Assembly: GCA_036253495.1 (NCBI GenBank)
Contig: GCA_036253495.1_4125.1
DNA from: a phage
Reading direction: 5' to 3' (one strand)
DNA length: 64,000 bases
The notes beneath the pieces were generated by a model. The model made no database searches, was not told the DNA's origin, and saw only the letters and a program-made list of their open reading frames with translations. The translations under genes and the position numbers were made by a program. Positions 1 to 64,000 of this stretch are shown one piece after another (positions within the stretch are counted from its first letter, which is position 1; every line of letters starts with the position of its first letter).

Positions 1-1
1 T

Positions 2-1597
2 ACAGGGTTTTATGATGGTGCACTTGGTAACTATGGTTCAATCTGTCAAACTTCTGATGGTTTTGTTTTCACTACCAAAGCAAGATGGTCATCCATGCCG
101 ACCTATGCAGTACAAACATACAAAGTTTCTGGTACACCTTATGATAGTTGGGTTGCTAAAACACGTACTGGTAGTAATTTAAAACGTGTAGAAGTAATGC
201 CAGTTTATGGCTCCCCTGTCGGTGAAAACTTAATAGGTGTTCGTTTCGTAGATAAACGTAAGATACTTGTTGCATGTTCTGGTACTGCTGATGGAATTTC
301 TTATGGTTATGATAGTACAGTTTTTACTGAAATAGGTGAGAATCCAACTTATAGTTATAAAAACTTGGAACAAAATACCACAATGAATGGTTTTGCACCA
401 TCAGGTAATAGACACTATTTAAGTACTGATTACAAATATGCAGGTATGGTAACATTGGTTGATGCCAATGGAAATGTCAGCACTTATGGATCTTCTTTAA
501 TAGAAGGTATCGATAAACCAGCTTATGGAAAATTCGACCCTGTTACAATGGACTTTAACAATGATAGATATGAAATTTCAGGAACTACATTATCAGGTAT
601 AGGTTATAATGCCGTTGCTAAAGCTGGATTGACTGGAATAACTGAACATAAAACTGTTTTTTATTATGTACCTGATACTACATATTCTAAATCTATTGCA
701 GTCACTTCTGCACTAAACGGTACTACCAACGTGTGTTATATTATTTTTTCCGAAATATCATGTAGTGCACTGGGTACAAGTGGTACTATAATTTTACGTG
801 GTATTAGTGTTGATACAGCAAGATATACATCAATCACGAATACATTCCAAATTTCACCAAATGAAATGATCAAACGTTGGGCTGGTATGACTGTTGCTAA
901 GTTTAGTGGTTTTAACTACTTAGGTGTGAACATTTTATATGGCATTGATACCCCAGGTTGGACTCGTTATCCTAACATGATTGCTAAAGTGAAAAATGGT
1001 ATTATTTCAAGTCAACGATATATGGAAACAACTTATATTTCAAACGCACAATTTGATATAGGTACAATTCCAGGGATTGGGTTTGGATATTACCAAATGA
1101 ACAAAAACGATTATCAAACTAAATCAGTTTTTGCTGTATGTGGTACTACTGAAGCAGATATGGATAAACTAATATCTGGTAATGAAACGATATCACAGTA
1201 CTTAGTTGTTGCTTCACAGGATGTGGCACAAGGGTTCAACGTGTACTTTTCACAAGAAGTACCAGTTTTCTTGGGTGGAAAGTTTGCAAAGATACCACCG
1301 ACTATGATAGACTTATCTACCATAAGTACTACACCAGATAATTCAACATTCTACATATATGCGGTTATGGATAGAGGTACATCTACAGCTTCGTATCAGA
1401 TATCACTATATCAATTATCAGAAACTATGACATCAACCTACATTGGTAAGATAGTAACTGATGCTAATGGTATTGCATCAATCGAGTCTGAAAAAGTGTC
1501 CAGATTCTTGCTATACCGCCCAAGTACCTACAATCGTGGTTCTGCTATCCCAGCTAGTTCTGGGTTACCATCACAATCTGGTACTCGTTGGAGTTAA
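2..1597 (+). CDS. putative tail fibre / receptor-binding protein, C-terminal part (5' end lies upstream of the window)
   Basis: Frame is open from position 2 with no in-frame stop before the listed ORF 95..1597; Gly/Thr/Ser/Asn/Tyr-rich fibre-like composition; followed by a hairpin terminator. Confidence 0.45.
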   Translation, partial: TGFYDGALGNYGSICQTSDGFVFTTKARWSSMPTYAVQTYKVSGTPYDSWVAKTRTGSNLKRVEVMPVYGSPVGENLIGVRFVDKRKILVACSGTADGISYGYDSTVFTEIGENPTYSYKNLEQNTTMNGFAPSGNRHYLSTDYKYAGMVTLVDANGNVSTYGSSLIEGIDKPAYGKFDPVTMDFNNDRYEISGTTLSGIGYNAVAKAGLTGITEHKTVFYYVPDTTYSKSIAVTSALNGTTNVCYIIFSEISCSALGTSGTIILRGISVDTARYTSITNTFQISPNEMIKRWAGMTVAKFSGFNYLGVNILYGIDTPGWTRYPNMIAKVKNGIISSQRYMETTYISNAQFDIGTIPGIGFGYYQMNKNDYQTKSVFAVCGTTEADMDKLISGNETISQYLVVASQDVAQGFNVYFSQEVPVFLGGKFAKIPPTMIDLSTISTTPDNSTFYIYAVMDRGTSTASYQISLYQLSETMTSTYIGKIVTDANGIASIESEKVSRFLLYRPSTYNRGSAIPASSGLPSQSGTRWS

Positions 1598-1604
1598 AAA
1601 AATT

Positions 1605-1635
1605 AAGCCTGTCTATTGACAGGCTTTTCTTTTAT
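1605..1635 (+). terminator. rho-independent terminator
   Basis: aagcctgtc-tatt-gacaggctt stem-loop followed by a T-rich run. Confidence 0.6.
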
Positions 1636-1643
1636 CCGTATAA
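1616..1643 (+). promoter_or_regulatory. sigma70-like promoter (TTGACA-16-TATAAT)
   Basis: ttgaca at 1616-1621 and tataat at 1638-1643, upstream of the paralog cluster. Confidence 0.45.
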
Positions 1644-1666
1644 TGCTAAAAAACTAGGAGGAAACT

Positions 1667-2227
1667 ATGGTACAATCACGTTTTAGACCACCGCTGTCAC
1701 CAGCACAGTTACAACGTTTAAAAGAAAAAGAGCAGCACTTTCAGAATACCCTAGTAGTTCGTTTGCTATGCAAAAGTGTAACTCTTAAAGATTTTGTGAA
1801 AACCGATAATGAACGTAAATCACTTATCGAACTTAAGTACAAGTTAAGTAAGCATAAACTATATGGATTACTAGCAGAATACACCCAAAATCCATTCAGT
1901 GATCGTTGGTCTATGGTTCAAAAAAAACTGTGGGGTGGTGATGAAGAATTCACACTACGTGATTTAAAAAATGCAATCATGTTTAAGGTCGATTATACAC
2001 CAGCAGGGATTGAACACAGAACCGAAGAAACTATCATTCAATCAAGAGATTTATCATGTGTTGTTTCTTCAAACTTCGGTGTTCATTATGATATGCTTGA
2101 TGACGATGAGTTAATGATCCTGTTCCATGTGATTATTGGTGCTGAAGATATTAAAGAAAAGTTATCACAAATTGAAGAAGAACAGCGTAAATTCAAAATC
2201 CAAAAGAGAATAACTGATTTATATTAA
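1667..2227 (+). CDS. hypothetical protein, tandem paralog family A copy 1
   Basis: ORF with AGGAGG RBS; shares K(T/S)D-x-(D/E)R and C-terminal LFH/coiled motifs with the next two ORFs. Confidence 0.6.
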   Translation: MVQSRFRPPLSPAQLQRLKEKEQHFQNTLVVRLLCKSVTLKDFVKTDNERKSLIELKYKLSKHKLYGLLAEYTQNPFSDRWSMVQKKLWGGDEEFTLRDLKNAIMFKVDYTPAGIEHRTEETIIQSRDLSCVVSSNFGVHYDMLDDDELMILFHVIIGAEDIKEKLSQIEEEQRKFKIQKRITDLY

Positions 2228-2236
2228 GAGGTTACT

Positions 2237-2737
2237 ATGTTTTTCAAAAAGAAAAATAATGATCACAAAAGAGAAAATGTAGAGTGGTGTACATTAATTC
2301 TTCCAGTACTGATGAAAAGCTATTCTTTAAAAGAAATTATCCGTACTGATGAAGATCGTAGAACTATACTTAAAATTAAAGAAATGTTAAGTTCTCATTC
2401 TCTAATGAAACTAATCACAGACCTAGTTAAAGAACCATACGGTGAACGTTGGTTATATGAACCAGTATTCATATATGGTAATCATATCAACCGTGTAAAA
2501 TTGTTTGATACCGAAACTAAGGTTGATTTTAATGCAGTAACATATTCATCTAAAGATTATGATGAAAAACATACATTTGTTTATATTAACGGAGATGCGA
2601 ATATTCTACCTAAACATGAACAAATGTTTTTGTTTCATTTACTCGTTGCACTTCGTGAGCTTGAAACAAAGTACAAGAAGTTAGAATACGAGCAGCATAA
2701 ACTTAATGAATTTAATAAATTAAAAGGATTATACTAA
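2237..2737 (+). CDS. hypothetical protein, tandem paralog family A copy 2
   Basis: Paralogous to 1667..2227 and 2737..3243 by shared motifs. Confidence 0.6.
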   Translation: MFFKKKNNDHKRENVEWCTLILPVLMKSYSLKEIIRTDEDRRTILKIKEMLSSHSLMKLITDLVKEPYGERWLYEPVFIYGNHINRVKLFDTETKVDFNAVTYSSKDYDEKHTFVYINGDANILPKHEQMFLFHLLVALRELETKYKKLEYEQHKLNEFNKLKGLY

Positions 2738-3243
2738 TGTTCTTCGGTAAACATAAAGTAAAAGATGATGGTATTCTTCAGTACTTAGTTGCGTTGATTT
2801 TAAACAAAAGTACTTTATTAGTACCTAATATTAAATCAGACAAAGATCGCAGAGAAATTATTCAAAACAAATATCTTCTTTCAAAATGTGATCCTGTTAT
2901 CTATGCATTTTGTAAGTACTGTTCAAAAAACTTGTTCAGTATTCATGTAGATTTTGAAAGACAAGAAAGCAGCACACGAAATTCTTGTTTTAAAGTGTAT
3001 ATGATTAATGATTTAAATCGTGGGAATCGAGGGTTCATGTTCTGGATGGACGGACGTGATATACGTGTGCGTATTAAAATGTCAGTTGGGTGGAAGGATT
3101 TTTCAACTTCTGTATCTGATTTTCTTGTACTTCACGCACTATATAACAGTATTACTAACGTGAAAGATATCGACAAGAAAATTCAGGAACAAAAAGAATT
3201 GGATGATGCAAAGAACGAATACTTACAACATTACAGGAGTTAA
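2737..3243 (+). CDS. hypothetical protein, tandem paralog family A copy 3
   Basis: Paralogous motifs; start overlaps the previous stop. Confidence 0.55.
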   Translation: MFFGKHKVKDDGILQYLVALILNKSTLLVPNIKSDKDRREIIQNKYLLSKCDPVIYAFCKYCSKNLFSIHVDFERQESSTRNSCFKVYMINDLNRGNRGFMFWMDGRDIRVRIKMSVGWKDFSTSVSDFLVLHALYNSITNVKDIDKKIQEQKELDDAKNEYLQHYRS

Positions 3244-3246
3244 TAT

Positions 3247-3648
3247 ATGGATCTTGATGATGTGTATAGCACCATAAGACAGATGGATTCGTATAAAAAA
3301 GTATATAGTGGTTACAAGAGTGATAAACAATTTTATGGAATCGGGGAGTATGATGTAATATCATTCGAATACGATGATACTGGTGAAAGTTCCATTAATA
3401 TTGTTTGTCCTCGTGACCGTGAAAATAACTTCATGTACGTTGAAATCAATAATGATGGTTTACACTTTACTAAAATATTAAATGGTGGCAAACAATCTAT
3501 TTCTCTGGATTTATCCGAAGAAGAAAAGTTCTTTCAAGAAGATACTATAATCAATCTAGGTTTTAGTTTATCAGAATACAAAGTTCTTCATAAAGATTTC
3601 ATGAAGTACTATAATGGGTTTCTTAAGGAGCTAACATTACATCTATGA
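3247..3648 (+). CDS. hypothetical protein
   Basis: ORF tightly packed with neighbours; 3' end overlaps the next start (ATGA). Confidence 0.5.
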   Translation: MDLDDVYSTIRQMDSYKKVYSGYKSDKQFYGIGEYDVISFEYDDTGESSINIVCPRDRENNFMYVEINNDGLHFTKILNGGKQSISLDLSEEEKFFQEDTIINLGFSLSEYKVLHKDFMKYYNGFLKELTLHL

Positions 3649-4886
3649 ATAATAACAAATTTCTTGAACAAACAATTGTGAAGCACTTAGCAGGTTCACA
3701 AGCGTATGGAACCAGTACACCTGAAAGTGATACGGATTATCGTGGTATTTTTCTTGCTAACAAAGAGTTCATTCTGACACCTTTTTATAATGTAAAAGAA
3801 GTTTCTGATTCAAGAGAAGAAGATACTAAATTCTATGAACTAAACCAGTACTTAAGACTATACACAGAGGCTAACCCAAATATCCTTGAATCACTATGGG
3901 TTGATCCTGAACACATCGTAGAAAGTACTGAAATCTATGATTATCTACGTACATTCAATCAACAATTACTTAGTTCTAAGATCGCATTCTCTTATACCGG
4001 TTATGCATATAATCAGGTTAAACGTATGTCCAATCACCACGGGTGGATGGATAAAGAGCGTATTGCTGAAAAACGTCTAAATGAAATCTTAGAAGATTTT
4101 CCTGTAGATGAAACTTTAGCATGGATGTATGAAAACTTCCCACACTATTTGGTAGAACGTTTAGATACTTCTAAACTACATCCATTTAATGCTAAGAAAA
4201 TAGATTTTGAAAAATACATGCGTGATACTTCATTGCAGTTAGTTTCGACTCATCCGTTGAAACAGTATCATTTTGTACGTTTAGTACATAATTACAGTAC
4301 TGATAAAGTACTAGACCGTGATTTCAACTTATTGGATTATAACAATGGGTACGAATTAATTCATTACGGTGAAAATATCTTTGGTGTTATTATCAATCCT
4401 AATGAAAGTACAATTAACGCTGATGGTTCTTTACGTTATTTCAACAAAGAACGCAGTACTGAAGAATTGAAAGTGCGACCTGAACTCATTGTTAAATTCA
4501 ATGAAAAAGAATACAGTGAGAACAGTGAGAACCGTAAAAGTTATCACAAATGGAAAGAGAATCGTAATGCTAAACGTGCAATTCTTGAATCCAAACACGG
4601 CTACGATTGCAAACATGCTATGCATACGATCAGACTTTTGAATACAGCCGAAGAAGCATTACAAAGCGGTATTATCCTTGTTAAACGTCCTGATGCTGAT
4701 ATGCTAATGGATATCCGCAACGGTAAATGGAAGTATGAAGAAGTCATGGATTATTTCAATGAAAAGGTTGACTATATCCGCAATGTGGTGTATCCTAAGT
4801 CAGTTCTACCAAAGAAACCAAACATTCAACTAGCTGCAAAAGTTCTAATCGATATTCGAGAAATGCAGTGGTATGGTAAAAAATAA
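3645..4886 (+). CDS. Pol-beta superfamily nucleotidyltransferase domain protein
   Basis: N-terminal G-S-x9-S-D-T-D motif (LAGSQAYGTSTPESDTDYRGIF), typical of the Pol-beta/MNT nucleotidyltransferase fold; 413 aa. Confidence 0.55.
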   Translation: MNNNKFLEQTIVKHLAGSQAYGTSTPESDTDYRGIFLANKEFILTPFYNVKEVSDSREEDTKFYELNQYLRLYTEANPNILESLWVDPEHIVESTEIYDYLRTFNQQLLSSKIAFSYTGYAYNQVKRMSNHHGWMDKERIAEKRLNEILEDFPVDETLAWMYENFPHYLVERLDTSKLHPFNAKKIDFEKYMRDTSLQLVSTHPLKQYHFVRLVHNYSTDKVLDRDFNLLDYNNGYELIHYGENIFGVIINPNESTINADGSLRYFNKERSTEELKVRPELIVKFNEKEYSENSENRKSYHKWKENRNAKRAILESKHGYDCKHAMHTIRLLNTAEEALQSGIILVKRPDADMLMDIRNGKWKYEEVMDYFNEKVDYIRNVVYPKSVLPKKPNIQLAAKVLIDIREMQWYGKK

Positions 4887-4895
4887 GAGGATTAT

Positions 4896-5321
4896 ATGCT
4901 GAATTCAACAATTATTGATGCACTACGTGTACTGAATCGCGAAGTTAGCCGTATCCATAAAAGTACTGATCGTTATAAAGTAATGCATGAAATTAAACTA
5001 GAATTAGAAGCTATCAATAAGGGTGAATGGTTCCTTGAACCAGAATACCGTACACGTGGACCAACTGACGTTGAGAAAGCAATTGCAAAATTCATTTCTG
5101 GACGTTATGGTGATGTATCAGAGGCAGATGTACTGATGAATTTACATTTAACCTCCTTAGAAATTGAAGAAAAATTCAAATTTGATTCACTGGACTGGGT
5201 AGAAATGATCATGGAACTTGAAGATGAATTTAAGGTTGAGATCGAAGATAAGTATGAATCTGGAGATACCAGAATCGTGCATCTCGTTGAACATGTACAA
5301 ACAATGATCGATAAACGCTAA
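4896..5321 (+). CDS. acyl-carrier-protein-like (PP-binding-like) domain protein
   Basis: C-terminal half carries FDSLDWVEMIMELEDEFKVEI, resembling the ACP DSL(D)xVElvMalEeeF motif with the Ser that is phosphopantetheinylated in ACPs. Confidence 0.45.
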   Translation: MLNSTIIDALRVLNREVSRIHKSTDRYKVMHEIKLELEAINKGEWFLEPEYRTRGPTDVEKAIAKFISGRYGDVSEADVLMNLHLTSLEIEEKFKFDSLDWVEMIMELEDEFKVEIEDKYESGDTRIVHLVEHVQTMIDKR

Positions 5322-5366
5322 TTTTAAGCACTCTAAATAATATCATCATCTATAGGAGATATTATT

Positions 5367-5741
5367 ATGAGTGTACTAGATATTATTGTTTCAAAAGTAC
5401 TGATACCGTTCTGGAAACCAATTGCGTTTGTTCTCCTGATGGCATCATGTACTTTTGGTGGCTGGAAGGCTAATACTTTTTATACTGGGTATAAAGAAAG
5501 TATTGAATTAAAAATAGAGAAGAAAGTAGATGCGGCTTTAAGTAAAATTGAAAGCCAAAATACCAAAAACTATGTAGAAACTAAACAGATAATGCAAAAT
5601 AATGCAAAGGTAATAGAAACTAAAGTACCAGTTATTATTGAGCGTGAAGTGTATAGAAATGTATGTTTAGATGAAGAAGGGGTAAAACTTTTGAATGATC
5701 TAAAACAAAATTCACTTGCAGCTAGAGAGAAATTTAAATGA
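5367..5741 (+). CDS. putative i-spanin (inner-membrane spanin subunit)
   Basis: N-terminal TM segment followed by a charged coiled-coil-like region; immediately precedes and overlaps a lipoprotein gene. Confidence 0.5.
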   Translation: MSVLDIIVSKVLIPFWKPIAFVLLMASCTFGGWKANTFYTGYKESIELKIEKKVDAALSKIESQNTKNYVETKQIMQNNAKVIETKVPVIIEREVYRNVCLDEEGVKLLNDLKQNSLAAREKFK

Positions 5742-6052
5742 AATACATATTAACATTCTTGATTACTTTTATGTTTATCACTGGGTGTTCTAATAAGGTT
5801 CCAGTTCAAGCGTCACCAATAATCACCCAGGAAATCTTATTAGAACGATGCGAAGAAGATACACCAATTCCTAAAAAAATTGTTGTTGACTCACATGGTA
5901 ATAGAGGATATGCTGGTGATGAAATTCTTAACGTTCTGACGCGTTGGGATTCCATGTACAATGAATGTGCACTGAGATATGATGCACTAATTGATACAAT
6001 TCGCAAACTCCAAGACCAAAATATTCGTGTTAACATAAAAGTTAAGGAATAG
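5738..6052 (+). CDS. putative o-spanin (outer-membrane lipoprotein spanin subunit)
   Basis: Signal peptide ending in lipobox FITGC; small periplasmic protein; 4-nt overlap with the upstream i-spanin-like ORF. Confidence 0.55.
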   Translation: MKYILTFLITFMFITGCSNKVPVQASPIITQEILLERCEEDTPIPKKIVVDSHGNRGYAGDEILNVLTRWDSMYNECALRYDALIDTIRKLQDQNIRVNIKVKE

Positions 6053-6053
6053 T

Positions 6054-6665
6054 ATGTCTAAATATCATGTTTATTATGTAACCAAATTGAGTTTACTAGA
6101 TGAACTCAATCATACTAGTACCAAAATGAAACGTTATACTTATAATGGTATTACTTTCAGATACTTTCCACAAAAAGTACTAACATTCGTTAAGAATTGT
6201 AAGTGCGTTGCTTGTGGCATCGAGGCTACAGAAGTTCGAATCGAACGTTCTAACTGTAGTGATCCGGTATATGGTAAACCGCATTTAAATGTGTATGCAG
6301 TATGTGGTCTTTATGAAGTTATGATGACTGTAGATCATAATCATCTTGCATCTAAAGGTGGTGCTGATTTGGAGTCAAACTTCAATACTATGTGTGCGAG
6401 ATGTAATCAGTTGCGTTCAAATAAAACTGAAACAGTTGATGAATTCCTTGAGAAAGTCAAAAGCCGAAATCTACTTGAAGAACATATGAATCGTTATTTC
6501 AATAAGATTGAGAAGGAAAGTAAACGTCCTACACCAGAAATGCTCGAAGAACGTAGATTGCGTCAAGAGCTATGGGATAACGATCATCTGTGGCATGTTC
6601 GTGAGTACGGGCGACACATGAAAGCATTAAAAAAGGCACAAAAGCTGTTGGATAAACATGAGTAA
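6054..6665 (+). CDS. HNH endonuclease (homing-endonuclease-like)
   Basis: CxxC...VDHNH...N...CxxCN motif set typical of HNH nucleases. Confidence 0.7.
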   Translation: MSKYHVYYVTKLSLLDELNHTSTKMKRYTYNGITFRYFPQKVLTFVKNCKCVACGIEATEVRIERSNCSDPVYGKPHLNVYAVCGLYEVMMTVDHNHLASKGGADLESNFNTMCARCNQLRSNKTETVDEFLEKVKSRNLLEEHMNRYFNKIEKESKRPTPEMLEERRLRQELWDNDHLWHVREYGRHMKALKKAQKLLDKHE

Positions 6666-6677
6666 TATGTTATAATA

Positions 6678-6706
6678 GGGACTTGAGAAATCAAGTCCTT
6701 TTTTAA
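6678..6706 (+). terminator. rho-independent terminator
   Basis: gggacttga-gaaa-tcaagtcc hairpin followed by TTTTTT. Confidence 0.6.
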
Positions 6707-6718
6707 TGGAGAAAATAA

Positions 6719-7075
6719 ATGAAATCAAAAATCTTTTTACCACAGTTAATGTGGCATCTTGCAGAGTTAGATGAAGATGATGTGTATACTGACTATGGTA
6801 CATGGGATGACAGTACTGAAACCTTTGGTCCAGATGTGCAGTACAAAATCATTTACAATGAAAGTAAAGGGCATAGACGATTTACTGAAGAATTTGATCT
6901 TGTTTTTCTTGACATGAACGAGAACAAGTATTATCATTGTACGTATGAACGAGGTTTAACAGAATATCGACCACAACGACCATTCGAGTATGAAACGGAT
7001 GGTGTTAAGTGCAATGAAGTTTCTGTTACCAGAGAAGAAATTATCACTTATAGAACTTTGTGGAAATATGTGTAA
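6719..7075 (+). CDS. hypothetical protein
   Basis: ORF following the terminator; no recognisable motifs. Confidence 0.5.
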   Translation: MKSKIFLPQLMWHLAELDEDDVYTDYGTWDDSTETFGPDVQYKIIYNESKGHRRFTEEFDLVFLDMNENKYYHCTYERGLTEYRPQRPFEYETDGVKCNEVSVTREEIITYRTLWKYV

Positions 7076-7474
7076 TGCTTAAAGATTTAGATTTTTCAAA
7101 CTTAGAAATTGTTAGTGCTGTGAAAAATATCTCTGACATGGGAGACGAAAAGACAGTACTGTTAACTATTACATTTGTCAAAGAAGAAGATAGTTATTTA
7201 CATCTTACAGGTATTGAAGAACTAATTCATAAAACTAATCTACAAGATAATGGGAAGTTTATTAAGCTTCAGGCTTCCTATACGAAAAAAAACGTCAAAT
7301 TTTGTAGACCTAAATAGTGTAGTCAAGGTGGTATTCAATCACCCTGAACAAAAGTACAGAAATGTGTCACGCAATGAGACAGATGCCAGTACTCTACAGC
7401 TTCTTCAGGATATTGAGTTCATTGAAACAGTATTTGAACGAAGCAGCAAAGAATTGAAAAAAGTTTATATGTAA
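7075..7474 (+). CDS. hypothetical protein split across two frames at an A8 run (7285-7292)
   Basis: ORF 7060..7317 (probable ATG at 7075, TAATG overlap) and ORF 7250..7474 overlap in adjacent frames exactly at aaaaaaaa; one fewer A gives a single ~133-aa ORF. Confidence 0.35.
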
Positions 7475-7475
7475 T

Positions 7476-7504
7476 TGGGACAATACTTTATATTGTGCTA
7501 TAAT
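7476..7504 (+). promoter_or_regulatory. promoter with extended -10 (TGGGAC-17-TATAAT, TGcTATAAT)
   Basis: Same architecture as the sites at 18991 and 37855; lies directly upstream of an ORF-free region. Confidence 0.5.
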
Positions 7505-7510
7505 TATATT

Positions 7511-8050
7511 GTAATGGAAAATGTCAGTGGACGTTTTAACAACGGACAAGAAGAACCTACTTCTCTTGAAAATGTAAAGGATAGATGAGCCTTCCCACTG
7601 AGGCGATGAGCAAAAGAAACCCGTTAGTACCATCCAAGTGCATTCATACAAACGCGAAATAAGACACGGATCACACGGCGACACGGCTCAATAAAGAACT
7701 CCGATAAGCATACAGAGAGTTCCTCGATAGATGTATAAGGATCGCACCTTACCAGATTTGCTAAGGGAGTTTTACTTAAAACAAGCGGTCAATTTTTCTA
7801 CGGGAAAGTTGCACCCAAAATTTGAGTAAAACGAGTACTGAATTGATCGAATAGTTCCAGTACTTTAGTGCAGGGGATGAAAATACCTGCGACCGTTGCA
7901 TATGACTGCGATAGAGAGAAACAGAGCAACCCGCTTTCGTTCTCCAAAAATTGGACACCCTTGATCCGTCCAAAATATGGAGAAATTCGCAATTCGATAA
8001 ATTCCGATGCCATCAGCGTCAAAATCAAGAACCTTAATTGGTTCTTTTTT
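7511..8050 (+). ncRNA. candidate structured non-coding RNA (~540 nt), unclassified
   Basis: Bounded by the promoter at 7476-7504 and the terminator at 8027-8050; only short mutually overlapping ORFs on both strands; GC about 41-48% against a visibly AT-richer background; local hairpins such as gcagg-ggatgaaaata-cctgc. Confidence 0.3.
8027..8050 (+). terminator. rho-independent terminator
   Basis: aagaacc-ttaatt-ggttctt hairpin followed by TTTTTT. Confidence 0.5.
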
Positions 8051-8194
8051 AATATCATTCCCCTGCGGGGGGATGAAAATGTCCTCAACAAATCCCGTCA
8101 ATCTTTAAAAGTACAATACAATATTAATTAATATGAATGAGTGAGTTATCGTAGATAACGAAACGAATTCTTGAGTTACGAGAGAACGAAGTGA

Positions 8195-8611
8195 ATGAGT
8201 AACGCAACGAATATTAAAAATTCATCTGATTTAACCAAAGAATTGTTTAAAAAGTTTTTTGAGTATCAAATCAATGAAGAGCACGGAATTAAACAGAATT
8301 ACATAAGTACAATAAAAACTAATAATATCCGTACTGAAATCTATGATAGTGTAATTGAATTTATTAATGCATTGAGTACTGAAAGACCTATAGTAGTTTT
8401 GTTTTTTAAACGAGATTATCCAGTACAAGTCAACAGGAATGTTCATTTCATTACAGAAAATGATTTAAGTACTTACACAACGAGTTCTATTAGGAATTGT
8501 ATACTGATAGTATGTGATGACTCCGAGTATTTTAGTAAAGTTGTATGGGATAGAAGACGTAATTCAGTAATAAGAGATATGAATCCCGAATTTACATTTC
8601 TGATCAAATAA
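8195..8611 (+). CDS. hypothetical protein
   Basis: ORF; no motif recognised. Confidence 0.5.
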   Translation: MSNATNIKNSSDLTKELFKKFFEYQINEEHGIKQNYISTIKTNNIRTEIYDSVIEFINALSTERPIVVLFFKRDYPVQVNRNVHFITENDLSTYTTSSIRNCILIVCDDSEYFSKVVWDRRRNSVIRDMNPEFTFLIK

Positions 8612-8643
8612 ATAGACATAGAATGACTCCCTGGAGAGATTTT

Positions 8644-9084
8644 ATGGAAAATATTAACGACTTGCGACATGTTATGGACTTCATTGGCTGTACTGAAGAA
8701 GACAGTGCTTATGATGAAGTACTATTGACATTTATTGAAAACAGCATTATACTACCAGCAATTGCACATAGCTGGCATTTACAAAGTAAACACTACACAA
8801 AACATCTACAATTAGATGAGTTGTATAAAGAGTTACCAGAATATGTCGATGCGTTCATTGAAGGCATTATGAACACTCGTGGTGCTTTACAAATTGGTAC
8901 TGGACACAGTTATAAGTTCACACCAATTGAACAGTGTATTCCGATTCTTGAAGAATACTGTGAACAATGTAAGTACGTTCATGCTATGCTTGAAGAAGCT
9001 GAAGACTATGGCAGTACTAATACCCTTGAAGATATAATGAGTTTCATTGAGGGTACTTTATATAAACTTAAGTATCTTGAATAA
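8644..9084 (+). CDS. hypothetical protein
   Basis: ORF 8623..9084; the in-frame ATG at 8644 has a GGAGAG RBS and is the more likely start. Confidence 0.5.
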   Translation: MENINDLRHVMDFIGCTEEDSAYDEVLLTFIENSIILPAIAHSWHLQSKHYTKHLQLDELYKELPEYVDAFIEGIMNTRGALQIGTGHSYKFTPIEQCIPILEEYCEQCKYVHAMLEEAEDYGSTNTLEDIMSFIEGTLYKLKYLE

Positions 9085-9093
9085 TATAAACAT

Positions 9094-9123
9094 GGAGAGT
9101 CATTTTGACTCTCCTTTTCTTTT
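9094..9123 (+). terminator. rho-independent terminator
   Basis: ggagagtca-tttt-gactctcc hairpin followed by a T-run. Confidence 0.6.
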
Positions 9124-9145
9124 ACTATAAAAAAAGAGGTTGACT

Positions 9146-9499
9146 ATGAGTGATTATCGCATAACAGCAGGTCTTATTGCACGTTTAGTAGATCCAGTAC
9201 CACGAGAAGATTGGGAATCTATCACTGACCGTCTGTTTCAAGCAGATGTAAACCTTCATATTTCTTATGATGGTATGCTAGTATATAGTACTGATAAAGA
9301 TGTTACAATGTACGAGTTTGATATTCTCATTGGAGAACCAAGTGACAGTACAGAATTCAGTACTAAATGTGAACGAGAAGGTCTTTGCATTGATACTTCT
9401 TCTATTAAGCCTTATGTATCTTTATGGTATGATGGTGCTGATAGTCCAATGTCAACTACTGAAATCGGTGATTTCCTGAATGCAAATCAAAAAAATTAA
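9146..9499 (+). CDS. hypothetical protein
   Basis: ATG at 9146 preceded by AAGAGG; the listed ORF begins at an upstream TTG. Confidence 0.5.
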   Translation: MSDYRITAGLIARLVDPVPREDWESITDRLFQADVNLHISYDGMLVYSTDKDVTMYEFDILIGEPSDSTEFSTKCEREGLCIDTSSIKPYVSLWYDGADSPMSTTEIGDFLNANQKN

Positions 9500-9872
9500 A
9501 TTCCATCAGCATTGCTCAATTCATGAATGTGATGACTGTGGTATGTGTATGAGTGATATTTTTACAGTTTCCTGTAAAGGATTCAAATTCACACATGGTG
9601 AACCTGCGTATTGTTATGGTACTGAAGAAGGTGATATTGAAGTAGTACTGAAAGAGTTGTTCCAGTACTTGCAAAGTGCAGGGCATGATGTTACAATGCC
9701 CACATATTATGAAGATGAATATGACACTCATGTGGAAGAAAACATTTACTATAATCAATTCGTTTATGGTAATGGTTTTATCACATACCTTCACGAGAAT
9801 GGTATTGAGGTAAAAACTAAGTACACAAGTGACGATTATGATGATGATAATTCTATGGAGATTGAAGATTGA
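9480..9872 (+). CDS. hypothetical Cys/His-rich protein (possible metal-binding)
   Basis: N-terminal HxHCxxHECDDCGMC cluster; start codon uncertain. Confidence 0.45.
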   Translation: MQIKKIKFHQHCSIHECDDCGMCMSDIFTVSCKGFKFTHGEPAYCYGTEEGDIEVVLKELFQYLQSAGHDVTMPTYYEDEYDTHVEENIYYNQFVYGNGFITYLHENGIEVKTKYTSDDYDDDNSMEIED

Positions 9873-10438
9873 AAGCAAAAGACTTAGCAGCACTGTTGAT
9901 GCAGAATCCTGAAATGGAAGTGTATCATGAGCACATGCACATTGATGATATGTGTGAGGTTTACTATTCTGCTGAAAATGTCACTGGTATTGAAATTACT
10001 CCAAGTGGTGTATTCATCAGTACTGAACGTGTTGATTTCAATTCCCAGCAAGAAATCAAAACTCCACATAATAAACCTCGCATTGGTGCTATTGACCTAG
10101 TATTTCATCAGGACCGTTTGGTAGAATATGATGAAGACGATGGTACTACCAGAACTGATGTTGAGAATGTTGTTTTTCGTTTTTATAATGCATACGAAGA
10201 CCCAACTACTGGGGAAGACTTCTTCCGTGAGCTATTCGAGGATGGTCAAGTTTATGGTCAGGATGGAACAGTTTTTGTTCTGGACCCTAACTATGAGCCA
10301 GATCACAATACATGGCAATTCTATACACCACAAGATGTAATGGAAGTTAAAGTACTGACTTCTGTTGACGATGCGTGGAATCCAGTATATACTTCAATGA
10401 CCTTTGAAGAAGCACGTAATTTCTTTGTAAACAAATAA
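9869..10438 (+). CDS. hypothetical acidic protein
   Basis: ORF; TTG/ATG start ambiguous. Confidence 0.45.
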   Translation: MKAKDLAALLMQNPEMEVYHEHMHIDDMCEVYYSAENVTGIEITPSGVFISTERVDFNSQQEIKTPHNKPRIGAIDLVFHQDRLVEYDEDDGTTRTDVENVVFRFYNAYEDPTTGEDFFRELFEDGQVYGQDGTVFVLDPNYEPDHNTWQFYTPQDVMEVKVLTSVDDAWNPVYTSMTFEEARNFFVNK

Positions 10439-10453
10439 TAAGGATTCAAATAT

Positions 10454-10735
10454 ATGAAAATTGTTGGCGTAGCATGGATGTTGATGAATGATGGTACTAA
10501 AGGCTTTGAAGAATATGCAATCCTTGAAAATGTAAATGATTTAAAGCATTTCAAGAAAACCACTGACGATGATACATTCGATATCGTCTATACGTACCAG
10601 CTTATCCCTAATGACACAGACTACGAAGCATTTGAGTATGATTCTGATTTGTTTAACTCTGTAATTATGGATTCAGCAGAGTCCCTTGATGAAAATGCAG
10701 TACTTCTAATGTTGAGTACAGTACCAGCAATGTAG
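10454..10735 (+). CDS. hypothetical protein
   Basis: ORF with RBS-like AAGGA upstream. Confidence 0.45.
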   Translation: MKIVGVAWMLMNDGTKGFEEYAILENVNDLKHFKKTTDDDTFDIVYTYQLIPNDTDYEAFEYDSDLFNSVIMDSAESLDENAVLLMLSTVPAM

Positions 10736-10742
10736 AGGTTTT

Positions 10743-11240
10743 ATGTATACAATTATATTATTGCGTAGTTCATATGGTGAATCTGATTGTGCAACTGATG
10801 GTATAATGAGTTTTGATTACGCACATAGTACATCAGATGCGATTGATACCATTAAAGAGATTGTACGAACTGAACATTACCGTGTACGTTCTGAACCATC
10901 GAATGCATTTGCCGATATTGCAATCACTGCCTTGTATAATGGTAAAGTTTTTAGTACGTACCCACAATATTCTGAAGATATCTATATAGTTGCTGAAGCA
11001 CCAGAATTCAGTACTGAAGAAGAAAAGTACATTTTCAATGTTGGTGATATAATGTTTTCAGAAAGTAAGAAAATCACAAAAAATCATGCTTTCTGTGAAC
11101 GAATTAAAAACGAAGAAAATGTATTAGGTATAAAGTTAAAAACACTATATTCTAATAGCTTACTTGAAGAACAAGAACGTAAACGTCTTACTGAACTAAT
11201 GGAAAAGTATCCTGATATGGTGAAAAATTATGGCACTTAG
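10743..11240 (+). CDS. hypothetical protein
   Basis: ORF; no motif recognised. Confidence 0.5.
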   Translation: MYTIILLRSSYGESDCATDGIMSFDYAHSTSDAIDTIKEIVRTEHYRVRSEPSNAFADIAITALYNGKVFSTYPQYSEDIYIVAEAPEFSTEEEKYIFNVGDIMFSESKKITKNHAFCERIKNEENVLGIKLKTLYSNSLLEEQERKRLTELMEKYPDMVKNYGT

Positions 11241-11565
11241 AGGTAGTAAGAAATATAATGCTTTTGAAACATACGTTTCGAAAGATGGAAAACTACACCG
11301 AGATTTAAAGCCTGAGTGTAAGGTATTACTTGATACAGTGCGTGATGCACCTTATGGTGGTAAACGCCGCAAATTGATTTATGAAATTCTGAAAAGCGGT
11401 GCAGAATTACAGGTTAATGGTAAACATTGTGTCCAAACGAAGAATGATCCTGATATTTTACGTCTTCTTAAAGAAGGTAAGATTGAAATGTTCAATGAAG
11501 GTGTTTCTTATTACGGACAAAGAGTAAAATGTAAACATACTTTTTTGAGAATTAAAAATGGATGA
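11230..11565 (+). CDS. hypothetical protein
   Basis: ORF overlapping the upstream stop. Confidence 0.45.
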   Translation: MALRGSKKYNAFETYVSKDGKLHRDLKPECKVLLDTVRDAPYGGKRRKLIYEILKSGAELQVNGKHCVQTKNDPDILRLLKEGKIEMFNEGVSYYGQRVKCKHTFLRIKNG

Positions 11566-11728
11566 AACAGATATAGAATTACTAATTCAAAATAATCTTA
11601 GTGTAGAAATAGAATCAGAAGATGTAGAACTGTGGAATAGTGATGGTAGTACTTCACCACATAAACGCATTACTGTAAAATTACTATACGGAGGTAGTGT
11701 AATTAGTACAACAGAAACAAGTTTATAA
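11558..11728 (+). CDS. small acidic hypothetical protein (56 aa)
   Basis: Unlisted short ORF filling the gap before tk; ATG overlaps the upstream stop. Confidence 0.25.
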   Translation: MDETDIELLIQNNLSVEIESEDVELWNSDGSTSPHKRITVKLLYGGSVISTTETSL

Positions 11729-11742
11729 ACTAAGGATTGGTT

Positions 11743-12327
11743 ATGGGTAAACTTATTTTCTTTAGTGGGAGTATGTCATCAGGAAAGAGTACACATCTTT
11801 TACAGAACGCATATAACCACAAGAAGAACGGGATGAAAGTCATCTACTTAACGAGTGCATTAGATGATCGTTATGGTACTGGTAAAATAACATCGAGAAT
11901 CGGTATAGAATCTGAAGCTCAAGTTATTCCAAAAGATGACCTAAGCGTTATTCATGACGTAATAAAACTATTACAGGTTGACAATGATTATAATAGTATC
12001 TACGTTGATGAATGTCAGTTTTTAAATCGAAAACAAATTGATTTATTAGCCGATATTGCTGATGAGCATATGGTTGATGTATATTGTTATGGTATTAAAA
12101 CCGATTTTGAATCAAATACATTTGAAGGTTCTCAAAGGTTATTTGAAATAGCAGATGAGATCCATGAATTAAAGAACGTATGTGAAAATCAAAAGTGCGG
12201 AAGAAATGCTATAATGAATGCTCGCATCGTAGATAGTACTGATAAAGTGTTTATTGGTGGTGATGAATCATATAAGAGCCTGTGTAGAAAATGTTATAAA
12301 AACTATATGAGGAATAAAAATGGTTGA
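11743..12327 (+). CDS. tk: thymidine kinase
   Basis: P-loop FFSGSMSSGKST, IYVDECQF Walker B-like segment and C-terminal Cys zinc ribbon; ATG at 11743 after an AAGGA RBS. Confidence 0.85.
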   Translation: MGKLIFFSGSMSSGKSTHLLQNAYNHKKNGMKVIYLTSALDDRYGTGKITSRIGIESEAQVIPKDDLSVIHDVIKLLQVDNDYNSIYVDECQFLNRKQIDLLADIADEHMVDVYCYGIKTDFESNTFEGSQRLFEIADEIHELKNVCENQKCGRNAIMNARIVDSTDKVFIGGDESYKSLCRKCYKNYMRNKNG

Positions 12328-12553
12328 TAAACTACTTAAAAATATTGCAGTACGCTTGTTGGATGGTTTTGTTGATACAGTGAAACTACTATTCAGTACT
12401 GCAATGAGCATTTTAGTAATATTGATGTTCGCATTAGTATTACATTTCGTACCAGTATGGATTGTAATTACTGCAATTGTCGTTCTACTTATCATCATCT
12501 CGTATTTCACATATCGTGAAGAATTGCAAGAGTTGCTTGATAAAGATGACTAA
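12320..12553 (+). CDS. small membrane protein (holin-like candidate)
   Basis: 77 aa with two hydrophobic TM-like segments and a charged C-terminus. Confidence 0.35.
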   Translation: MVDKLLKNIAVRLLDGFVDTVKLLFSTAMSILVILMFALVLHFVPVWIVITAIVVLLIIISYFTYREELQELLDKDD

Positions 12554-12599
12554 AACTTTATATTCCTCACTATGTGGGGAATATTTTTAAGGTAATATT

Positions 12600-13061
12600 A
12601 TGATTAATCGTGAAATATTGCAATGCTTGTATCGTTTGGTTGATGTTTGTAAAGATACTAATCTATTGAAAATGGATTTTTATGAACACAAAGCTAATAT
12701 ATTAGCTGAAATTCTTGGATATACAAATCCTCAATTCCGATACTATGACGGTGCGATGTTTAGTGCATTTGATGGTAATTATTCAGTCCAATGCGTAGCA
12801 CAAGAGTTATTTTATGTGTGGGATGACACAACGAATTGTCAGGTTATGATCGAAGTTAGATATCCAGATGGGAGTAATACACCAATGGGTGAATATAATA
12901 GATTAGATACATTTTATGCATTACAACCATCCACACCTACACCTGTTCCATATCCTAATATTGAATCTGAAATTATCCATTATGAGATGATTCAGAAATG
13001 TAAATCACTCTCAACTTATGATGAGATATATTTTCCATTAGTTTTTATAGGATCTAAATGA
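12600..13061 (+). CDS. hypothetical protein
   Basis: ORF; no motif recognised. Confidence 0.5.
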   Translation: MINREILQCLYRLVDVCKDTNLLKMDFYEHKANILAEILGYTNPQFRYYDGAMFSAFDGNYSVQCVAQELFYVWDDTTNCQVMIEVRYPDGSNTPMGEYNRLDTFYALQPSTPTPVPYPNIESEIIHYEMIQKCKSLSTYDEIYFPLVFIGSK

Positions 13062-13444
13062 TGAGATGGAAAAAGAGACATACTAAACGATTTACTGAGA
13101 TCGTCAAAAAGTATTATAATTCTAAAGATAGTTTTGCATCTATGTTGTATGAAAGTATTACACCTAGACGTTATCCACAATGCTATGTTAATGTAAGAAA
13201 CAAAAGTAAGAACCGATATACAGTAGAGTTATATGGGGAAGGTACTACATTTCTTGGGACTCGTATTTCAGTACCTTCTTACCTGTACTCAAGAGTTAAA
13301 CGCAGTCGTGTTCAGGGTGTACTAGTCGGATATCAAATGTTGTCCATTGATGAAGTTAATGATAAGCTCACACGAAACTTTTCTTACACAGATTTCGAAA
13401 TTCATGATATAATCTTAGATATCTTATCAGATTTGGGGAATTGA
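13058..13444 (+). CDS. hypothetical protein
   Basis: ORF with ATGA overlap to the upstream gene. Confidence 0.5.
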   Translation: MMRWKKRHTKRFTEIVKKYYNSKDSFASMLYESITPRRYPQCYVNVRNKSKNRYTVELYGEGTTFLGTRISVPSYLYSRVKRSRVQGVLVGYQMLSIDEVNDKLTRNFSYTDFEIHDIILDILSDLGN

Positions 13445-13493
13445 CCGTGGTATACGTAGAAGTCTTTATGTTTGATGTTAAAAAAGGAAAAAA

Positions 13494-13628
13494 ATGATGA
13501 AAGGATTAAAGAAATTTGGATCGGATTTTGTTAAGTGTATTCGCTACACTTATGATGCAAATCCAGAAATGACCGCCATTGTCGGTGTGTTTATTACATT
13601 AGTTGTGTTAAGCTTTGTAGTGGTGTAA
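13494..13628 (+). CDS. small membrane protein (44 aa)
   Basis: Unlisted short ORF with AAGGAAA RBS and a hydrophobic C-terminal segment. Confidence 0.25.
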   Translation: MMKGLKKFGSDFVKCIRYTYDANPEMTAIVGVFITLVVLSFVVV

Positions 13629-13631
13629 AAT

Positions 13632-14042
13632 ATGATTGAAATGGAAGGAACTCTGGTGTATGATCCAGACCGTGGCACTATGAAAAAGAAGAAGGACTTC
13701 TGGTTAGTACTGCAACTTCCATTACAGTTGGTTAGATACTACCAGTACTTCATCAGAACTGATCTCCACATTGATGTTAAAGACCCACAATGGGGAGCAC
13801 ACGTCAGTATTGTTCGTGGTGAAGTGCCACCAAATCCAGAGTACTGGAAAAAGTACGATGGTCAAAAAATTAAAATAAAATTCAATCCTGATATTGTTCA
13901 AGTGAAAGATAAAAAGAAACCAGGCTCGTTCTTTATCATAGAGTTCGATGATGAATTCATTGGACACATTCGCAATGAACTAGGATTACAATCAAAGTAC
14001 TTACGTTATCACCTCACAGTAGGGAGAACGTACTACGACTAA
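13632..14042 (+). CDS. 2H phosphoesterase family protein (Acb1-like / LigT-like candidate)
   Basis: Two H-x-S/T motifs (AHVSIV and YHLTVG) about 70 residues apart in a 136-aa protein. Confidence 0.45.
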   Translation: MIEMEGTLVYDPDRGTMKKKKDFWLVLQLPLQLVRYYQYFIRTDLHIDVKDPQWGAHVSIVRGEVPPNPEYWKKYDGQKIKIKFNPDIVQVKDKKKPGSFFIIEFDDEFIGHIRNELGLQSKYLRYHLTVGRTYYD

Positions 14043-14127
14043 CCTATAGGTTTGTCATACAATTGGCTAAATAAAATGGGTATTAATATACCCATAATTA
14101 TAACCAAAAGAAATATCAAGATTTTAC

Positions 14128-14155
14128 TTGATATGAAATTGAAAGATGCTATACT
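14128..14155 (+). promoter_or_regulatory. sigma70-like promoter (TTGATA-16-TATACT)
   Basis: Hexamers with 16-nt spacing upstream of the lysozyme-like gene. Confidence 0.35.
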
Positions 14156-14289
14156 ACTTACATGTACAGAATGAAAGTTACCTTTTCAGTACTGAAAGTA
14201 TTGTAGAAAGTCCGATGAGGCTTTTGCAAATGGCCTCATAAGCCCTCTTTGTAATTGCTCATCATAACACGCAAACAAAGGAGGCGTTT

Positions 14290-15216
14290 TTGACAATAGC
14301 GATACAAACACCTAAAACTAAGACAGCTATAGGCTTATTAGTTTCACTTGTTATCATCGCTGCGTTTGGATTTTATGGTTTTTCTCAACATGATCGTGCA
14401 TCATCATCGGGCGAAAGTCAGGTGCACAATTTAAAACCGCAAGTTACACAAATTCAAAAGCAGGAATTACCTAAAGGGTATACACCTAAAGTAGTTCCAG
14501 GCAGCGAGAAACATTATACTGTTGAATACGGTGATAGTTATCATTCGATAGCTAAGAAGTTTAAACCGCATAATGTGTTGTTTGAAGATTACGTTACAGT
14601 ATTGAAGAATATCAATCTTAATGCTAAACTTCATACATCGCAGGGTATCTTTATCCCAACAAAAGAGGATTTGAAAGACGTACTGTTACCTGATGTGGTA
14701 GTACTTTTCGATTATAATGATCCTGAAATAGTAGCACACATCAAAGAAGCTGAAGGTTCAATTGAATTTCAGTCCAAGAACAAAAGACGTTTACTTGGGG
14801 GAAAAGTTGGAGTTCCTTTCTACAATTCAAAATTTCATCCTTATAAGGATATGAAAGGTAACTACACAATCGCATATGGTCACTACCTCGGTCCACGTGA
14901 ATCAGATGCTATAAAATATAGGAATGGTATCACAGTTACTGAAGCCCATAACTTGTTACTCACTGATATGAAAAGAATCAATGATGAATTGATTCTATTA
15001 TTGAAGAAGAAAAATGCAACATATCTCACAGTTGAACAACAAATAATACTATTTGATATGGCATTTACTTTAGGTATTAATAAGCTCAATACTTTTAATA
15101 AGTTATGGAAAAGTGTTGAAAAAAGGAATGCAAAAAAGTTTAAAAAAGAAATTAAGAATTCACTATGGTATAGACAAGTTGGGAAACGTGGGGAATTATT
15201 AGTTAATAATTTGTAA
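14290..15216 (+). CDS. membrane-anchored LysM plus T4-lysozyme-like (GH24-like) protein
   Basis: TTG start 7 nt after AAGGAGG; N-terminal TM; LysM-like YTVEYGDSYHSIAKKF; C-terminal YKDMKGNYTIAYGH...WYRQ resembles the T4 lysozyme core. Confidence 0.6.
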   Translation: MTIAIQTPKTKTAIGLLVSLVIIAAFGFYGFSQHDRASSSGESQVHNLKPQVTQIQKQELPKGYTPKVVPGSEKHYTVEYGDSYHSIAKKFKPHNVLFEDYVTVLKNINLNAKLHTSQGIFIPTKEDLKDVLLPDVVVLFDYNDPEIVAHIKEAEGSIEFQSKNKRRLLGGKVGVPFYNSKFHPYKDMKGNYTIAYGHYLGPRESDAIKYRNGITVTEAHNLLLTDMKRINDELILLLKKKNATYLTVEQQIILFDMAFTLGINKLNTFNKLWKSVEKRNAKKFKKEIKNSLWYRQVGKRGELLVNNL

Positions 15217-15220
15217 TTAT

Positions 15221-15244
15221 AGGGATGTTTAACATCCCTTTTTA
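15221..15244 (+). terminator. rho-independent terminator
   Basis: agggatg-tttaa-catccct hairpin followed by TTTT. Confidence 0.6.
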
Positions 15245-15260
15245 ATCGGAGTTTTAGATT

Positions 15261-15893
15261 ATGCTATATAATATTGGTATTATGGACGTACCTGGTGATG
15301 GTAACATAAAATCTCCTGATAATAAAATATATAAAACATGGTGTTCAATCTTTGTTAGATGCTATTCGCCAATATCACTAAAAAAACGCCCAACGTATGA
15401 ATTAACCGAAGTATGTGATGAATGGAAACTATATTCAAACTTCAAAAAATGGTATATAAGTAATTATATAGAAGGTTACTTTCTTGATAAAGATATTATT
15501 GATGGTACTTCTAATATTTACTCACCATATACTTGCTCGTTTGTTCCAAACATTATAAATTGTTGTATTTTGGATGGGAATTCAAAAAACTCTAATCTAC
15601 CAATTGGTGTTCATTATAGACCGAAAGGGAAAGATATGGTCAACGAATTTTCGAATCCATATCAAGCAAGACTCTGGAAATATAAAAAACGTGTATCACT
15701 CGGATGTTATCCTACACCATATGATGCACATAAAGCGTGGCAATTTGGTAAGAAAGAATACTTATTAGAATTGATTAACGACTATAGTGATAAAGTTACC
15801 CCTGAAGTTGTTGTCGGTTTACAACGTAGAATTGATATACTAACCGATGATATAAAAAAATGTAGAATTACAAATTCAATCAGTAAAATATAG
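15261..15893 (+). CDS. hypothetical protein, possible AP2-like DNA-binding / homing-endonuclease-like
   Basis: GVHYRPKGK...YQARLW...LGCYPTPYDAHKAW resembles the AP2 domain pattern; no HNH catalytic motif seen. Confidence 0.4.
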   Translation: MLYNIGIMDVPGDGNIKSPDNKIYKTWCSIFVRCYSPISLKKRPTYELTEVCDEWKLYSNFKKWYISNYIEGYFLDKDIIDGTSNIYSPYTCSFVPNIINCCILDGNSKNSNLPIGVHYRPKGKDMVNEFSNPYQARLWKYKKRVSLGCYPTPYDAHKAWQFGKKEYLLELINDYSDKVTPEVVVGLQRRIDILTDDIKKCRITNSISKI

Positions 15894-15898
15894 AGAGG

Positions 15899-16237
15899 TT
15901 GTATATGCTAAATCTAGTTATTCAAGGTAATGTTGATATTACTCCAGCAATCCATGACGCAATTCATCAAGAAGCAAACACTCTAAATAAATTTAGTGAT
16001 TCTTCAGTACTGAATATTGGTGTTCATGTGAAAAAAGAGCATAAGACACAGTACGCAGTAACTTTAACATCAGGTGGTAAGTCTGTTACTGCCGATGATG
16101 CAGATTTATACAAGGCGATTGTCGATTCATTCGAAAAAATGGAAACTGTATTCAGTAAAGACAAAAGCATTAAATTGCACCGCCGAAACCATCCAGACCG
16201 TCCAGTTGTAGTTGATGTAACTGACGAAGAAGAGTAA
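15899..16237 (+). CDS. hypothetical protein
   Basis: ORF followed by a terminator. Confidence 0.5.
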   Translation: MYMLNLVIQGNVDITPAIHDAIHQEANTLNKFSDSSVLNIGVHVKKEHKTQYAVTLTSGGKSVTADDADLYKAIVDSFEKMETVFSKDKSIKLHRRNHPDRPVVVDVTDEEE

Positions 16238-16246
16238 TATAACAAA

Positions 16247-16274
16247 GGGACAGATTAATTCTGTCCCTTTTCTT
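16247..16274 (+). terminator. rho-independent terminator
   Basis: gggacag-attaatt-ctgtccc hairpin followed by TTTTCTT. Confidence 0.6.
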
Positions 16275-16288
16275 ATGGAGTTTTAATT

Positions 16289-16699
16289 ATGAATTATGCT
16301 TGGATGGAAATTGTAAAATCTCTCGTATCAACACATGATGTTGATTTACCAGATAGTCTAGTATTTAATAGATGGTACTATCCATATCCAGAGGACCGTA
16401 GGGTTGGAATTGGATTTTTTATTAATGATAAATCTAATTTGATTGGATTAATTGAAGATCTGAAATCCAACGTAGTGTCGTTCTCAATTGAGTTTAATGA
16501 CGATCACATAAAATACTACACCAGTAAAATGGACGAAGACGATGTTATAATCCCTATGGATATAGATGAAGCTTCATTTTTTCAGTTATCATTGATTTAT
16601 GATCTATCTAACATTACTTATGATAATGTGAAAGACCTTTTTATATTGTACAATAAAATGTATAATTACTTTTTAAGACCTTTTTATATTGTACAATAA
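16289..16699 (+). CDS. hypothetical protein
   Basis: ORF; its 3' end runs into a 43-bp tandem duplication. Confidence 0.5.
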   Translation: MNYAWMEIVKSLVSTHDVDLPDSLVFNRWYYPYPEDRRVGIGFFINDKSNLIGLIEDLKSNVVSFSIEFNDDHIKYYTSKMDEDDVIIPMDIDEASFFQLSLIYDLSNITYDNVKDLFILYNKMYNYFLRPFYIVQ

Positions 16700-16718
16700 A
16701 ATGTATAATTACTTTTTA
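16633..16718. repeat. perfect 43-bp tandem duplication (2 copies)
   Basis: agacctttttatattgtacaataaaatgtataattacttttta at 16633-16675 is repeated exactly at 16676-16718. Confidence 0.9.
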
Positions 16719-16734
16719 TAACAGAGGTATAGTG

Positions 16735-16920
16735 ATGGAATATACAATAGGTGCAATAGTATGTATCGCAGCATTATTAGGTGGCATTGGTGTGATGATT
16801 TACTTTGATGCAGAACCCAGTACTGAAATGGGTACAACCCTGGAACTCAAACCTGGCATTAAGGTGAACGACTCTTACTGTTACGATCCACATAGTAATA
16901 AGTATGTGATTTGTTTATGA
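16735..16920 (+). CDS. small membrane protein
   Basis: ATG at 16735 after AGAGG; one hydrophobic TM-like segment. Confidence 0.4.
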   Translation: MEYTIGAIVCIAALLGGIGVMIYFDAEPSTEMGTTLELKPGIKVNDSYCYDPHSNKYVICL

Positions 16921-17327
16921 AAAAGTTTAATATTAAACCGATATTTGATGCTATCGAAATTAAATTGAAAGACCAACGAAAACCCGATGGTACTGGTTTA
17001 TTCTTTAGTTTAGATAGAACCTACGTTGAAACACATGTATCAAGTTTTGATAGAACTGGTAATCTTTTCATCCGTTCATATAACATGTTTTATAGTGAAG
17101 ATGTTTTTATGATAGATATCACTTTAGATGAAAGTATAGGTTTGATGTACATTGAAGATGTTCAATCAAACGATCAACGAAACGGCACACTTCCTATTGG
17201 TGCTACCGAGGAAGAGTTTATGCAATATCAGTTCATTGATGATACCTTTGGTATTGACTTTGTGACATATCAGAGTATAATGCGTGTATACGAACAGTAT
17301 GAGGATTACGTAATTGGACGTTACTAA
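16917..17327 (+). CDS. hypothetical protein, tandem paralog family B copy 1
   Basis: Shares the C-terminal QYxFIDDTFGID(F/Y) motif with the next ORF. Confidence 0.5.
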   Translation: MKKFNIKPIFDAIEIKLKDQRKPDGTGLFFSLDRTYVETHVSSFDRTGNLFIRSYNMFYSEDVFMIDITLDESIGLMYIEDVQSNDQRNGTLPIGATEEEFMQYQFIDDTFGIDFVTYQSIMRVYEQYEDYVIGRY

Positions 17328-17736
17328 AATACCCAAATTCAACGAAACGTTAAAGTACTTTTCTGAACAAGAGTTCAGTACTGAAAGACGTGGTTTAGTC
17401 ACATACAACCAATATCGCGTAATGTATACTAACCAGTTACAAGGAACAGTACGTATTAAAATCCGTAATGCATATGATGATGGTGATGAATTATTAATTA
17501 TACTAAGAAAAAGTAAGATAGAACTACAATACCATAGATTTGATACTTCCGATGAGTTTGCATGGAATGTGTTAGAAAAAAAAGCAGGTTCATTGCCTGT
17601 AGTTGATGATGGACCTGAAGTACTGGCCCAGTATATGTTCATTGATGACACATTTGGTATTGACTATTCTTCATTTCAGTATATACTATCTATACATAAA
17701 CAATATGAATCCCGCTTGCGTGACAGATTAATTTAA
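17314..17736 (+). CDS. hypothetical protein, tandem paralog family B copy 2
   Basis: Paralog of 16917..17327; probable TTG start after GAGGA. Confidence 0.45.
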   Translation: MDVTKIPKFNETLKYFSEQEFSTERRGLVTYNQYRVMYTNQLQGTVRIKIRNAYDDGDELLIILRKSKIELQYHRFDTSDEFAWNVLEKKAGSLPVVDDGPEVLAQYMFIDDTFGIDYSSFQYILSIHKQYESRLRDRLI

Positions 17737-17872
17737 TTGGAGGCTTTATGATTGCAATGTTAGAAGAAGATTGGGGTGTTTCTGAACAAGGAACCGACGA
17801 ATATCAAGTTCCAGAATACAAGCCAAAAGGCTTCTGGGAAAGTCTGCGTGATTGGTTGATGGGAGAATAAGA

Positions 17873-18985
17873 ATGAAAAAATACCTTGTTGGTGGATACT
17901 GCCGCGACCGTCTAATGGGCATTCGTGCAAAGGACAAAGATTATGTCATTGTTGGTGCAACTGAATCTGATATAAAATACTTAGAAAGTATTGGATATAA
18001 ACAGGTTGGTAAAGATTTTCCAGTTTATCTAAGCCCAGAAGGTAACGAACACGCATTAGCCCGTACTGAACGAAAAACTGGTACTGGATACGGTGGCTTC
18101 GAAGTGGATACAAAAGGTGTAACACTGGAACAAGATTTGTATCGTCGTGATCTTACAATTAATGCAATCGCGTATGATCCAGTACTGCAAATTCACATCG
18201 ACCCATACGGTGGTAAAGCTGATATCAAGAATAAAGTACTACGCCATGTATCCGAGCACTTCAAAGAAGATCCATTGCGTGTATTACGTCTAGCTCGCTT
18301 TGCTACGCGTTATTCTGATTTCTCTATACACGAGACTACTGAAGCACTTGCAATCGATATGGTAGCGTCTGGTGAGCTAAATCACCTTGTTCCAGACCGT
18401 GTTTATGTTGAATTTGAAAAGGCATTGTCAGAAGAGAAGCCAGCTAAGTTCCTTAAAACACTAAGTAAGTTGGGTTACTATGAAAAAGCATTTAATGCTA
18501 CATTAACCAAAAAGTCATTGGAACTCATTGATCATATCTCTGATAATTGTACTGAAGCATATAAGCCATATTTCTTATGGTCTGTGCTTCTTGAGAAAGA
18601 AGAAGTTGGCGAGGATTCAGTACTGAATGGTGCTATTAAAATGCCCGTTAAGTACGTTAAATTCAGTAATTACATCAAACGTTTCCGTGATGATATCAAG
18701 GCATTCCGTAAAAAGACCCCAAATGAAATGGGACAATTATTACTGGATATGAATATCAAGAATAACGGCGGTGAAGAATTCCTTTACAAAGTACTGGAAT
18801 ATTTTATTCTACGTAAAGAGATTGATTTAGACCTTGAAGATTTAATCATTAAGGTATATGATCGTTACACTGATGTAGTACTTCCAGATATTCAACAACT
18901 GGTAAAAGACGGTGAGTTAGAAGCATCTGAAATCCGTGATTTTGTTTCAGATTTACGTTGTGAAGCAATTCAACAAATGTTTTAA
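17873..18985 (+). CDS. tRNA nucleotidyltransferase (CCA-adding enzyme) / poly(A) polymerase head-domain family
   Basis: LVGGYCRDRLMG...DKDY head-domain motif and RRDLTINAIAYD; ATG at 17873 after GGGAGA. Confidence 0.75.
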   Translation: MKKYLVGGYCRDRLMGIRAKDKDYVIVGATESDIKYLESIGYKQVGKDFPVYLSPEGNEHALARTERKTGTGYGGFEVDTKGVTLEQDLYRRDLTINAIAYDPVLQIHIDPYGGKADIKNKVLRHVSEHFKEDPLRVLRLARFATRYSDFSIHETTEALAIDMVASGELNHLVPDRVYVEFEKALSEEKPAKFLKTLSKLGYYEKAFNATLTKKSLELIDHISDNCTEAYKPYFLWSVLLEKEEVGEDSVLNGAIKMPVKYVKFSNYIKRFRDDIKAFRKKTPNEMGQLLLDMNIKNNGGEEFLYKVLEYFILRKEIDLDLEDLIIKVYDRYTDVVLPDIQQLVKDGELEASEIRDFVSDLRCEAIQQMF

Positions 18986-18990
18986 AACTC

Positions 18991-19019
18991 TGGGACAATA
19001 GAACGACTTCTGATATAAT
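18991..19019 (+). promoter_or_regulatory. promoter with extended -10 (TGGGAC-17-TATAAT, TGaTATAAT)
   Basis: Same architecture as the sites at 7476 and 37855; upstream of the Nudix gene. Confidence 0.5.
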
Positions 19020-19058
19020 AATTGTATCTGGGCATCATTGCTATTAAGAGATAAGATT

Positions 19059-19488
19059 ATGCGTTATAGTTGTGGCATTATATTTTATCGTGATGGTCAG
19101 ATACTTGTTGGACACACAACACGGACAGAAGCATTGGGATTTACCAAAAGGTAAAACCGAGGGCAATGAAACATTTGCTGAAGCTGCTGTTCGTGAGTGC
19201 TATGAAGAAACAGGATTTGAGATTGATGAAAAGGATCTTCTCTTATTAGGTGATGTATCATACAGGAAAGGGAAAAGATTAGTTTTATTTTTCTATACAG
19301 CTAAATACAAACCCGAACCGGATGAACTGAAGTGTAACAGTACTTATACCAATCGATATGGTAAAAGCCATCCAGAATTGGATAAATTCATGTACATTGA
19401 TGTTCAAGATTGTCAAAAGTATTTGACCGAACGAATGTGTAACAGTATAATTAAAGCTGTTAAATTGTTTCAAAAAAATAAAGGATAG
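19059..19488 (+). CDS. Nudix hydrolase, reading frame interrupted by an apparent 1-nt insertion near 19122
   Basis: Frame 0 from the ATG at 19059 gives MRYSCGIIFYRDGQILVGHTT... then stops at 19152; the Nudix box GKTEGNETFAEAAVRECYEETGFEI continues in the +1 frame. Confidence 0.55.
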
Positions 19489-19492
19489 TTAT

Positions 19493-19741
19493 ATGAAAGT
19501 GAAAATTTATGGTCGCACGACTGGTTGTAATTTCTGTGATACAGCAAAAGCAATTTGTGAGAACAATTCATTTGAAATGGATTTTATCGATGTGGTTTCT
19601 GAAGGTATTGATGGTGCTAAACTATCAGAAATTTGCGGTGAGCCAGTTCGTCAAGTTCCACAAATTTTCGTAAATGATGAGTATGTTCCTGGTGGATGTA
19701 CTGGTTTTGTTAACGGGCTAAAAGAAGGTCGCTGGAACTAA
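19493..19741 (+). CDS. nrdC: glutaredoxin/thioredoxin-like protein (T4 NrdC-like)
   Basis: 82 aa with an N-terminal C-N-F-C redox motif (GCNFCDTAK). Confidence 0.6.
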   Translation: MKVKIYGRTTGCNFCDTAKAICENNSFEMDFIDVVSEGIDGAKLSEICGEPVRQVPQIFVNDEYVPGGCTGFVNGLKEGRWN

Positions 19742-19980
19742 TGAATATCGATAAGGTATCATCACGAGCACGTGCATTGGCTGACAGTTTGGGAGTTAAA
19801 TTTGAAACTCCAGATATCAACCAATCAAAACAAAAAGCTCAAAAGAAAATTCATGAAATGAAAGAATACACATCAAGACGTGAAGAATACGATGCTGCTA
19901 TTTCTCACATTATTGAAGTGTTTAGTAAAGATGATATTTTAGCATTTATTGCTTCACATGAGGTTGTAAAAAACCCCTAA
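19741..19980 (+). CDS. hypothetical protein
   Basis: ORF with ATGA-type overlap to the upstream gene. Confidence 0.45.
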   Translation: MNIDKVSSRARALADSLGVKFETPDINQSKQKAQKKIHEMKEYTSRREEYDAAISHIIEVFSKDDILAFIASHEVVKNP

Positions 19981-20030
19981 ATAATATTGAAGAACAACAA
20001 GTTCTTCTTAACAATTTGGGAGATACTATT

Positions 20031-20273
20031 ATGCTCAGTTTTCGTGAACAATTAGCAAAAGGTCAATTTCAGACTAAAGCTCAAACAAATATTCCTAAAA
20101 AATCTGCATTCTTAGGAACAATTACGGAAGATGGTTATTGTGACTTCAATCCACCAGAAGATAGCTGGTATATTGAAAAAGACACAAAACGTAGTAATAG
20201 ACTTCACAAAAGTACAATAGCAAGAAAGCATCGAAAAGAATTGAAGAAAATTCGTTTCGGTGAAGAAGAATAA
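20031..20273 (+). CDS. hypothetical protein
   Basis: ATG at 20031 after GGGAGA; the listed ORF starts at an upstream TTG. Confidence 0.45.
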   Translation: MLSFREQLAKGQFQTKAQTNIPKKSAFLGTITEDGYCDFNPPEDSWYIEKDTKRSNRLHKSTIARKHRKELKKIRFGEEE

Positions 20274-20287
20274 CCTAATAATATAAA

Positions 20288-20317
20288 GGACTTGAGATTA
20301 TCGAGTCCTTTTCTTTT
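20288..20317 (+). terminator. rho-independent terminator
   Basis: ggacttgag-atta-tcgagtcc hairpin (one wobble) followed by a T-run. Confidence 0.5.
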
Positions 20318-20328
20318 CGGAGCACTAA

Positions 20329-20808
20329 ATGATACATGAACATAGCGGCAATCTGTTTGATTTATTCAGTACTGTTACTGATGATCAAACCGCGTTGCAT
20401 ATAATCGCTCATGGTTGTAATGCACAGGGTAAGATGGGTTCGGGTTTTGCAAAAGAATTAAGAAAGCGTCACCAATTGGCATATGATGTGTATCATACAC
20501 GTTATACCAATCAGAATGGTTTGAAATTGGGTGAAGTTGTCTATGCAGCACCAAATAATAACTTAATTATTGCAAACTGCATTACACAAGAGTATTATGG
20601 TAATGATGGTAAGAAGTATGTAAGTTATGATGCGATTGACCTTGCATTTAACTCGATGAATGAATTCATTAAAAATGAACCACAAGAGATCCATGTACAC
20701 TTCCCGAAAATTGGAGCCGATTTAGGCGGTGGTAACTGGAACGTTATCAAAGAAATCATTGACCACAGGCTGGTTAATGCTGAAAAACATTTATATATTC
20801 TCAAATAA
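20329..20808 (+). CDS. macro-domain-like protein (ADP-ribose binding/processing candidate)
   Basis: ALHIIAHGCNAQGKMGSGFA resembles the macro-domain AIVNAAN..L.GGGGV..AI loop, with a later Gly-rich FPKIGADLGGGNW segment. Confidence 0.4.
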   Translation: MIHEHSGNLFDLFSTVTDDQTALHIIAHGCNAQGKMGSGFAKELRKRHQLAYDVYHTRYTNQNGLKLGEVVYAAPNNNLIIANCITQEYYGNDGKKYVSYDAIDLAFNSMNEFIKNEPQEIHVHFPKIGADLGGGNWNVIKEIIDHRLVNAEKHLYILK

Positions 20809-20828
20809 ACAAAAAGGACTTGACAAAA

Positions 20829-21137
20829 ATGACTATTACCGTTAAACTACTAAACATCAACAACGTTGGCCCAGTACTAGCAGTTCTACAAACCGATGCT
20901 CCAGAAGCAGTAGTAGTTAACTACCCAGCACAGCTAGGTACTGACGAAAAAGGTGAAATCATTCTACGTGATTATCTAGAATTTATTAGTTCAGAAAAAG
21001 GTGTTATTTTCTTCAAATCTAACATCATCAGTATCAGTGATGCAAACCCTGCACTGGTTGATGCTTATGTTGAAGCAATTAAGACTCTAGAAGATAAGCC
21101 AGCGTTGATTGTCCCTGACAACAAAATCATCCTATAA
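20829..21137 (+). CDS. hypothetical protein
   Basis: ATG at 20829 after AAAGGA. Confidence 0.45.
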   Translation: MTITVKLLNINNVGPVLAVLQTDAPEAVVVNYPAQLGTDEKGEIILRDYLEFISSEKGVIFFKSNIISISDANPALVDAYVEAIKTLEDKPALIVPDNKIIL

Positions 21138-21149
21138 TAGAGGTATAAA

Positions 21150-21527
21150 ATGGCTGCTAATGAAGTGAAAGCAAAAACTATTCAAGCTATCGTAGTACTG
21201 AAAGGTAAAACCCCATCACCAAAAGAATTGGTTATGGCTGGCATGACTATGCTACATCAGTACAACCCAGCATCCCCTAACTATGTTCAAGAATATGAAG
21301 CCAAACAGTTTAAAGCTCATTGGGATTCATGGATTAAAGACAATGAACTGGAACAAGTTGTCTATGAAGCAGATGACATGGATGAAATGATGCAGATTGA
21401 ATATCTTGCGAATCAGCAGTCAGTACCACTAAGTATGTTTGGTAATGGGGAAGAGGTTCTAGTACTCGGCCCCTTCACTAAAAAAGATATTGAACACATT
21501 GTCACTAACTGTACAAAGATAAGTTAA
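21150..21527 (+). CDS. hypothetical protein
   Basis: ORF; no motif recognised. Confidence 0.5.
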   Translation: MAANEVKAKTIQAIVVLKGKTPSPKELVMAGMTMLHQYNPASPNYVQEYEAKQFKAHWDSWIKDNELEQVVYEADDMDEMMQIEYLANQQSVPLSMFGNGEEVLVLGPFTKKDIEHIVTNCTKIS

Positions 21528-21739
21528 TGAGCGATCATCTTTTAACAGGTGTTTATAATCATAAATTAATAGTCGGAAATACTCATTACTGGATTGAGCC
21601 AAATCAAGACTATATAATATACTATCATGATGGGAAACATATATATTCAGTTAGTATATTTGGTTTCCTTGATATGATAGATACTGAACACTTTGTTAAC
21701 TTAGTTTATTTGCGTTGTTGGTACGATAGACTAAGCTAA
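21527..21739 (+). CDS. hypothetical protein
   Basis: Short ORF with ATGA-type overlap. Confidence 0.4.
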   Translation: MSDHLLTGVYNHKLIVGNTHYWIEPNQDYIIYYHDGKHIYSVSIFGFLDMIDTEHFVNLVYLRCWYDRLS

Positions 21740-21753
21740 ATCAATAGCACCTC

Positions 21754-21770
21754 TAAATAATGTATATAAA
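21754..21770 (+). promoter_or_regulatory. late-promoter-like motif (TAAATAAT / TATATAAA)
   Basis: Resembles the T4 late consensus TATAAATA; about 25 nt upstream of the gene at 21791. Confidence 0.3.
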
Positions 21771-21790
21771 CATTAAAGAGGTGCTTTTTT

Positions 21791-22582
21791 ATGTCATATG
21801 ACTATATGGGTGGAAATCCAGATGCCCCAAATTACGATCACCGTGAAAAATTAAAAGATGTGATTACACAAATGTTGGGTGCTGGTGCTGTTGAAGTTGA
21901 AATTACTGATGGACAATTAGAAATCGCAATCGATAATGCGGTATCAAACTACAGAGCATGGAGTTCTGCATCAAAAGAAGAAGCTTTTTTAAGCATGAAA
22001 TTCTATGATTCTCAATCAGTTTACATGCTACCAACTGAAGTGGAAATTGTTAAGAAAATTTATCGTTATGGTAATGGTTATTTGAGTTCTGGTAGTGGTA
22101 ACTCAGTTGATCCATTTTCAATTGCATTTACAAACACATATCTACTAACGTCTGCTCGCAACGCTGGTGGTTATGATTTAACAACCTATGACTTCAGCTT
22201 CCAGTTTCAGGAATTAGTAGGTCGTATGTTTGGACGTGAGATTATTTTCCAGTTTAACCCTATGACTAAGAAACTGGTTATTGACCGTGATATTCGCGGC
22301 ACAGAAGAAGTACTGGTTCATGTGTATCATAACATCCCAGAACCACTACTATTCCAACGTCAAATGAGTTATCCGTGGCTTCGTGATTGGGCTTTATCGG
22401 AAGCGATGATTATGTTAGGTCGCAACCGTGCTAAGTTTGCTTCTTTGCCTGGACCACAAGGAACATTTTCAATGGATGGTGATACACTTCGTAATGAAGG
22501 TATGCAACTCCAGGAACAACTTAAAGAACAGTTGAAGAGATACAAAGATGGTGGTGAACCACTTGGTATGATTATTGGTTAA
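21791..22582 (+). CDS. hypothetical protein (possibly structural)
   Basis: ORF with a late-like motif upstream and a terminator downstream. Confidence 0.5.
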   Translation: MSYDYMGGNPDAPNYDHREKLKDVITQMLGAGAVEVEITDGQLEIAIDNAVSNYRAWSSASKEEAFLSMKFYDSQSVYMLPTEVEIVKKIYRYGNGYLSSGSGNSVDPFSIAFTNTYLLTSARNAGGYDLTTYDFSFQFQELVGRMFGREIIFQFNPMTKKLVIDRDIRGTEEVLVHVYHNIPEPLLFQRQMSYPWLRDWALSEAMIMLGRNRAKFASLPGPQGTFSMDGDTLRNEGMQLQEQLKEQLKRYKDGGEPLGMIIG

Positions 22583-22591
22583 AATAAAAAA

Positions 22592-22616
22592 AGACTCCAT
22601 GTTGGGGTCTTTTTTC
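22592..22616 (+). terminator. rho-independent terminator
   Basis: agactcc-atgtt-ggggtct hairpin followed by TTTTT. Confidence 0.5.
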
Positions 22617-22631
22617 ATATACGGTGATATA

Positions 22632-22889
22632 ATGACAATTGAATATGCAAAATTCAGATGTGGAAAATTAAGCGACAATTATTTCGAATCAGAACAGTAC
22701 TGGCGATTTATCAAAAATGCATTAGTAGATGTATTCACCAGGGATGTAATTAACGCATGGGCAAGTATATGCAGGGATGATAATGGAAAAACATTTTATG
22801 TTGTATATGTGTCAGTATACAACGGTAATGAAACTATTATTGATATAGTTAGAAGCTTAGTTGGTGATGAATATATGAAGGAAGTGTAA
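22632..22889 (+). CDS. hypothetical protein
   Basis: Listed ORF 22575..22889 spans the upstream terminator; the in-frame ATG at 22632 is the more plausible start, but no clear RBS. Confidence 0.3.
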   Translation: MTIEYAKFRCGKLSDNYFESEQYWRFIKNALVDVFTRDVINAWASICRDDNGKTFYVVYVSVYNGNETIIDIVRSLVGDEYMKEV

Positions 22890-22891
22890 CT

Positions 22892-23518
22892 ATGGAAAGA
22901 AAAATCGTAGCCATCAATGGCTCAATAGGAAGTGGTAAAGATACATACGCTAAAACATTCATCGATAATGGATATACCCGTATGTCGTTTGCAAAGAACC
23001 TGAAAGATTCAGTTGCAGCTATTTTTGGCTGGGACAGGGAAATGCTTGAAGGAACTACTAAAGAAGGTCGTGCTATTCGTGAACAACCGGATCAGTACTG
23101 GTGTAATAAATTAGGACGTGATGATGTTTCACCACGTTGGGTACTGCAAAATTACGGTACTAATGTAGTTCGTCGTTATTTGCATAATGACATTTGGGTA
23201 TTCAGTTTAGAACGTTCTATGATGGAAATAGAAGGTAACATTATCATTACTGATTGTCGTTTTCCAAATGAATTGAAAATGATTCGTGAAAATAACGGTA
23301 TCATCATTGAAGTTCAACGTAATTTACCATTCTGGTATGGTCTAGCAGCATCATACAATAAAGGTGATATCCAAATGAAACCAGTTGAACTGGAATCAGT
23401 ACATGAATCTGAATGGGCATGGATTGGTATTAACAACCCACATTATATTATCAAGAATAATGGAACTATAAAAGACCTAGAAAACAAAGCACTGGATATT
23501 ATTTATACGAAAAACTGA
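22892..23518 (+). CDS. deoxynucleoside monophosphate kinase (T4 gp1-like)
   Basis: P-loop INGSIGSGKDT and overall pattern resemble the T4 gene 1 dNMP kinase. Confidence 0.55.
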   Translation: MERKIVAINGSIGSGKDTYAKTFIDNGYTRMSFAKNLKDSVAAIFGWDREMLEGTTKEGRAIREQPDQYWCNKLGRDDVSPRWVLQNYGTNVVRRYLHNDIWVFSLERSMMEIEGNIIITDCRFPNELKMIRENNGIIIEVQRNLPFWYGLAASYNKGDIQMKPVELESVHESEWAWIGINNPHYIIKNNGTIKDLENKALDIIYTKN

Positions 23519-23612
23519 TAAAAAATCAATTAGCTCAAGTCAATTAAATCCACCAATAAATAAGACTATACGAAATATATTCGAATAACCAATTATTTTT
23601 GGAGGATTTAAT

Positions 23613-26276
23613 ATGGCAGGAGAACTCCTATCGCCTGGCGTTTCCATTTCAGTTACTGATGAAAGTATGAGCACTGCTTCCGCACCTGGAACAGTACCAC
23701 TATTCATCATTGCTACCGCAGAAGATAAATTAGTACCAGGTAGCAACACAATCGCTGCTGGAACCACAAAAGCAAATGCTGGTAAGTTGCAACTTCTAAC
23801 TTCTCAGAAAAGTTCACTAGACACTTACGGCACACCGATTTTTCAATCAAGTAATGGTTCAGTTGTTCAAGGTGACGAACTAAACGAATACGGCCTACAT
23901 GCTGCTTATTCTTACCTTGGTATTACTAACCGTGCTTATGTTGTACGTGCAGATATCGACTTAGCACAACTATCACCTTCTGCTACTGCTCCAACTGGTC
24001 CAGTACCAAACGGTACATTGTGGCTAGATGTTGCTCAATCACAAGTTGAAGCATATGTTTCTAAAGTGGATTCACCAACCAGTTTCTATGACTGGCAACT
24101 AAAACCAGTAACTATTGTTAGTGCTGAAGAAGTTAGTGATGTTAGCCTAGTTGGTATTAACGTTGACGATCTAGTACTACGTTATAAGCCAAGCAATGGT
24201 CAAATGCTAATGTACAAACGTGCAGCATCTGGTCTAGTTCAAGTTGAAACTTACCTTTCACCAATCAACAAAGTACCAGTAGGTAATACAGTTGAGAAAG
24301 GTAATATCTGGATTCGTGATGGTTACACTCAAAATGGTGCTAATTACTTCGGTACTCGTTTTGTTATTAAACGTTATGCATCCCTAACTCAAGTTTGGAA
24401 TCAAGTACAAGCATTCACTGGTAACAGTTTCCAAGAAATTGAATCCAAAAGTGGTGTTCTAAATAACAGCTTCATCGCTACTCGTTTTGACTGGGATAGT
24501 AAGAGTTTCTCTTTCTATATTCAAAGTGCAAAACTACCAGCACTAAGTGCTCCAGCGATTCCAGTTGGTGAAACTGTAGTTGTTCAAGCAGACCAAGATT
24601 CTTACTTGACTTTCTCTTATTTGACCAAAACTGTTAAAGTACTAGCAGTTGCACTAGGTGGTGTTATTAACACTCAAACTATTCTTGACAATCTAAATGC
24701 TTCATCTGAACTAATCAATGATGGCTTTAAATTTAAAAGAGAAAGTAATGGTGGCCTAGTAATTAATAGTTCTAAAGGTTATAGTTTCAAAACTGCACAA
24801 AGTGGTAGTGTACTATTTGATGAAGATGAATTTGCAAAACTAACTGTTGATAGTAATAACTATGCTTTGATTAACGTTAACAATTTCCGTGTTGATAGTA
24901 ACGTTCCACGTAGTATCGCTAAAGAAGGTACTCTATGGTATGATTTCAGTAATTCTGATAATCTAAATGTTACCATGTATCTAGCTGATGTTGCTAATGA
25001 CAAATGGGTTGAAGTTGACGAAGCTAACAAATATGTGCAAGTTGACGAACCTGCTGCTGACCGTACAATCTGGGTTTCTCCTAAATCACAAGGTATTGAT
25101 GGCTACGATTTCTATCGTAATGTTAATGGTGAGTGGGTTAAACTTGACAGTACTGATCAAAGTACACTAAACGGTATGATCTTCAAGGACTTTAACTTCC
25201 CTGAACAAGTTCCAGCGGCTGCTCTATACCAAAACGGTATGCTCGCAATCGACCTTGGAAATACTGAAGGTGTGGTTAAGAAAATGATCGATGGATTTTG
25301 GCATGTTGTCAGTGGTGTTGGTCTTGATGGGAATGGCTTGTTTGGTCGTGCTGCTCAACGCCAATTGGTTGTAGAAGCACTAAATGCAGTTATCGTTGGA
25401 AACGATGATATCCGTTCTGAATTCATTGACTTTAACCTAATTTCTGTTCCTGGTTATGTTGAATGTTTAGATGAGTGTGTGACCCTAAACACCGACCGTA
25501 AAGAAACTGCTTTCATCGTAACTGATGTTCCAGCACGTTTGAACCCAACTGGTAACGGTAATGCTGTTCAACAATGGGCAACTAACGCAAATAACGCACC
25601 AAGTAATGGTGATGTTGGTCGTACTACTGCATATGATTATGCTGCTCAATATATGGGCTGGTGCTTAAGTACTAACGTTGATGGTGAAGAAGTTGCAGTT
25701 CCTGGCAGTACTATTGCAATGCGTACCTATGCATACAGCGACAGCGTAAGTTATGTATGGTATCCACCTGCTGGTACTACTCGTGGTGTTGTAACAAACG
25801 CTGCATCTGTAGGCTTCATCAATGATGAAGGTGAATATCAGCCAGTAGTTTATAACCAAGGTCAACGTGATGTAATGTACACCAACAACATTAACCCAAT
25901 TGCAATGCGTCCAAATCGTGGTTTGCTAGTATATGGTGATAAAACACTATCTCCTAACCAAACTTCCGCATTAAGCCGTGTTAACGTTGCACGTTTAGTA
26001 GTGTATATTCGTCGTCAACTAGAAATTATTTCTGAACCATTCCTATTCCGTTTGAATACTCCAAGTACTCGTCAGGAATTCAGTGGTGTAGTTAATAGCT
26101 TCCTAGCTGAAATCGTTCAACAACAAGGTCTATATAACTTCGCAGTTGTTTGTGATGAAAGTAACAACACCTCCGAGCGTATTGACCGTAACGAACTTTG
26201 GATGGATATCGCAATCCAACCTACTAAGTCTATCAACTTCATTTACGTACCGATTCGTATTGAAAAGACTCAATAA
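23613..26276 (+). CDS. contractile tail sheath protein
   Basis: N-terminal LLSPGV motif and C-terminal YGDKTLSP...VVCDESNNTSERIDRNEL...IQPTKSINFIYV resemble the T4 gp18 sheath; 887 aa. Confidence 0.85.
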   Translation: MAGELLSPGVSISVTDESMSTASAPGTVPLFIIATAEDKLVPGSNTIAAGTTKANAGKLQLLTSQKSSLDTYGTPIFQSSNGSVVQGDELNEYGLHAAYSYLGITNRAYVVRADIDLAQLSPSATAPTGPVPNGTLWLDVAQSQVEAYVSKVDSPTSFYDWQLKPVTIVSAEEVSDVSLVGINVDDLVLRYKPSNGQMLMYKRAASGLVQVETYLSPINKVPVGNTVEKGNIWIRDGYTQNGANYFGTRFVIKRYASLTQVWNQVQAFTGNSFQEIESKSGVLNNSFIATRFDWDSKSFSFYIQSAKLPALSAPAIPVGETVVVQADQDSYLTFSYLTKTVKVLAVALGGVINTQTILDNLNASSELINDGFKFKRESNGGLVINSSKGYSFKTAQSGSVLFDEDEFAKLTVDSNNYALINVNNFRVDSNVPRSIAKEGTLWYDFSNSDNLNVTMYLADVANDKWVEVDEANKYVQVDEPAADRTIWVSPKSQGIDGYDFYRNVNGEWVKLDSTDQSTLNGMIFKDFNFPEQVPAAALYQNGMLAIDLGNTEGVVKKMIDGFWHVVSGVGLDGNGLFGRAAQRQLVVEALNAVIVGNDDIRSEFIDFNLISVPGYVECLDECVTLNTDRKETAFIVTDVPARLNPTGNGNAVQQWATNANNAPSNGDVGRTTAYDYAAQYMGWCLSTNVDGEEVAVPGSTIAMRTYAYSDSVSYVWYPPAGTTRGVVTNAASVGFINDEGEYQPVVYNQGQRDVMYTNNINPIAMRPNRGLLVYGDKTLSPNQTSALSRVNVARLVVYIRRQLEIISEPFLFRLNTPSTRQEFSGVVNSFLAEIVQQQGLYNFAVVCDESNNTSERIDRNELWMDIAIQPTKSINFIYVPIRIEKTQ

Positions 26277-26284
26277 CACACTAA

Positions 26285-26308
26285 GGGAACCATATGGTTC
26301 CCTTTTTT
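26285..26308 (+). terminator. rho-independent terminator
   Basis: gggaacc-atat-ggttccc hairpin followed by TTTTTT. Confidence 0.65.
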
Positions 26309-26354
26309 ATTGTTTAAATTAAATACCATATATTCAGTAAGGTGAGAGGGATAT

Positions 26355-26525
26355 ATGGACGAAATAATTAAAAGTATCCTGCAAGAATTGGCCTTTAATT
26401 CAGAATCACAAGAAGAAGCCCAAAATCTTATAGAAGCCTTAATGGAAGTATTAAAAGATGTGGGTATTGTGAGTGATTTTTCTGCTTATACAAATGGCAG
26501 ATGGTCAGTTCGGTGTAAGGTTTAA
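26355..26525 (+). CDS. small acidic hypothetical protein (56 aa)
   Basis: Unlisted short ORF with a GAGAGGG RBS, between sheath and tube genes. Confidence 0.25.
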   Translation: MDEIIKSILQELAFNSESQEEAQNLIEALMEVLKDVGIVSDFSAYTNGRWSVRCKV

Positions 26526-26626
26526 GCTATATACTGGTGAATTCCAGTACACATATTGTATTAATATGGATTGGTTCCCTATAGATAAAACATATCATTA
26601 AGTACTACATAAAGTATGTTAATTTT

Positions 26627-26634
26627 TATAAATA
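26627..26634 (+). promoter_or_regulatory. T4-type late promoter motif TATAAATA
   Basis: Exact TATAAATA about 38 nt upstream of the tube-like gene start. Confidence 0.35.
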
Positions 26635-26671
26635 ATATAAAGATCTCATTTCCTAATAGGAGAATTAATTA

Positions 26672-27355
26672 ATGGCTACTATGCTAGATCGATATGGCGT
26701 TCCGCTTGCTGGTGGTGGTCGTATTTCAATGAAACAACCAAAAGCAAAATATAAATTCCGTGTAATTTTCTTTGGTTTTGGTGCCAATGATGATGGCAAC
26801 ATGATTACACTAGATACAAACACTGTTGGTGCAGTATCTGTATCGCATGAAAACGTAACTGTTCATAGTTATAACAGTTCCGCACACTATAAAGGCAAAT
26901 ATACTTGGGATGCGATTGAAGTTGCTTTCCGTGATTCAGTTGGTAATGCTTCAGCAAAAGCACTTTACAACCAAATGCGTAAAGAATTCAACTACTATAG
27001 TCAAGAATCTCGTATGACTGATTCCCAGTTTAAATTTGAAATGTGGATTCAAGAACTAGATGGTTCTAACAGCGAAAATGCAACAAACCTTTTTGAAGGT
27101 ACTCTAAGTACTTGGGTTTGTCAGGGTTGCTTTATTGAATCCAGCAACTTTGGTGATTGGGATTATTCTTCAAGCGAAGCACAAGTTATTACAATGAGTG
27201 TTCAACCAGATGGTTGTGCTAAGTTGGGTCCAAACGGTGAAGCATTCGGTGATGAAGTTACTGGTTTCGGTAATCCAAGTACTGCATCTTCTATTAGTGG
27301 TGCACAAACCAACATTAGTAGTACTACACTACCTGATACAAACTTCTTTGATTAA
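26672..27355 (+). CDS. putative tail tube protein (paralog A)
   Basis: Directly downstream of the sheath gene; N-terminus GVPLAGGGR..KQPKAKYKFRVI is shared with the next ORF. Confidence 0.45.
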   Translation: MATMLDRYGVPLAGGGRISMKQPKAKYKFRVIFFGFGANDDGNMITLDTNTVGAVSVSHENVTVHSYNSSAHYKGKYTWDAIEVAFRDSVGNASAKALYNQMRKEFNYYSQESRMTDSQFKFEMWIQELDGSNSENATNLFEGTLSTWVCQGCFIESSNFGDWDYSSSEAQVITMSVQPDGCAKLGPNGEAFGDEVTGFGNPSTASSISGAQTNISSTTLPDTNFFD

Positions 27356-27371
27356 TTAAAGATACTTCTAA

Positions 27372-27401
27372 AGCCTCGAAACTATTTCGGGGCTTTTTTT
27401 A
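27372..27401 (+). terminator. rho-independent terminator
   Basis: agcctcgaaa-ctat-ttcggggct hairpin followed by TTTTTTT. Confidence 0.6.
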
Positions 27402-27442
27402 TGCTAAATAAAGTATAATACCTTAAATTAAAAGAGGTTGCT

Positions 27443-28219
27443 ATGGCAAAAAACATGATTAGTAAATATGGCGTTCCATTACCATCAGGAAGAAATAAAA
27501 CAATGCTACAACCTAAAGCGAAGTATAAATTTAGAGTTATTGTTTATAATTTCGGTACTGATATTGATGAGCGTGATCACATCGCATTAGATGTTGATAA
27601 AGTTGATAGACCAACAGTAACATTCAGTACTCATAAATTGAACCATTTTACTACCAATACTACATATATTGGTAATCATAACTGGGAACCCATCACACTA
27701 ACAATTCGTGATTCAATTGGCAATGAAAGTGCTAAAGCATTGTCTAGACAGTTACAAAAACAATTAGATTTTCAAAGACGTATTACCTCCAGAAGTGAAC
27801 AAGACTATGGTTCGTATAAATTTGGTATGGTTATTCAAATGCTAAATGGACGTAACACAGATGATAGTATTGAAGATTTGGCAAGAAATACTGCTGTTTC
27901 TGCTGCTACCGCTGTGACAAATAATGGTGGGTTAGTTAATGCAGTAGATCAGTTCATTGGTGGCTCAAACTATAACAGTGCTGGTGTAATGGAATACTTT
28001 GTTCTTACAGGGTGTATCATCACCAATATTAGTTACGATACATTGGAATATAGCTCTAGTGCACCAGTAACTATGGATATTACAATTAAGCCTGATAATT
28101 GTATTCAATTTGATAATATTGAAGAAATGTATAGTACACGCATTAATTCATTACTACCAGAAAAAGTTAATCAAGGACTAGATATCATTGACCGTGTATT
28201 CGGTAATATAGGATTTTAA
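27443..28219 (+). CDS. putative tail tube protein (paralog B)
   Basis: N-terminus YGVPLPSGRNKTMLQPKAKYKFRVIVY is paralogous to the preceding ORF. Confidence 0.45.
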   Translation: MAKNMISKYGVPLPSGRNKTMLQPKAKYKFRVIVYNFGTDIDERDHIALDVDKVDRPTVTFSTHKLNHFTTNTTYIGNHNWEPITLTIRDSIGNESAKALSRQLQKQLDFQRRITSRSEQDYGSYKFGMVIQMLNGRNTDDSIEDLARNTAVSAATAVTNNGGLVNAVDQFIGGSNYNSAGVMEYFVLTGCIITNISYDTLEYSSSAPVTMDITIKPDNCIQFDNIEEMYSTRINSLLPEKVNQGLDIIDRVFGNIGF

Positions 28220-28229
28220 GGAGAGTACT

Positions 28230-30343
<2,114 letters not shown>

Positions 30344-30371
30344 CTTAAACGACCATTAATGGAGTTATTAA

Positions 30372-30902
30372 ATGAACAAACTACAACAAATTCTAACAGA
30401 AAATAAACCTGTATATGAATATCGTGTCAAATTTGCATTTGAACCTAGTACTGAACAATTGAGTAAAGTTACCCAACGTCTAGTAGATCGCTATGATGCT
30501 TTCGAAGTTGGTGCTCTGAAGAAAACTATTTTCATGGAAAAACCACTAGACTTTTATGAACTAGATTGTGGTGAAATCTGGATGTTTGATTTCAAATGCA
30601 ATCGTGGCGTACAGTCTAATGTACTAATGTATGAAATTGGAAACCTTCTATCTGTTACTGAAGCACTTATTCGTGTTCGCAGTAAAGATGAACCACGTCA
30701 GATTGAAATGTCCATCAGTGAAGATGACGTTGATTTTGACGAAATTCGTGTTATCGGGAAAGATTTCGGTGATGCAGTAGATAGTACTGGTATTTCTGGT
30801 CAAGAACGTGCTGATAAAGCAGTTGAAGACGCAAAAGAAGAGATTAAACGTGATAATAAATACTCTCAATATATGAGTGCTGGTTTTGGTAAAAAGGAAT
30901 AA
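30372..30902 (+). CDS. hypothetical protein
   Basis: ORF; no motif recognised. Confidence 0.5.
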   Translation: MNKLQQILTENKPVYEYRVKFAFEPSTEQLSKVTQRLVDRYDAFEVGALKKTIFMEKPLDFYELDCGEIWMFDFKCNRGVQSNVLMYEIGNLLSVTEALIRVRSKDEPRQIEMSISEDDVDFDEIRVIGKDFGDAVDSTGISGQERADKAVEDAKEEIKRDNKYSQYMSAGFGKKE

Positions 30903-30905
30903 ACG

Positions 30906-31457
30906 ATGAGTATACTTAATGAAATGTTTGAGTATGAGGACAATGAACTGAATGAAGCTCGTCCTTATAGTCGTTCTCAAAGTGCTATTGATAGTGCTAA
31001 AGGGAAAGTAAAAGGTATGTTCGGTAGTGGGCAGATTGAGCAAGGTGCACAGGAAGTTGGTGCAGAAGCTAACCGCCTATGGGCTGAATTTAAACGATAT
31101 ATTGGTAAAAAATATGGTAAAGCACAAAGCTCTGTTCCATATGCTGATGTTGCACAATTCTTCAAAGGTAATCAATTGGATGTGAAATTCCTCGGTAATA
31201 ATCAACGCCGTTCTTTTACACCAAAAGATGTTGGTAACGCTCTATTACAGGCTGCTCGTGAATACATGAACACATATCGTGATCAAGAAGAGCCAGCACC
31301 AGCTAAACCACAAAGTGAACCAGCAGCAGCACCACAAGCTTCAAATGAACCACCACAACCAGCGGCGAATCCATCTACCCAATCACAAGGTATTGCTGGT
31401 ATTCTACAAGGTCTAAGTCCTGCTGAACGTGAGCAACTACTTCGAATGATTTCGTAA
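30906..31457 (+). CDS. hypothetical protein
   Basis: ORF with a Pro/Ala/Gln-rich C-terminus. Confidence 0.5.
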   Translation: MSILNEMFEYEDNELNEARPYSRSQSAIDSAKGKVKGMFGSGQIEQGAQEVGAEANRLWAEFKRYIGKKYGKAQSSVPYADVAQFFKGNQLDVKFLGNNQRRSFTPKDVGNALLQAAREYMNTYRDQEEPAPAKPQSEPAAAPQASNEPPQPAANPSTQSQGIAGILQGLSPAEREQLLRMIS

Positions 31458-31469
31458 GGGGATAATACA

Positions 31470-32942
31470 ATGCTTAAATTATTCAGTACTGAAAGTACGG
31501 TAGTTCCTAATGGGTATATCTATACTTCCCATACTGGAGCAAAATATGTCTTCTTAGAAGGTATGTGGTTCAATGATAGTAATATGATGATGGTTGATCC
31601 ACAAAAATATCCAAATATGTATGCTTGTGCTCGACAACAAATTGTTGAGCACAACAATAAATCAAACACTGCATTTAAAATTGGCGAAAACTATCTTCAC
31701 AATGGAAAAGAGTGTACGTTCATCGGTGAAAGCCGCTTCCATAGTGATGACGGTACTATTCTTTCTGAAAGTGAAGTTATTACAGAACTAATGGGTGATG
31801 AACAACGTGTATATCAAGTTTCCAAAGAAACTCTACAAAAAGAGTGGAGTACTTTGAAATTTTATATTCTACCCCCACATGCACAAGATATTTCTATCCC
31901 AGCAGGTATGGTAGTTCAAGGATATAAGTTTATTCCTAACAGTCATCGCTTTGTTGAACTAAAAAGCGGTCGCCCTGTAAGCCCAGAAATGACACGTAAG
32001 CTAAGTGAAGAAGGTCTTCGCATTGCTCGCCAATTATCTACAAACAATAAGCTAATCCCATTGAAATCTGTATTGATTCAAGGTAATGTTCGTTCTGAAT
32101 GGAACGGTAAAGAATTTTGCGATAATGACGGTAATGTGGTAGTATCTGAACAAGGCTCGAAAGCTATTTTCCAAGCATATTCACAGTTCGTTAAGGCAAA
32201 TCCTGAAGATTTTCCTTCTTTAACTGGTGCTAGTACTGGTGAAGAACAACGTTTTGGTTCTGTACCGAAGCCAGAAAAAGTTACCGAAGCTGAAGATGAA
32301 CCAGCAGTTGGTGTACCAGATGGATACCGTTTTACTTCTGGTAAAAACAAAACTTATGCTAAACAACGTGGTGCTTGGTTTGATGTTGAAACTAAAAAAC
32401 AACTAAATTCAGGTGCTGCACAAAGTATTGAGCGTGCTGCACAACAAGCTATTCTTAAACATAACGAATCCGGTGCAATGAAAATCGGAACAAAAGTTAC
32501 TTCTAAGAAAGGCAAAGAATATGTATACGTTGGTGGTGATCGATTCATTGGTCCAGATGGTAAAATGATTCCAAAAAGTGCTGCACAAGCTATTCTGGAT
32601 CGTTTTGAATCTTCTAAATCAGAGAATGAACCTAAACCAACTGACGCACCACAAGAAGAACCAAAAGCACAAGAAGAACCTAAACCTGAAGCACAGGCTG
32701 AACCGAAAGAAGAACCAAAGGAAGAGCCTAAACCAGAACCGACCCCTGAACCAGAAGTTGAGCAAGGGAATGGTATGGAAGCACTTGCATCACAAATTAA
32801 ATCTTCTCCTTATGCGAAAAAGATTACAGTACTGCTAACCCGTGGTGATAAGGTTTCTTTACTAGCCGCTGACATTCTATTAGCTGGTAATAAAGATGAA
32901 GTAGTGCAGATTTTAAAATCATTAAATAATAATGATGAATAA
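31470..32942 (+). CDS. hypothetical protein with EPK/PEP low-complexity linker
   Basis: 490-aa ORF with a (E/K)EPK(P)E repeat region near the C-terminus. Confidence 0.5.
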   Translation: MLKLFSTESTVVPNGYIYTSHTGAKYVFLEGMWFNDSNMMMVDPQKYPNMYACARQQIVEHNNKSNTAFKIGENYLHNGKECTFIGESRFHSDDGTILSESEVITELMGDEQRVYQVSKETLQKEWSTLKFYILPPHAQDISIPAGMVVQGYKFIPNSHRFVELKSGRPVSPEMTRKLSEEGLRIARQLSTNNKLIPLKSVLIQGNVRSEWNGKEFCDNDGNVVVSEQGSKAIFQAYSQFVKANPEDFPSLTGASTGEEQRFGSVPKPEKVTEAEDEPAVGVPDGYRFTSGKNKTYAKQRGAWFDVETKKQLNSGAAQSIERAAQQAILKHNESGAMKIGTKVTSKKGKEYVYVGGDRFIGPDGKMIPKSAAQAILDRFESSKSENEPKPTDAPQEEPKAQEEPKPEAQAEPKEEPKEEPKPEPTPEPEVEQGNGMEALASQIKSSPYAKKITVLLTRGDKVSLLAADILLAGNKDEVVQILKSLNNNDE

Positions 32943-32955
32943 CTAAAAGGATTTA

Positions 32956-33903
32956 TTGAAAATGGCAAAAAAAATTAATGAAGCACAGGTTAAAATTGAT
33001 ATTGCTGGTCTAGAATCTGATGATCTAGAAGCACTATCCCGTATGCTTGCACTAGCTGGTCAAGCTGAAAAGCAATCATCCGTAGCACCTACTGTTTCTC
33101 CAATCGCTCCACTTGACTTCGGTTCTTTTGGTGGTTCAGCGGAAGAACCAGAAGTTGTTGCTCCAGAAATGGGTGCTGATGTAGCACCTGTTCCAGAAAT
33201 TGGTGAAGAAGACCCATTAGCACAAGCTGTTGATGATCTATCTGGTTCAGTAACTGATTTCGGTGCTGATGCAGAAGGTGAAGCTGACATTCCAGTTATC
33301 GATGTTGAAGCTCCTGGTGAAGAAGATGAACTTTCTCTTGACATGAGTGGTCAACCTAAGCTAGAATCTACTCTATCAGATGAAGACGAAGAAGTTATTG
33401 AAGAAGAATTCGATTTCGGTCGTATGATGTCTCTAGCTGGTCTTCCTGTTACTGAAGCAGTAGATGAAGATGAAGAAGAAATTGAAGAAGAAGTTACTGA
33501 ATCTCAAATCCTTCCTGACCTAAGTCTAGAAGAAGAGAGTCCAGCACTTGACACAACTGATTTTGGTCCTTTCCGTTCTGAATACGATGCTGTTCAAGAT
33601 GGTCAAGCTAAAACCAATGGTGTTGAAGGTGATAACTTCATCGTAGTTCCTAAAGGAAACCAATTCTACTGGAGACGTGTTGTTCAAGAAGAACTTGACA
33701 ATGTTCCAAATCCAGAAGAATATGATAATGAAGGCAATGTACATCGTGTACATGAATTCAAGCCAAAAGCACCTGGTACTGCTCTAGGTGATAACCCACT
33801 TAATGTTTACGAAGCTGAAGAAGAGTCTGAAGAAGACGAATCTGTAGAAGACATTTTTGAAAGTCTCCAAAGTAAGTACAATAAGTTTCTAGGAGATAAG
33901 TAA
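32956..33903 (+). CDS. highly acidic protein (scaffold/internal-protein-like)
   Basis: 315 aa, very Asp/Glu-rich. Confidence 0.5.
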   Translation: MKMAKKINEAQVKIDIAGLESDDLEALSRMLALAGQAEKQSSVAPTVSPIAPLDFGSFGGSAEEPEVVAPEMGADVAPVPEIGEEDPLAQAVDDLSGSVTDFGADAEGEADIPVIDVEAPGEEDELSLDMSGQPKLESTLSDEDEEVIEEEFDFGRMMSLAGLPVTEAVDEDEEEIEEEVTESQILPDLSLEEESPALDTTDFGPFRSEYDAVQDGQAKTNGVEGDNFIVVPKGNQFYWRRVVQEELDNVPNPEEYDNEGNVHRVHEFKPKAPGTALGDNPLNVYEAEEESEEDESVEDIFESLQSKYNKFLGDK

Positions 33904-33904
33904 T

Positions 33905-34306
33905 ATGTCATACAACTATCGTGAACTAGTGGAATCACTAGATGCGATTATGGCAGAAGAAGAAGTTCCTCAAGAAGAAAATGGTATCGTTGTCCAAGAA
34001 GATTCGGACAACGTTATCGTTGATTTACTAAAGGAAATCACTACATCTTTAGTTGCTTTAGTTGATAAAGCAAAAGAAGAAGGTTCTGACCATAAAGAAA
34101 TCGCAGAAAAACTTAAAAAAGCATGTGACATTTTGGCAGATGTGGAATATAATGATGACTTAGAAGCAAAAGACAGTACTAAAGAAATTGAAGAAGATTT
34201 CGGTACTGAAGATATGGCTCCTAAAGTTGACAGTGAAGGTCATCGTAGCTATAAAGTTAAAGATGCTCCTTCTTATGCTGCCAGACAAGGTTTTGTGGGG
34301 ATGTAA
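33905..34306 (+). CDS. hypothetical acidic protein
   Basis: ORF; acidic. Confidence 0.45.
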   Translation: MSYNYRELVESLDAIMAEEEVPQEENGIVVQEDSDNVIVDLLKEITTSLVALVDKAKEEGSDHKEIAEKLKKACDILADVEYNDDLEAKDSTKEIEEDFGTEDMAPKVDSEGHRSYKVKDAPSYAARQGFVGM

Positions 34307-34308
34307 TT

Positions 34309-34653
34309 ATGATACCACAACCCACTAACAGCACTGAATTTCAAAATGAAGTACTTATAAAAGTTAAAGAAGTACATGAATCGGACGCTGAAATCACTGA
34401 CAGAATGCTTCTGATGTCTATTTTTGAAAACTTCAGAACTGGTGGTGGTTTGAGGCTTAGTAAGTATGGATTTATGATTTGTGAAGAAAATAATCTTTAT
34501 GAATTTACAAAAATCCCCTTGCTAAGAGAGTTCAAAAGCTCTATAATATTTACATCGCTTGATAGAATATGTAGAAGTCCTTATTATGTTGATGGCTACT
34601 ACATATATCTCTCCGATGCAATGGTAGTTACTGAATTAACATTGTGTCGGTGA
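34309..34653 (+). CDS. hypothetical protein
   Basis: ORF; no motif recognised. Confidence 0.45.
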   Translation: MIPQPTNSTEFQNEVLIKVKEVHESDAEITDRMLLMSIFENFRTGGGLRLSKYGFMICEENNLYEFTKIPLLREFKSSIIFTSLDRICRSPYYVDGYYIYLSDAMVVTELTLCR

Positions 34654-34717
34654 TGATTTCAAGCAGTTATTTTCGATGCATATGTAGAACGCTTCGAAAA
34701 TAAAAATGAAAAAGATG

Positions 34718-34745
34718 TTGACAGTACAGATTAACGTGATATAAT
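34718..34745 (+). promoter_or_regulatory. consensus sigma70 promoter with extended -10 (TTGACA-16-TGaTATAAT)
   Basis: ttgaca at 34718-34723 and gtgatataat ending at 34745. Confidence 0.55.
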
Positions 34746-34810
34746 GAACGTCACGAAGCAAGATTTCAAAATCACAAGATGTGAGATTGAAAAAGAAAGA
34801 AAAAAAGTTG

Positions 34811-34838
34811 TTGACAAGCCTGAACGATGTGATATAAT
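34811..34838 (+). promoter_or_regulatory. consensus sigma70 promoter with extended -10 (TTGACA-16-TGaTATAAT)
   Basis: Second near-identical copy about 93 bp downstream of the first. Confidence 0.55.
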
Positions 34839-34900
34839 GACCACATCAAGACGGCAAACAAGATTGACCTTTTTAAACACACGGATGATTCACTGAAGAT

Positions 34901-34940
34901 AAGGAACTGATAAGTTAAAATACTTTTAACACAGTTCCTT
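34901..34940 (+). promoter_or_regulatory. leader hairpin (possible attenuator or short-transcript 3' end)
   Basis: aaggaactg ... cagttcctt 9-bp stem with a 22-nt loop, followed by tacttttg. Confidence 0.3.
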
Positions 34941-35005
34941 TACTTTTGCCAACGGATTGGTTATAATATAAACCTAGTTTTTTATCCAACAAAAGGAAAA
35001 TACAC

Positions 35006-36331
35006 ATGAGCGAACAACAAGATATCCTGAACGTAAAACTGACTCCTAAGAAAGCAAAAATGGCTATGGCTCTGGCAGATAAAATTCAGGATAGTCTGAT
35101 GATTTGGGGTAGCCCTGGTATCGGTAAGTCTGCGATTGCACGTCAATACGCTGACGAGAACTATCCTCTTCGTAAGGATAACTTGGCTAAAATCGAGTTC
35201 ATGAAACAACAAATTGAAGTTGATACTGAAAATGCTGATGCACTTCGCCGCGAACTGGCAGCGTTTGAAGCAAAACTGATTGACCAAGACACTAACTTCA
35301 TCGACTTCCGTTTGTCACAGATTGAACCAAGTGACCTACGTGGTATCCCAGTCCCTGAAAAAGTGTTCCTGGATATGGATGGCAAACAACTGATTGAATC
35401 TGAACTGGAAACAGCTAAAGATTACATTGCTGAAACAGCAGTTGTATGGGCAGCACCTAAAGTACTGAAACTGTCTCCAGATTGGAAAGGTGTTATCCTG
35501 TTTGACGAAATTAACTCTGCTATGCCGATTGTACAGGCAGCGTCTTATCAGCTAATCCTCGACCGTTGTGTTGGTGAGATGAAGCTACCTAAGACTGCAC
35601 TGATTCTCGCAGCAGGTAACCGTGAAACTGATGGCGGCGTAACGTTCTCTCTGGCAACGCCACTACGTGACCGTATGACCCACATCGAAATGGTTCCTTA
35701 CCATCAAGATTGGATTGACGATTACGCGATTGCTAAGCGTTTGAACCCAGGTACTGTTGCGTTCATCAACAACACTGGTGCTAAGTACTTCAACACCCTT
35801 AGCCCACAAGATCCTTCTCACAGTGGTGGTACTTCTCCACGTTCATGGGAAGCAGTAGCACGCTACGAAGACCTGAAGAAAGGCAACAACATTGATAAAG
35901 AAGTGTTCCGTGCTCTAATCGCTGGTCGTGTTGGTGAAGGTGTAGCAACTGAATATATCGAATACGTAGAAAACGTATCTAAACTACCAGATACTATGTC
36001 CATCCTACAGGGTGAGATTAAAGAGATTGATGCAACGCTGGATATTTCTGCGAACTACTTCATCTCTCTGAATCTGGTTTATAAAATTATCGACCTGTAC
36101 AATGAGAAGCAAGAACAACGTCTTCCAGTTGAAGAGTGGGGCAAGCTGTGCAACAACTTCATCACCTTCCTGGACCGTAACTTCTCCGAAACTCAGGCAG
36201 AACTGGCAGTACTAGCAATTCGTACCATCACTCAACATAAGGTAGCGATTGCGTACAAAGATGTTCCAGCGTTCAAAGACTTCGTTATGAAGTACTCTGA
36301 CCTAGTACGCAAAGCACGTTCTCTTGGTTAA
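35006..36331 (+). CDS. MoxR-type AAA+ ATPase (AAA_5-like)
   Basis: Walker A GSPGIGKS, Walker B VILFDEINSA, sensor-like ILAAGNRE. Confidence 0.75.
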   Translation: MSEQQDILNVKLTPKKAKMAMALADKIQDSLMIWGSPGIGKSAIARQYADENYPLRKDNLAKIEFMKQQIEVDTENADALRRELAAFEAKLIDQDTNFIDFRLSQIEPSDLRGIPVPEKVFLDMDGKQLIESELETAKDYIAETAVVWAAPKVLKLSPDWKGVILFDEINSAMPIVQAASYQLILDRCVGEMKLPKTALILAAGNRETDGGVTFSLATPLRDRMTHIEMVPYHQDWIDDYAIAKRLNPGTVAFINNTGAKYFNTLSPQDPSHSGGTSPRSWEAVARYEDLKKGNNIDKEVFRALIAGRVGEGVATEYIEYVENVSKLPDTMSILQGEIKEIDATLDISANYFISLNLVYKIIDLYNEKQEQRLPVEEWGKLCNNFITFLDRNFSETQAELAVLAIRTITQHKVAIAYKDVPAFKDFVMKYSDLVRKARSLG

Positions 36332-36353
36332 TAACTAAAAGAATGTTTGACAA

Positions 36354-36381
36354 GAAGGATGCCACATGGTATCCTTCTTTT
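36354..36381 (+). terminator. possible intergenic hairpin/terminator
   Basis: gaaggat-(10 nt)-atccttc followed by TTTTAT. Confidence 0.35.
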
Positions 36382-36405
36382 ATCTTAACTAAACGAGGAA
36401 ATATC

Positions 36406-37809
36406 ATGTCCGATAAGAAATTTAGCGACGTAACACCACAACTCCAGAAAGAATGCCAAGACCGTTTGATTCTTGCTCGTACTTCTCTGATGTTAACTGC
36501 TCCATTCTTTGGTGTACTGGCTTCACGTCTGCGTCCAGTTGCAAACAATACATGGTGTCGTACCTTAGCAGTAGATGGTAAACATTTATTCTATAACGTA
36601 GAATTTATCATGGGTATTCAAGACCCAAGCAAGAAAGAAGCATACGAAGAAGCAATTCGTGAGAAGCATCCTGAAGTAACTGAAGAACAATTGAAAGAAA
36701 TGACCGAAGGTTTGACTGATGAAAACCTGATTGCAGTTATCTGTCATGAAATTCTTCACTGTGCATACGATCACTTCCTTCGTCGTGGTATGCGTGACCC
36801 ACAACGCTACAACCGTGCAGCAGACTACGCAATCAACCAAATTATTGTTCGTGAAAAAATTGGTAAGATTCAAAGTCAATGGTTGTATGATAAGAAGTAT
36901 GATGGTATGACCGCCGAAGAGATTTATATTCTTCTAGAAGAAGAAGATAAACAAGATCAAGATGAAGGTGAAGGACAACCACAATCTGGTAGTGGTGAAG
37001 GTGAAGGTAAATCACGCGGTACTTTTGGTGATATCCAAAATGGTAAAGGCAAAGGCACTACCATTGACCAACACGATGTACCACAAGATGGTGAAGGTGG
37101 TGCATCTGAAGCACAAAAACGTGAATACATGGACGATTTCAAAACAGCAATGATGAATGCTGCTCGTGCAGGTGGTACTCCTGCTGAAATCGCTCGTATG
37201 ATCAATAACTTTAAAGAACCAAAAATTGACTGGCGTTCTAAACTTCAACGTACTCTTCGTAGCTGGTTGAAGTCTGATGCGACCTATCAAAGCCCAAGCC
37301 GCCGTTCATGGGGTGCTGGTTTTGGTTCCAATGGTTCATTCTACGGGAATCCAATCTTCCCAGGTATGAAACCAGATGACGATATTGATATTGCAATTGC
37401 ACTCGATGCATCAGGCTCTATCAGTGAAGATATGCTTCGTGATTTCATCAGTGAAGTACTAGGCATCACTAAACAATTCAAGCAGTTTAAAATTCGTATC
37501 ATGACATTTGATACTGAAGTTTATACTGTGATGGATTATAAAACTGGTGAAGAACGTAAGATTCTTGAATATCCAGTTAAAGGTGGTGGCGGTACTGACT
37601 TTGAAGCAGTTTGGGTTCACATGAAGCATGACAATTATAAGCCTAAACAGCTTATCATGTTTACCGATGGTGAACCGTGGCAGTCATGGGGTGATCCTAA
37701 CTACTGTAAAACACTGTTTGTGATTCACAGTAACCCGAACAAAGTAGCACCATTTGGTGAAACTGTTCACTACGAATATGAAGCGGACAAAAAACGCCAA
37801 CGTTCGTAA
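36406..37809 (+). CDS. VWA-domain protein with N-terminal HExxH metallopeptidase-like domain (MoxR partner)
   Basis: HEILHCAYDH motif; VWA MIDAS-like DIDIAIALDASGSIS and later GGGTDF, MFTDGEPW; ATG at 36406 after GAGGA. Confidence 0.7.
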   Translation: MSDKKFSDVTPQLQKECQDRLILARTSLMLTAPFFGVLASRLRPVANNTWCRTLAVDGKHLFYNVEFIMGIQDPSKKEAYEEAIREKHPEVTEEQLKEMTEGLTDENLIAVICHEILHCAYDHFLRRGMRDPQRYNRAADYAINQIIVREKIGKIQSQWLYDKKYDGMTAEEIYILLEEEDKQDQDEGEGQPQSGSGEGEGKSRGTFGDIQNGKGKGTTIDQHDVPQDGEGGASEAQKREYMDDFKTAMMNAARAGGTPAEIARMINNFKEPKIDWRSKLQRTLRSWLKSDATYQSPSRRSWGAGFGSNGSFYGNPIFPGMKPDDDIDIAIALDASGSISEDMLRDFISEVLGITKQFKQFKIRIMTFDTEVYTVMDYKTGEERKILEYPVKGGGGTDFEAVWVHMKHDNYKPKQLIMFTDGEPWQSWGDPNYCKTLFVIHSNPNKVAPFGETVHYEYEADKKRQRS

Positions 37810-37820
37810 AAATAAATATA

Positions 37821-37848
37821 GAGAACGATTCGTCGTTCTCTTTTATTT
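37821..37848 (+). terminator. rho-independent terminator
   Basis: gagaacga-ttcg-tcgttctc hairpin followed by TTTTATTTT. Confidence 0.6.
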
Positions 37849-37854
37849 TATAAT

Positions 37855-37883
37855 TGGGACAACCCAATTAACTATGATATAAT
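37855..37883 (+). promoter_or_regulatory. promoter with extended -10 (TGGGAC-17-TATAAT, TGaTATAAT)
   Basis: Third member of the TGGGAC promoter family. Confidence 0.5.
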
Positions 37884-37916
37884 GGAAATTGTAATAACAT
37901 ACATGGAGAGTAATAT

Positions 37917-38159
37917 ATGAGTACTGAAAACAATGCACAAGACGAAGTAATCCTAGACCTAGTTGACCTAATCAACGCTGCTCGTATTATGGAATCTGCG
38001 GTTGCACGTAATGCGTTTCAAGTTGATGAACTAGTGAACGTAGCACCAATTGTTTCCAAGTTCGTTAAATTTGCTGATAAAGCACTTGCTGATATCAAAG
38101 AACGTGAAGAAGCTGCTGCTCAAGCACAAGATACCGCTGGTACAGAAGGGGAAGAATAA
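37917..38159 (+). CDS. hypothetical acidic protein
   Basis: ORF downstream of the promoter. Confidence 0.5.
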   Translation: MSTENNAQDEVILDLVDLINAARIMESAVARNAFQVDELVNVAPIVSKFVKFADKALADIKEREEAAAQAQDTAGTEGEE

Positions 38160-38815
38160 TGGCTGCTATTCGTCACACAGGTGTAATTCGTAATACTGGT
38201 TCTCGTGTTTTCGTTGTTTGGCGTTCACTTCCAGATGATCATGATCATTGTCTAGTTGTGTATCGTGACTCACTTCCAGAAGCATATGTATCTGCTGTAA
38301 CCGATTTAGTTATGGGTCGTGGACAAGCTTCTGTTGAACTTTGGGAAGTTATGCATCAAGTAGGTTATCTCGATGGTCGTAAAATGCTAGATGTTCTTCA
38401 CAATCTACAATATCTACGTAAAGTCCGTACTTGTGATATTGACATGCACACTGGCGGTAACAACAAGATTTCACTTGATGTACTGAATGATGCAATCGAC
38501 GGTAATGAAAGTAAAAAACATGAAGATGGTAAAGTAAAAGATTACAACCCATTCAATCCACAAGTTCAAGATACAAAAGTCGAAGATGAAACTATTGTTG
38601 ATGAACTACTAAAAACTGCTGCAAAATATGATCAACTAGCTAAAGAGCATTATGAGCGTGCTTATAACCTAGAACCTTCTCTTCGTCCCAACGAAACGAA
38701 TGTGAAAACTGATTCTGATAAGAAAGTTTTTTACATTGAACTTCCAGAAGGTATTTCTCAAACCAAAGCAATTGAGAAACTAAAACTTGTTTTTGCAGAG
38801 CGTAAGAATGGCTAA
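38159..38815 (+). CDS. hypothetical protein
   Basis: ORF with ATGG overlap. Confidence 0.5.
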   Translation: MAAIRHTGVIRNTGSRVFVVWRSLPDDHDHCLVVYRDSLPEAYVSAVTDLVMGRGQASVELWEVMHQVGYLDGRKMLDVLHNLQYLRKVRTCDIDMHTGGNNKISLDVLNDAIDGNESKKHEDGKVKDYNPFNPQVQDTKVEDETIVDELLKTAAKYDQLAKEHYERAYNLEPSLRPNETNVKTDSDKKVFYIELPEGISQTKAIEKLKLVFAERKNG

Positions 38816-39113
38816 AGTTACTAGAGAAGATATCATTCTCAAAATAACTGAAGAAAGACAGAAACAAATAGATAATCCAAATACATTATCTGATACACTT
38901 AAAACAAAGAATGATTGGGCTTCCTTATGTGCCTATTATCTCTTCGAAGGGGCAACTCGCCCCGATAAGCATGTATCATTCGATGAATTTAGAGAGTCCT
39001 TAATCAAAGCTGGTGCTGTCATTTTGGCAGCCCTTGAAACCAGTTTCGCATTAGAGGATGAGAAATTACAAGAATTAATGTCTGCTTTGGAACATAAGAA
39101 TGACGATAAATGA
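38808..39113 (+). CDS. hypothetical protein
   Basis: ATG at 38808 overlaps the upstream stop; the listed ORF starts at an upstream alternative codon. Confidence 0.45.
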   Translation: MAKVTREDIILKITEERQKQIDNPNTLSDTLKTKNDWASLCAYYLFEGATRPDKHVSFDEFRESLIKAGAVILAALETSFALEDEKLQELMSALEHKNDDK

Positions 39114-39690
39114 ACTTGATGAAGCAATCAAGGGATTAACTAATACATTTTATAGCGGTGGTGCACAAGGTGCAGACCGCTTTTTCACTTTATATGCTAT
39201 GGAAAATGGTTTTAATGTAATTAACTTTTCATTCAAAAATCATAATCATAGTGTTGATGAAAGTACTATATTAGAAATCCCATCTTATATTTTGAATGAT
39301 AGTTCTATTCTACATCAACTAAACATGGCATGTTATTCATTACAACGCCGTGTACCTAAACCTGGCTCGTATGTTTATAATCTATTAGCTCGTAATAGAT
39401 ATCAAATTTTAAACACAGAGAGAGTTTATTGTATGGCATCACTGGTTTCACCTACTCAAGTTAGTGGTGGTACTGCATGGGCTGTACAAATGTATATTGA
39501 CAGTACTGATAATCCTGAAATATACTGCTATGACATTAATGACAGAAAAGTATATTCATATAATCCAGTACTAAAAGAATTCGAAGAAACCGCATCAGTA
39601 CCTAAGCCACATGGAAATTGGACGGGAATAGGCTCAAGAAATGCACAAGAAAAGCATATGATGCACTTTACAACATTTTTTCAAGGATGA
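39100..39690 (+). CDS. Rossmann-like SLOG/DprA-like domain protein (function unknown)
   Basis: FYSGGAQGADRF resembles the Gly-rich GGxxGxD loop of DprA/SLOG-type Rossmann folds; weak call. Confidence 0.3.
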   Translation: MTINELDEAIKGLTNTFYSGGAQGADRFFTLYAMENGFNVINFSFKNHNHSVDESTILEIPSYILNDSSILHQLNMACYSLQRRVPKPGSYVYNLLARNRYQILNTERVYCMASLVSPTQVSGGTAWAVQMYIDSTDNPEIYCYDINDRKVYSYNPVLKEFEETASVPKPHGNWTGIGSRNAQEKHMMHFTTFFQG

Positions 39691-39693
39691 ACA

Positions 39694-40623
39694 ATGAAAC
39701 AACTACAAGAACTATATCAAAAAATTCTGGATGAAGGCGTAGAAAGTACTGATCGTACAGGTGTAGGTACTATCAAACTAATCGGTCAACAAATGCGTTT
39801 TGACCTTCAACAAGGCTTTCCAGCAGTGACAACCAAACGTTTAGCTTGGAAAGCAATGACTTCAGAATTATTATGGTTCATTGAAGGTTCTCATGATGAG
39901 CGTCGCTTGTGTGAAATTCTACACGGCACTCGTGATTGGGAAAAGAAAACAATTTGGACAGATAACTACCTTAATCAAGGTGTAGCTCTAGGATATTCCA
40001 ATGGTGAGCTTGGACCAGTTTATGGTAAACAATGGCGTGAATGGGAAGATTACAAATTCAGTACCAGTACTGAAGAAATTCAAGAATTGAAAGATAAAGG
40101 TTATAAAGTTATTGATTATACTGGTGCTCATGGTGTTGTTATGCGTCGAGTTACTGACCAGCTAAAACAAGTTATTGAGGGTATTAAAGCCGACCCATAT
40201 GGTCGCCGTCACATTCTAAGTGCCTGGAACGTTGGTGAGCTTGATGATATGACTTTACCACCCTGCCATAGCTTCGTACAGTTTTGTGTCGTACAGGGTA
40301 AGCTAAGCTGTATTCTGCATCAACGTTCAGCAGATCTATTTTTGGGCGTACCCTTTAATATTAGTAGCTATTCACTACTAACACATATGATTGCACAAAT
40401 CACTGGGCTTGACGTTGGTGAGTTTATTTGGAATGGTGGTGATTGTCACATTTACAAAAACCACGTAGAACAAGTTAAAGAACAACTTCAACGTGAACCG
40501 CGTGATTTACCAGAATTATGGCTAGATCCTTCAATTACCGATATTGAAGATTTTACAATGGATTCTTTCAAACTTTTGAATTACAATCCAATGCCAACAA
40601 TCAAAGCACCAATGGCTGTATAA
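39694..40623 (+). CDS. thyA: thymidylate synthase
   Basis: DRTGVGT, active-site LPPCH and C-terminal GDCHIY motifs; 309 aa with a phage-type insertion. Confidence 0.9.
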   Translation: MKQLQELYQKILDEGVESTDRTGVGTIKLIGQQMRFDLQQGFPAVTTKRLAWKAMTSELLWFIEGSHDERRLCEILHGTRDWEKKTIWTDNYLNQGVALGYSNGELGPVYGKQWREWEDYKFSTSTEEIQELKDKGYKVIDYTGAHGVVMRRVTDQLKQVIEGIKADPYGRRHILSAWNVGELDDMTLPPCHSFVQFCVVQGKLSCILHQRSADLFLGVPFNISSYSLLTHMIAQITGLDVGEFIWNGGDCHIYKNHVEQVKEQLQREPRDLPELWLDPSITDIEDFTMDSFKLLNYNPMPTIKAPMAV

Positions 40624-40630
40624 TAGAAAA

Positions 40631-40656
40631 GGGAGACATTTGTCTCCCTTTTTTTA
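40631..40656. terminator. bidirectional rho-independent terminator
   Basis: gggagaca-tt-tgtctccc hairpin with T-runs; sits between convergent genes. Confidence 0.65.
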
Positions 40657-42627
40657 TTTCACGGTTACTAATGTTCTTCCTGCAAAACGAACATCAGGAG
40701 AAGAAGGAATACTATAAACTACACCAGTTAATGTAAACTTAACACTATCAACATCAACTTTAACAAATTCATCAGTTGCTACTTGTTCTTGAATTTCAGC
40801 ATTAACTATATCAGTTTCTGGAACTGTCAGTCTGTAATATGCACCATCAAGTACCCAATTATCAACAGTGAATAATGTAGTTCTTACTGTACCAGAACCA
40901 ATCGGAACCCATTTACCATCAACTTTCTGCATTGATGTTCTATTCTGTTCAGAGTACGCAATCATACCATCAACACCTTCACTGTCATTGACAGTTGTTA
41001 GTACTGGTAATTGGATACCATAACGGTTAATACGTGTACGCAACACATTACTGTCATATACAGATAAATCCGCATAACCACGAACATCCATACGCAATTC
41101 ACCGTTTAGTAGTTTCATATTAATATCGTTGGTAACGTGTGCAAATCTAAATGAATTACCACTGGTTAGCAGGATTCCATTAAAATTATTATTAGCATTG
41201 TTAAAATTAGTTTCTTTATTAAACGTGGACACCGAGTTAACTGTTAATAAATTAGTTGAACTACCAGTTCCTAATATAGTATCCCCTTTAACGTTCAAAT
41301 TACCATTAGTTGTAACATTTGAAACCGCCGTAACATCACCCGTTAAAGTACTAATACCATCAACTTCTAAGTTTCCATGTAATTTGGTTACACCATTTTG
41401 CATTTCAACTTGTACTTTGTTCATAGAACTAAATGACAAAATATTATTTTCACCACTAATGCCTACGTTTGTGTTGGAAGCATTAGCAAAACGTAATGTT
41501 GGTGCAGATGCGGGAGTAGTAGTGCTTTGATATAAATTCAAAGAACCATTTGTTACTCGCACACGTTCAACACCTGCTGTGGTTAAACCAATAGCGGCAT
41601 CGGCTGGGTGGAAAATACCAGTTTTTGTGTCAGTCCATTTACTTGGATCGTTTCCTGGGTTAGTATTTGGGTCATATGGAGCGTTATTAAAGCCTATAGC
41701 TGGCTCTGTAGCACTACCATAAGTTACCCCTAGTCTTCCTTTGCCTATCAGTCCATCATCAACCATAGAGTCACCAGTGCGGCGTAAGCCCTCTAATACG
41801 AGGTTATCTAAGGTAGTTTGAACTGTACCTGCGTTGGTACTAAATTGACGTTGACTACCAACCATGATAGTGTTATCATACAGTACTGAAGAAGCTGAAA
41901 TACTAGCTCTTGACTGACGTAGGCGAATGTTTTTAGTTTCAGTGATGATAATCCAGTCACTATCAGCTAATGCAGTCTGGCCTTGTGGTGTCAAAGATGT
42001 ATCAAAAGGTGTAGTGATTGATTCGTCTTGTGCCAAATTCACAAGACCTTCATGACCACTTGCTGGGATTGCAGTTGTTACAATACGAGCAAACGCATAA
42101 CTTACCAATTTTTTAGTTGGTTCAATTGGGTTTTGATCTATATAATATAGAATTTCAATCCAATCACCTTGACCAGTTGGGTTCACTGGTGTGAATTTAA
42201 CTGGGCTGGTTGTAGGGGTATTTTGTGTATAGTGCTCTTGTGCGGCATCCATAATACCACGAACTACATAATAATCACCATTCAAAGAAACTGATGGTGC
42301 AGGTAATGCAGCATAGGATGCTGGTGGGTTTGTATCATCTTCAATTGCATCATATGTACCAAGGAATTGCAATCCACTTGTTACAGAATCTGGTAATTGA
42401 GATGACAATAGTTTACCATTTGCATCTAGGTTTGCAAAACGTCTATACGCAACTGAACCATCTTCAAATTCGAGAACACCTTCGAATGCTTTCCATTCAG
42501 TGTTGTATCGAATCATACCTGTACGCATTTGGTCTGCTGTTACTATCGTTGGGGCTTTTGGTAGTTCAAGGAAAGCTTTGCTATCTATGATAACACCACC
42601 ATCACCACGAATTCTATTAATTGACAT
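40654..42627 (-). CDS. putative tail fibre protein
   Basis: 657 aa, Thr/Asn/Gly/Ser-rich with repetitive beta-like segments; adjacent to other fibre genes. Confidence 0.5.
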   Translation of the reverse strand: MSINRIRGDGGVIIDSKAFLELPKAPTIVTADQMRTGMIRYNTEWKAFEGVLEFEDGSVAYRRFANLDANGKLLSSQLPDSVTSGLQFLGTYDAIEDDTNPPASYAALPAPSVSLNGDYYVVRGIMDAAQEHYTQNTPTTSPVKFTPVNPTGQGDWIEILYYIDQNPIEPTKKLVSYAFARIVTTAIPASGHEGLVNLAQDESITTPFDTSLTPQGQTALADSDWIIITETKNIRLRQSRASISASSVLYDNTIMVGSQRQFSTNAGTVQTTLDNLVLEGLRRTGDSMVDDGLIGKGRLGVTYGSATEPAIGFNNAPYDPNTNPGNDPSKWTDTKTGIFHPADAAIGLTTAGVERVRVTNGSLNLYQSTTTPASAPTLRFANASNTNVGISGENNILSFSSMNKVQVEMQNGVTKLHGNLEVDGISTLTGDVTAVSNVTTNGNLNVKGDTILGTGSSTNLLTVNSVSTFNKETNFNNANNNFNGILLTSGNSFRFAHVTNDINMKLLNGELRMDVRGYADLSVYDSNVLRTRINRYGIQLPVLTTVNDSEGVDGMIAYSEQNRTSMQKVDGKWVPIGSGTVRTTLFTVDNWVLDGAYYRLTVPETDIVNAEIQEQVATDEFVKVDVDSVKFTLTGVVYSIPSSPDVRFAGRTLVTVK

Positions 42628-42708
42628 TATTGACTATCCTCATACAATTATATCAAGTATTTATTTTAAGAAAAAGAAAAGGCCAACCATAGTTGACCTT
42701 AGTGTTTA

Positions 42709-43497
42709 TTAATTACGTACTGGGATCTTAGATTGATCTGGATATACAAAAGTTGCTGCTTTTTGTGCATCAAAAATAGTAGTTGCTGCATCAATTGCAG
42801 TTTGTTGTGCAATTGCGTCATTAAAGTATCCGTCGATTTGTGCCAATAGACCATTGAAAATTTCAACCATCTCATCACCATCAACTGTTACAATCTCACC
42901 ACTATCTAGATAGATATTAATAGTTTGGGAACCATTAATAGCTTGTGTATAATAGTTGTTTAACATCTGACGACCATTAACATCACTAGGGAATGTTACA
43001 TCAACTGTTCCGTCAGCATTTTTATAATGATAACCACTATTAATTAAATTATCTCGTTCATATGCGGTTCTTTGCTTCAAATCAGCTTTAACATCAGCCA
43101 AATCCATATCAATGTAGGTTTGTGTTTTTACTGCGGTTAATGCTGCATATGGTGCTACTTCGGTTTCGTTAAATGTAACTACTGCATCACCTTCAATTTT
43201 GCGATATTCAAGGTATTCACCCTTTGAATTTCTATCGCCAACAGATACATATTCTAACCACCAGAAGCCTTCTCTCTTGCGAATTTCATCAGCAGCTTTT
43301 GGTATTTCTGCATTTGGATTTAGTTTAATACCATAGAATGGACGAACATCGTCGTATGTATAAAAATACTCACCACTAGGATCATTGGGTGGTTGTGGAC
43401 TACGTGATTGACCTTTAACACCTCTAGGATTAGAAATTATTTTACCTAGTTTGTAATCTGCCGCTGAACTACCACTCACATATGTAAATTGAGCCAT
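42709..43497 (-). CDS. hypothetical protein (possible fibre assembly/accessory)
   Basis: ORF between fibre genes. Confidence 0.45.
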   Translation of the reverse strand: MAQFTYVSGSSAADYKLGKIISNPRGVKGQSRSPQPPNDPSGEYFYTYDDVRPFYGIKLNPNAEIPKAADEIRKREGFWWLEYVSVGDRNSKGEYLEYRKIEGDAVVTFNETEVAPYAALTAVKTQTYIDMDLADVKADLKQRTAYERDNLINSGYHYKNADGTVDVTFPSDVNGRQMLNNYYTQAINGSQTINIYLDSGEIVTVDGDEMVEIFNGLLAQIDGYFNDAIAQQTAIDAATTIFDAQKAATFVYPDQSKIPVRN

Positions 43498-43536
43498 AAT
43501 ATTTCCTCATTTAAAATTAAATTATTTACAATACAG

Positions 43537-43556
43537 TGCGGGGAAAACCCCGCACC
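43537..43556 (-). terminator. intergenic hairpin (possible terminator/attenuator)
   Basis: gtgcgggg-aaaa-ccccgcac stem-loop between the giant fibre gene and the next gene. Confidence 0.35.
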
Positions 43557-43563
43557 ATTTATA

Positions 43564-46500
43564 TTAAGCAGTACGTTGTGCAATAAACATATCTACTACT
43601 GGGCTGTATCCATCATAAATCAACTGAATGATACTAACTGTATTTTGTGTTTTGTTAATCTCACCACCTACTACTGCATAAGTACCATCAGTGATAAGTT
43701 CACGTCCACCAGTTGCATCTTGTTGTACGTAGATATAGTAAGAACCAGCCTTACCACTTCCAATCAATCCGTTAATTGGACCTAGTGTAGTTGATGCTTG
43801 GTCTAGTGTAATATAGTACACATTAGACTCACCATCAGGTGACCATGTTCCTTCACTTGGAGCAGCAACAGATGCCTGTACTTTAGCAGCAGGTGTAACA
43901 GCATACTTTTTAGTAGTTACACTTTCAGTTACTAAATCAGCAATATCTGTATGTAGTGTGCCTTCAATAGTCACATCTTTAGCAAATGTTGCATTTTCAG
44001 CAAATGAAGATGTACCAGTAACTGTGATTGCATCAGCAGACGCAGAACCTAGTGTTACAGCACCTTTAAGGTTAGTAGCACCAGTAATTTCTGCACCACC
44101 CGCAACTACATTGAAGCCACCCGCAGTGATTTCGATACCACCAGTACTAACAGTTAGTTTCTTACCGATAGTAACAACATCAGATAGTGTAGTTGCACCA
44201 GTAACTGCTAGAGTAGTGTTAATCTTAGCACTTGCCATAGTTGCTAGGCCAGAAGTTGTAATAGTTGCAGTAGTTACTGCACCAGACGCACTAACGTTTG
44301 CACCAGACACATCACCAGTTGTAGTGATTGCACCATCACCAGCGTTGATTGTAGCACCATTAGTTGCAATACCACCTTTCAAAGTACTCAAACCTTCAGC
44401 AGTGATTGTTGAACCAACTGTTAGGGTTGTACCAGCAGCGATAAAGGTTGTAGAAGTTAGAGATTTAACTTCGACTGCACTTGCAGATTGGTCCAGTGTA
44501 CCAATAATCTTACCACTAACAGTAAAGTCGCCAGTAGTTACTGCGTTACCATTAACAGTTAGGCTGTTAGCTGTTGAACCTTGTGCACCGAATGTTGCAG
44601 CACGTGCGTGCATATCTTCATCAGTAGTAATATCCTCAACTGCGTGAATTGTGGTATTAGAAGTTAATGAGTTCAGGGAAATATCCTGACCAGCCAAATC
44701 TACTGAACCGTTAATATTACCAGCAACAAATAGGTTACTACCAATATAAGTATCACCAACAAATTGGATAGTTTCCGGTCTTGAACTAACTTTAGGACCG
44801 ATGATAATACCTTTCGCAGAAATATCAGCTTTAGGCATAGTCACAGTAGACGCATCAGAGATGTTAACAGATGCACCATTAACAACCAAAGCACCACCAA
44901 CAGTCAAACCAGTAGTTACCGCTGCACTACCAAATGTACCTTTACCAGTTGTGGTAATTGTAGTACCAGTAATGTCACCAGCAGCAGTGATTGCGGTATT
45001 TGCACTAACAGCCAAACCACCAGTTAGAGTGCTTAGACCAGTAACTTCTAGTGTTTCTCTGGATTTCAAGCTTTTCGCATCAACTGGAGTAGTAGATAGA
45101 TCCAATGTTCCAGGGTTTAGTGTTCCATTAATGGTAACATCACCAGAAACTGTTAGTGAACTGAGAGCAGCTTCACCAGCGGTTAGTTTTCCAGTTAGAT
45201 TTGTAGTACCAGTAACAGCCAAAGCACCACCAGCACTTAGAGCACCAGTAACTTCCGCACTACTTAATGTAGCTTTACCACTTGTTGAAAGAGTAGTAGT
45301 GTTAGTACCACCATTTAGAGTTGAAACACCAGTAACAGTTAGTGTAGTACCAGCAGTTACAGAACCGAGTGCAGTTAAGTTAGCACTTGCATCAACACCT
45401 TCAACGTTTAGAACAGCAGAACCTAAGTTTAGGCTACCTTCAGGTGTAAATGCACCTTTAACAGTTAGGTCACCAGTAACAACTGCATCACCTGAAACAT
45501 CAACACTTGCTAGTGTTGCTTTACCAGAAGTTTGAAGAGTTGCGGATTGAACTTCACCAGTAGTTTTGATTAATGCAGAACCTGCATCAACACCACCAGT
45601 TAGAGTACTTAGTCCAGTAACGCCTAATGTTTCACCAATTGTCAAATAACCACCAACAGTTGCATCATTATCAACAGCTACACCAACACCAGTAGCACTT
45701 ACTTGGATTGATTTAGAAGTAATTTTACCACCAACATCAACAGTACCATCAAAAGTTGCAGCACCTACAGTATGTAGGGTTGAACTTAGTGTAGTTGCAC
45801 CAGAAATTGTTGGAGCACCAGTAATTGTACCAGTGGTTAGAATTAAGTCAGTACCAACTGTAGTACTTGTAGTACTTGCTAATGAGTTAGTTTCCAAATC
45901 AGCATTTGTGATAGTCAAGTTACCATCGATAGTAACGTCATTATCAACTTGTAGTGATTTAACAGTCAAATCAGTTGCACTAAAATCAACGGAAGTTGCA
46001 GTGAAAGCACCTTCAACGTGCAAATCACCAGTAACATCTGTTGGTTTAGCTAGTGTTATTTTATCTCCAGCACTTGTGTATGAACCAGCACTTACTGAAC
46101 CATCAACCACTGCCGCAGCAGCAACTTTCAAGTTTCCAGAAGCAACAGTCAAGCCACCTTTAGCAGTAATACCACCGACGTTTACAGTTACTGCGTTACC
46201 AAATGTTGAAGCACCAGTAACTTCAAGTGCACCAGTAACGGTCGCTTTACCACCGACTGTTGCATCACCAGTAACATTCAATTTACCAGCGGTTGCTTCA
46301 GTACTTGTTAGTTTTGGTAGAATACTTGGTTCAGTATTTTCAGTAACAGTAATAACACCAGAAGAAGTTAGTGATTTAACAGTTAGATCTGCCGCAGCAG
46401 CATTAATTGCACCATCAACAGTTAAGCTTCCACCAATGGTTGCACCTTCAGTTGTTGTTAATGATTTAGAACTGATATCAACTGGGCTTAAATCTAATCC

Positions 46501-49107
46501 ACCTTCAGGTGTAAATGTACCTTTAACAGTTAGGTCACCATGTACAACTGTATCATTTTCTAAATTAATACCATCGGTATTAACAATAGAAGGAGTAGTT
46601 ACAGAAACAGCAGAAACAGCAGCCAATGTACTTTCACCAGTAACATTTAATGTAGAAATGTTTGCTGTAGTTACTGTTGCTGTACCAGTTGTACTGTTAG
46701 TTGTAGTAATATCAGTACTTTGTAATTTTGGTAGAATGTTAGTTCCAGTAGCATCATTACTAATCACAGGACCAGCACTAGTTAAAGATTTAACACTTAC
46801 ATCTGCTGCACTTAAATCTACAGTACCATCAACAGTTAGGTTTCCACCTACATGTGCACTTTCAGATACATCAAGTGTTTTAACAGTTACATCAGCCGCA
46901 CTTAGGTCAATAACACCAGCCGTTAAAGTTCCAGTAACATTCAAATCACCACCAACTGATGCATTATGATCTACACTTAGACCAGTTCCGGTTCCGGTAA
47001 TTTGTGCGGAAGCTGCGGTCACTTTAGTAGTTGCTGTGATATTTGGGGCAGTGATAGTACCGTCAGATTCAATTGAACCAGTTTCTAATGCATCAGAACC
47101 AACACCAGTAACTTTACCAGTAACTTCAACTTTCAAGCCACTAAAGAGTGCGTTTCCACCAACACTTAGATTAGTCCCCACTGCAACTTCTTCAGTTGTG
47201 GTTACAGAATTAGGTAGAATGTCTAGACCATCAACGTTTGCTTTAATTGCAGCACCAGATAGTGTACCAGTAACGTTCAAATCTTTAACAGTGGTTGTTT
47301 GACCAACAACTTCAAATAAACCATCAACTACCGTGTTACCAACCAATGTGGTAGTACCGTCAACTGTTAGGTTTCCAGATGCAGTTACGTCAACACCTTT
47401 AACATTACCAGATGCAGTTACATCTTTAGGAGTAATGTCTTGACCAGCTAGTGTAATACCAGTTGTAGTTCCAGTAACAGTCAAATCAGTTATAGTTGTG
47501 CCTTTTAGAACGGAATCCCCATCAACTGTTAGTGTACCAGAAGCATCTAGATTAACACCACTAATATTACCAGAAGCAGTTACATCTTTAGGTGTAATAT
47601 CTTGACCAGAAATGTCAGGAACAAAACCAGTAACTGTACCAGTGAAATTAACGTCTTTGAATTGAGCCTTACCATCCACATCTAGAGTTAATGTATTTGG
47701 ATCTTGTACCGCATTACCAGTTATTTTCAAATAATCAAATAGGTTCAAACCTTTTGCTGTAATACCGTAGGTTGCTGCTGATACATCACCAAATGTAGCA
47801 GTTTTCAGTACTGTTAGATTTGCTGGAGTCATTAACTCGGACTGTACTTCGTTTTGTAGAATTACAGTTGGGCGTAAACCAGGAGCAGTATATGTAAAGT
47901 TAACTTTAGCATTCGTGTCTGCTACGTTTCCACCTAAAGTGACAGATTTTAAATTAGCATTCGCAGTTGAACCAACAATATTAGATTCTAGGTTTAATGC
48001 ACCTTTTAGTGTAGTTAGTTTTTCAACAACTAAATTATCCGCAGTAATATCACTTAGTACAAAGTTACCTGATAGTGTTCCAGTAATATCCAAATCACCA
48101 ACAGTAGTTTTACCAGTAATATTAGTAGTTCCATCAACTTGTAGGTCAGTTAATTGTGTTTTACCTTTAGTTACACGTAGAATTGGTGTGGTTGGATCTT
48201 GTATTGAGTTACCAGAAAGTGTTAGGTAATCAAATAGGTTCAAACCTTTTGCGGTAATACCATTGGTTGCTGCTGATACATCACCAAATGTAGCAGTTTT
48301 AAGTACTGTTAGATTTGCTGGAGTCATTAGCTCGGACTGTACTTCGTTTTGCAGAATTACAGTTGGGCGTAATCCTGGAGCAGTGTATGCAAAGCCTAGG
48401 CGTGCAGTCGAGTCCGCTGCATTAGAACCCAAAGATACAGCTTTTAGGTTTGCTACAGTATTAGTACCAATGATGTTTGATTCTAGGGTTACAGCACCTT
48501 TTAATGTAGATAGTTTTTCAACAACTAAATTATCGGTATTAACATCCCCTAATGTGAAATCACCATCTAATTTACCAGTTACAGTTAGATTCTCAACGGT
48601 TGCACCAGTTGCAGTAATATCAGTTGCTGATACAGTTGCAATGGTTGCTTCATTAGCAGTTAATTTATCAAAGCTTGCAGTGGTTGCTGCCGCAGCAGTG
48701 AGGTTACCATTTAATGTTGTTGTACCATTAACTTCTAATGCAGAAGTGGTGGTATCTTGAAAAATTGCTTTTCCTGATGTTTGTGTAATATCTTTGGCAA
48801 AAGTAGAAGTGCCATTAAAAGTAGCATTGGAATTAATAGTTGCTGTATCGGAACCAGCAGTAGTATTACCAATAACTGTATTGCCAAGTACATCCATTCC
48901 ACCCTTAAGTGACGCTTTGCCTGTAACATCGAGTGTTGTGTTGATTGTTGCTTGATCTACTGTAATTGCAGTGAAGGTAGCATCAGCGAAACTAACGGTC
49001 CCCTTAATGGTTACGTTTTTATCGAAGACCGCATTACCTTTAACTGATAATTCTTTACCAACATTAGTATTACCAGTTACTGCTAGATCTGTTTTTATCG
49101 AGTACAT
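43564..49107 (-). CDS. giant tail fibre protein (1847 aa, repetitive)
   Basis: Very long Thr/Gly/Ala/Val/Ser-rich ORF with short beta-repeat motifs and an internal duplicated domain. Confidence 0.7.
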   Translation of the reverse strand: MYSIKTDLAVTGNTNVGKELSVKGNAVFDKNVTIKGTVSFADATFTAITVDQATINTTLDVTGKASLKGGMDVLGNTVIGNTTAGSDTATINSNATFNGTSTFAKDITQTSGKAIFQDTTTSALEVNGTTTLNGNLTAAAATTASFDKLTANEATIATVSATDITATGATVENLTVTGKLDGDFTLGDVNTDNLVVEKLSTLKGAVTLESNIIGTNTVANLKAVSLGSNAADSTARLGFAYTAPGLRPTVILQNEVQSELMTPANLTVLKTATFGDVSAATNGITAKGLNLFDYLTLSGNSIQDPTTPILRVTKGKTQLTDLQVDGTTNITGKTTVGDLDITGTLSGNFVLSDITADNLVVEKLTTLKGALNLESNIVGSTANANLKSVTLGGNVADTNAKVNFTYTAPGLRPTVILQNEVQSELMTPANLTVLKTATFGDVSAATYGITAKGLNLFDYLKITGNAVQDPNTLTLDVDGKAQFKDVNFTGTVTGFVPDISGQDITPKDVTASGNISGVNLDASGTLTVDGDSVLKGTTITDLTVTGTTTGITLAGQDITPKDVTASGNVKGVDVTASGNLTVDGTTTLVGNTVVDGLFEVVGQTTTVKDLNVTGTLSGAAIKANVDGLDILPNSVTTTEEVAVGTNLSVGGNALFSGLKVEVTGKVTGVGSDALETGSIESDGTITAPNITATTKVTAASAQITGTGTGLSVDHNASVGGDLNVTGTLTAGVIDLSAADVTVKTLDVSESAHVGGNLTVDGTVDLSAADVSVKSLTSAGPVISNDATGTNILPKLQSTDITTTNSTTGTATVTTANISTLNVTGESTLAAVSAVSVTTPSIVNTDGINLENDTVVHGDLTVKGTFTPEGGLDLSPVDISSKSLTTTEGATIGGSLTVDGAINAAAADLTVKSLTSSGVITVTENTEPSILPKLTSTEATAGKLNVTGDATVGGKATVTGALEVTGASTFGNAVTVNVGGITAKGGLTVASGNLKVAAAAVVDGSVSAGSYTSAGDKITLAKPTDVTGDLHVEGAFTATSVDFSATDLTVKSLQVDNDVTIDGNLTITNADLETNSLASTTSTTVGTDLILTTGTITGAPTISGATTLSSTLHTVGAATFDGTVDVGGKITSKSIQVSATGVGVAVDNDATVGGYLTIGETLGVTGLSTLTGGVDAGSALIKTTGEVQSATLQTSGKATLASVDVSGDAVVTGDLTVKGAFTPEGSLNLGSAVLNVEGVDASANLTALGSVTAGTTLTVTGVSTLNGGTNTTTLSTSGKATLSSAEVTGALSAGGALAVTGTTNLTGKLTAGEAALSSLTVSGDVTINGTLNPGTLDLSTTPVDAKSLKSRETLEVTGLSTLTGGLAVSANTAITAAGDITGTTITTTGKGTFGSAAVTTGLTVGGALVVNGASVNISDASTVTMPKADISAKGIIIGPKVSSRPETIQFVGDTYIGSNLFVAGNINGSVDLAGQDISLNSLTSNTTIHAVEDITTDEDMHARAATFGAQGSTANSLTVNGNAVTTGDFTVSGKIIGTLDQSASAVEVKSLTSTTFIAAGTTLTVGSTITAEGLSTLKGGIATNGATINAGDGAITTTGDVSGANVSASGAVTTATITTSGLATMASAKINTTLAVTGATTLSDVVTIGKKLTVSTGGIEITAGGFNVVAGGAEITGATNLKGAVTLGSASADAITVTGTSSFAENATFAKDVTIEGTLHTDIADLVTESVTTKKYAVTPAAKVQASVAAPSEGTWSPDGESNVYYITLDQASTTLGPINGLIGSGKAGSYYIYVQQDATGGRELITDGTYAVVGGEINKTQNTVSIIQLIYDGYSPVVDMFIAQRTA
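47699..48690. repeat. internal tandem duplication (~495-bp unit) within the giant fibre gene
   Basis: Sequence from 47699 (ggatcttgtacc...) recurs from 48194 (ggatcttgtattg...) with high identity over more than 200 bp, then diverges. Confidence 0.7.
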
Positions 49108-49221
49108 TCATTTCCCTCCATTTGGGTAAAATTAAAATACTTATTAACTGTGTTAATATGTAATTATTTATTTGTATATATGAAAAAGCCAGGCACTAAG
49201 ACATCATACCTGGCATAAATC

Positions 49222-50124
49222 TTATTTCCCAGCGATAACAATCTTACCACTGAATTGTTCATCAGATACAAACGTAACATTACCATCTGTATCAATTTGT
49301 GTATCCACGAATACCAAATCAAACGGTGCAGATGCTGTTGAACCAGGTACATCATTACCATAGATTGCCACGTACAAAGAATCAGGACTTTGTTTATGTG
49401 TATCAGCAGTGACAGTGTAAGTAAATTTATCAGCAGCAGCAATCCAGTCTGCTTTGTTAATCAATTTTCCGTATGGGGTAGTCATAGCGGTTGCTCCTAT
49501 AATATTAACTTTAACCTCAGTAATACCATCTGGGAGGCCAAGCATTTTAATTGTAATATCCCCAAATCCAGACACTGTAATTTCGGAATTAACCACACTA
49601 CGAATATTTGGATTACCGTCTGTTGGTGTATCTTCCATTTGAACTAAAATGTCACGACCACGGTCATGTTGTGATTCAGGAATGGTATATGTATATTCAT
49701 CGACTGTTCCAGGAATAAGAACAAATGCTGCAACTGGGACAGAGAATGAAGTTACATAAGGACTATCGGTTACTGGACCACCACCATTAAATGGTTTCCA
49801 AATCCCAAGGTCTTTAATATATATTTGAACGATGTTGGTTGCATCAACCATAAAATAAACATCACCATCAGTTCCTAGTGTATCAGCAGGAGCGATATCA
49901 CCACGCAAAATACCACTTGCACCACTACCACCATGAGCATTAAAATATGCTAAGGTTACTAGGTGTGTGTTTGCGGTTGGGTCACCAGCAGAAACCGGAA
50001 GAAGTCTTGTTCCAGAATAATCTTGGATTTGCACAATATCACCATTTGTTGTGAATTGTGCACCATTTTTACCTAGAATAAATTTCTTCTTCAAAGTTCC
50101 TTCTAAATTAGAAAAAACTGCCAT
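49222..50124 (-). CDS. putative receptor-binding protein sharing an N-terminal anchor domain with the tailspike
   Basis: N-terminus MAVFSNLEGTLKKKFILGKNGA is near-identical to that of the adjacent 723-aa protein. Confidence 0.5.
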   Translation of the reverse strand: MAVFSNLEGTLKKKFILGKNGAQFTTNGDIVQIQDYSGTRLLPVSAGDPTANTHLVTLAYFNAHGGSGASGILRGDIAPADTLGTDGDVYFMVDATNIVQIYIKDLGIWKPFNGGGPVTDSPYVTSFSVPVAAFVLIPGTVDEYTYTIPESQHDRGRDILVQMEDTPTDGNPNIRSVVNSEITVSGFGDITIKMLGLPDGITEVKVNIIGATAMTTPYGKLINKADWIAAADKFTYTVTADTHKQSPDSLYVAIYGNDVPGSTASAPFDLVFVDTQIDTDGNVTFVSDEQFSGKIVIAGK

Positions 50125-50141
50125 TTTGAAATATCTCCTTA

Positions 50142-52313
50142 TTATGGAAGTGTAATGTATGTAATTGGGGATTCGGCTAACAATGGAGTCCCATCAGGGA
50201 AAGCAGTTTTTATTTCATCTGCTATATCAATGCAAAATACCGAGTTGACCACGTATGTAGCTCGTGTTATATGAGTGTGGAGATCAGTTCCATTTTCACC
50301 AGCACCAGGAATTACAATTCTTGTACCTGCTGCTTTAGCATATTGGTTTGTACCCCATGCAGTGTTATGTGTTCTAATAGTTTTAGCACCAACTACTGCT
50401 GCTTTAAGCTGTTCATATTTTCCTACGAATGCACCAGCTACTGTTACTACATATTTACCCCCAGATTGTTTGTGTAAAATTGTTCCTTTGGGGAAATATC
50501 TACCACCTGGGAATTCATCATAAGGTAGATAATATTGCTCCGTGACTGGTATCAGTACTGGGCCACGGTGACCAGTTCCATCTATTTCAGTTGTTACCGT
50601 GAAGTTATTACCAGATTGATCTATTCTATCAACATACATTCGTGAGAATGAATAATTTGATATATTAGCGTCATCTTGAACTATATTACCAATCCAACTG
50701 GTATATGTATAATTAGTTCTGGTATAAACGCCACCACCTTCACCATCTTGATATTGACCAATTACATCTAAATTTTTTGTATAAATTTTACTGAATTTTG
50801 ATGATGATGGTAATCCACGCCAATATAATTTTTCACAAGTTATATTGTGCATATCAGTTTCGTTAGTCCATGCGTTTGCACCGGATGTGTATATTTCTAT
50901 ACTAGATTCAGGAATGAAAACGTTTTGAACTTTAAAATCTTTTGGTGGACCTGCATACCATGCATATTGGTGTGTTGCATCAGCAGGGTTAACACCCCAT
51001 GTAAATTTAATCATTCTGTTTGTTGGTGCAGTTGCTGGATCATCCAAATAGCGACCAGTTAATCCGTCAACAACAAAATCTTGACATCCATAAGTGATGA
51101 TACCTGCGGCAGTTAAGCCAGTTCCAGTTGATATTGTGGTTGATGGATATGTCTCATTATCTATTATATTAAAATTCTTACCGACTTCAACGTGTATACA
51201 TTGACGACAGTTATATACTCTATTTCGAGCAATAGTGAAGTTTTTAACATATTGACTATCTGGGATATCAACTCCATATGGACCTTTACCAGCAACACCG
51301 ATACCGATACCCCAGTTTGATAGTGGGATTGGAGCGTTAGTACCATCAACGTTTTCAATATGGTTTCCTTCAATGATTAGACCATCAGTGAAGTGTCTTG
51401 AAACTACGTTTAATTCAATACCATCACCATAGATATCGTGAATATGGTTATATGCATAGCGAGCATATTTTACTATTTCACCACTACCACCTTGCTGTAG
51501 AACACCAAAGTTAACATCGTACATTTCATTGAAACAAAAGTCGAGAATACCCTCTGAAGTTAAATCACGCATAAAGAATGCACAGGTGAATGTTGTACCA
51601 TAAAAGCGGTTGAAATAGAACTTACCATTACCACCAGAAAACTGAATATAACTACGAGCAATGTTTGCCCCTTGTATTTTACAGTTGGTTGCTGATATCA
51701 TTGTTTTACCAGTGCCAGTTAATGTGCCACCATACCATTCAATATTTTCAAAATATATTGCTTTGGATAAACGATAAACACCTTTACCTTGTATTTGGAT
51801 ATCATGAGCTTTAGCGTAATCAGCACAAGCTTGAACTGCGTCAGTATCATCAGCAATACCATCACCGATAGCACCAAATTCTTCAGGTGTTATATAATAC
51901 AAAGCTTGTTGTAGTGTTCCACCAGAAACCAAACCAATATAATCAGAACCATTAGTACTGGATAATACTTTAGTATTAACATACATTGATTTTATCCATG
52001 CACCATTCTTCTTAGCGAAAATATCTAGGATACCACCACTTTCTTGGTCTAATTGCAAATAAGTATAATTATTCTTACCAAGACTATTATCTGGGATTTC
52101 ATTCCCAAATAATACGGTTGGGTGGTCAGCGAGATACTTTGCAGTAATCGCTGAATTATCATTAATCGGTTCACCAACTTGTACGGGCAATAAGATGCTT
52201 CCGAAACTATCTGTAATAGACAGGGAATTGTTAGCATAATTAATTAATGCCCCATTTTTACCAAGTATAAACTTGGTTTTCATTGTCCCTTCAAAGTTAG
52301 AAAAAACTGCCAT
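50142..52313 (-). CDS. tailspike with pectate-lyase-like beta-helix (putative polysaccharide depolymerase)
   Basis: ITPEEFGAIGDGIADDTDAVQ resembles the Pectate_lyase_3-type motif; shares the N-terminal anchor MAVFSNFEGTMKTKFILGKNGA. Confidence 0.6.
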   Translation of the reverse strand: MAVFSNFEGTMKTKFILGKNGALINYANNSLSITDSFGSILLPVQVGEPINDNSAITAKYLADHPTVLFGNEIPDNSLGKNNYTYLQLDQESGGILDIFAKKNGAWIKSMYVNTKVLSSTNGSDYIGLVSGGTLQQALYYITPEEFGAIGDGIADDTDAVQACADYAKAHDIQIQGKGVYRLSKAIYFENIEWYGGTLTGTGKTMISATNCKIQGANIARSYIQFSGGNGKFYFNRFYGTTFTCAFFMRDLTSEGILDFCFNEMYDVNFGVLQQGGSGEIVKYARYAYNHIHDIYGDGIELNVVSRHFTDGLIIEGNHIENVDGTNAPIPLSNWGIGIGVAGKGPYGVDIPDSQYVKNFTIARNRVYNCRQCIHVEVGKNFNIIDNETYPSTTISTGTGLTAAGIITYGCQDFVVDGLTGRYLDDPATAPTNRMIKFTWGVNPADATHQYAWYAGPPKDFKVQNVFIPESSIEIYTSGANAWTNETDMHNITCEKLYWRGLPSSSKFSKIYTKNLDVIGQYQDGEGGGVYTRTNYTYTSWIGNIVQDDANISNYSFSRMYVDRIDQSGNNFTVTTEIDGTGHRGPVLIPVTEQYYLPYDEFPGGRYFPKGTILHKQSGGKYVVTVAGAFVGKYEQLKAAVVGAKTIRTHNTAWGTNQYAKAAGTRIVIPGAGENGTDLHTHITRATYVVNSVFCIDIADEIKTAFPDGTPLLAESPITYITLP

Positions 52314-52326
52314 TAATCAATCCCCC

Positions 52327-53454
52327 TTAGATGTTGTTTTCAATTGGTTGGATTGGTGCTTGCCATGCTAGAGTACAAATTACTTTCATTTGACCATAAT
52401 TACTGTTATTAACTGATTCATTAAAAACACAAGCAATGATTTCATCTTCTGCTGACGGTTCATGGTTTGTTTCATTAACGATAAAGCGTAGTGCACGGTT
52501 GATATCAAAATAATCAACTGGTGCAATAATAGTACCACCGATATCTTCTTGTGCTTCCCCACCTACACGAATGTGCATTTCAGTTACAGGGTCAATATAA
52601 GCTTGGGTGATATCAACTTCAATATTAGTTACTACATAACCTGCTGGGCATGTACCGATTACCAATACTGCGTTGGTCCATGAATGATCAATCGTGTTTA
52701 CAACGATAATTGAATCTTTACCATTCTGACCCTGATCACCTTGCTTACCTTCTGGACCAGGTTCACCATCTTTACCACGGAACTCAATACCTTCACTCCA
52801 TTCTTTTGTTGGAGGGGTGGTTTGCTTATTAATATCTACGTAATATAGTTTTCCATCAGTCGTGTTATAGAAGCAATAATCTTCTGGTAAGTTATCAATA
52901 CTTGGGAAAGCAGGACCATCACTGTCAATATGGAAACGACCACGTGGACCTTGTTCACCACGGAAATCAATACCATTACTCCATGAACCAGCTTTTTGAT
53001 TATAAAAATACACTTTACCATCGGAAGTATTATAGAAAGTATATTGGTCAAATAGACCAGTGGTTGGGAAAACAGGACCAGAAGAATCAATTTTAAATGA
53101 TTTACCTGGTGCACCAGTATCACCTTTACCAAATTCTACTGTGTTCCAAGTACTTGGTGCTACACCAGCATCATTTGTTTTAAAATATAGTTTTGCAGTT
53201 CCATTTGCTAGACTTAAATAACACCAACCTTCTGGTTTATCAACTGCAAATGTACCGTCTGGTATTTCCATACCAACATCATCAGGATAGAAATTTTTAC
53301 CATTAGTACCGTCATGTCCAACGACTAGACCCAAATCTTGTATTGTATTATCAGCGAATGTTACAATCAAATGACCAGCAGAGTTAATTACTAAACTCTT
53401 AATACCAGAATTGTTACATGAACCGCCAGACCCATTGTTGAATGAAATTGTCAT
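52327..53454 (-). CDS. tail fibre protein with collagen-like Gly-X-Y repeats
   Basis: GKGDTGAPGK, GEQGPRGR and GKDGEPGPEGKQGDQGQNGKD triplet runs separated by repeated modules. Confidence 0.55.
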   Translation of the reverse strand: MTISFNNGSGGSCNNSGIKSLVINSAGHLIVTFADNTIQDLGLVVGHDGTNGKNFYPDDVGMEIPDGTFAVDKPEGWCYLSLANGTAKLYFKTNDAGVAPSTWNTVEFGKGDTGAPGKSFKIDSSGPVFPTTGLFDQYTFYNTSDGKVYFYNQKAGSWSNGIDFRGEQGPRGRFHIDSDGPAFPSIDNLPEDYCFYNTTDGKLYYVDINKQTTPPTKEWSEGIEFRGKDGEPGPEGKQGDQGQNGKDSIIVVNTIDHSWTNAVLVIGTCPAGYVVTNIEVDITQAYIDPVTEMHIRVGGEAQEDIGGTIIAPVDYFDINRALRFIVNETNHEPSAEDEIIACVFNESVNNSNYGQMKVICTLAWQAPIQPIENNI

Positions 53455-53563
53455 AATTATTCCCTTTATGAATTGTTATCATATAGGAATATTTATCTGT
53501 TCAATGCAGCAACGAAGACCAATAATAAATAAATGAAAGTTCACTACACAAAAGGGCTTAACA

Positions 53564-54061
53564 ATGGCTTTAAGATCAAAGAATTTTCTTTTCAAACGCA
53601 AAGGAAAAGATGGAGCTATTCAGGATTTTCCAGATTCTGATAGTTGGTATCCATCAAATGACGATTATCACTGGAACGAAGTGACATTACCAATGGCAAG
53701 CGGTGGCTACTATGGTAGTACAACTGGTCTACATACAATTTCCTTCACATTACGTGAATTTATTGGAAGAATTTATGTGTTAGCAACATTAGCTAGTAAC
53801 CCAACTGATGATGATTGGTTCCCGATTAAATTTACCGAATCATGTAATTATTATCTGGAATTTACTGATACCAGAATTTACAACCCAAATAATGGCGATA
53901 GTATGCTTGAGCATGGTACAACTGGCACATTTGCAGAAACACTAACTGGTAATTTTACATATTTGAAAGTTGGTATCGACCGTAATTACATTAGTCAGAA
54001 TCCAACTGATATTCAAAAGAGTATGGCTGGAAAAATTGAAGAAATTTTAATAAACTTTTAA
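53564..54061 (+). CDS. hypothetical protein (likely structural)
   Basis: ORF in the structural region. Confidence 0.5.
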   Translation: MALRSKNFLFKRKGKDGAIQDFPDSDSWYPSNDDYHWNEVTLPMASGGYYGSTTGLHTISFTLREFIGRIYVLATLASNPTDDDWFPIKFTESCNYYLEFTDTRIYNPNNGDSMLEHGTTGTFAETLTGNFTYLKVGIDRNYISQNPTDIQKSMAGKIEEILINF

Positions 54062-54064
54062 GGA

Positions 54065-54679
54065 TTGGAAATGAAATTAGAAACAGAACAACCAAAACTG
54101 TTCGTTAAGGGTCATGTACTAATTACTGACGTTACTGATCCTGCGAATGAAAAAATTGTGCTCGATAAATCGAACGCAATTCACCCAGAAAACATGAGTA
54201 CTGCAATCGCTAACGCACTAGCATATAACCAAGATAGTTCTGGTATCCCAGTTGGTTCAATATCAGAAATGCGTTTTGGTAACGGTGGTACTGTAGTATT
54301 GAGTACTGGACGTGTAACATACAAAAAACCACGTGTAACTTCATTTGGTGGTCTATATTCACAAACATATTTGAAGAAAATAAACCCACGAATCTCAAGT
54401 AGCATTGATTCACAATATAATAACATCACAACTGTTCATATTCCAGGTCAAGCATACACAGATATCGTTTGTATTTGTACTTTGGGACTAGGTGAACCAG
54501 TAGACCAGAATACAAGTTCAAGTACTAACATGGACGGTACTTACGTGTTTGACGAATTGGGTTTATATACTGATGGTGATAATGGTATGCCGTTATCTCA
54601 TATTATTTTCCACCCAGTAGAGAAAAGTGCGAACCGTGTTTTACAAATAAAATATACTGTTCGTGTACAACTACAGTAA
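54065..54679 (+). CDS. hypothetical protein (likely structural)
   Basis: ORF packed against its neighbours. Confidence 0.5.
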   Translation: MEMKLETEQPKLFVKGHVLITDVTDPANEKIVLDKSNAIHPENMSTAIANALAYNQDSSGIPVGSISEMRFGNGGTVVLSTGRVTYKKPRVTSFGGLYSQTYLKKINPRISSSIDSQYNNITTVHIPGQAYTDIVCICTLGLGEPVDQNTSSSTNMDGTYVFDELGLYTDGDNGMPLSHIIFHPVEKSANRVLQIKYTVRVQLQ

Positions 54680-54689
54680 GGAGTGGTAA

Positions 54690-55787
54690 ATGAATAATTA
54701 TACTATATATCGCAGTGATGGAAGCGTTTATGCTTCCATTCCAAACAACGTTATCCTTGGTCCTAACCAACCAGGTACTAACCCAGTTCCTATTAACTTA
54801 GTTGGACGTAATAAGGTTGGTTATGGTCAAGCATGGAACGAAAACTTTCTACACTTAGTTGAGCATTTTAGTGGTCCATCTGCACCACGTGGTAGTGTTA
54901 AAGGACAAATTTGGTATAAAAACACTGGTAACATTGGTGAACTACTTATTTCTCTAGTAGATAACGCTCGTCAACCAATAGATACTGCTTCTGAAGCAGA
55001 TTGGGCATCAATCCCAATGATCACAATTTTCAACACCATCCCAGATGGCGAAAGTAGTGTTATGGGTCGTATGGTTTTGACAAATAACGGTGATTCACTC
55101 CGTGTTTTGATGAAAAACAAAGAATGGCGTGAAATTCAAACATCTCGTCCTGAAAACAAAGAATATTCATCACTATTGGATATAAACTATGATTTAGGTA
55201 AAAAATATATTGAATTTACCCAAACTGAAAGTACTAAGACACTTGCATATTTCAACTTAGGTGGTGGTTCTAAGGTAGATCCAGACAACTGGACATCATT
55301 TAGTAATGGTAATGGTGTTTTCCAATTCGGAAGTAACTATTTCTATGATTTGAAGATTATGATTCGTGAAGTACAGGATAGTACTGGTGAAGTTGTTTCT
55401 TTACCATTCAACTCCAAGACATTTATCATTAAAGGTCAATTCTATATTGACAATGAAGGTGCTTTTGTGCCAGGTTCTATACCATGTAGTGAGATTCCAG
55501 ACCCACGTCGAATTACAAGTCTGGAAGTTATTAAAGATGTTATTACCAGTTCACAACCAACTTGGGATGTTAATATGGTAGTTAATGGTGTGGACCCAAC
55601 AATTCCAAATCCAGGTGGAATGACGAAGACTGATTATGAAGCATGGGTTATCAACTCACTCAATACTAATAAACATTTAGGTTTCCGTGTTGATGGTTCA
55701 ATTTCCGGTTTAGGAACTGGTCAAAGTGTTAAGCTTCAGGCTTCAGTACTGCTTAATATAACTGGTATTCCTATTATTGGTGTGTAA
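54690..55787 (+). CDS. hypothetical protein (likely structural)
   Basis: ORF followed by a terminator. Confidence 0.5.
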   Translation: MNNYTIYRSDGSVYASIPNNVILGPNQPGTNPVPINLVGRNKVGYGQAWNENFLHLVEHFSGPSAPRGSVKGQIWYKNTGNIGELLISLVDNARQPIDTASEADWASIPMITIFNTIPDGESSVMGRMVLTNNGDSLRVLMKNKEWREIQTSRPENKEYSSLLDINYDLGKKYIEFTQTESTKTLAYFNLGGGSKVDPDNWTSFSNGNGVFQFGSNYFYDLKIMIREVQDSTGEVVSLPFNSKTFIIKGQFYIDNEGAFVPGSIPCSEIPDPRRITSLEVIKDVITSSQPTWDVNMVVNGVDPTIPNPGGMTKTDYEAWVINSLNTNKHLGFRVDGSISGLGTGQSVKLQASVLLNITGIPIIGV

Positions 55788-55799
55788 TACAAAAGAAAA

Positions 55800-55821
55800 A
55801 GGAGCCATTGGCTCCTTTTTT
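55800..55821. terminator. bidirectional rho-independent terminator
   Basis: ggagcc-att-ggctcc hairpin followed by TTTTTTT; near-identical core to the terminator at 61534. Confidence 0.6.
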
Positions 55822-56285
55822 TAATATCTATATGGTAGACTATTGACAAATTGTGTACCAGCGTTTATACTTTCCCATAAAGAATAAAAATCTTTCATCA
55901 AATTAACATTTAATAATGTATTTTTAGCTCCAGGGTGAAGAGGTTTAGGCCATGAGCCAATTTTAACCCAAGCATATCCAGAGCTTTCCTTATTGAGAAT
56001 AGGAACAAACTCATTTTCAACAACAACAACGAAAGAATAATATTTGAACTTACCATTCTTAGTACAAAATACATCAAAGGGTATAATATCAATTATATCA
56101 GGTAACGAATCTCCCAATTCTTCTCGTATTTCACGATGCAAAGCTTGCAAAGGGGATTCGTTGTATTCGAGTTTTCCACCAACAAAAGCCCAGTTGTTTG
56201 AATAGGTACTGCTTTCAGATCTAAGATTGAGCATCATATGACCAGTACTTTTAGATAAAAATATTGCTCCTACTGCCTCATTCAT
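55821..56285 (-). CDS. Nudix hydrolase
   Basis: Nudix box GGKLEYNESPLQALHREIREELGD. Confidence 0.65.
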   Translation of the reverse strand: MNEAVGAIFLSKSTGHMMLNLRSESSTYSNNWAFVGGKLEYNESPLQALHREIREELGDSLPDIIDIIPFDVFCTKNGKFKYYSFVVVVENEFVPILNKESSGYAWVKIGSWPKPLHPGAKNTLLNVNLMKDFYSLWESINAGTQFVNSLPYRY

Positions 56286-56294
56286 ACATCCTCC

Positions 56295-57638
56295 TTATTT
56301 GTCAGTGAATGATATCTTCCAATATCCCTGACGGTATTGCGACATAATACTCTTATGCCATTTGAATTTTTCATTGTATCTATAATAGTGACTATCTTGA
56401 CGATTGTAAACATAATTAAGTACTGAAGACGGTTCAATTAGTTCAGCACCTTCATTCGTTATTTTGAACAAATAATTTGGTGGAATAACTGTGTCTTTGT
56501 AAATTAAATCTCTTGCACTATTATTTACATAATATTGTTCAGGTATAGCTGAATACAATTCTGCATCTTTGGATATCAACGCTATGATAGAGTAATCGAC
56601 AACATAATTACTACTATCCAATTGAACAACAATCTTGTTTGCCTTATCTTCGTGTCCCATTGATATTATAGTTCCACGCAAAGGATTACTTTCTTCGATT
56701 GCTTGTTGGAATTTAATACCGAGTTTCTTATCTTTGTATTCAGGCTCTAAGTACTGAATATATTTCTCCCAAGAATATATACCACCGTTGGATGTTCTCT
56801 CACTCATACTTTGACTTACCAATGTAAGGACATAAGTATCTGCGTTTTTATCCGATGCTTCTGTTATTTCTTCAACTTTGATGCATAAATTTTTAGGAGT
56901 GAATACATCAGTAATTATATCCTGATAGTTTCCTATTTCAAAATCCAATTCATCACGACCACTTTCTATATTAGTTGTTATCTGTTGTATAAGCTTTGGC
57001 TTTTCAACGATAGCAGGTAATGATAACCATATAGTTGTTTCAAATGTAAGAACCATAATATCAAGTTCAGTATCAGTTCCTTGTGGAAATCCACGAGTAC
57101 TGAATTGACAGTCAATTAATTCCACATCACTTTGTGCCGTCCAGTCTAATGGGTTATCAGATAGTTGCAATTGAACACTTGGAGCAAACAATGTACTGAT
57201 TTGCTCATATAATTCCATTTTTGTTTGCAGTTGTGTAACCCATATGTTTAAATCAAATGTAAATGTCCAAGGTACAGGGTTATGTCTTGTTATTTTATAC
57301 TGCTTATCCAACTCAGGAGTGAATTCATTTGGTGCAGGGGACTTATTTGTCCCCATAATAATAGTTTCGTTCGCATTTGAACGAATACTTTTACGATCCA
57401 ATTTCAATTGATTCACACTAATAGTCATGATCGGTGCAGTAGGCATTACGTTCTCACTGTTACCATTGATAACAGCAGCAGCCAAACGTGAAATATCTGC
57501 ATATCTACATGGAACTTGCTTGTATCTTGGTTTACCTTCGTCATCAACTCCATTTTGTACTTGAAACCCACCAAAAATCCTGATAAGATGTTTCAGTACT
57601 CGACGAAATTGACCATCATAGTAGTATTCTACTTTCAT
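56295..57638 (-). CDS. hypothetical protein (likely virion structural)
   Basis: 447-aa ORF in an operon-like arrangement with the next gene. Confidence 0.5.
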   Translation of the reverse strand: MKVEYYYDGQFRRVLKHLIRIFGGFQVQNGVDDEGKPRYKQVPCRYADISRLAAAVINGNSENVMPTAPIMTISVNQLKLDRKSIRSNANETIIMGTNKSPAPNEFTPELDKQYKITRHNPVPWTFTFDLNIWVTQLQTKMELYEQISTLFAPSVQLQLSDNPLDWTAQSDVELIDCQFSTRGFPQGTDTELDIMVLTFETTIWLSLPAIVEKPKLIQQITTNIESGRDELDFEIGNYQDIITDVFTPKNLCIKVEEITEASDKNADTYVLTLVSQSMSERTSNGGIYSWEKYIQYLEPEYKDKKLGIKFQQAIEESNPLRGTIISMGHEDKANKIVVQLDSSNYVVDYSIIALISKDAELYSAIPEQYYVNNSARDLIYKDTVIPPNYLFKITNEGAELIEPSSVLNYVYNRQDSHYYRYNEKFKWHKSIMSQYRQGYWKISFTDK

Positions 57639-59143
57639 TCTTTATCCCCTTTTGCACGGTATAGAGTGTTTGGTTTTGCCGCGTCGTGTAATGGGACACG
57701 ATTAGGACTGTTAACGAACTCGGTTAGGGCTAAATCTGCACCTTCCCACGGTTTACGTCCACCATAATCAAAGATTACCCAAGACTTTTTAACTTCACTG
57801 TATTCCCAAAGAGTTACAGGGTTGTAATCCGTGCGATAGAAGTATTCACCATCAGTTGGATCAGATGGGAACGTGTCCCCTTCTTGCACAGTACCGCGAG
57901 CAGGTGGAATTTTAGGTCTTGAATCTTGTTGCGAGTCTATGTTACCATATACACTGTTAGAACTGAAAGGTAAGTTAACATGTGTATCTGGTGGAACTTG
58001 CCATGTACCATCTAAGTACTGGTACATTGTTGGTTTTTCATATTGAATGTAAAAATCCTCAGCATTTTTCGGTGGAACGTCACCAGTTGAGTATTCAACG
58101 TCACAATTAAGCCACTTTTTGAGAGATTTGTCATATTGATACAGGGAATATCCAGTAACATCTGAATCATTCTCTTTATAGAAGAAATCACCGTCAGATG
58201 GTTTACGTGGAAACGTTGTTCCATACGGAACTGAAACATTTTCCCAAGAATTGTTGACTTTCTCTTTCAGTACTGGTAAAGTTTTCTTCAAGAAGTACAT
58301 TTTGTTAGCTGGTTCTTCTGGGAAGTCATATCCATTAAGAACAAACTTTGACAAATCGGTTGTATCTGGTCTATCATCGTATATATGTTCATTTGTGAAG
58401 TGGATGTAAGGGACTTCATCATCAGCTTGCATTATAATACGGTTCATGATATCCATTTCGTTATCATAACTGCTGTTTGGTGAAGAACCATTGGAACCAC
58501 TGTTACCATTACCATTATTTGGGTCATCTGGGTTGTCTGGATAATCATTATTAGTAAGTAAGTCCGCGTACTCAGGTGAATCGGTAATAGGTTTGACACG
58601 AATTTTGTAAATGTGATGTTGCCATGTTGCAGAGTAACCTTCAGATGTTCTAAAACCGTCCTGAACTACGTAAAAACGGTTTAAACCTGAATCTTTACCA
58701 ACAACATCGAAATCACGAAGGTTTGGAAGTTCAATTACATCACCAGGCATAATTTTTCTTCCCAATCGCTGCATCATTGTGTTATAATGAACTGTAATGT
58801 CCATTGTGTTGAAGTTAAAGAACAACCCAGGAATTTTTAAATCAGGTGTTGCTTCTTGTACTTGATAAACACAACTAAGTGTGATAGCCTCTAGATTGTA
58901 ACTACGATTTGAGGTTTCACCAAAAATTAGGTCACCAATACTTGACGCAGCGGAACCATCAGTGATATAATCACCACCGTAAGAATAGTCGTTAGGAGTT
59001 GTTGATGGTTTAGCACCGACAAAGGCATAAAGCCACATGTCTACGCCACCAATATTGTATTGTTCAGCAATGGCAGAATCTATGAATTTATAATCATTGG
59101 TTCTACCTTTTTTCCACATTCTGTATGCCATTTTGTTCTCCAA
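57635..59143 (-). CDS. hypothetical protein (likely virion structural)
   Basis: 502-aa ORF; 4-nt overlap with the downstream gene. Confidence 0.5.
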   Translation of the reverse strand: MENKMAYRMWKKGRTNDYKFIDSAIAEQYNIGGVDMWLYAFVGAKPSTTPNDYSYGGDYITDGSAASSIGDLIFGETSNRSYNLEAITLSCVYQVQEATPDLKIPGLFFNFNTMDITVHYNTMMQRLGRKIMPGDVIELPNLRDFDVVGKDSGLNRFYVVQDGFRTSEGYSATWQHHIYKIRVKPITDSPEYADLLTNNDYPDNPDDPNNGNGNSGSNGSSPNSSYDNEMDIMNRIIMQADDEVPYIHFTNEHIYDDRPDTTDLSKFVLNGYDFPEEPANKMYFLKKTLPVLKEKVNNSWENVSVPYGTTFPRKPSDGDFFYKENDSDVTGYSLYQYDKSLKKWLNCDVEYSTGDVPPKNAEDFYIQYEKPTMYQYLDGTWQVPPDTHVNLPFSSNSVYGNIDSQQDSRPKIPPARGTVQEGDTFPSDPTDGEYFYRTDYNPVTLWEYSEVKKSWVIFDYGGRKPWEGADLALTEFVNSPNRVPLHDAAKPNTLYRAKGDKE

Positions 59144-59173
59144 AATAAATCGGTATATCTGTATTTACTAGGT

Positions 59174-59200
59174 AGACAAACTGAAAGAATGTGATATAAT
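59174..59200 (+). promoter_or_regulatory. sigma70-like promoter with extended -10 (TAGACA-15/16-TGaTATAAT)
   Basis: gtgatataat ending at 59200, upstream of the ClpA-like gene. Confidence 0.45.
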
Positions 59201-59239
59201 GATTTTAATGACAGTGAGAAGAATCACATAGGAGAGAAC

Positions 59240-61525
59240 ATGAATTTAACACAGCTATTCAAAAGCAGCGACGACCTTGCAACCTCTATGGGTCATACTT
59301 TCTTGACAATCGATCACATCAGTGCTACAGTGCTGACAGTGGATAGCATTATTGATGTATTTGGGACAATGAACGTTGACGCAACGAAAGTGCGTGATCG
59401 CTTGATTGAATATCTGAAAAATACCAATGTTCCACACGCACCACGCAGCACTATGGGGGAAGAAGTTAATCGCACTACACTAATCGTCAATCGTGTAATG
59501 CAAGAACTATCTAAGAAATCTGTCATCGAACAACTCAAACGTGACGATTTCTCAATTGATGCATTCTTTGTACTGTTTGAATGTTTGTCATTCCCAAACA
59601 CTGCATTAGAAGCAGCATTGTTGGAAGAGGGTGTAACTCGTACTGAAGCGGCCCGTACTCTTCAGAAATATGTAGAATCTCTTGATTCTGAAATTAACCT
59701 ACAAAGCATCGCTGATGAACCTACTGGGGAGAAAAAGGTGGCTCAACAACAACCTGCATCAAAACAGAAATCAATCGAAGATTACACGACCAACCTAACA
59801 CAGTTGGCTAAAGATGGTAAACTGGACCCAATGATTGGTCGTCAAAAAGAACTGGATGCACTAATTGAAACTCTGGCTCGTAAAACTAAGAAGAATGCTA
59901 TTCTGACTGGTGAAGCTGGTGTTGGTAAAACTCAGATTGTTGACGGTCTAGCACAAGCCATTGTTGATGGTAATGTACCAGAACATCTACAAAACATTGA
60001 GATTTTATCTCTTAACGTTGGTGCACTAACTGCTGGTACTAAGTATCGTGGTGAATTCGAAGAACGTATTGATAATCTTCTCAAAGAACTGAAGAAACGT
60101 GAAAATACAATCGTGTTCATTGACGAAATCCATATCATGGTAGGTGCAGGTTCTGCAAGCAACGGTTCAATGGATATGAGTAACATGTTGAAACCAGCAC
60201 TATCTCGTGGTGAGATTCGTGTAATCGGTGCAACTACTTATGATGAATATCGTAAAAACATCGAGAAAGATAGTGCATTGACTCGTCGTTTCATGAAAAT
60301 TGACGTAGTTGAGCCAACTATTGAAGAAACTCGTGCGATTGTAAATGGTCTGCAAGGTACATATGAGAAATTCCATAACGTAACTTTCAGTACTGAAGCA
60401 ATGGATGCGATTGTGTCTTTGAGTGATAAGTTCCTGAAGAACAAACACTTCCCAGACAAAGCAATCGACCTTATGGATGCAGCAGCAGCTAAGAAACGTT
60501 CACGCGACGAATCTGATAATGTGATTTCACTACGCACAATTCAAGAAGTTGTTGCGGGAATTGCAAACTTGGATATCAACGTAGTAGCTTGTACTGAAAC
60601 TGAACGTATGAAGTCACTACCAGCAGCACTTCGTAGTCGTGTATTCGGTCAAGAAGAAGCAGTGGAGAAATTGGTTGATAACGTAATGGTTGCACGTGCA
60701 GGACTTCGTGAGAAAGCAAGTGTTCAGGGTGCATTCATGTTTGTCGGTCCGTCTGGTACTGGTAAAACTGAAATCACTAAAGCACTAGCCGATGCAATGG
60801 GTTCTGAACTGATTCGCTTCGATATGTCTGAATTTTCACAAGAACATACCGTTGCAAAACTAATTGGTTCACCTCCTGGCTATGTTGGTCACGATACTGG
60901 TAATGGTCTGCTACTCGACAAAATTGAGCAATTCCCGAATGCAGTTCTACTGCTGGACGAAATTGAAAAAGCACACCCTAAAGTACTGCTAACCTTCCTA
61001 CAGGTTCTGGATGAAGGCCACCTAACTGGTTCACAGGGTAAAACTGTATACTTTAACAACGTAACAGTTATTATGACAACCAACTTGGGTGCAGCAGATG
61101 CAAATAAACGTAGTCTGGGTTTGAGTGGTGGTGAAACAGCACAGGAGAAGGCAGTGAAAGCTTTCCTACCACCTGAATTCCTAAACCGTATCGATAGCAT
61201 CGTGAAGTTTAATGAGCTATCCGGTGAAGCTATCCAGAGCGTTATTGATAAGTTCATGGCTGGTCTAAATGAGCAAATCAAAGAGCGTGGCGTGAAAGTT
61301 ACACTGACTAAAGCGGCTCGTGAATGGTTAGAAGCAAATGGTGTTCAGCCTGGAATGGGTGCACGTCCAATGAAACGTACAATCGAGCAGAACATCCGTG
61401 TTCCTCTGGCTAAAGAAATGCTATGCGGCTCACTGGTAAATGGTGGTAACGTAACATTTGATGTGATTAACGGAAAGTTGGGTATCAAACCAAAACGTCA
61501 AGTTAAAACCCCATCTGTAGTGTAA
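59240..61525 (+). CDS. ClpA/ClpB-family two-domain AAA+ unfoldase
   Basis: D1 Walker A GEAGVGKT with Walker B VFIDEIH; D2 Walker A GPSGTGKT with LLLDEIEKAH; Clp N-domain-like N-terminus. Confidence 0.8.
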   Translation: MNLTQLFKSSDDLATSMGHTFLTIDHISATVLTVDSIIDVFGTMNVDATKVRDRLIEYLKNTNVPHAPRSTMGEEVNRTTLIVNRVMQELSKKSVIEQLKRDDFSIDAFFVLFECLSFPNTALEAALLEEGVTRTEAARTLQKYVESLDSEINLQSIADEPTGEKKVAQQQPASKQKSIEDYTTNLTQLAKDGKLDPMIGRQKELDALIETLARKTKKNAILTGEAGVGKTQIVDGLAQAIVDGNVPEHLQNIEILSLNVGALTAGTKYRGEFEERIDNLLKELKKRENTIVFIDEIHIMVGAGSASNGSMDMSNMLKPALSRGEIRVIGATTYDEYRKNIEKDSALTRRFMKIDVVEPTIEETRAIVNGLQGTYEKFHNVTFSTEAMDAIVSLSDKFLKNKHFPDKAIDLMDAAAAKKRSRDESDNVISLRTIQEVVAGIANLDINVVACTETERMKSLPAALRSRVFGQEEAVEKLVDNVMVARAGLREKASVQGAFMFVGPSGTGKTEITKALADAMGSELIRFDMSEFSQEHTVAKLIGSPPGYVGHDTGNGLLLDKIEQFPNAVLLLDEIEKAHPKVLLTFLQVLDEGHLTGSQGKTVYFNNVTVIMTTNLGAADANKRSLGLSGGETAQEKAVKAFLPPEFLNRIDSIVKFNELSGEAIQSVIDKFMAGLNEQIKERGVKVTLTKAAREWLEANGVQPGMGARPMKRTIEQNIRVPLAKEMLCGSLVNGGNVTFDVINGKLGIKPKRQVKTPSVV

Positions 61526-61533
61526 AAAGAAAA

Positions 61534-61559
61534 GGAGAGCCATTGGCTCTCCTTTTTTT
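61534..61559. terminator. bidirectional rho-independent terminator
   Basis: ggagagcc-att-ggctctcc hairpin followed by TTTTTTT. Confidence 0.65.
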
Positions 61560-61560
61560 G

Positions 61561-63951
61561 TTATTGAATATTCAATAGATTTTCGATATCAGTTCCAGTA
61601 ATTGACAATCCATTTCTGAATGTATCTAATGGAATTGGTGGATAGAAGTTTTGATATTGAGTAAACTTATCAATGCTCCCCAAGTTCAATCCATTAAAGC
61701 TATAAGACGTTCCTTTAGTAAAATTATGTTCCGCACTATACATGACACCACGTAATAGACGGTCAGTGTTTCTTACCTGAACCTTCTCATATCCAACCAC
61801 AATAATATCATCATTCTGTGCCGCAGCACCTGACAGTACTGAATCAGTAATGATATATGGGCTTATTGAACGAGGTTTAGCAACATAAGTGATTGCCTCA
61901 TCTTCAACGGTTGTAATGTTAATTACACTACATCCTACTTCTTTGATGAACGTGTTATTGACCACAGGTTGTGCATACTGCCACACGCGATCATAACTTA
62001 GTACTGGTTGAATAACATCAACATCGTATTCAAATACAGTGATTTCAATACCATCAGTCATTTTAGCTCGTACTAGTTCACCCAGGACACCTTTACCAGA
62101 GATTGGCTGATTGTAACCATTATCAATTGTAATACCATCAACTTCAAAAATCTCATTGGAAACTAACCACAAATCAATTTCATCAGGTGTGATACCATCA
62201 TTGAATTTACCACCATATAATGTTTCGTCATAGAATACTTCATAGTTCAATGCATGTATACTGTAATGACGATTATTTTCATATAGTTTAAGTCCATTGT
62301 CATCAAACTCAGGGTCTTGGAAAGTGCGGATTCTAACTAAGTTCATTGATAATGTATAAAAACGCTCATTACTTTCACGCTTAGTTATACTATCAAACAT
62401 TAACACTACACCATTACTATCAACCAACTCTACGTTACCATTACCCAATACACGTACTGTGTATAGTTTTGGTTTTTTAGAGGATTGGATTTTACTAGCA
62501 CTTAATATAGTTACCCAGTTACCGTCTTGGAATCGTACATAATCTTCACCATCTGGCGTGAAAATCATAACCTTATCACCATCTTTCAAACCTTCATCGT
62601 GAACTTTGATTTCAGTAATTGTTTTAATTTCTGAAATTGGGAAGAAGTATTTTTCAGATTCTTTGAACACATCTTTACCCATATTCTCAATAACAATATC
62701 ATATGATGGAATACTTACAACTGCTTCTGACATATTGTAAGGGTTTTGTACGATCATACCCTCAATCTGGAATCTACTTGTGTCTTTTAATTGCTCTTGA
62801 GCAACTTCATCGAAACCGTAACCATCAACAGTGAAACGTAATTGTGCCATTGTTCTTCCTGATGGGTTTAGTTCAGAAATGTCGATGATATAAGGATCAA
62901 TCTCACTATCTTTAACTTCCCATTTAATGGATTTGGTTTGTGATTCCAATGCCAAGTTATCGAATGCATTCATATCATTGAAATATTTTGCAGTATTGAT
63001 ACTTTCCAGTACTTCAACATATGCAGAATACATTGGATTATTCTGGTCTTGTGGTAAATCATTTAAATCAATTTCAGCCAATACAACTGATTCTCCGGTT
63101 GTTATGAATAAGTCTTCCATGAAATCAGATATGCTGTAACTTTCAGGAATCGGTAGATATTCACCTGCCGCATTCACAACATACACATATTTCCTTGGCA
63201 TCATAACAAAAGCATACTTATCAACTGCACGATTACTTAAGATTTCTCTAGCAACATAATAATGATCTAGAATATTCTTATTAAATGTTTGTCGCATTGC
63301 AGATAACACATGAACGGTATCAGAATAATAACGGTCATTTAATGTGGTATCATACTTGTAGCAATAAACACCATATTCTATCTCTAGTATATTACGAACT
63401 TGGTCTTCATTAGTAAACTCAGGGTGATTTTTCTTGATCATATCGACATATTTTTCATATAGTTCAATACTAATCTCAAAATAACCATAGTTGTAATCAC
63501 TACTTGCACTGAACCCAAAAGGTAGGCGAGTATTAGGATTATCATTATAGTTCGTACCCTTAAATGGACAACCAATCTCATTAGAAACCATGTCATCAGA
63601 TATATTCTTAAACATTTTCACACGAGTTGCTAATGTATTGTATTGAATATATTTCTTAACGTCTTCTAAAATGTTACTGTTGTTTGTATCAGTAGTTACC
63701 TGCTCCAAATCAGCAGTAAATTGGTCAGTCATTGCAATATCAGTTGAATGGGCTTTATACCATGCATCAATTCCTTTAATGACACCATTACTAATATCCA
63801 AATCTGAATATTTGGTAGTCATTTCAATACCAATCTGTGAAATTAAGGTATTATTATCATATTCAGGGAATGTATAAACATATCTCTGTAATTCATAATC
63901 ATTTCCTATATCCGAAGCATTAGATTGATACTTACTATTGGTTGATTTCAA
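61561..63951 (-). CDS. hypothetical large protein (possibly structural)
   Basis: 796-aa ORF; no motif recognised. Confidence 0.5.
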   Translation of the reverse strand: MKSTNSKYQSNASDIGNDYELQRYVYTFPEYDNNTLISQIGIEMTTKYSDLDISNGVIKGIDAWYKAHSTDIAMTDQFTADLEQVTTDTNNSNILEDVKKYIQYNTLATRVKMFKNISDDMVSNEIGCPFKGTNYNDNPNTRLPFGFSASSDYNYGYFEISIELYEKYVDMIKKNHPEFTNEDQVRNILEIEYGVYCYKYDTTLNDRYYSDTVHVLSAMRQTFNKNILDHYYVAREILSNRAVDKYAFVMMPRKYVYVVNAAGEYLPIPESYSISDFMEDLFITTGESVVLAEIDLNDLPQDQNNPMYSAYVEVLESINTAKYFNDMNAFDNLALESQTKSIKWEVKDSEIDPYIIDISELNPSGRTMAQLRFTVDGYGFDEVAQEQLKDTSRFQIEGMIVQNPYNMSEAVVSIPSYDIVIENMGKDVFKESEKYFFPISEIKTITEIKVHDEGLKDGDKVMIFTPDGEDYVRFQDGNWVTILSASKIQSSKKPKLYTVRVLGNGNVELVDSNGVVLMFDSITKRESNERFYTLSMNLVRIRTFQDPEFDDNGLKLYENNRHYSIHALNYEVFYDETLYGGKFNDGITPDEIDLWLVSNEIFEVDGITIDNGYNQPISGKGVLGELVRAKMTDGIEITVFEYDVDVIQPVLSYDRVWQYAQPVVNNTFIKEVGCSVINITTVEDEAITYVAKPRSISPYIITDSVLSGAAAQNDDIIVVGYEKVQVRNTDRLLRGVMYSAEHNFTKGTSYSFNGLNLGSIDKFTQYQNFYPPIPLDTFRNGLSITGTDIENLLNIQ

Positions 63952-64000
63952 CTCATCAATTGTATAATTACTATCATACGGGTCACATTGAATATTATCA

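What the first reader, a model, noticed from the sequence alone, without database searches (positions are those of the whole stretch)
14290..15216. Membrane-anchored LysM/lysozyme-like protein with TTG start and no obvious catalytic Glu
The ORF starts at TTG 7 nt after a perfect AAGGAGG and encodes an N-terminal TM segment, a LysM-like motif and a T4-lysozyme-like core (YKDMKGNYTIAYGH). The residue aligned by eye to T4 lysozyme Glu11 is not acidic, while the Asp20 and Thr26 equivalents are present. It may be a signal-anchor-release endolysin variant or a non-catalytic peptidoglycan-binding protein. Lysis genes appear dispersed: spanins at 5367-6052 and a holin-like small membrane ORF at 12320.
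Basis: partly seen in the sequence, partly recalled or inferred. Interest (0 to 1): 0.4.

Follow-up and report, generated by a model that had tools for sequence, protein, structure and literature searches.

The report
Membrane-anchored LysM lysozyme of jumbo phage
This gene encodes an ordinary, catalytically complete phage lysozyme with a membrane anchor and a cell-wall-binding domain, already described as the predicted endolysin of Rak2-like jumbo phages; the "missing" catalytic glutamate is present but shifted by a 23-residue insertion.

Summary
The ORF at 14290-15216 (+) is real. It has a TTG start 5 nt after AAGGAGG and encodes 308 aa. The window is an Asteriusvirus (Rak2-like jumbo coliphage). 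The protein is the ortholog of 121Q gp532, phAPEC6 gp293 and CBB_187. Buttimer et al. (2017) already described this family as a TM-LysM-lysozyme predicted endolysin that is toxic in E. coli.

The claim of "no catalytic Glu" is wrong. E155-G156 is invariant in 46 homologs and in 10 more distant relatives. It aligns with the catalytic EG of the paralogous 162-aa T4-type lysozyme, whose UE-S1 ortholog LysUE1 is active, and with T4 Glu11. A 23-residue insertion lies between Glu155 and Asp187, and 13 of those residues are shared with the paralogs. This insertion misled a fixed-spacing alignment by eye. D187 and T193 are invariant, and an AlphaFold model matches the T4 lysozyme fold.

Residues 73-123 form a genuine, divergent LysM domain. 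Residues 13-31 form an N-in/C-out anchor. Whether the anchor is releasable (SAR) is undecided. Orthologs were not found in virion proteomes.

The gene is a stand-alone transcription unit. A hairpin that sequesters the Shine-Dalgarno sequence, together with non-ATG starts, is conserved across genera.

Verdict: an ordinary, known kind of protein, of low interest.

The parts
14076..14095 (+). Hairpin closing the upstream transcription unit (terminator-like)
   Evidence: The scan reports the palindrome on the minus strand. The same position holds a hairpin with changed stem bases in K64-1, and a clear GC-stem plus T-run terminator in a metagenomic relative.
14128..14155 (+). Candidate sigma-70-type promoter with extended -10 (TTGATA-16 nt-TGcTATACT)
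   Evidence: 10 of 12 consensus matches, with TG before the -10. The -10 is conserved in A4 and phAPEC6. The number of such sites in the region is not above chance, so this is a candidate only.
14215..14239 (+). First 5'-UTR hairpin (GAUGAGGC...GGCCUCAU)
   Evidence: Present in the MFE and centroid folds and conserved in phAPEC6.
14242..14285 (+). Second 5'-UTR hairpin, in which GCCCUCUUUG pairs with the Shine-Dalgarno region CAAAGGAGGC
   Evidence: Seen in the folds (z about -2.2 to -2.5). The equivalent SD pairing occurs in 9 of 9 lineages, with compensatory changes at offsets -3 and -4. Accessibility of the translation initiation region ranks 5th lowest of 48 genes in the window.
14278..14284 (+). 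Shine-Dalgarno AAGGAGG, 5 nt before the start codon
   Evidence: Read directly from the sequence.
14290..15216 (+). Coding sequence: 308-aa TM-LysM-GH24 lysozyme with a TTG start
   Evidence: Full-length match to phrog_15410 at 1.2e-144. 71 jumbo-phage records carry one ortholog each.
14326..14382 (+). Residues 13-31, AIGLLVSLVIIAAFGFYGF: N-in/C-out transmembrane anchor (possibly SAR)
   Evidence: Hydropathy. A24 is invariant, and A25, G27 and G30 are nearly invariant.
14383..14505 (+). Residues 32-72: low-complexity, predicted disordered linker with a conserved IQKQ motif
   Evidence: pLDDT below 50 for residues 1-71. Length varies in the family alignment, and I55 is invariant.
14506..14658 (+). 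Residues 73-123: divergent LysM domain
   Evidence: Beta-alpha-alpha-beta unit in the model. The family profile hits LysM chains in the PDB at down to 2.7e-9. 37 of 46 homologs hit Pfam LysM at E<=0.1.
14722..15213 (+). Residues 145-308: GH24 (T4-type) lysozyme domain
   Evidence: Pfam PF00959. Foldseek probability 1.00 to T4 lysozyme, TM-score about 0.6 on the target.
14752..14754 (+). Codon GAA for Glu155, the catalytic general acid (T4 Glu11 equivalent)
   Evidence: Invariant E155-G156. Aligned to the EG of phAPEC6 gp242, of gp241 and of T4 lysozyme. It sits at the C-terminal end of the first helix of the domain, 145-156.
14758..14826 (+). Residues 157-179: 23-residue insertion relative to T4 lysozyme, between the catalytic Glu and Asp
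   Evidence: MAFFT alignment with the paralogs and T4L. 13 residues are shared with gp241 and gp242, and 10 are extra. Q161, R166, L168 and G171 are invariant.
14848..14850 (+). Codon GAT for Asp187 (T4 Asp20 equivalent)
14866..14868 (+). Codon ACA for Thr193 (T4 Thr26 equivalent)
15221..15244 (+). Intrinsic-terminator-like hairpin AGGGATGTTTAACATCCCT followed by TTTTT, 5 nt after the stop codon
   Evidence: A terminator is annotated at the same place in phage Munch.
5367..6052 (+). Spanin pair: i-spanin 5367-5741 and lipoprotein o-spanin 5738-6052. These are presumed lysis partners, about 8 kb upstream.
   Evidence: phrog_1152 'Rz-like spanin' at 7.9e-26. Lipobox ITGC and a 4-nt overlap between the two ORFs.

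Best explanation
The ORF encodes the Rak2-like jumbo-phage TM-LysM-GH24 muramidase, a catalytically complete T4-type lysozyme.

Shown:
- The catalytic triad equivalents Glu155, Asp187 and Thr193 are present and invariant.
- The middle domain is a LysM domain.
- The N-terminus is a hydrophobic segment with positive charges on its N side.

Inferred:
- The segment acts as a Sec-dependent type II signal anchor. It places the LysM and lysozyme domains in the periplasm without needing a holin.
- A disordered linker of about 40 residues lets the LysM domain dock on glycan strands.
- The GH24 domain then cuts MurNAc-GlcNAc bonds, with Glu155 as general acid.
- The enzyme serves as the phage's endolysin, or as one of two. 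It acts with the spanin pair at 5367-6052.
- It is held in check until late in two ways: by membrane tethering, with release on depolarisation if the anchor is a SAR domain, and by restrained synthesis.

The evidence for restrained synthesis is that the gene is an insulated unit (terminator, promoter-like site, gene, terminator) with a weak TTG start and a 5'-UTR hairpin that pairs with the Shine-Dalgarno sequence.

My confidence differs by step: competent muramidase about 0.95, exported or anchored in the periplasm about 0.85, endolysin role about 0.6, and SAR-type release about 0.35.
For: Catalytic competence:
- E155-G156, D187 and T193 are invariant in 46 homologs. The EG is kept in 10 further relatives at 33-45% identity.
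- BLASTP of residues 140-308 against the paralog phAPEC6 gp242 gives E 1.7e-23 and spans the EG motif. MAFFT lines up E155 with the EG of gp242, of gp241 and of T4 lysozyme (Glu11-Gly12).
- The gp242 ortholog LysUE1 carries the shared 13-residue insertion and is lytic in vitro (PMC12805682).
- The AF2 model has pLDDT above 90 for residues 72-308, with E155 at the end of the first helix. Foldseek top hits are T4 lysozymes at probability 1.00.

LysM.

Anchor.

Not a virion protein: phAPEC6 gp293, the ortholog, was not detected by virion mass spectrometry (PMC7247149). CBB_187, also an ortholog, occurs only in the cell-wall-enzyme section of the CBB paper and not in its structural-protein table.

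Spanins.

Transcription unit and translational throttle.
Against: - No experiment exists on any member for activity, topology, release or lysis role.
- The gene is not in a lysis cassette. Across genera it sits in a conserved block of nucleotide and RNA metabolism genes: tk, CCA-adding enzyme, nudix, glutaredoxin and macro domain.
- It has a sigma-70-like rather than a late-type promoter candidate.
- The same genomes encode a soluble 162-aa T4-type lysozyme (gp242/LysUE1) that is also absent from virion proteomes and could be the true endolysin.
- The anchor has fewer Gly/Ala/Ser/Thr residues (0.37) than the R21 and P1 SAR domains (0.53-0.63). In this window it is more hydrophobic on a crude additive scale (-0.96 against about +0.5 to +0.8 kcal/mol) (the reference sequences and the scale were recalled from memory).
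- An AxA-like motif (consensus LAAA|FG) could be a signal-peptidase site.
- SD occlusion in this window is only moderate (rank 5 of 48).
Confidence: 0.6

Rival explanations
1. Accessory periplasmic muramidase, not the lysis endolysin. The soluble 162-aa T4-type lysozyme encoded in the baseplate cluster (ortholog of phAPEC6 gp242 and LysUE1) does the holin-dependent lysis. The anchored LysM enzyme has another job, such as local peptidoglycan remodelling during the long jumbo-phage cycle, or a backup or lysis-accelerating role.
For: - LysUE1 is active in vitro.
- gp242 orthologs were not confirmed as structural proteins.
- The anchored gene lies among metabolic genes, with a sigma-70-like promoter candidate.
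- Translation appears throttled.
Against: - gp242 sits between the baseplate hub and a gp25-like gene, which suggests a tail-assembly role for it instead.
- No non-lysis role for an anchored GH24 enzyme is known.
- Toxicity of CBB_187 on induction fits a holin-independent endolysin.
Confidence: 0.25
2. Secreted rather than anchored. The N-terminal segment is a cleavable Sec signal peptide, cut after the conserved AAA/IAA motif at about residue 25. Cleavage would yield a soluble periplasmic LysM-lysozyme.
For: - The segment has an n-region with K9 and K11, a hydrophobic core of about 11 residues, and then A24-A25 (family consensus LAAA|FG).
- One distant relative, P0064, has a short, classical-looking signal peptide.
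Against: - Conservation continues through the putative mature N-terminus (G27 and G30 nearly invariant, FGFxGF), as expected for a full 19-residue helix.
- Three distant relatives carry the hydrophobic segment internally, after a cytoplasmic domain of about 90 residues. There it cannot be a signal peptide.
- Free active lysozyme in the periplasm would kill the host early.
- No signal-peptide predictor was available.
Confidence: 0.1
3. [quoted passage not shown]
For: - Record annotations say so.
- The second-best PHROG hit is a baseplate hub/tail lysozyme family at 1.5e-16.
Against: - That PHROG hit covers only the shared lysozyme domain, residues 143-305.
- The protein lacks gp5 OB-fold and hub domains.
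- phAPEC6 gp293 was not detected in virions, whereas the true hub lysozyme gp241 was.
- CBB_187 is not in the CBB structural table.
- It has an N-terminal membrane anchor.
Confidence: 0.03
4. Non-catalytic peptidoglycan-binding protein: a lysozyme fold that has lost its general acid.
For: Only that the residue nine positions before D187 (Y178) is not acidic, and that HMMER/hhalign local alignments to T4 lysozyme start after the Glu.
Against: - E155-G156 is invariant across the whole family and its distant relatives.
- It aligns to the catalytic EG of active paralogs.
- D187 and T193 are also invariant.
Confidence: 0.02

Closest known systems
CBB_187 / 121Q gp532 / GAP32 gp180 / RaK2 gp506 / phAPEC6 gp293 (predicted endolysin of Rak2-like jumbo phages; Buttimer et al. 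2017, PMC5259590)
   Same: Orthologous: 76% identity to 121Q gene 532 and phAPEC6 gp293, and 52% to CBB_187 and GAP32 gp180. It has the same three-part architecture, length and genomic neighbourhood.
   Different: Nothing of substance. The nearest record in the phage collection (phage A4) is 85.7% identical. A 100% identical protein is already in GenBank, on a 352-kb contig labelled E. coli O157.
T4 lysozyme (gene e product), GH24
   Same: Same fold and the same catalytic Glu/Asp/Thr triad.
   Different: There is a 23-residue insertion between Glu and Asp and a 12-15 residue deletion after the GH motif. It also has an N-terminal anchor, linker and LysM module, whereas T4 E is a soluble, holin-dependent, single-domain enzyme.
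Paralogs in the same phages: the 162-aa T4-type lysozyme (phAPEC6 gp242; LysUE1 of UE-S1, PMC12805682) and the C-terminal domain of the baseplate hub protein (gp241)
   Same: Same GH24 sub-family, with the motif EG[ST]xxYQ...KF[YW]xY[KL]D and an insertion at the same site. Identity to gp242 is 34%, E 1.7e-23.
   Different: The paralogs have a 13-residue insertion and this protein has 23. gp242 is soluble and single-domain. gp241 is an 887-aa virion protein.
SAR endolysins of the T4-lysozyme family (P1 Lyz, phage 21 R21, phiKMV gp45)
   Same: An N-terminal hydrophobic segment with N-in/C-out polarity in front of a GH24 domain, and predicted holin-independent export.
   Different: The anchor is separated from the catalytic domain by about 110 residues (linker plus LysM). 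There are no cysteines, so P1-type disulfide caging is impossible. The helix carrying E155 is formed independently of the anchor, so R21-type refolding is unlikely. The anchor is also less Gly/Ala-rich.
Modular endolysins of Gram-negative jumbo phages (KZ144 of phiKZ, EL188 of EL)
   Same: An N-terminal peptidoglycan-binding module followed by a C-terminal catalytic module, in a jumbo phage of a Gram-negative host (comparison made in PMC5259590).
   Different: Those enzymes use a PG_binding_1-type domain and a lytic transglycosylase-type catalytic domain, and they have no membrane anchor (from PMC5259590 and general knowledge; not tested here).

Membership tests
GH24 / T4-type phage lysozyme (Pfam PF00959) | Sequence match to the family model above the curated threshold | tested here: met
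   35.2 bits against a cut-off of 22.3, residues 183-301. All 46 homologs match.
GH24 / T4-type phage lysozyme (Pfam PF00959) | T4 lysozyme fold | tested here: met
   AF2 model with pLDDT above 90 over residues 72-308. Foldseek probability 1.00 to many T4L entries, with target TM-score about 0.6 and alignments of up to 175 columns on 164-residue targets.
GH24 / T4-type phage lysozyme (Pfam PF00959) | Catalytic general-acid Glu (T4 Glu11) at the end of the first helix, followed by Gly | tested here: met
   E155-G156 is invariant and aligns with the EG of gp242, of gp241 and of T4L. The helix spans 145-156. No residue-level structural superposition was available.
GH24 / T4-type phage lysozyme (Pfam PF00959) | Asp20 and Thr26 equivalents | tested here: met
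   D187 and T193 are aligned by HMMER to T4L D20 and T26 and are invariant.
GH24 / T4-type phage lysozyme (Pfam PF00959) | Muramidase activity | not testable with these tools
   The only evidence is activity of the paralog ortholog LysUE1 (PMC12805682) and unpublished toxicity of CBB_187 (PMC5259590).
LysM domain (Pfam PF01476) | Sequence match to the LysM model | tested here: inconclusive
   The window copy is below threshold (12.7 bits against 20.9, E 0.12, residues 76-92 only). At family level the match is clear: 37 of 46 homologs hit at E<=0.1, best 9.6e-6. A profile of residues 70-130 hits solved LysM domains such as LytE at 2.7e-9, Ecp6 at 6e-7 and SleL at 1.1e-5.
LysM domain (Pfam PF01476) | Beta-alpha-alpha-beta fold of about 45-50 residues | tested here: met
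   Model elements are E74-77, H84-91, H98-108 and E119-122, at pLDDT above 90. A BFVD LysM fragment aligns over 52 columns at rmsd 1.5.
LysM domain (Pfam PF01476) | Binding of GlcNAc-containing glycans (peptidoglycan) | not testable with these tools
   Needs a binding assay.
SAR (signal-arrest-release) endolysin | N-terminal transmembrane segment with N-in/C-out polarity preceding the catalytic domain | tested here: met
   Residues 13-31, with K9 and K11 on the N side and a polar, acidic stretch after it. The topology is inferred, not measured.
SAR (signal-arrest-release) endolysin | Weakly hydrophobic anchor rich in Gly/Ala/Ser/Thr that can leave the bilayer | tested here: inconclusive
   The GAST fraction is 0.37, against 0.53-0.63 in R21 and P1 Lyz. 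The additive insertion score is -0.96 in the window copy. The family mean is +0.45, similar to R21 and P1, and two members carry a Glu in the segment. The scale and reference sequences were recalled from memory.
SAR (signal-arrest-release) endolysin | Anchor adjoins the catalytic domain and controls it (disulfide caging as in P1 Lyz, or refolding as in R21) | tested here: not met
   There is no cysteine in the protein. The anchor is separated from the first catalytic helix by about 110 residues, including a folded LysM domain.
SAR (signal-arrest-release) endolysin | Sec-dependent export and release on membrane depolarisation | not testable with these tools
   Needs fractionation with and without an uncoupler, and secA dependence.
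Virion-associated tail lysozyme (T4 gp5-like hub) | Presence in the virion proteome and gp5-type OB/hub domains | tested here: not met
   Ortholog gp293 was not detected, while hub gp241 was. CBB_187 is absent from the structural table. Only the lysozyme domain matches the hub PHROG.

The most novel reading that the evidence does not exclude
This reading has three parts.
1. The enzyme is not a classical SAR endolysin. It is a permanently tethered muramidase that reaches the sacculus through its ~40-residue linker and LysM domain.
2. Its timing is set mainly at the level of translation, by a conserved hairpin that sequesters the Shine-Dalgarno sequence plus a non-AUG start codon. This echoes the early-transcript hairpin of T4 gene e.
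3. It works alongside a second, soluble T4-type lysozyme, so Rak2-like jumbo phages would use a two-lysozyme lysis scheme, or the anchored enzyme would have a non-lysis peptidoglycan-remodelling role.
Probability: 0.2. Interest if true: 0.45.

Novelty: already known. Interest (0 to 1): 0.17.

Why it matters
The main value is as a correction. The apparent loss of the catalytic glutamate comes from aligning by eye at fixed spacing, so there is no pseudo-enzyme here.

The protein belongs to a family described in 2017 but never tested. Public records annotate it inconsistently, as lysozyme, endolysin, tail lysozyme, baseplate hub, LysM protein or hypothetical protein.

Three points remain modestly interesting:
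- Which of two non-virion lysozymes is the endolysin of Rak2-like jumbo phages?
- Is a membrane anchor that sits far from the catalytic domain released or permanent?
- What is the role of the conserved translational throttle?

Modular, LysM-bearing lysozymes acting on Gram-negative hosts are also of some applied interest as enzybiotics.

Tried and rejected
- Direct phmmer, Pfam and hhalign comparisons with T4 lysozyme all start at residue 182-183 and cannot place the Glu. The paralogs solved this. Deleting residues 157-179 in silico lets BLASTP extend to T4 E11-G12, but with only a small gain (37.0 against 34.3 bits).
- Foldseek gave no residue-level alignment, so there is no measured superposition of E155 on Glu11.
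- tblastn of T4L and of the ORF against the window found no second lysozyme gene. A weak hit at 34414-34545 is an unrelated 114-aa ORF.
- The T4 late-promoter motif TATAAATA occurs twice in the window, against 8.8 expected, and neither copy is near the gene.
- RNAalifold on a MAFFT alignment of the 5' UTRs found only 4 pairs, because the 5' arms are out of register between genera. I replaced it with per-sequence folds anchored on GGAG.
- Literature searches for experiments on this family, or for transcriptomes of Rak2-like phages, found only the 2017 prediction. The PA5oct omics paper lists no ortholog.
- The 77-aa ORF at 12320 could not be confirmed as a holin.
Full report
**What is there.** The ORF at 14290-15216 on the + strand is real and encodes 308 residues. 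TTG at 14290 is the only in-frame start upstream of the hydrophobic segment. The reading frame opens at 14242, and the next start is a GTG at codon 45. Phages A4 and phAPEC6 have the same TTG and Shine-Dalgarno (SD) arrangement in their deposited annotations.

**Origin of the window.** Megablast and tblastn place the window in the genus Asteriusvirus. These are the Rak2-like jumbo myoviruses of enterobacteria, with genomes of 320-386 kb. The nearest record in the phage collection is Escherichia phage A4, at 85.7% protein identity. A 100% identical protein is already in GenBank, on a 352-kb contig labelled E. coli O157. Seventy-one phage records each carry one full-length ortholog. The protein matches phrog_15410 ('unknown function') end to end at 1.2e-144.

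**The catalytic glutamate.**
- Pfam Phage_lysozyme is matched above threshold, but only from residue 183. phmmer against the PDB and hhalign against T4 lysozyme also start at 182-183. These alignments fix D187 and T193 as the Asp20 and Thr26 equivalents but say nothing about Glu11.
- In an alignment of 46 homologs (45-87% identity to the window protein), the invariant columns include K152, E155, G156, D187, G190, T193 and the YGH motif.
- The same phages carry two paralogous GH24 domains: the 162-aa T4-type lysozyme phAPEC6 gp242 and the C-terminus of the 887-aa baseplate hub protein gp241.
- BLASTP of residues 140-308 against gp242 gives E 1.7e-23 over an alignment that includes the EG motif.
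- MAFFT lines up HIKEAEGS (window) with EIKEFEGT (gp242), ELKEYEGT (gp241) and MLRIDEGL (T4), so E155 corresponds to T4 Glu11.
- Relative to T4 lysozyme there is a 23-residue insertion (residues 157-179) between the Glu and the Asp. Thirteen of these residues are shared with the two paralogs.
- The UE-S1 ortholog of gp242, LysUE1, has been purified and lyses E. coli (PMC12805682). An insertion at this site is therefore compatible with activity.
- A search of 1.8 billion representative proteins found ten more distant relatives with the same overall architecture (33-45% identity in the domain). All keep the EG.
- The AlphaFold model is confident from residue 72 to 308 and puts E155-G156 at the C-terminal end of the first helix of the domain (145-156), as in T4 lysozyme. 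Foldseek returns T4 lysozymes at probability 1.00.
- I could not obtain a residue-level structural superposition.

**The other two modules.**
- *Anchor.* Residues 13-31 (AIGLLVSLVIIAAFGFYGF) have a Kyte-Doolittle mean of 2.31. They are preceded by K9 and K11, which implies an N-in/C-out orientation. A24 is invariant, and A25, G27 and G30 are nearly invariant.
- *Linker.* Residues 32-72 are low-complexity, variable in length and predicted disordered.
- *LysM.* Residues 73-123 form a beta-alpha-alpha-beta unit in the model. The window copy alone is a sub-threshold LysM hit. However, 37 of 46 homologs hit Pfam LysM at E<=0.1. A profile of this segment finds solved LysM domains at E 2.7e-9 to 1e-5, some over nearly the full domain. 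It is a divergent but genuine LysM domain.

**What is already known.** Buttimer et al. (2017, PMC5259590) described CBB_187 and its homologs GAP32 gp180, 121Q gp532 and RaK2 gp506. They called it the predicted endolysin of Rak2-like phages, with an N-terminal transmembrane domain, a weak LysM domain and a C-terminal lysozyme domain. They compared it with SAR endolysins and reported that induction inhibits E. coli growth, with data not shown. I confirmed that 121Q gene 532, CBB_187 and GAP32_180 are orthologs of the window ORF. In phAPEC6 the ortholog is gp293. The phAPEC6 paper states that gp293 was not detected by virion mass spectrometry, whereas the hub lysozyme gp241 was (PMC7247149). CBB_187 does not appear in the CBB structural table. 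I found no experimental study of any member.

**Mechanism.** Steps supported by evidence here:
- a complete GH24 active site;
- a LysM module;
- an N-terminal hydrophobic segment with positive-inside polarity;
- absence from virions;
- a spanin pair 8 kb upstream. 5367-5741 matches the 'Rz-like spanin' PHROG at 7.9e-26. The overlapping 5738-6052 begins with a lipobox.

Steps that are inferred:
- Sec-dependent, holin-independent export with the catalytic part in the periplasm;
- docking on glycan strands via the LysM domain;
- cleavage of MurNAc-GlcNAc bonds with E155 as general acid;
- a role as endolysin.

**Is the anchor a SAR domain?** This is open. On a crude additive insertion scale the family mean (+0.45) resembles R21 and P1 Lyz, but the window copy is more hydrophobic (-0.96). 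The Gly/Ala/Ser/Thr content is lower, at 0.37 against 0.53-0.63 (the references and the scale were recalled from memory). Neither known SAR control mechanism can apply. The protein has no cysteine, and the anchor is about 110 residues from the catalytic domain. Distant relatives vary in how they are targeted. Three have the hydrophobic segment after a cytoplasmic domain of about 90 residues, and one looks like a cleavable signal peptide. What appears conserved is export or tethering of LysM-GH24, not a particular release device.

**Main rival.** The main rival is that the soluble gp242-type lysozyme is the lysis enzyme and this protein is accessory. In favour of this:
- Across genera the gene sits in a conserved block of nucleotide and RNA metabolism genes (tk, CCA-adding enzyme, nudix, glutaredoxin, macro domain), not in a lysis cassette.
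- Its best promoter candidate is sigma-70-like.

**Regulation (found in passing).** The gene is an insulated unit:
- an upstream hairpin at 14076-14095, which is a clear terminator in a relative;
- a promoter-like site at 14128-14155;
- a 5' UTR of about 130 nt;
- the gene;
- a terminator-like hairpin at 15221-15244.

In the UTR, GCCCUCUUUG (14242-14251) pairs with the SD region CAAAGGAGGC. I folded the -80 to +12 region of ten orthologs from four named genera: Asteriusvirus, Mimasvirus, Eneladusvirus and Alcyoneusvirus. Phage Munch has no genus assigned. In nine distinct sequences (A4 is identical to the window here), the first G of GGAG is always paired. The helix is kept by compensatory changes: A-U against U-A at offset -3, and C-G against A-U at offset -4. 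Z-scores reach -6. Start codons of the ten are TTG in seven, GTG in two and ATG in one. By contrast, 42 of 48 SD-bearing ORFs in this window start with ATG. In the window itself the occlusion is moderate, with accessibility ranked 5th lowest of 48. This looks like a conserved translational throttle on a toxic exported enzyme. It recalls the SD-sequestering hairpin of early T4 gene e transcripts (from memory; not checked here).

**Verdict.** This is a catalytically complete, modular, membrane-targeted GH24 lysozyme from a family already described and annotated. It is of low interest and is already known. The open questions that remain are the two-lysozyme arrangement, the fate of the anchor and the 5'-UTR hairpin.

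Noticed in passing
window 14242-14285 (and the equivalent positions in L002, L004, L006-L011): A 5'-UTR hairpin pairs an upstream anti-SD with the Shine-Dalgarno sequence of the lysozyme gene. The pairing is kept in 9 of 9 lineages, with compensatory changes. 9 of 10 orthologs also use TTG or GTG starts. This looks like a conserved translational throttle and resembles the early transcripts of T4 gene e. In this window the occlusion is only moderate (rank 5 of 48).
   Followed up: partly
window 15261-15893: A 210-aa ORF matches only the C-terminal half of HNH homing-endonuclease PHROGs (phrog_953 positions 198-403 of 420, E 6e-59). It sits between the lysozyme gene and the HPF-like gene. Phage A4 has no gene there (lysozyme is followed directly by the HPF-like gene), so it is probably a truncated mobile-element insertion.
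   Followed up: partly
window 15899-16237: A 112-aa ORF is related to ribosome hibernation factor HPF/RaiA ('sigma 54 modulation protein/S30EA'). It lies next to the lysozyme gene in several genera of Rak2-like phages, though not in K64-1.
   Followed up: no
window 5367-6052: A two-component spanin pair. The i-spanin is a PHROG Rz-like hit at 7.9e-26. An overlapping 104-aa lipoprotein (lipobox ITGC) is the likely o-spanin. The pair is followed by an HNH-like ORF at 6054-6665.
   Followed up: partly
window 12320-12553 and 13494-13628: Two small membrane ORFs lie upstream of the lysozyme gene: a 77-aa ORF with two hydrophobic segments and an acidic C-terminus, and a 44-aa ORF with a C-terminal hydrophobic tail. 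K64-1 has ORFs of matching size in matching positions (gp026 after tk; gp031 'membrane protein'); their homology to the window ORFs was not tested. Both window ORFs match only unknown-function PHROGs. They are holin or antiholin candidates, but untested.
   Followed up: partly
proteins P0058-P0067: More distant members of the TM-LysM-GH24 family differ in membrane targeting. P0063, P0065 and P0066 have a domain of about 90 residues before a Ser/Thr/Ala-rich hydrophobic segment. P0064 has a short signal-peptide-like N-terminus. P0093 has an anchor fused directly to the 13-residue-insertion type of lysozyme, without LysM.
   Followed up: partly
L003 9410-13009 (phAPEC6 gp241-gp243): Each Rak2-like genome has three GH24 domains that share the EG[ST]xxYQ motif and an insertion after the catalytic Glu: the hub protein, a 162-aa soluble lysozyme next to it, and the anchored LysM protein. 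This suggests duplication within the lineage.
   Followed up: partly
GenBank records listed: [quoted passage not shown] In some Salmonella phage records the gene is split across two or three hypothetical proteins.
   Followed up: yes

What the first reader, a model, noticed from the sequence alone, without database searches (positions are those of the whole stretch)
16633..16718. Perfect 43-bp tandem duplication spanning a gene's 3' end
An exact direct repeat of 43 bp (16633-16675 and 16676-16718) overlaps the stop of ORF 16289..16699 and the region upstream of the next gene. Perfect identity implies a recent duplication or an assembly artefact. The unit contains the palindrome TTGTACAA and a TATAAT-like hexamer.
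Basis: seen in the sequence. Interest (0 to 1): 0.35.

Follow-up and report, generated by a model that had tools for sequence, protein, structure and literature searches.

The report
Shared 43-bp tandem duplication allele
The perfect 43-bp tandem repeat is real and not an assembly error: it is an ordinary small duplication at the end of a gene of unknown function, which a minority of 121Q-like jumbo coliphages share and pass between lineages by recombination.

Summary
A 43-nt unit occurs twice head to tail (16632-16674 and 16675-16717, 100% identical). The window is a jumbo E. coli phage of the genus Asteriusvirus (121Q/PBECO4 group).

The repeat is not an assembly artefact. The exact copy-copy junction is in 5 independent GenBank phages (A4, BF17, vB_Ec-M-J, WPEC5, EC.P1) and in junction-spanning contigs of at least 7 public runs, including gut, manure and wastewater metagenomes. 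The other 30 records with the gene have one copy, which is the ancestral state.

The duplication arose once. It is perfectly linked to one upstream haplotype, and a block of about 150 nt is 100% identical among two-copy phages whose flanks are only 80-85% identical. Discordant flanking trees and three different downstream contexts show the block moves by short-patch recombination.

Its demonstrable effects are small. The gp534-like ORF reads into copy 2 out of frame and gains 7 residues (RPFYIVQ). Its stop moves from 13 to 35 nt before the next gene, and a TATAAT hexamer is doubled.

A promoter role is unsupported: there is no -35, the TG is out of register, and TATAAT is common here. This is an ordinary structural variant of low interest.

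The parts
16632..16674 (+). Copy 1 of the 43-nt unit AAGACCTTTTTATATTGTACAATAAAATGTATAATTACTTTTT. It encodes the ancestral C-terminus (K)DLFILYNKMYNYF(L) of the gp534-like protein.
16675..16717 (+). Copy 2 of the unit, 100% identical to copy 1. Base 16718 (A) continues the periodicity by one base, so the junction has only 1 nt of microhomology.
16289..16699 (+). gp534-like ORF (136 aa, phrog_36582, unknown function, found only in Asteriusvirus). The PHROG profile and all one-copy homologues end at residue 129 (...NYFL).
16676..16699 (+). New C-terminal tail RPFYIVQ plus a TAA stop. It arises because 43 is not a multiple of 3, so copy 2 is read in a shifted frame.
   Evidence: reading of the sequence
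16719..16721 (+). TAA that corresponds to the ancestral stop codon (TTT TTA TAA in one-copy phages). It is no longer used, and it lies 13 nt before the next gene's ATG.
16724..16727 (+). GAGG Shine-Dalgarno sequence of the downstream gene.
   Evidence: annotated as an RBS in phage UE-S1
16735..16920 (+). Downstream gene (61 aa, phrog_4189, hydrophobic N-terminus, 121Q gp535-like).
16661..16666 (+). TATAAT hexamer in copy 1. It is the Tyr-Asn codons of the ORF.
16704..16709 (+). TATAAT hexamer in copy 2. It has no usable -35 (TTTTTA at a 17-nt spacing, 3 of 6 matches). The TG sits directly against the hexamer, so it is out of register for an extended -10.
16641..16658 (.). 18-nt near-palindrome TTATATTGTACAATAAAA (core TTGTACAA). 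It recurs at 16684-16701.
   Evidence: I1, I5, I6
16568..16718 (.). Haplotype block of about 150 nt, the last ~64 nt before the array plus the array. It is 100% identical (one substitution in vB_Ec-M-J) among all two-copy phages, inside flanks that are 80-85% identical.

Best explanation
This is a genuine 43-bp tandem duplication of the last 14 1/3 codons of an Asteriusvirus-specific gene of unknown function (121Q gp534 family). It arose once in a one-copy ancestor. Because the junction has only 1 nt of microhomology, the inferred cause is a replication template switch (slippage) or illegitimate end-joining. It now circulates as an allele on a haplotype block of about 150 nt. Short-patch homologous recombination in co-infections moves this block between diverged Asteriusvirus lineages, and some crossovers fall inside the unit itself. 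Three consequences are shown. First, the ORF runs into copy 2 in a shifted frame and ends 7 residues later (RPFYIVQ*). Second, the distance from its stop to the ATG of the next gene grows from 13 to 35 nt. Third, a TATAAT hexamer and a TTGTACAA near-palindrome are doubled. It is inferred, not shown, that the allele is neutral or nearly so, and that the unit is conserved mainly because it is coding sequence next to the downstream gene's translation start.
For: The repeat is exact. The window is an Asteriusvirus; its nearest record is phage A4, at 96.5% identity. The exact junction is in A4, BF17, vB_Ec-M-J, WPEC5 and EC.P1. Junction-spanning unitigs are in runs X1, X3, X4, X49, X51, X53 and X63, and run X2 has the one-copy form. 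In X1 the unit-internal unitig has about 2.2x the flank depth and the junction unitig about 1.1x, as expected for exactly two copies. One copy is ancestral: 30 of 35 records, all clades including the most divergent, and the PHROG profile ends at residue 129. There was a single origin. The boundaries are identical everywhere. The 71 nt upstream are at least 98.6% identical only in the five two-copy records and at most 93% in all 30 one-copy records. The allele spreads by recombination. Window versus BF17, EcMJ and WPEC5 is 100% identical only over about 16575-16718, within flanks of 80-85% identity. EC.P1 (two copies) is identical to fEgEco12 (one copy) in the lysozyme gene and nearly so in the CCA gene. 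The array sits in front of three different downstream haplotypes. Two of these also occur with one copy, so copy number and presence of the downstream cassette are found in all four combinations. In WPEC5 and EC.P1, copy 2 carries the cassette-linked T-to-A change at unit position 42, which places a crossover inside the unit. T4-type recombination needs less than 50 bp of homology (Singer et al. 1982, as cited in PMC2839356).
Against: The reads of this very assembly were not available; the best run held only 65% of the sampled words. Support therefore comes from relatives, not from the window's own data. Neutrality is assumed, not measured. Carriage of one block by several lineages could instead reflect selection. 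The last 23 nt of the unit are invariant even in the JNE01/Turkey5 clade, where the protein is only about 70% identical, and all 5 synonymous sites there are unchanged. That hints at a constraint at the nucleotide level that this explanation leaves unspecified. Depths in X3 (junction 60, flanks 272-440) do not fit a clean two-copy population.
Confidence: 0.8

Rival explanations
1. Tandem promoter duplication. The unit would carry a host sigma-70 promoter (-10 TATAAT) for the downstream operon: the small membrane protein, the gp536/537 paralogues and the CCA-adding enzyme. The two-copy allele would double it and would be favoured by selection.
For: There is an exact TATAAT 26 nt before the downstream ATG, directly after a gene whose upstream neighbour ends in a terminator hairpin. 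The 3' 23 nt of the unit, including that hexamer, are invariant across the genus, synonymous sites included. The block is found in several lineages.
Against: There is no -35 (TTTTTA, 3 of 6), and the TG is directly against the hexamer, so this is not an extended -10. The consensus scan does not list the site, and it finds no more sites in the region than in shuffles (18 against 19.0). TATAAT occurs 69 times on the + strand of the window, and here it is the Tyr-Asn codons. Promoter-like sites in this phage that look genuine are 12 of 12 matches with TG, for example at 34718 and 34811. TH47 has TACAAT at this position. No transcriptome of any Asteriusvirus infection could be found.
Confidence: 0.15
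2. Assembly or sequencing artefact in this genome. The true genome would have one copy.
For: The window's own reads could not be examined.
Against: Assemblers collapse short repeats rather than create them, and 86 nt lies within one Illumina read. The same junction is in five independent GenBank genomes and in at least seven runs. The window also carries the upstream haplotype that is linked to two copies in every other case.
Confidence: 0.02
3. Recurrent duplication at a hotspot. The same 43 bp would have duplicated independently in several lineages.
For: Two-copy phages are scattered in the flanking gene trees.
Against: The boundaries are identical even though the microhomology is only 1 nt. 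Linkage to one upstream haplotype is perfect (5 of 5 against 0 of 30). The 100% identity extends about 60 nt beyond the repeat.
Confidence: 0.03
4. Doubled protein-binding site. The 18-nt near-palindrome would act as an operator or iteron for a phage DNA-binding protein, or the unit would be an RNA structural element.
For: The near-palindrome TTATATTGTACAATAAAA is present in each copy.
Against: The motif occurs nowhere else in the whole genomes of A4, BF17 and 121Q. The RNA folds are no better than shuffles (z = -0.9, -0.25 and -1.8). The palindromic half is the part of the unit that varies in JNE01 and Turkey5.
Confidence: 0.03

Closest known systems
Small spontaneous tandem duplications in T4-type phages and bacteria, made by replication slippage, template switching or illegitimate recombination (from established knowledge, not tested here)
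   Same: It is a head-to-tail copy of a few tens of bases with almost no junction homology. It shifts the frame of the gene it lies in, and copy number is polymorphic between close relatives.
   Different: Here the allele is not a laboratory mutant. It circulates in nature and is seen in six isolates from Ireland, Poland, Thailand, China and elsewhere, and in metagenomes. It has been moved between lineages.
PeSL (promoter-early stem-loop) cassettes of T4-type phages (Arbiol et al. 2010, PMC2839356; Comeau et al. 2014, PMC4122927)
   Same: It is a short conserved sequence at a gene boundary that coincides with insertion/deletion and mosaic breakpoints. A two-gene cassette is inserted exactly at the unit's 3' end in at least 7 of the relatives read here, and crossovers fall inside the unit.
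   Different: It has no consensus promoter and no GC-rich stem-loop. It is unique in the genome rather than dispersed, and it lies inside coding sequence. It is not a PeSL.
Tandem sigma-70 promoters, such as the pair of 12/12 consensus promoters at 34718 and 34811 in this same window
   Same: There are two identical -10 hexamers 43 nt apart in front of an operon.
   Different: The sites at 34718 and 34811 have a perfect -35, a 16-nt spacer and a TG. The unit has none of these.

Membership tests
Tandem duplication (structural variant) | Two adjacent head-to-tail copies well beyond chance | tested here: met
   43 nt x 2.0 copies at 100% identity. The core motif has 0 expected matches in shuffles.
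Tandem duplication (structural variant) | Relatives carry the unduplicated state at the same site | tested here: met
   30 of 35 records have one copy at the homologous position.
Tandem duplication (structural variant) | Present in the DNA itself and not produced by assembly | tested here: met
   This was shown for relatives only. The junction is in 5 GenBank genomes and 7 runs. The window's own reads are not available.
PeSL cassette | Near-consensus sigma-70 early promoter | tested here: not met
   The -35 matches 3 of 6, and the site is not listed by the scan.
PeSL cassette | GC-rich stem-loop after the promoter | tested here: not met
   Only weak AU pairing is predicted, with z-scores from -0.25 to -1.8.
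PeSL cassette | Many dispersed copies per genome | tested here: not met
   The motif occurs only at this locus in the whole genomes of A4, BF17 and 121Q.
PeSL cassette | Coincides with indel or mosaic boundaries | tested here: met
   The cassette insertion and the haplotype switches lie at the unit's 3' edge.
Sigma-70 promoter | -10 hexamer close to TATAAT | tested here: met
   Exact TATAAT at 16661 and 16704, but TATAAT occurs 69 times on the + strand.
Sigma-70 promoter | -35 hexamer at 16-18 nt, or TGn extended -10 | tested here: not met
Sigma-70 promoter | Transcripts start 6-8 nt downstream | not testable with these tools
   No RNA run of an Asteriusvirus infection was found.

The most novel reading that the evidence does not exclude
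The duplication-bearing block of about 150 nt would have spread through diverged Asteriusvirus lineages because it is advantageous. It could double a weak promoter embedded in the coding sequence. It could also uncouple translation of the small membrane protein gene from gp534, since the stop moves from 13 to 35 nt upstream. On this reading, the conserved 3' end of gp534 would be a single-locus recombination joint where modules downstream are swapped.
Probability: 0.12. Interest if true: 0.35.

Novelty: new member of a known kind. Interest (0 to 1): 0.12.

Why it matters
It matters little on its own. It shows that this assembly is correct at the site, so the 136-aa ORF with its odd tail should not be 'corrected'. 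It also gives a convenient natural marker: a 43-bp size difference linked to a defined haplotype. That marker could be used to follow short-patch recombination among 121Q-like jumbo phages. The locus is a small, clean example of how mosaic joints in these genomes sit at conserved gene ends.

Tried and rejected
- **Assembly artefact:** rejected on the evidence.
- **Dispersed repeat or PeSL-like element:** rejected, because the unit is unique in three whole genomes.
- **RNA structure:** the folds of the two-copy region, the one-copy region and the single unit are not better than shuffles.
- **Divergent promoter class of RaK2-like phages:** this class has a TGAAACG -35 (PMC5259590). TGAAAGA at 16629 is wrongly spaced from any -10, and no such sites were found in the window.
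- **T4-like late motif (TATAAATA/ATAAATA):** not present in the unit.
- **Link to a homing endonuclease:** the HNH-family gene at 15261-15893 is present in the window and in JNE01 (one copy) and absent from the other two-copy phages, so it does not correlate. The 123-aa and 41-aa cassette proteins give no nuclease hit.
- **Transcript evidence:** no RNA-seq of an Asteriusvirus infection was found.
- **Whole-genome file for the window:** not held.
- **Promoter annotation in the G17 record:** the stretch read holds only terminators.
- **Paralogy of gp534 with gp536/537:** only marginal (BLASTP E = 0.04; shared weak phrog_17453 hits).

Full report
**What is there**

The sequence at 16632-16718 is a perfect head-to-tail repeat. 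Its 43-nt unit is AAGACCTTTTTATATTGTACAATAAAATGTATAATTACTTTTT (TRF: period 43, 2.0 copies, 100% matches; the repeat finder D2).

A 25-nt core of the unit matches only these two places in the window with up to 3 mismatches. None is expected in shuffles. TTGTACAA and an exact TATAAT are in each copy.

ORF 16289..16699 ends inside copy 2. The next gene starts at ATG 16735, behind a GAGG at 16724-16727.

**Where the window comes from**

Megablast places the window in the genus Asteriusvirus, the 121Q/PBECO4 group of jumbo coliphages of about 350 kb. The closest record is phage A4, at 96.5% identity over this stretch.

The local gene order is:
- lysozyme;
- an HNH-family ORF that most relatives lack;
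- an HPF/RaiA-like protein;
- a terminator hairpin;
- a gp534-like ORFan (phrog_36582);
- a 61-aa hydrophobic protein (gp535-like, phrog_4189);
- two paralogous proteins of about 138 aa (phrog_20693);
- a 40-aa ORF;
- the CCA-adding enzyme.

**Not an artefact**

A 51-nt query across the copy-copy junction finds exact matches in five independently sequenced phages: A4, BF17, vB_Ec-M-J, WPEC5 and EC.P1.

Logan contigs of public runs break at the repeat exactly as a de Bruijn graph should for a two-copy array. There is a unit-internal unitig and a 59-73-nt unitig that crosses the junction. These are seen in X1, X3 and X4 and in X49 (bovine gut), X51, X53 (wastewater) and X63 (pig gut).

In X1 the internal unitig has about 2.2x the flank depth and the junction unitig about 1.1x, as expected for exactly two copies. 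X2 carries the one-copy form, seen as a joint that skips 43 nt.

The reads of the window's own assembly were not available; the best run held 65% of the sampled words. That last step therefore rests on relatives and on the fact that assemblers do not invent 86-nt repeats.

**Polarity and origin**

The gene occurs in 35 phage records, all Asteriusvirus. In 30 of them the protein match ends at residue 129 (...NYFL) and the DNA has one unit. This includes the most divergent clade, JNE01/Turkey5. The PHROG profile also ends there. One copy is therefore ancestral.

The duplication has the same boundaries everywhere, with only 1 nt of junction microhomology.

It is also perfectly linked to one haplotype of the preceding sequence. 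The 71 nt at 16570-16640 are 98.6-100% identical in the five two-copy records and at most 93% identical in all 30 one-copy records (variable-site table).

I conclude that there was a single origin. No one-copy revertant on the two-copy haplotype is seen in the collection.

**Spread by recombination**

A sliding comparison shows where the window is 100% identical to BF17, EcMJ and WPEC5. That holds only from about 16575 to the end of the array, inside flanks that are 80-85% identical.

Flanking gene trees are discordant with copy number. EC.P1 (two copies) is identical to fEgEco12 (one copy) in the lysozyme gene and nearly so in the CCA gene. The window and A4 form a separate deep branch.

Downstream of the array there are three different contexts:
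- the window/A4 allele of gp535;
- the allele that BF17 and EcMJ share with the one-copy phage TH47 (UE-S1's is close to it);
- in WPEC5 and EC.P1, a two-gene cassette (123 aa + 41 aa) that is also found behind a single unit in Ecwhy_1, fEgEco12, CMSTMSU, JNE01 and Turkey5.

Copy number and cassette presence thus occur in all four combinations, although the cassette begins within 3 nt of the unit. In WPEC5 and EC.P1, copy 2 carries the cassette-linked T-to-A change at unit position 42 while copy 1 does not. At least one crossover therefore lay inside the unit.

Even the window and A4 differ mainly in a patch at 16455-16574 and in four bases just after the array.

T4-type recombination works on patches of less than 50 bp (Singer et al. 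1982, as cited in PMC2839356). That makes this behaviour unsurprising.

**What the duplication changes**

43 is 3 x 14 + 1, so the ORF reads copy 2 in a shifted frame. Instead of ending ...NYFL-TAA it continues RPFYIVQ-TAA, with the stop at 16697-16699. The ancestral stop equivalent (16719-16721) lies 13 nt before the gp535 ATG, and the new stop lies 35 nt before it. The TATAAT and the near-palindrome are doubled. These are facts of the sequence. Whether any of them matters is not known.

**Is the unit a promoter?**

I rate this at about 15%.

In favour:
- It has an exact -10 hexamer in a sensible place.
- The 3' 23 nt of the unit are invariant across the genus, including five synonymous sites.

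Against:
- The best -35 is TTTTTA (3 of 6).
- The TG abuts the hexamer rather than being one base away.
- The consensus scan neither lists the site nor finds more sites than in shuffles.
- TATAAT occurs 69 times on the + strand, and here it is the Tyr-Asn codons.
- The convincing promoter-like sites of this phage are 12 of 12 matches with TG, at 34718 and 34811. This is in line with earlier notes on this genome.
- TH47 has TACAAT at this position.
- The divergent -35 (TGAAACG) and the late ATAAATA motif described for RaK2-like phages (PMC5259590) do not fit either.

No RNA data for any Asteriusvirus infection could be found.

**Other readings**

The unit is not a dispersed element. It occurs only at this locus in the whole genomes of A4, BF17 and 121Q. 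RNA folds of the one-copy and two-copy regions are not better than shuffles. It therefore fails three of four PeSL criteria, although it behaves like a PeSL in marking a mosaic and indel joint.

**Verdict**

This is a real, single-origin tandem duplication allele of a common kind, and it is naturally circulating. It is correctly assembled, has small and probably neutral consequences, and is of low interest. Its most useful aspect is as a marker of short-patch recombination among jumbo coliphages.

Noticed in passing
window 15261-15893 (+): A 210-aa ORF of the HNH-endonuclease family (phrog_953, E = 6e-59, matching only the C-terminal half of the profile) sits between the lysozyme and HPF genes. 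Among the relatives read, only JNE01 has an ORF of the same size at this position (not compared). A4, BF17, 121Q, PBECO4, G17 and others lack it. It is probably a free-standing homing-endonuclease insertion.
   Followed up: partly
L006 (WPEC5) 2194-2690; also EC.P1, Ecwhy_1, fEgEco12, CMSTMSU, JNE01, Turkey5: A two-gene cassette (123 aa with no family hit, plus 41 aa of phrog_34272) is inserted exactly at the 3' edge of the unit. By eye, the 41-aa protein (...FDWLMGE) looks like a paralogue of the window's 40-aa ORF 17748-17870 (...RDWLMGE). The cassette may therefore be a displaced copy of the gp537+gp538 module.
   Followed up: partly
window 16455-16574: The window and phage A4 are about 100% identical over most of 15935-17600 but only 85-87% identical in this 120-nt patch inside the gp534-like gene. 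Four further differences lie in the 16 nt after the array. This is fine-scale mosaicism on both sides of the repeat.
   Followed up: partly
window 17254-17281 and 17660-17687 (+): Strong promoter-like matches (TTGACT-16-TATAAT, 11 of 12; TTGACT-16-TATACT, 10 of 12) lie inside the conserved C-terminal coding motif (FGID...) of the two paralogous ~138-aa genes. It is unclear whether they are functional internal promoters or a by-product of the codons.
   Followed up: no
window 16212-16276 (+): The terminator hairpin after the HPF gene (GGGACAGATTAATTCTGTCCC followed by a T-run) is preceded by a weak promoter-like TTGATG-17-TAATAT and followed at once by the SD of the gp534-like gene. This arrangement resembles a PeSL.
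   Followed up: no
run X3 laid on window 16300-17100: The junction unitig (60) and the unit-internal unitig (116) have much lower depth than the flanking contigs (272 and 440). In X1, X49, X51 and X63 the ratios are near those expected for two copies. The cause could be AT bias or a mixed population.
   Followed up: no
window 47732-48709 (-): A 495-nt period tandem repeat (2.0 copies, 74% identity) lies inside the 1847-aa ORF at 43564-49107. It is an internal domain duplication of a very large protein.
   Followed up: no

What the first reader, a model, noticed from the sequence alone, without database searches (positions are those of the whole stretch)
17873..18985. Phage-encoded CCA-adding enzyme without tRNA genes in the window
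The protein has a clear head-domain motif (GGYCRDRLMG...DKDY). Phage CCA-adding enzymes are thought to repair tRNA 3' ends damaged by host or phage nucleases. No tRNA gene was found in this 64 kb by eye, so its substrates may be host tRNAs or tRNAs encoded elsewhere.
Basis: partly seen in the sequence, partly recalled or inferred. Interest (0 to 1): 0.35.

Follow-up and report, generated by a model that had tools for sequence, protein, structure and literature searches.

The report
Jumbo-phage CCA-adding enzyme, already known
This is a real, intact gene for the enzyme that puts the CCA end on transfer RNAs. It sits in a giant E. coli phage whose tRNA genes lie outside this window, and the same gene is already annotated in related phages, so the finding is correct but ordinary.

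Summary
ORF 17873..18985 (+) encodes a 370-aa class II tRNA nucleotidyltransferase, and ARAGORN finds no tRNA gene in the 64 kb.

**Enzyme identity**
- All five catalytic motifs and the flexible loop needed for A-addition are conserved with gammaproteobacterial Cca.
- A confident AlphaFold model (pLDDT 94.6) superposes over its full length on solved CCA-adding enzymes.
- The C-terminal half is a diverged helical body and tail. It has no HD phosphohydrolase domain, so the "multifunctional ... phosphodiesterase/phosphatase" label on relatives is unsupported.

**The missing tRNA genes**
- The window comes from an Asteriusvirus-like jumbo coliphage, 98% identical to phage A4 over this stretch.
- The absence of tRNA genes is a window artefact. 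A4 and 121Q each carry 7 tRNA genes about 170-180 kb from cca.
- Earlier scan notes place a tRNA cluster in this same genome.

**Likely substrates**
- In six cca-bearing relatives, 29 of 65 tRNA genes lack an encoded CCA, so the enzyme has direct phage substrates.
- T4 has no cca, yet 4 of its 8 tRNA genes also lack CCA. The phage enzyme is therefore a supplement to host Cca, not a necessity.

The gene was already described for RaK2 (2013) and for jumbo phages in general (2021). No activity has been measured. Interest is low.

The parts
17873..18985 (+). cca gene: 370-aa class II tRNA nucleotidyltransferase (CCA-adding enzyme) without an HD domain; coordinates include the stop codon
17861..17866 (+). 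GGGAGA Shine-Dalgarno. The stop of the upstream 40-aa ORF (17748..17870) lies 2 nt before the ATG, which suggests translational coupling
17891..17953 (+). Motif A, GGYCRDRLMGIRAKDKDYVIV (aa 7-27), with the catalytic carboxylates D21 and D23
   Evidence: D23 is invariant and D21 at least 90% conserved in 58 homologues
18020..18100 (+). Flexible loop region (aa 50-76, ...ALARTERK...). It is kept at the length seen in bacterial Cca, with a 1-residue difference
   Evidence: alignment; the role of the loop in A-addition is established knowledge
18143..18166 (+). Motif B, RRDLTINA (aa 91-98)
   Evidence: R91, R92 and D93 invariant
18200..18247 (+). Motif C, DPYGGKADIKNKVLRH (aa 110-125)
18266..18301 (+). 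Motif D, EDPLRVLRLARF (aa 132-143), the EDxxR nucleotide-templating residues
   Evidence: E132, D133 and R136 invariant
18395..18427 (+). Motif E, DRVYVEFEKAL (aa 175-185)
18488..18982 (+). Lineage-specific helical body and tail region (aa 206-370). It has no Pfam or PDB sequence match, no HD motif and only one His. It contains the phage-clade motif KNNGGEEFLYKV (aa 296-307)
19093..19488 (+). Context: Nudix hydrolase gene directly downstream. The cca-nudix-glutaredoxin order is conserved in all six relatives examined
19493..19741 (+). Context: glutaredoxin gene
20329..20808 (+). Context: macro-domain protein gene
   Evidence: weak Pfam hit; phrog_335, E 2e-45
15899..16237 (+). Context: HPF/RaiA-type ribosome-associated factor gene upstream
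3645..4886 (+). Context: RlaP-family RNA-repair nucleotidyltransferase gene
   Evidence: PF10127, E 1.8e-16

Best explanation
The gene encodes a working, template-independent CCA-adding enzyme (class II tRNA nucleotidyltransferase) of a RaK2/121Q-like jumbo coliphage.

**Origin and structure (shown).** The catalytic head and neck derive from the gammaproteobacterial Cca lineage. The C-terminal half is a diverged helical body and tail that would hold the tRNA acceptor/T-arm. There is no HD phosphohydrolase domain, so the protein is a plain CCA-adder and not the 'multifunctional' E. coli type.

**Role in infection (inferred).**
1. It completes the 3' ends of the phage's own tRNAs whose genes lack CCA, after 3' trimming by host nucleases.
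2. It rebuilds CCA ends of phage and host tRNAs that are nibbled or cut.

This would top up or replace the host's non-essential repair enzyme. It would act alongside the phage's other translation-maintenance genes (Rnl1 ligase, Pnk, RlaP, HPF, Pth2).

**Shown:** gene, family, motifs, fold, absence of HD, tRNA genes in relatives and their missing CCA ends. **Inferred:** enzymatic activity, substrates and timing.
For: **Family and motifs**
- Pfam finds the head and RNA-binding domains above cut-off.
- NCBIfam CCA equivalogs score 203-273 bits on residues 1-209, against 89 bits for PcnB and 64 bits for the A-adding enzyme.
- phrog_2244 matches over the full length, E 7e-114.
- Motifs A-E and the flexible loop are conserved with HD-containing bacterial Cca. 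There are 40 invariant columns across 58 homologues.

**Fold**
- The AlphaFold2 model has pLDDT 94.6 and pTM 0.87.
- Foldseek's best hits are the T. maritima CCA-adding enzyme, alone and with tRNA (3H38, 5HC9). TM is 0.72 over about 390 columns, so the tail is aligned too.

**tRNA substrates**
- A4 and 121Q each have 7 tRNA genes.
- 29 of 65 ARAGORN-called tRNA genes in six cca-bearing relatives lack an encoded CCA.

**Context**
- Rnl1 is present in A4 and 121Q.
- RlaP, HPF, Nudix and macro genes lie in the window.
- The synteny around cca is conserved in all six relatives examined, which span three named genera.
- The same reading appears for RaK2 gp031 (PMC3622015) and for jumbo phages in general (PMC7824862).
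Against: - No activity has been measured for any member of this phage clade, as far as the papers searched show.
- The protein scores below the curated cut-offs of every NCBIfam CCA equivalog, because the C-terminal half does not match.
- In class II enzymes the C-terminal part influences whether CCA or poly(A) is made (Betat et al. 2004, recalled from my own knowledge). A diverged tail therefore leaves some room for altered specificity.
- T4 has no such gene, yet 4 of its 8 tRNA genes lack CCA. Host Cca can evidently do the maturation job, and the selective benefit of a phage copy is unproven.
- The tRNA genes of the window's own genome could not be read here.
Confidence: 0.82

Rival explanations
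1. The enzyme's main selected role is counter-defence. It would rebuild tRNA 3' tails removed by host or competitor immune nucleases that target the CCA end, such as Cas12a3-type tail cleavage. The adjacent Nudix and macro enzymes might clean up blocked ends. Maturation of phage tRNAs would be secondary.
For: - Tail-cleaving immunity exists, and its authors say phage countermeasures are unknown (PMC12851939).
- cca sits in a conserved block with Nudix, glutaredoxin and macro genes in all six relatives examined.
- The genome family carries a full tRNA-repair kit: Rnl1, RlaP, and Pnk according to RaK2 paper PMC3622015.
- Iyer et al. list CCA-adders among jumbo-phage RNA-repair genes.
Against: - Cas12a3 can cut up to and including the discriminator base. 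A CCA-adder cannot restore that base.
- No such system is shown for E. coli hosts of these phages.
- Gene adjacency in a tightly packed phage genome is weak evidence.
- No experiment exists.
Confidence: 0.12
2. The enzyme has a changed specificity: poly(A) polymerase-like, A-adding only, CC-adding only, or acting on a non-tRNA RNA. The cause would be its lineage-specific C-terminal half.
For: - The C-terminal 170 aa have no sequence match in Pfam or PDB.
- The fold search also returns the A-adding enzyme, the CC-adding enzyme and PAP I with TM 0.6-0.66.
- Domain-swap work shows that the C-terminus matters for specificity (recalled from my own knowledge).
Against: - The catalytic half is 55-60% identical to true Cca. 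It scores about 184 bits higher on the CCA model than on the PcnB model.
- The flexible loop that CC-adders have lost is intact.
- The best structural matches are full CCA-adders.
- The phages carry CCA-less tRNA genes that need all three nucleotides or at least CA.
Confidence: 0.05
3. The gene is a decaying or functionless passenger picked up from a host.
For: It lost the HD domain relative to the enterobacterial enzyme.
Against: - The gene is intact at the same length, 367-374 aa, across dozens of phages down to about 50% identity, with all catalytic residues invariant.
- 72 phage records hold a full-length copy.
- Its position is syntenic across genera.
- HD-less Cca enzymes are normal in many bacteria.
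Confidence: 0.01

Closest known systems
Orthologues in RaK2/121Q-like jumbo phages: Escherichia phage A4 A4_536, 121Q gp539, Klebsiella phage RaK2 gp031 and K64-1 gp036
   Same: - Same gene at the same syntenic position. Protein identity is 98% to A4. DNA identity over the region is about 82% to 121Q.
- It is annotated there as tRNA nucleotidyltransferase or CCA-adding enzyme.
- The RaK2 paper already proposed maturation of the phage's own tRNAs.
   Different: - A4 has an HNH homing-endonuclease gene inserted directly upstream, which the window lacks.
- Several records label the protein 'multifunctional ... phosphodiesterase/phosphatase', which the sequence does not support.
Gammaproteobacterial multifunctional Cca (NCBIfam PRK10885, the E. 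coli type, about 410 aa)
   Same: Head and neck match over profile positions 1-202, with 55-60% identity. Motifs A-E and the flexible loop are conserved.
   Different: The phage protein lacks the HD domain (HPEIDTG...HDLGK block) and has an unrelated C-terminal sequence. Its score of 273 bits is below the 451-bit cut-off. No 2',3'-cyclic phosphodiesterase or phosphatase activity is expected.
Thermotoga maritima CCA-adding enzyme (PDB 3H37-3H3A; 5HC9 with tRNA)
   Same: It is the best sequence match in the PDB (E 5e-21) and the best structural match (TM 0.72 over the full length). Both are HD-less with head-neck-body-tail architecture.
   Different: Identity is only 21-23%. The tail sequence is unrelated.
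Phage T4 tRNA maturation using host Cca
   Same: T4 is a coliphage with a small tRNA cluster in which some genes lack an encoded CCA, 4 of 8 in the control here. It carries Rnl1 and Pnk repair genes.
   Different: T4 has no PolyA_pol-type gene and depends on the host enzyme (established knowledge). The jumbo phage brings its own.

Membership tests
Class II tRNA nucleotidyltransferase (CCA-adding enzyme, Pol-beta superfamily) | Head domain with motif A (GGxxRD ... DxD carboxylates) | tested here: met
   GGYCRDRLMGIRAKDKDYVIV at aa 7-27. Pfam PF01743 scores E 6e-18.
Class II tRNA nucleotidyltransferase (CCA-adding enzyme, Pol-beta superfamily) | Motif B (RRD), motif C, motif D (EDxxR templating residues) and motif E | tested here: met
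   RRDLTINA at 91-98, DPYGG..D at 110-117, EDPLR at 132-136, DRVYVEFEK at 175-183. These are invariant in 58 homologues.
Class II tRNA nucleotidyltransferase (CCA-adding enzyme, Pol-beta superfamily) | Flexible loop between motifs A and B retained (it is deleted in CC-adding enzymes) | tested here: met
   The loop aligns with HD-containing bacterial Cca with a single-residue length difference, and ALARTERK is conserved. The functional meaning of the loop comes from the literature (own knowledge).
Class II tRNA nucleotidyltransferase (CCA-adding enzyme, Pol-beta superfamily) | Head-neck-body-tail architecture with a helical tRNA-binding C-terminus | tested here: met
   AlphaFold2 pLDDT 94.6. 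Foldseek TM 0.72 over about 390 columns to 3H38 and 5HC9.
Class II tRNA nucleotidyltransferase (CCA-adding enzyme, Pol-beta superfamily) | Template-independent addition of exactly C-C-A to tRNA 3' ends | not testable with these tools
   Needs an enzyme assay.
NCBIfam PRK10885, multifunctional CCA addition/repair protein (E. coli type) | Whole-protein score above the curated cut-off (451 bits) | tested here: not met
   272.9 bits, matching only profile positions 1-202 of 409.
NCBIfam PRK10885, multifunctional CCA addition/repair protein (E. coli type) | C-terminal HD phosphohydrolase domain (H...HD...D metal site) | tested here: not met
   No PF01966 hit, even at E up to 10, on aa 201-370. The HPEIDTG/HDLGK block is absent in the alignment. 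There is one His and no HD dipeptide in aa 200-370.
Poly(A) polymerase I (PcnB, TIGR01942 / PRK11623) | Score above the family cut-off | tested here: not met
   88.9 bits against a cut-off of 305.65, and 45.3 bits against 702. Both are far below the CCA models.
PHROG phrog_2244 (phage tRNA nucleotidyltransferase) | Full-length profile match | tested here: met
   E 7.1e-114, residues 1-369 on profile positions 3-387 of 392.

The most novel reading that the evidence does not exclude
The HD-less Cca of RaK2-like jumbo phages may be a dedicated counter-measure against immunity or competitor toxins that attack the tRNA 3' CCA tail, such as Cas12a3-type tail cleavage. Its conserved Nudix, glutaredoxin and macro neighbours could help to clean damaged or blocked ends. 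A Nature 2026 paper states that phage countermeasures to this class of defence are unknown. The many 'one-step-decayed' CCA ends in these phages' tRNA genes (N-CAA) would then be a side effect of carrying an abundant CCA-adder.
Probability: 0.12. Interest if true: 0.55.

Novelty: already known. Interest (0 to 1): 0.15.

Why it matters
As a gene call it adds nothing new. The orthologue is annotated in dozens of GenBank jumbo-phage records and was discussed in print in 2013 and 2021.

Three modest points are worth keeping:
1. The common annotation 'multifunctional tRNA nucleotidyltransferase/2',3'-cyclic phosphodiesterase/2'-nucleotidase/phosphatase' on these phage proteins is an over-transfer from E. 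coli Cca, because the HD domain is absent.
2. Every cca-bearing relative examined has tRNA genes without an encoded CCA (18-55% of them). This gives the enzyme concrete phage substrates.
3. tRNA-tail cleavage is now known as an immune strategy. An abundant, easily expressed phage CCA-adder is a cheap candidate to test as a countermeasure.

Tried and rejected
**Steps that led nowhere**
- The whole genome of the window is not held.
- An exact-protein look-up of the window's Cca found nothing. The 99%-identical P0001 lies on a 351,638-bp contig filed under E. coli, but that record cannot be searched here.
- An exact 56-nt pattern from the gene was not found in IMG/VR.
- Public runs holding the stretch were found.
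- PF09414 (Rnl2-type ligase) gave only a sub-threshold hit in A4.
- The promoter scan was uninformative: 37 sites found against 37.3 expected by chance.

**Ideas considered and rejected**
- An HD domain hidden in the C-terminus.
- A new non-NTase C-terminal domain. The fold search shows the usual body and tail.
- CCA-less tRNA genes as proof that the phage cca is needed. The T4 control shows otherwise.

Full report
**1. Observation**

The + strand has an ORF from 17852 to 18985. The ATG at 17873 is the likely start.
- It gives MKKYLVGG..., the N-terminus of every homologue.
- A GGGAGA Shine-Dalgarno sits at 17861-17866.
- The stop codon of a conserved 40-aa upstream ORF (17748..17870) lies 2 nt before the ATG.

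The product is 370 aa, and the quoted motif GGYCRDRLMG...DKDY is at residues 7-24. ARAGORN finds no tRNA or tmRNA gene in the 64 kb. Both parts of the observation are confirmed.

**2. What the protein is**

Sequence evidence:
- Pfam finds the PolyA_pol head domain (E 6e-18) and the PolyA_pol RNA-binding 'neck' (E 2e-7), both above their cut-offs.
- NCBIfam's CCA equivalogs score 203-273 bits, but only on residues 1-209. That is profile positions 1-202 of 409 for PRK10885, the E. coli-type multifunctional Cca. All are below the whole-protein cut-offs.
- PcnB scores 89 bits and the A-adding enzyme 64 bits.
- phrog_2244 'tRNA nucleotidyltransferase' matches end to end (E 7e-114).

An alignment with phage homologues and HD-containing bacterial Cca and a 58-sequence alignment show all class II motifs:
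- Motif A at 7-27, with D21 and D23.
- Motif B, RRD, at 91-93.
- Motif C at 110-125.
- Motif D, EDPLR, at 132-136.
- Motif E at 175-185.
- The loop between A and B (ALARTERK...) is kept at bacterial Cca length, with one residue of difference.

There are 40 invariant columns, and coordinates were checked. That CC-adding enzymes have lost this loop, and that EDxxR templates CTP and ATP, is knowledge from the tRNA nucleotidyltransferase literature and was not tested here.

**3. The C-terminal half**

- From about residue 206 the phage proteins stop aligning with bacterial Cca. The block holding the HD metal site (HPEIDTG...HDLGK) is missing.
- Residues 201-370 hit no Pfam family, even at E up to 10, and no PDB sequence.
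- Residues 200-370 contain one histidine and no HD dipeptide.
- An AlphaFold2 model from the 58-sequence alignment is confident throughout (pLDDT 94.6, pTM 0.87, all-helical C-terminus).
- Foldseek places the whole chain on solved class II enzymes. T. maritima CCA-adding enzyme 3H38 and its tRNA complex 5HC9 give TM 0.72 over about 390 columns. B. stearothermophilus and human mitochondrial CCA-adders, the A. aeolicus A-adder and E. coli PAP I follow at TM 0.6-0.7.

The C-terminus is therefore the usual body and tail, diverged in sequence, and not a new domain or an HD domain. The label 'multifunctional tRNA nucleotidyl transferase/2'3'-cyclic phosphodiesterase/2'nucleotidase/phosphatase' carried by the A4 and Serratia phage BF orthologues is not supported.

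**4. Whose gene it is**

- The region is 97.8% identical to Escherichia phage A4 (Asteriusvirus, 355.5 kb) and about 82% identical to 121Q, PBECO4 and similar phages. Over the first 18 kb, identity to A4 is 98.2%.
- tblastn finds homologues in 416 phage records, 72 of them full length. These are RaK2/121Q-like jumbo phages of Escherichia, Salmonella, Klebsiella, Serratia, Erwinia, Cronobacter and Xanthomonas. Most are annotated as tRNA nucleotidyltransferase.
- The order lysozyme, HPF/RaiA, small ORFs, cca, Nudix, glutaredoxin, then macro-domain protein is kept, in whole or large part, in A4, 121Q, SD-15_S21, K64-1 (Alcyoneusvirus), Serratia phage BF (Eneladusvirus) and SE_PL.

**5. The 'missing' tRNA genes**

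- No whole genome is held for the window.
- A4 and 121Q each have 7 Rfam tRNA hits, in one cluster. In A4 the cluster is at 304.0-307.1 kb and cca at 136.7 kb. In 121Q the cluster is at 72.7-78.0 kb and cca at 257.1 kb.
- K64-1, SD-15_S21, SE_PL and BF have 7, 7, 12 and 32 hits respectively.
- Earlier notes of this scan place tRNA genes of this same genome 163-167 kb before the window start, and an Rnl1/Pnk pair 38 kb before it. These are leads that I tested only in relatives.

The absence of tRNA genes from the window reflects where the window falls in a roughly 350-kb genome.

**6. Substrates**

I read the 3' ends of the ARAGORN-called tRNA genes. Genes lacking an encoded CCA:

| Phage | CCA-less / total |
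|---|---|
| A4 (Asn, Thr) | 2 / 6 |
| 121Q | 3 / 6 |
| K64-1 | 3 / 7 |
| SD-15_S21 | 3 / 6 |
| SE_PL | 2 / 11 |
| Serratia BF | 16 / 29 |
| Total | 29 / 65 |

- These tRNAs cannot be charged until C-C-A, or at least C-A, is added. The enzyme therefore has direct phage substrates.
- Of the 29, 27 still have a C after the discriminator (18 read CAA). They look like one-step decay products of CCAA.
- Control: T4 has no PolyA_pol-type gene, yet 4 of its 8 tRNA genes lack CCA. Classical work shows it uses host Cca (own knowledge).

CCA-less tRNA genes therefore do not prove that a phage cca is needed. The phage copy most plausibly raises capacity or gives independence from the host's non-essential repair enzyme.

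**7. Context**

- The window also holds an RlaP-family RNA-repair nucleotidyltransferase (3645..4886, E 1.8e-16).
- It holds an HPF/RaiA homologue (15899..16237), a Nudix hydrolase, a macro-domain protein and a weak Pth2-like ORF.
- A4 and 121Q encode a T4 Rnl1-type RNA ligase.
- The RaK2 paper lists a CCA-adding enzyme, Pnk, RNA ligase and Pth2 together, and proposed maturation of the phage's own tRNAs (PMC3622015).
- Iyer et al. 2021 list CCA-adders among jumbo-phage RNA-repair genes (PMC7824862).

**8. Mechanism and rivals**

Most likely (about 0.8), this is a genuine CCA-adder that matures CCA-less phage tRNAs and repairs shortened 3' ends. Rivals:
- **Counter-defence (about 0.12).** The primary role would be to counter tail-cleaving immunity. 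Cas12a3 cuts tRNA CCA tails, and its authors call phage countermeasures unknown (PMC12851939). Cuts that remove the discriminator cannot be mended by a CCA-adder, and nothing links this system to these hosts.
- **Altered specificity (about 0.05).** The diverged tail could change what is added or to which RNA.
- **Relic gene (about 0.01).**

No paper found reports an activity assay for a phage enzyme of this clade.

**9. Verdict**

The gene is already known and widely annotated, so interest is low. Useful by-products are the correction of the 'multifunctional' annotation, the count of CCA-less tRNA genes in relatives, and a cheap testable link to tRNA-tail-targeting defences.

Noticed in passing
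L001:4881-5948 (phage A4, 135622-136689), corresponding to window 17870/17873: A4 carries a 355-aa HNH/homing-endonuclease gene (phrog_559, E 9e-51; annotated 'hypothetical') inserted directly upstream of cca and overlapping its start. The window and 121Q lack it. It looks like a free-standing homing endonuclease that has targeted the cca locus.
   Followed up: partly
window 15261-15893: A 210-aa ORF between the lysozyme and HPF genes matches only the C-terminal half of HNH endonuclease phrog_953 (E 6e-59, profile positions 198-403 of 420). It has no counterpart at this position in A4 or 121Q. It is possibly a truncated homing endonuclease.
   Followed up: partly
window 4886-4896 versus A4 119610-123024: A4 has two tail genes ('putative tail fiber' and 'tail protein I', 3.4 kb) between the RlaP-type nucleotidyltransferase gene and the next ORF. 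The window has only a 9-nt gap there. This is an indel of receptor-binding genes between 98%-identical phages.
   Followed up: no
window 3645-4886: A 413-aa RlaP-family (PF10127) RNA-repair Pol-beta nucleotidyltransferase. It is a second RNA-end nucleotidyltransferase, 13 kb from cca.
   Followed up: partly
window 15899-16237: A ribosome hibernation factor homologue (HPF/RaiA, PF02482, E 4e-10). It is annotated 'putative sigma 54' in A4 and conserved next to the lysozyme gene in BF, SE_PL and 121Q.
   Followed up: no
window 16917-17327 and 17314-17736: Two overlapping tandem paralogues (phrog_20693, unknown function) just upstream of cca. They share a C-terminal ...Q(Y)xFIDDTFGID(F/Y)... motif (BLASTP E 2e-11).
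   Followed up: partly
window 21150-21527: A 125-aa ORF with a weak, sub-threshold resemblance to Pth2 peptidyl-tRNA hydrolase (PF01981, E 5e-4, 20.6 bits against a cut-off of 23). It belongs to phrog_14786, of unknown function. Earlier notes report a clear Pth2 gene elsewhere in this genome.
   Followed up: no
L015, L016, L027-L033 (tRNA clusters of A4, 121Q, K64-1, SD-15_S21, SE_PL, BF): 27 of the 29 CCA-less tRNA genes keep a C after the discriminator (18 CAA, 5 CTA). CCA-encoding genes are usually followed by A. The CCA-less genes therefore look like single-step decays of CCAA, and the tRNA-Thr(UGU) end A-CAAAATA is identical in A4, 121Q and SD-15_S21.
   Followed up: partly
L015:1114-1192 and L016:1586-1664: A weak Rfam tRNA hit (32.6 bits) that ARAGORN misses lies directly after tRNA-Ser(UGA) in A4 and 121Q. 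It has an encoded CCA and a CTTCTAA loop where the D-arm should be. This agrees with earlier scan notes on a rearranged tRNA-Arg(UCU).
   Followed up: no
L024:3370-3777 (Serratia phage BF): In BF the gene after glutaredoxin is annotated 'aspartyl-tRNA amidotransferase subunit B' (GatB/YqeY-like). It is another translation-related gene in the same block.
   Followed up: no

What the first reader, a model, noticed from the sequence alone, without database searches (positions are those of the whole stretch)
19059..19488. Nudix hydrolase gene interrupted by a single-base frame change
The canonical Nudix N-terminus (MRYSCGIIFYRDGQILVGHTT) reads from the ATG at 19059 and stops at 19152, while the Nudix box continues in the +1 frame. 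Removing one base near 19122 (cacacaaca-c-ggacag) restores one ORF reading ...LVGHTTGQKHWDLPKGKTEGNE.... This is a sequencing/assembly error, a recent pseudogenisation, or a recoding event.
Basis: seen in the sequence. Interest (0 to 1): 0.4.

Follow-up and report, generated by a model that had tools for sequence, protein, structure and literature searches.

The report
Conserved +1 frameshift in phage Nudix gene
A jumbo E. coli phage and all of its close relatives carry the same extra base inside an otherwise well-preserved Nudix enzyme gene, so the ribosome most likely skips that base at a very rare codon to make the full enzyme, rather than the gene being broken or mis-sequenced.

Summary
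The ATG at 19059 opens a 31-codon frame that encodes the first two beta-strands of a Nudix fold and stops at 19152-19154. The Nudix box and the rest of the domain lie in the +1 frame, ending at 19488. Removing C19122 restores a 142-aa protein.

It is not a sequencing error or a recent pseudogene. The window is an Asteriusvirus (99.9% identical to Escherichia phage A4). The same extra base, inside an invariant ACAACACGGACA, occurs in all 27 frameshifted loci I read (14 haplotypes, isolates and metagenomes). A further 21 GenBank records are identical to 121Q over the site. All 36 more distant relatives have one intact ORF.

Within the frameshifted clade, synonymous variation follows frame A up to the site and frame B after it. 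pN/pS is 0.05 and 0.10, as tight as in intact orthologues.

The zero-frame codon at the junction, CGG, is the rarest sense codon in the window (3 of 18,697). A clade member encodes tRNAs for the flanking ACA and the overlapping GGA.

The best explanation is a conserved +1 ribosomal frameshift at ACA_CGG_A, like Ty3 and glass-sponge mitochondria (confidence about 0.6). No protein-level evidence exists. A split or truncated protein remains possible.

The parts
18992..19019 (+). Promoter-like element (GGGACA, 16 nt, TG-n-TATAAT) about 40 nt upstream of the frame-A ATG
   Evidence: Consensus scan, 10 of 12 matches with an extended -10 TG. The number of such sites in the region is not above chance, so this is only consistent with a transcript that starts just upstream of 19059.
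19046..19051 (+). Weak Shine-Dalgarno-like AAGAGA 7 nt upstream of the frame-A start
   Evidence: Anti-SD duplex energy is -2.9 kcal/mol, against -1.5 (background level) for the annotated internal ATG at 19093. AAGAGATAAGA is conserved in the frameshifted clade.
19059..19121 (+). Frame A, codons 1-21 (MRYSCGIIFYRDGQILVGHTT): beta-strands 1 and 2 of the Nudix fold
   Evidence: Residues 3-21 align to residues 5-22 of Ap4A hydrolase 3i7u. In the AlphaFold2 model of the 90%-identical intact homologue, residues 2-8 and 14-20 are strands with pLDDT about 94. Within the frameshifted clade, 9 of 10 minimum changes fall at frame-A third positions and pN/pS is 0.05.
19116..19127 (+). Invariant 12-nt stretch ACAACACGGACA that contains the frame change
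   Evidence: Identical in all 27 frameshifted loci (14 haplotypes), while intact relatives vary synonymously here as ACN ACN GGN CAR. The variable positions that flank it, 19115 and 19128, are third positions of frame A and frame B respectively.
19119..19125 (+). Proposed shift heptanucleotide ACA_CGG_A. C19122 is the extra base. P-site ACA (Thr21), zero-frame A-site CGG, +1 A-site GGA (Gly22).
   Evidence: Serratia phage BF and related phages read ACA ACA GGT CAG with no C. CGG is the rarest sense codon in the window, 3 of 18,697 codons. Clade member Sharanji encodes tRNA-Thr(UGU) and tRNA-Gly(UCC) but no tRNA for CGG.
19123..19488 (+). Frame B, codons 22-142 plus the TAG stop: the rest of the Nudix domain, including the Nudix box (19150-19218)
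   Evidence: Minimum changes by frame-B codon position are 26/14/94 and pN/pS is about 0.10-0.12.
19152..19154 (+). TAA that ends frame A for ribosomes that do not shift, giving a 31-aa product. Most relatives stop two codons earlier at ACC TAA.
   Evidence: The frame-A tail after the site (RTEALGFTKR, RTESLGFT and others) is not conserved as protein.
19093..19095 (+). Internal frame-B ATG used as the start codon in GenBank annotations of relatives, giving truncated 131-136-aa 'nudix hydrolase' proteins
   Evidence: It has no SD-like sequence. The 10 frame-B codons from this ATG to the site evolve at pN/pS 0.80, whereas the same bases read in frame A give 0.10.

Best explanation
The Nudix gene of this phage and of the whole PBECO4/121Q/A4-like Asteriusvirus clade carries a fixed one-base insertion, C19122, between the codons for Thr21 and Gly22. 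The full-length 142-aa enzyme is made by a +1 ribosomal frameshift at ACA_CGG_A. Translation starts at ATG 19059. With peptidyl-tRNA-Thr on ACA (19119-19121) in the P site, the A site presents CGG, which is the rarest codon of the phage and is read by a minor tRNA in E. coli. During that pause, Gly-tRNA(UCC), which the phage itself encodes, pairs with the overlapping GGA (19123-19125). C19122 is skipped and reading continues in frame B to 19488. Ribosomes that do decode CGG terminate ten codons later at 19152-19154. Shown here: the anatomy of the site, its conservation, purifying selection on both halves in their own frames, the rarity of CGG, and the tRNA genes. Inferred: that the two halves are joined by the ribosome, the exact step of the shift, and its efficiency, which may be only a few percent and may serve to keep the enzyme level low.
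For: 1. The same insertion, within an invariant ACAACACGGACA, is present in all 27 frameshifted loci read (14 haplotypes; 14 are GenBank or IMG/VR isolate genomes and 12 are ENA or Logan metagenome contigs). It is also in 21 GenBank records that are 100% identical to 121Q over 120 nt spanning the site. All 36 loci from outgroups have one intact ORF reading GHTTGQxHWDLPKGK.
2. The codon phase of variation switches at the site. Upstream minimum changes by frame-A position are 1/0/9. By my arithmetic, P(at least 9 of 10 at one position) is 3.6e-4. Downstream changes by frame-B position are 26/14/94, and 1/0/6 within the first 27 nt.
3. pN/pS is 0.045 for codons 1-21 in frame A and 0.103 for codons 22-131 in frame B. 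In the wrong frames it exceeds 1.3. Intact orthologues give 0.056 and 0.172, so there is no relaxation of constraint.
4. The frame-A part is an integral piece of the fold: beta-strands 2-8 and 14-20 in a model with pLDDT 94. It aligns to the N-terminus of solved Nudix enzymes.
5. The annotated internal start has no SD, and its frame-B leader is not conserved as protein.
6. CGG is the rarest sense codon in the window at 0.16 per thousand. Sharanji, which is identical at the site, encodes tRNA-Thr(UGU) and tRNA-Gly(UCC) but no tRNA-Arg(CCG).
7. There are precedents. [quoted passage not shown] An E. coli rpoB +1 insertion is suppressed at 5% at CCC_AGG_C, where the A-site codon is a rare Arg codon (PMC7022156).
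Against: No trans-frame protein, ribosome profiling or reporter data exist for any member of the clade, and I found no proteomics covering it. The P-site tRNA cannot re-pair in the +1 frame (ACA to CAC gives no pairs), and the bacterial precedents found here (prfB, the rpoB suppressor) all rely on re-pairing. No upstream SD-like stimulator is conserved. The downstream consensus fold is weak, with a covariation term of +0.42. Invariance of the three four-fold sites inside the motif is only marginal: 14 of 37 such sites are invariant in the clade, giving P about 0.05. A CGG codon arises automatically when C is inserted before GG. Thr(UGU) and Gly(UCC) are, from my own knowledge, common phage tRNAs, so their presence is not specific evidence. 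A two-piece enzyme would also explain selection on both parts.
Confidence: 0.6

Rival explanations
1. Split or truncated enzyme with no recoding. The 31-aa frame-A peptide and a separately initiated frame-B protein (ATG 19093, as annotated in GenBank) are both made. Either they assemble non-covalently into a two-piece Nudix fold, or the truncated protein works alone and the upstream ORF acts as a leader.
For: Every GenBank annotation calls the 131-136-aa CDS from the internal ATG. ATG 19093 is present in all clade members. Selection on both parts would also be expected for a two-piece enzyme.
Against: The internal ATG has no SD-like sequence and scores at background level, -1.5 kcal/mol. The ATG is simply part of the conserved Asp-Gly codons GAT GGN, which intact relatives also have. 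The frame-B head MVRYL(L/S)(D/G/V)(T/I)QH and the frame-A tail are not conserved as protein. The truncated form would lack strand 1 and replace strand 2 of the core sheet. A leader peptide would have no reason to keep the ancestral Nudix N-terminus at pN/pS 0.05.
Confidence: 0.2
2. Recoding by another route: quadruplet decoding (ACAC or CGGA) by a phage or host tRNA, a phage factor that alters frame maintenance, or correction at the RNA level.
For: The comparative evidence requires only that the halves be joined, not a particular mechanism. The site offers no re-pairing, which leaves room for an unusual decoding step. The neighbourhood and the genome encode several translation factors: an S30AE homologue, a CCA-adding enzyme and a PTH2-like protein in the window, and IF3 and seven tRNAs in Sharanji.
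Against: All seven tRNAs of Sharanji have ordinary 7-nt anticodon loops, and there are no tRNA genes in the window. The site has no homopolymer run, which transcriptional slippage normally needs.
Confidence: 0.1
3. An old pseudogene that is decaying and has no function.
For: A frame-disrupting insertion sits 63 nt into the gene.
Against: No further stops or indels occur in 14 haplotypes with pS about 0.44. pN/pS is 0.05 and 0.10, no weaker than in intact orthologues.
Confidence: 0.04
4. A sequencing or assembly error in this genome.
For: None beyond the frame break itself.
Against: The same base is present in independent isolates and metagenome assemblies from many laboratories. The site is not a homopolymer.
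Confidence: 0.01

Closest known systems
Corrective +1 translational frameshifts in hexactinellid (glass sponge) mitochondrial genes (cox3, nad6 and others)
   Same: A single inserted base (T, or rarely C) lies immediately 5' of a GGA codon. This creates an extremely rare zero-frame UGG_A or CGG_A, and the conserved protein continues in the +1 frame from GGA. Protein on both sides is conserved. The proposed cause is a pause at the rare codon plus an abundant tRNA-Gly for GGA (PMC2267718; PMC5009743). Here C is inserted 5' of GGA, CGG is the rarest codon, and both sides are under selection.
   Different: This case concerns bacterial cytoplasmic ribosomes translating a phage mRNA rather than mitochondrial ribosomes. 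The gene is a non-essential-looking Nudix hydrolase rather than a respiratory-chain subunit. The tRNAs for the P-site codon and the +1 A-site codon are encoded by the phage.
Yeast Ty3 +1 frameshift (GCG_AGU_U)
   Same: [quoted passage not shown]
   Different: Ty3 uses eukaryotic ribosomes, produces two functional products (Gag and Gag-Pol), and has a 14-nt 3' stimulator. Here the unshifted product looks useless, and no 3' nucleotide-level constraint is visible because synonymous sites vary from 19128 onward.
Bacterial prfB (RF2) programmed +1 frameshift, CUU_UGA_C
   Same: It is a +1 shift on bacterial ribosomes at a poorly decoded A-site codon and is required to make the full-length protein (PMC7022156 discussion).
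   Different: prfB has a stop codon in the A site, cognate re-pairing from CUU to UUU, and an upstream Shine-Dalgarno stimulator. None of the three is present here.
Intrinsic suppression of a +1-nt insertion in E. coli rpoB at CCC_AGG_C
   Same: A one-base insertion in an E. coli-translated gene is rescued by +1 shifting at a rare arginine codon, at about 5% efficiency and without any stimulator (PMC7022156).
   Different: The rpoB case is a laboratory or clinical mutant, not an evolutionarily conserved state. Its site allows CCC to CCA re-pairing by tRNA-Pro, which ACA_CGG_A does not.
Extra nucleotide in mitochondrial nad3 of birds and turtles
   Same: A single inserted base is retained across clades and is thought to be skipped by the ribosome (PMC7814300 abstract). 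That the zero-frame codon at the site is a rare AGY codon comes from my own knowledge and was not read here.
   Different: It is mitochondrial and has multiple independent origins. Here the data fit one origin in one phage clade.

Membership tests
Nudix hydrolase superfamily (Pfam PF00293) | Nudix box GX5EX7REUXEEXGU | tested here: met
   G31-KTEGN-E37-TFAEAAV-R45E46-C-Y-E49E50-T-G52-F53 in frame B, 19150-19218.
Nudix hydrolase superfamily (Pfam PF00293) | Significant match to the family profile, including the N-terminal strands | tested here: met
   The joined protein scores 50.9 bits against a cut-off of 21.1 and covers profile positions 7-100. The frame-B ORF alone covers only 24-100. PHROG 1185 matches at E 1.5e-52. 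The fold model of the 90%-identical homologue matches RppH, Ap4A hydrolase and Dcp2 at TM about 0.6.
Nudix hydrolase superfamily (Pfam PF00293) | Pyrophosphohydrolase activity on a nucleoside-diphosphate-X substrate | not testable with these tools
   The substrate is unknown. The nearest solved folds are RNA 5'-pyrophosphohydrolases or decapping enzymes and Ap4A hydrolases.
Programmed or corrective +1 ribosomal frameshift at a hungry sense codon (Ty3 or sponge-mitochondrial type) | Two overlapping ORFs, the second in the +1 frame, that together are collinear with a single ORF in relatives | tested here: met
Programmed or corrective +1 ribosomal frameshift at a hungry sense codon (Ty3 or sponge-mitochondrial type) | The frame break is conserved across diverged lineages, with purifying selection on each part in its own frame | tested here: met
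   27 loci and 14 haplotypes. pN/pS is 0.045 (frame A part) and 0.103 (frame B part). The phase switches exactly at 19116-19127.
Programmed or corrective +1 ribosomal frameshift at a hungry sense codon (Ty3 or sponge-mitochondrial type) | Slow-to-decode zero-frame A-site codon | tested here: met
   By codon-usage proxy, CGG occurs 3 times in 18,697 codons and is the rarest sense codon in the window. tRNA-Arg(CCG) levels in infected cells were not measured.
Programmed or corrective +1 ribosomal frameshift at a hungry sense codon (Ty3 or sponge-mitochondrial type) | Well-supplied tRNA for the overlapping +1 codon | tested here: inconclusive
   Clade member Sharanji encodes tRNA-Gly(UCC), which reads GGA, and tRNA-Thr(UGU), which reads ACA. 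Their abundance was not measured, and this tRNA set is not known to be specific to the frameshifted clade.
Programmed or corrective +1 ribosomal frameshift at a hungry sense codon (Ty3 or sponge-mitochondrial type) | Nucleotide-level conservation of the shift site beyond what coding requires | tested here: inconclusive
   The 12 nt are invariant in 14 haplotypes, while intact relatives vary at the three four-fold sites. However, 38% of four-fold sites are invariant in the clade, so P is about 0.05.
Programmed or corrective +1 ribosomal frameshift at a hungry sense codon (Ty3 or sponge-mitochondrial type) | Trans-frame protein product observed | not testable with these tools
   No proteomic or ribosome-profiling data were found for the clade.
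prfB-type +1 frameshift | Cognate re-pairing of the P-site tRNA in the +1 frame (for example CUU_U) | tested here: not met
   ACA shifted by +1 is CAC, which cannot form a standard pair with anticodon UGU at any position (read from the sequence).
prfB-type +1 frameshift | In-frame stop codon in the A site and an SD-like stimulator a few nt upstream | tested here: not met
   The A-site codon is the sense codon CGG. Upstream is GG(A/G/T)CA(C/T), which is variable and not SD-like.
-1 frameshift on a slippery heptamer X_XXY_YYZ with a 3' structure | Downstream ORF in the -1 frame, a slippery heptamer, and a stable 3' stem-loop or pseudoknot | tested here: not met
   The second ORF is in the +1 frame and there is no heptamer. 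The consensus fold of the 120 nt around the site is -15.9 kcal/mol with no covariation support.
Transcriptional slippage | Homopolymer run (usually A or T, at least 6-7 nt) at the site | tested here: not met
   The longest run within 19116-19127 is 2 nt.

The most novel reading that the evidence does not exclude
A phage-programmed +1 frameshift of the Ty3 or mitochondrial type, with no P-site re-pairing, operates on E. coli ribosomes. It is set by competition between the host's scarce tRNA-Arg(CCG) and phage-encoded tRNA-Gly(UCC) and tRNA-Thr(UGU). The amount or timing of the RppH/Ap4A-hydrolase-like Nudix enzyme would then be tied to the phage's own tRNA supply. This would give an E. coli-tractable model for a class of frameshifting so far studied mainly in yeast and inferred in mitochondria.
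Probability: 0.3. Interest if true: 0.75.

Novelty: new member of a known kind. Interest (0 to 1): 0.6.

Why it matters
If the +1 shift is confirmed, more than 30 deposited jumbo-phage genomes annotate this gene wrongly, as an N-terminally truncated protein that starts at an internal ATG. It would also show that 'corrective' +1 frameshifting at an inserted base next to GGA, so far described for mitochondria, is maintained over long evolutionary time in a virus of E. coli, where it can be dissected with simple reporters, tRNA over-expression and mass spectrometry. It is a reminder that conserved frame breaks in phage genes should not be filed automatically as errors or pseudogenes. Motif-based predictors that require a re-pairing site, such as PRFect, would miss this class.

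Tried and rejected
1. AAA_AGG (19146-19151) as the shift site. In most clade members this is CCT AAA GG, which puts a frame-A TAA two codons earlier. Frame B is already the selected frame from 19128 on.
2. Re-pairing alternatives around ACA ACA CGG ACA (a -2 slip, hops between ACA codons, or CACACA, which is CATACA in most genomes). None restores frame B with pairing (sequence inspection).
3. A conserved RNA structure downstream. The RNAalifold consensus is weak and has no covariation support.
4. A frameshift-suppressor tRNA. The window has no tRNA genes, and all seven tRNAs of Sharanji have 7-nt anticodon loops.
5. Other CGG_A junctions in the window. The only other hit, at 58226, lies antisense inside a 502-aa gene on the minus strand and is spurious. 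The in-frame CGG at 29738 has no +1 continuation.
6. IMG/VR added only the 121Q genome to the frameshifted set.
7. Literature searches for Asteriusvirus plus frameshift, nudix plus ribosomal frameshift plus phage, and phAPEC6 plus nudix found nothing on this gene. The Sharanji and fEgEco12 papers do not mention it.
8. The promoter and SD scans are only weakly informative.
9. I did not obtain the tRNA set of phage A4 itself or of the intact-gene outgroups, so whether the tRNA complement is specific to the frameshifted clade is untested.

Full report
**Observation.** The sequence is as described. ATG 19059 opens frame A: MRYSCGIIFYRDGQILVGHTT, then RTEALGFTKR, then TAA at 19152-19154. The +1 frame (frame B) is open to TAG 19486-19488. 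It carries GQKHWDLPKGKTEGNETFAEAAVRECYEETGF, a canonical Nudix box at 19150-19218.

Removing C19122 yields a 142-aa protein. Its Pfam NUDIX match reaches profile positions 7-100, compared with 24-100 for frame B alone. It matches PHROG 1185 over residues 1-140 at E 1.5e-52. Residues 3-85 align with residues 5-89 of the Aquifex Ap4A hydrolase 3i7u.

**Source and context.** The window is an Asteriusvirus jumbo phage, 99.9% identical to Escherichia phage A4 over 18700-19800. The gene sits in a neighbourhood related to translation and RNA:
- S30AE hibernation-factor homologue, 15899-16237
- CCA-adding enzyme, 17852-18985
- glutaredoxin, 19493-19741
- macro-domain protein, 20329-20808 (weak match)
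- PTH2-like protein, 21150-21527 (weak match)

GenBank annotators of A4 and its relatives call a truncated 131-136-aa 'nudix hydrolase' from the internal frame-B ATG at 19093. None of the records read annotates a joined CDS.

**Distribution.** I read the locus in 63 genomes or contigs.
- Twenty-seven carry the frame break, representing 14 distinct 420-nt haplotypes. They include the window, A4, UE-S1, ph0011, TH47, JNE01, Turkey5, Ecwhy_1, EC.P1, BF17, phAPEC6, PBECO4, 121Q, fEgEco12 and 12 ENA or Logan metagenome contigs.
- All 27 have the same 12 nt, ACAACACGGACA, at window 19116-19127.
- Twenty-one GenBank records are 100% identical to 121Q over 120 nt spanning the site. These include Sharanji and four phages isolated on Salmonella.
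- Five further records (CMSTMSU, WPEC3, WPEC5, vB_Ec-M-J, Turkey3) have the same match statistics as verified genomes, but I did not read them.
- Thirty-six loci from outgroups have a single intact ORF reading GHTTGQxHWDLPKGK, with synonymous variation ACN ACN GGN CAR. They include Munch, 7t3, fENko-Kae01, Hallingskeid, EJP2, Eneladusvirus, Mimasvirus, and the close uncultured lineages P0001, P0002 and L049.
- Serratia phage BF reads ACA ACA GGT CAG, which is the clade's sequence without the C.
- The intact orthologue of fENko-Kae01 was detected by LC-MS/MS.

**Selection.** Among 11 haplotypes, the 63 nt upstream of the site show minimum changes of 1/0/9 at frame-A codon positions 1/2/3. The single first-position change is Val/Ile. 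The 363 nt downstream show 26/14/94 at frame-B positions. The first variable sites on either side, 19115 and 19128, are third positions of frame A and frame B respectively. The chance that at least 9 of 10 changes hit one codon position is 3.6e-4 by my arithmetic.

pN/pS within the frameshifted clade:

| Stretch | Frame A | Frame B | Frame C |
|---|---|---|---|
| Upstream, codons 1-21 | 0.048 | 1.60 | 1.33 |
| Downstream, 363 nt | 1.92 | 0.118 | 1.44 |

With all loci included, the clade gives 0.045 and 0.103, against 0.056 and 0.172 for the intact orthologues. Constraint is therefore not relaxed. Mean pairwise pS in the downstream part is 0.44, so the insertion is old.

These data exclude sequencing error and both recent and ancient pseudogenisation. 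They also show that the frame-A N-terminus is translated and that its amino-acid sequence matters.

**Why the N-terminus should be joined to the rest.** An AlphaFold2 model of P0001, which is intact and 90% identical to the joined window protein, has pLDDT 94 and places residues 2-8 and 14-20 in two beta-strands of the domain. Its best fold matches are E. coli RppH, Ap4A hydrolase and Dcp2 Nudix domains.

The annotated truncated protein would drop strand 1 and replace strand 2 with MVRYLLDTQH. That peptide evolves at pN/pS 0.80 in frame B, while the same bases give 0.10 in frame A.

The internal ATG has no SD-like sequence: -1.5 kcal/mol, which is the background level for ATGs in the window. 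The frame-A ATG has a weak conserved AAGAGA at -2.9 kcal/mol. A promoter-like site with an extended -10 lies at 18992-19019, but such sites are not more frequent here than chance.

**Mechanism (inferred).** Comparison with the intact proteins places the junction between Thr21 (ACA, 19119-19121) and Gly22 (GGA, 19123-19125). The ribosome must skip C19122, which is a +1 shift on ACA_CGG_A.
- CGG is the rarest sense codon in the window, 3 of 18,697 codons, compared with 396 CGT.
- CGG is read by a minor tRNA in E. coli (from my own knowledge).
- Sharanji, whose site region is identical to that of 121Q, encodes tRNA-Thr(UGU) for ACA and tRNA-Gly(UCC) for GGA, but nothing for CGG. All of its tRNAs have normal 7-nt anticodon loops.
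- The P-site tRNA cannot re-pair in the +1 frame, because ACA becomes CAC.
- There is no stop codon, no conserved SD-like stimulator, no homopolymer and no supported downstream structure.
- Synonymous sites vary freely from 19128 onward, so any signal is confined to the 12 nt.

The most economical model is out-of-frame A-site binding of Gly-tRNA during a pause at a hungry CGG. Efficiency is unknown and could be only a few percent.

[quoted passage not shown] It also resembles the E. coli rpoB +1 insertion that is suppressed at 5% at CCC_AGG_C (PMC7022156). That site, however, allows re-pairing.

It fails the defining features of prfB-type shifting, -1 heptamer shifting and transcriptional slippage.

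I found no publication or annotation that treats this phage gene as recoded.

**Caveats.**
- No protein-level evidence exists.
- The invariance of the three four-fold sites inside the motif is only marginal, P about 0.05.
- CGG follows automatically from inserting C before GG.
- The phage tRNA set is a common one and I did not compare it with that of the outgroups.
- A two-piece enzyme would also keep both parts under selection.
- The middle of the window's gene (about 19177-19340) shares more sites with the intact P0001 lineage than with the other frameshifted genomes: 15 against 8, where the ratio elsewhere is about 1:4. The gene is therefore mosaic or retains ancestral states. The site and its flanks nonetheless group with the frameshifted clade.

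**Verdict.** This is a real, old, clade-wide frame break in a gene that is under normal purifying selection on both sides. It is best explained as a conserved corrective or programmed +1 ribosomal frameshift at ACA_CGG_A, with confidence of about 0.6. It is a new member of a known kind, in an experimentally convenient system. Interest 0.6.

Noticed in passing
L017 315-992 (Escherichia phage EJP2), L016 316-999 (Erwinia phage Hallingskeid); proteins P0003, P0008, P0010, P0011, P0013, P0016: In these relatives the Nudix gene and the downstream glutaredoxin gene form one 225-227-aa ORF carrying PF00293 and PF00462. In the window they are separate: Nudix stops at 19486-19488 and the glutaredoxin ATG is at 19493. 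In TH47, Ecwhy_1, BF17 and fEgEco12 the Nudix ORF overlaps the glutaredoxin start by 11 nt.
   Followed up: partly
window 19177-19340: The middle of the window's Nudix gene is closer to the uncultured intact-gene lineage P0001 (86-92% identity in 150-nt windows) than to the other frameshifted phages (71-79%). The flanks, including the CCA-enzyme gene, are closest to UE-S1. This suggests a short recombinant patch or retained ancestral states.
   Followed up: partly
L025 17374-17463 and 17471-17562, minus strand (Escherichia phage Sharanji, not the window): A 90-nt 'tRNA-Met(CAU)' has a long variable arm, which is a class II shape. Next to it is a 92-nt tRNA-Ser with anticodon ACU (A34). The phage is reported to encode a tRNA adenosine deaminase (PMC11895373), so A34 may become inosine. 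tRNA-Gly(UCC) at L025 19882-19954 has G37 and a U.U mismatch in its anticodon stem.
   Followed up: no
window 19493-19741 and 19741-19980: This looks like an annotation slip in GenBank ON286972 (phage A4). The ORF with the Pfam Glutaredoxin match (19493-19741) is labelled 'hypothetical protein' (A4_538), and the next ORF (A4_539, 19741-19980) is labelled 'glutaredoxin'.
   Followed up: yes
whole window (66 long ORFs, 18,697 codons): CGG is avoided to an extreme degree: 3 codons, 0.16 per thousand, against 396 CGT. AGG (15) and CCC (20) are the next rarest. The two in-frame CGG codons located in long ORFs are both followed by A (17465 on the minus strand, in a doubtful ORF, and 29738 on the plus strand).
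   Followed up: partly
window 14290-23518: Genes related to translation, RNA and nucleotide metabolism cluster around the Nudix gene: an S30AE ribosome-hibernation-factor homologue (15899-16237), a CCA-adding enzyme (17852-18985), glutaredoxin, a macro-domain protein (20329-20808, below the Pfam cut-off), a PTH2-like peptidyl-tRNA hydrolase (21150-21527, below the cut-off) and a dNMP kinase (22892-23518).
   Followed up: partly
window 20285-20311: A terminator-like hairpin with an 11-bp stem followed by a T-rich tail lies between ORF 20016-20273 and the macro-domain gene. Terminator-like sites are more frequent in 18700-20400 than in shuffled sequence: 4 found against 0.8 expected.
   Followed up: no
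GenBank OR699181-OR699183 and OR699188 (Salmonella phages SD-2_S15, SD-6_S16, SD-1_S14, SD-15_S21): Four phages recorded as isolated on Salmonella Typhimurium carry the frameshifted site 100% identical to 121Q. The frameshifted clade is therefore not strictly limited to E. coli hosts.
   Followed up: no
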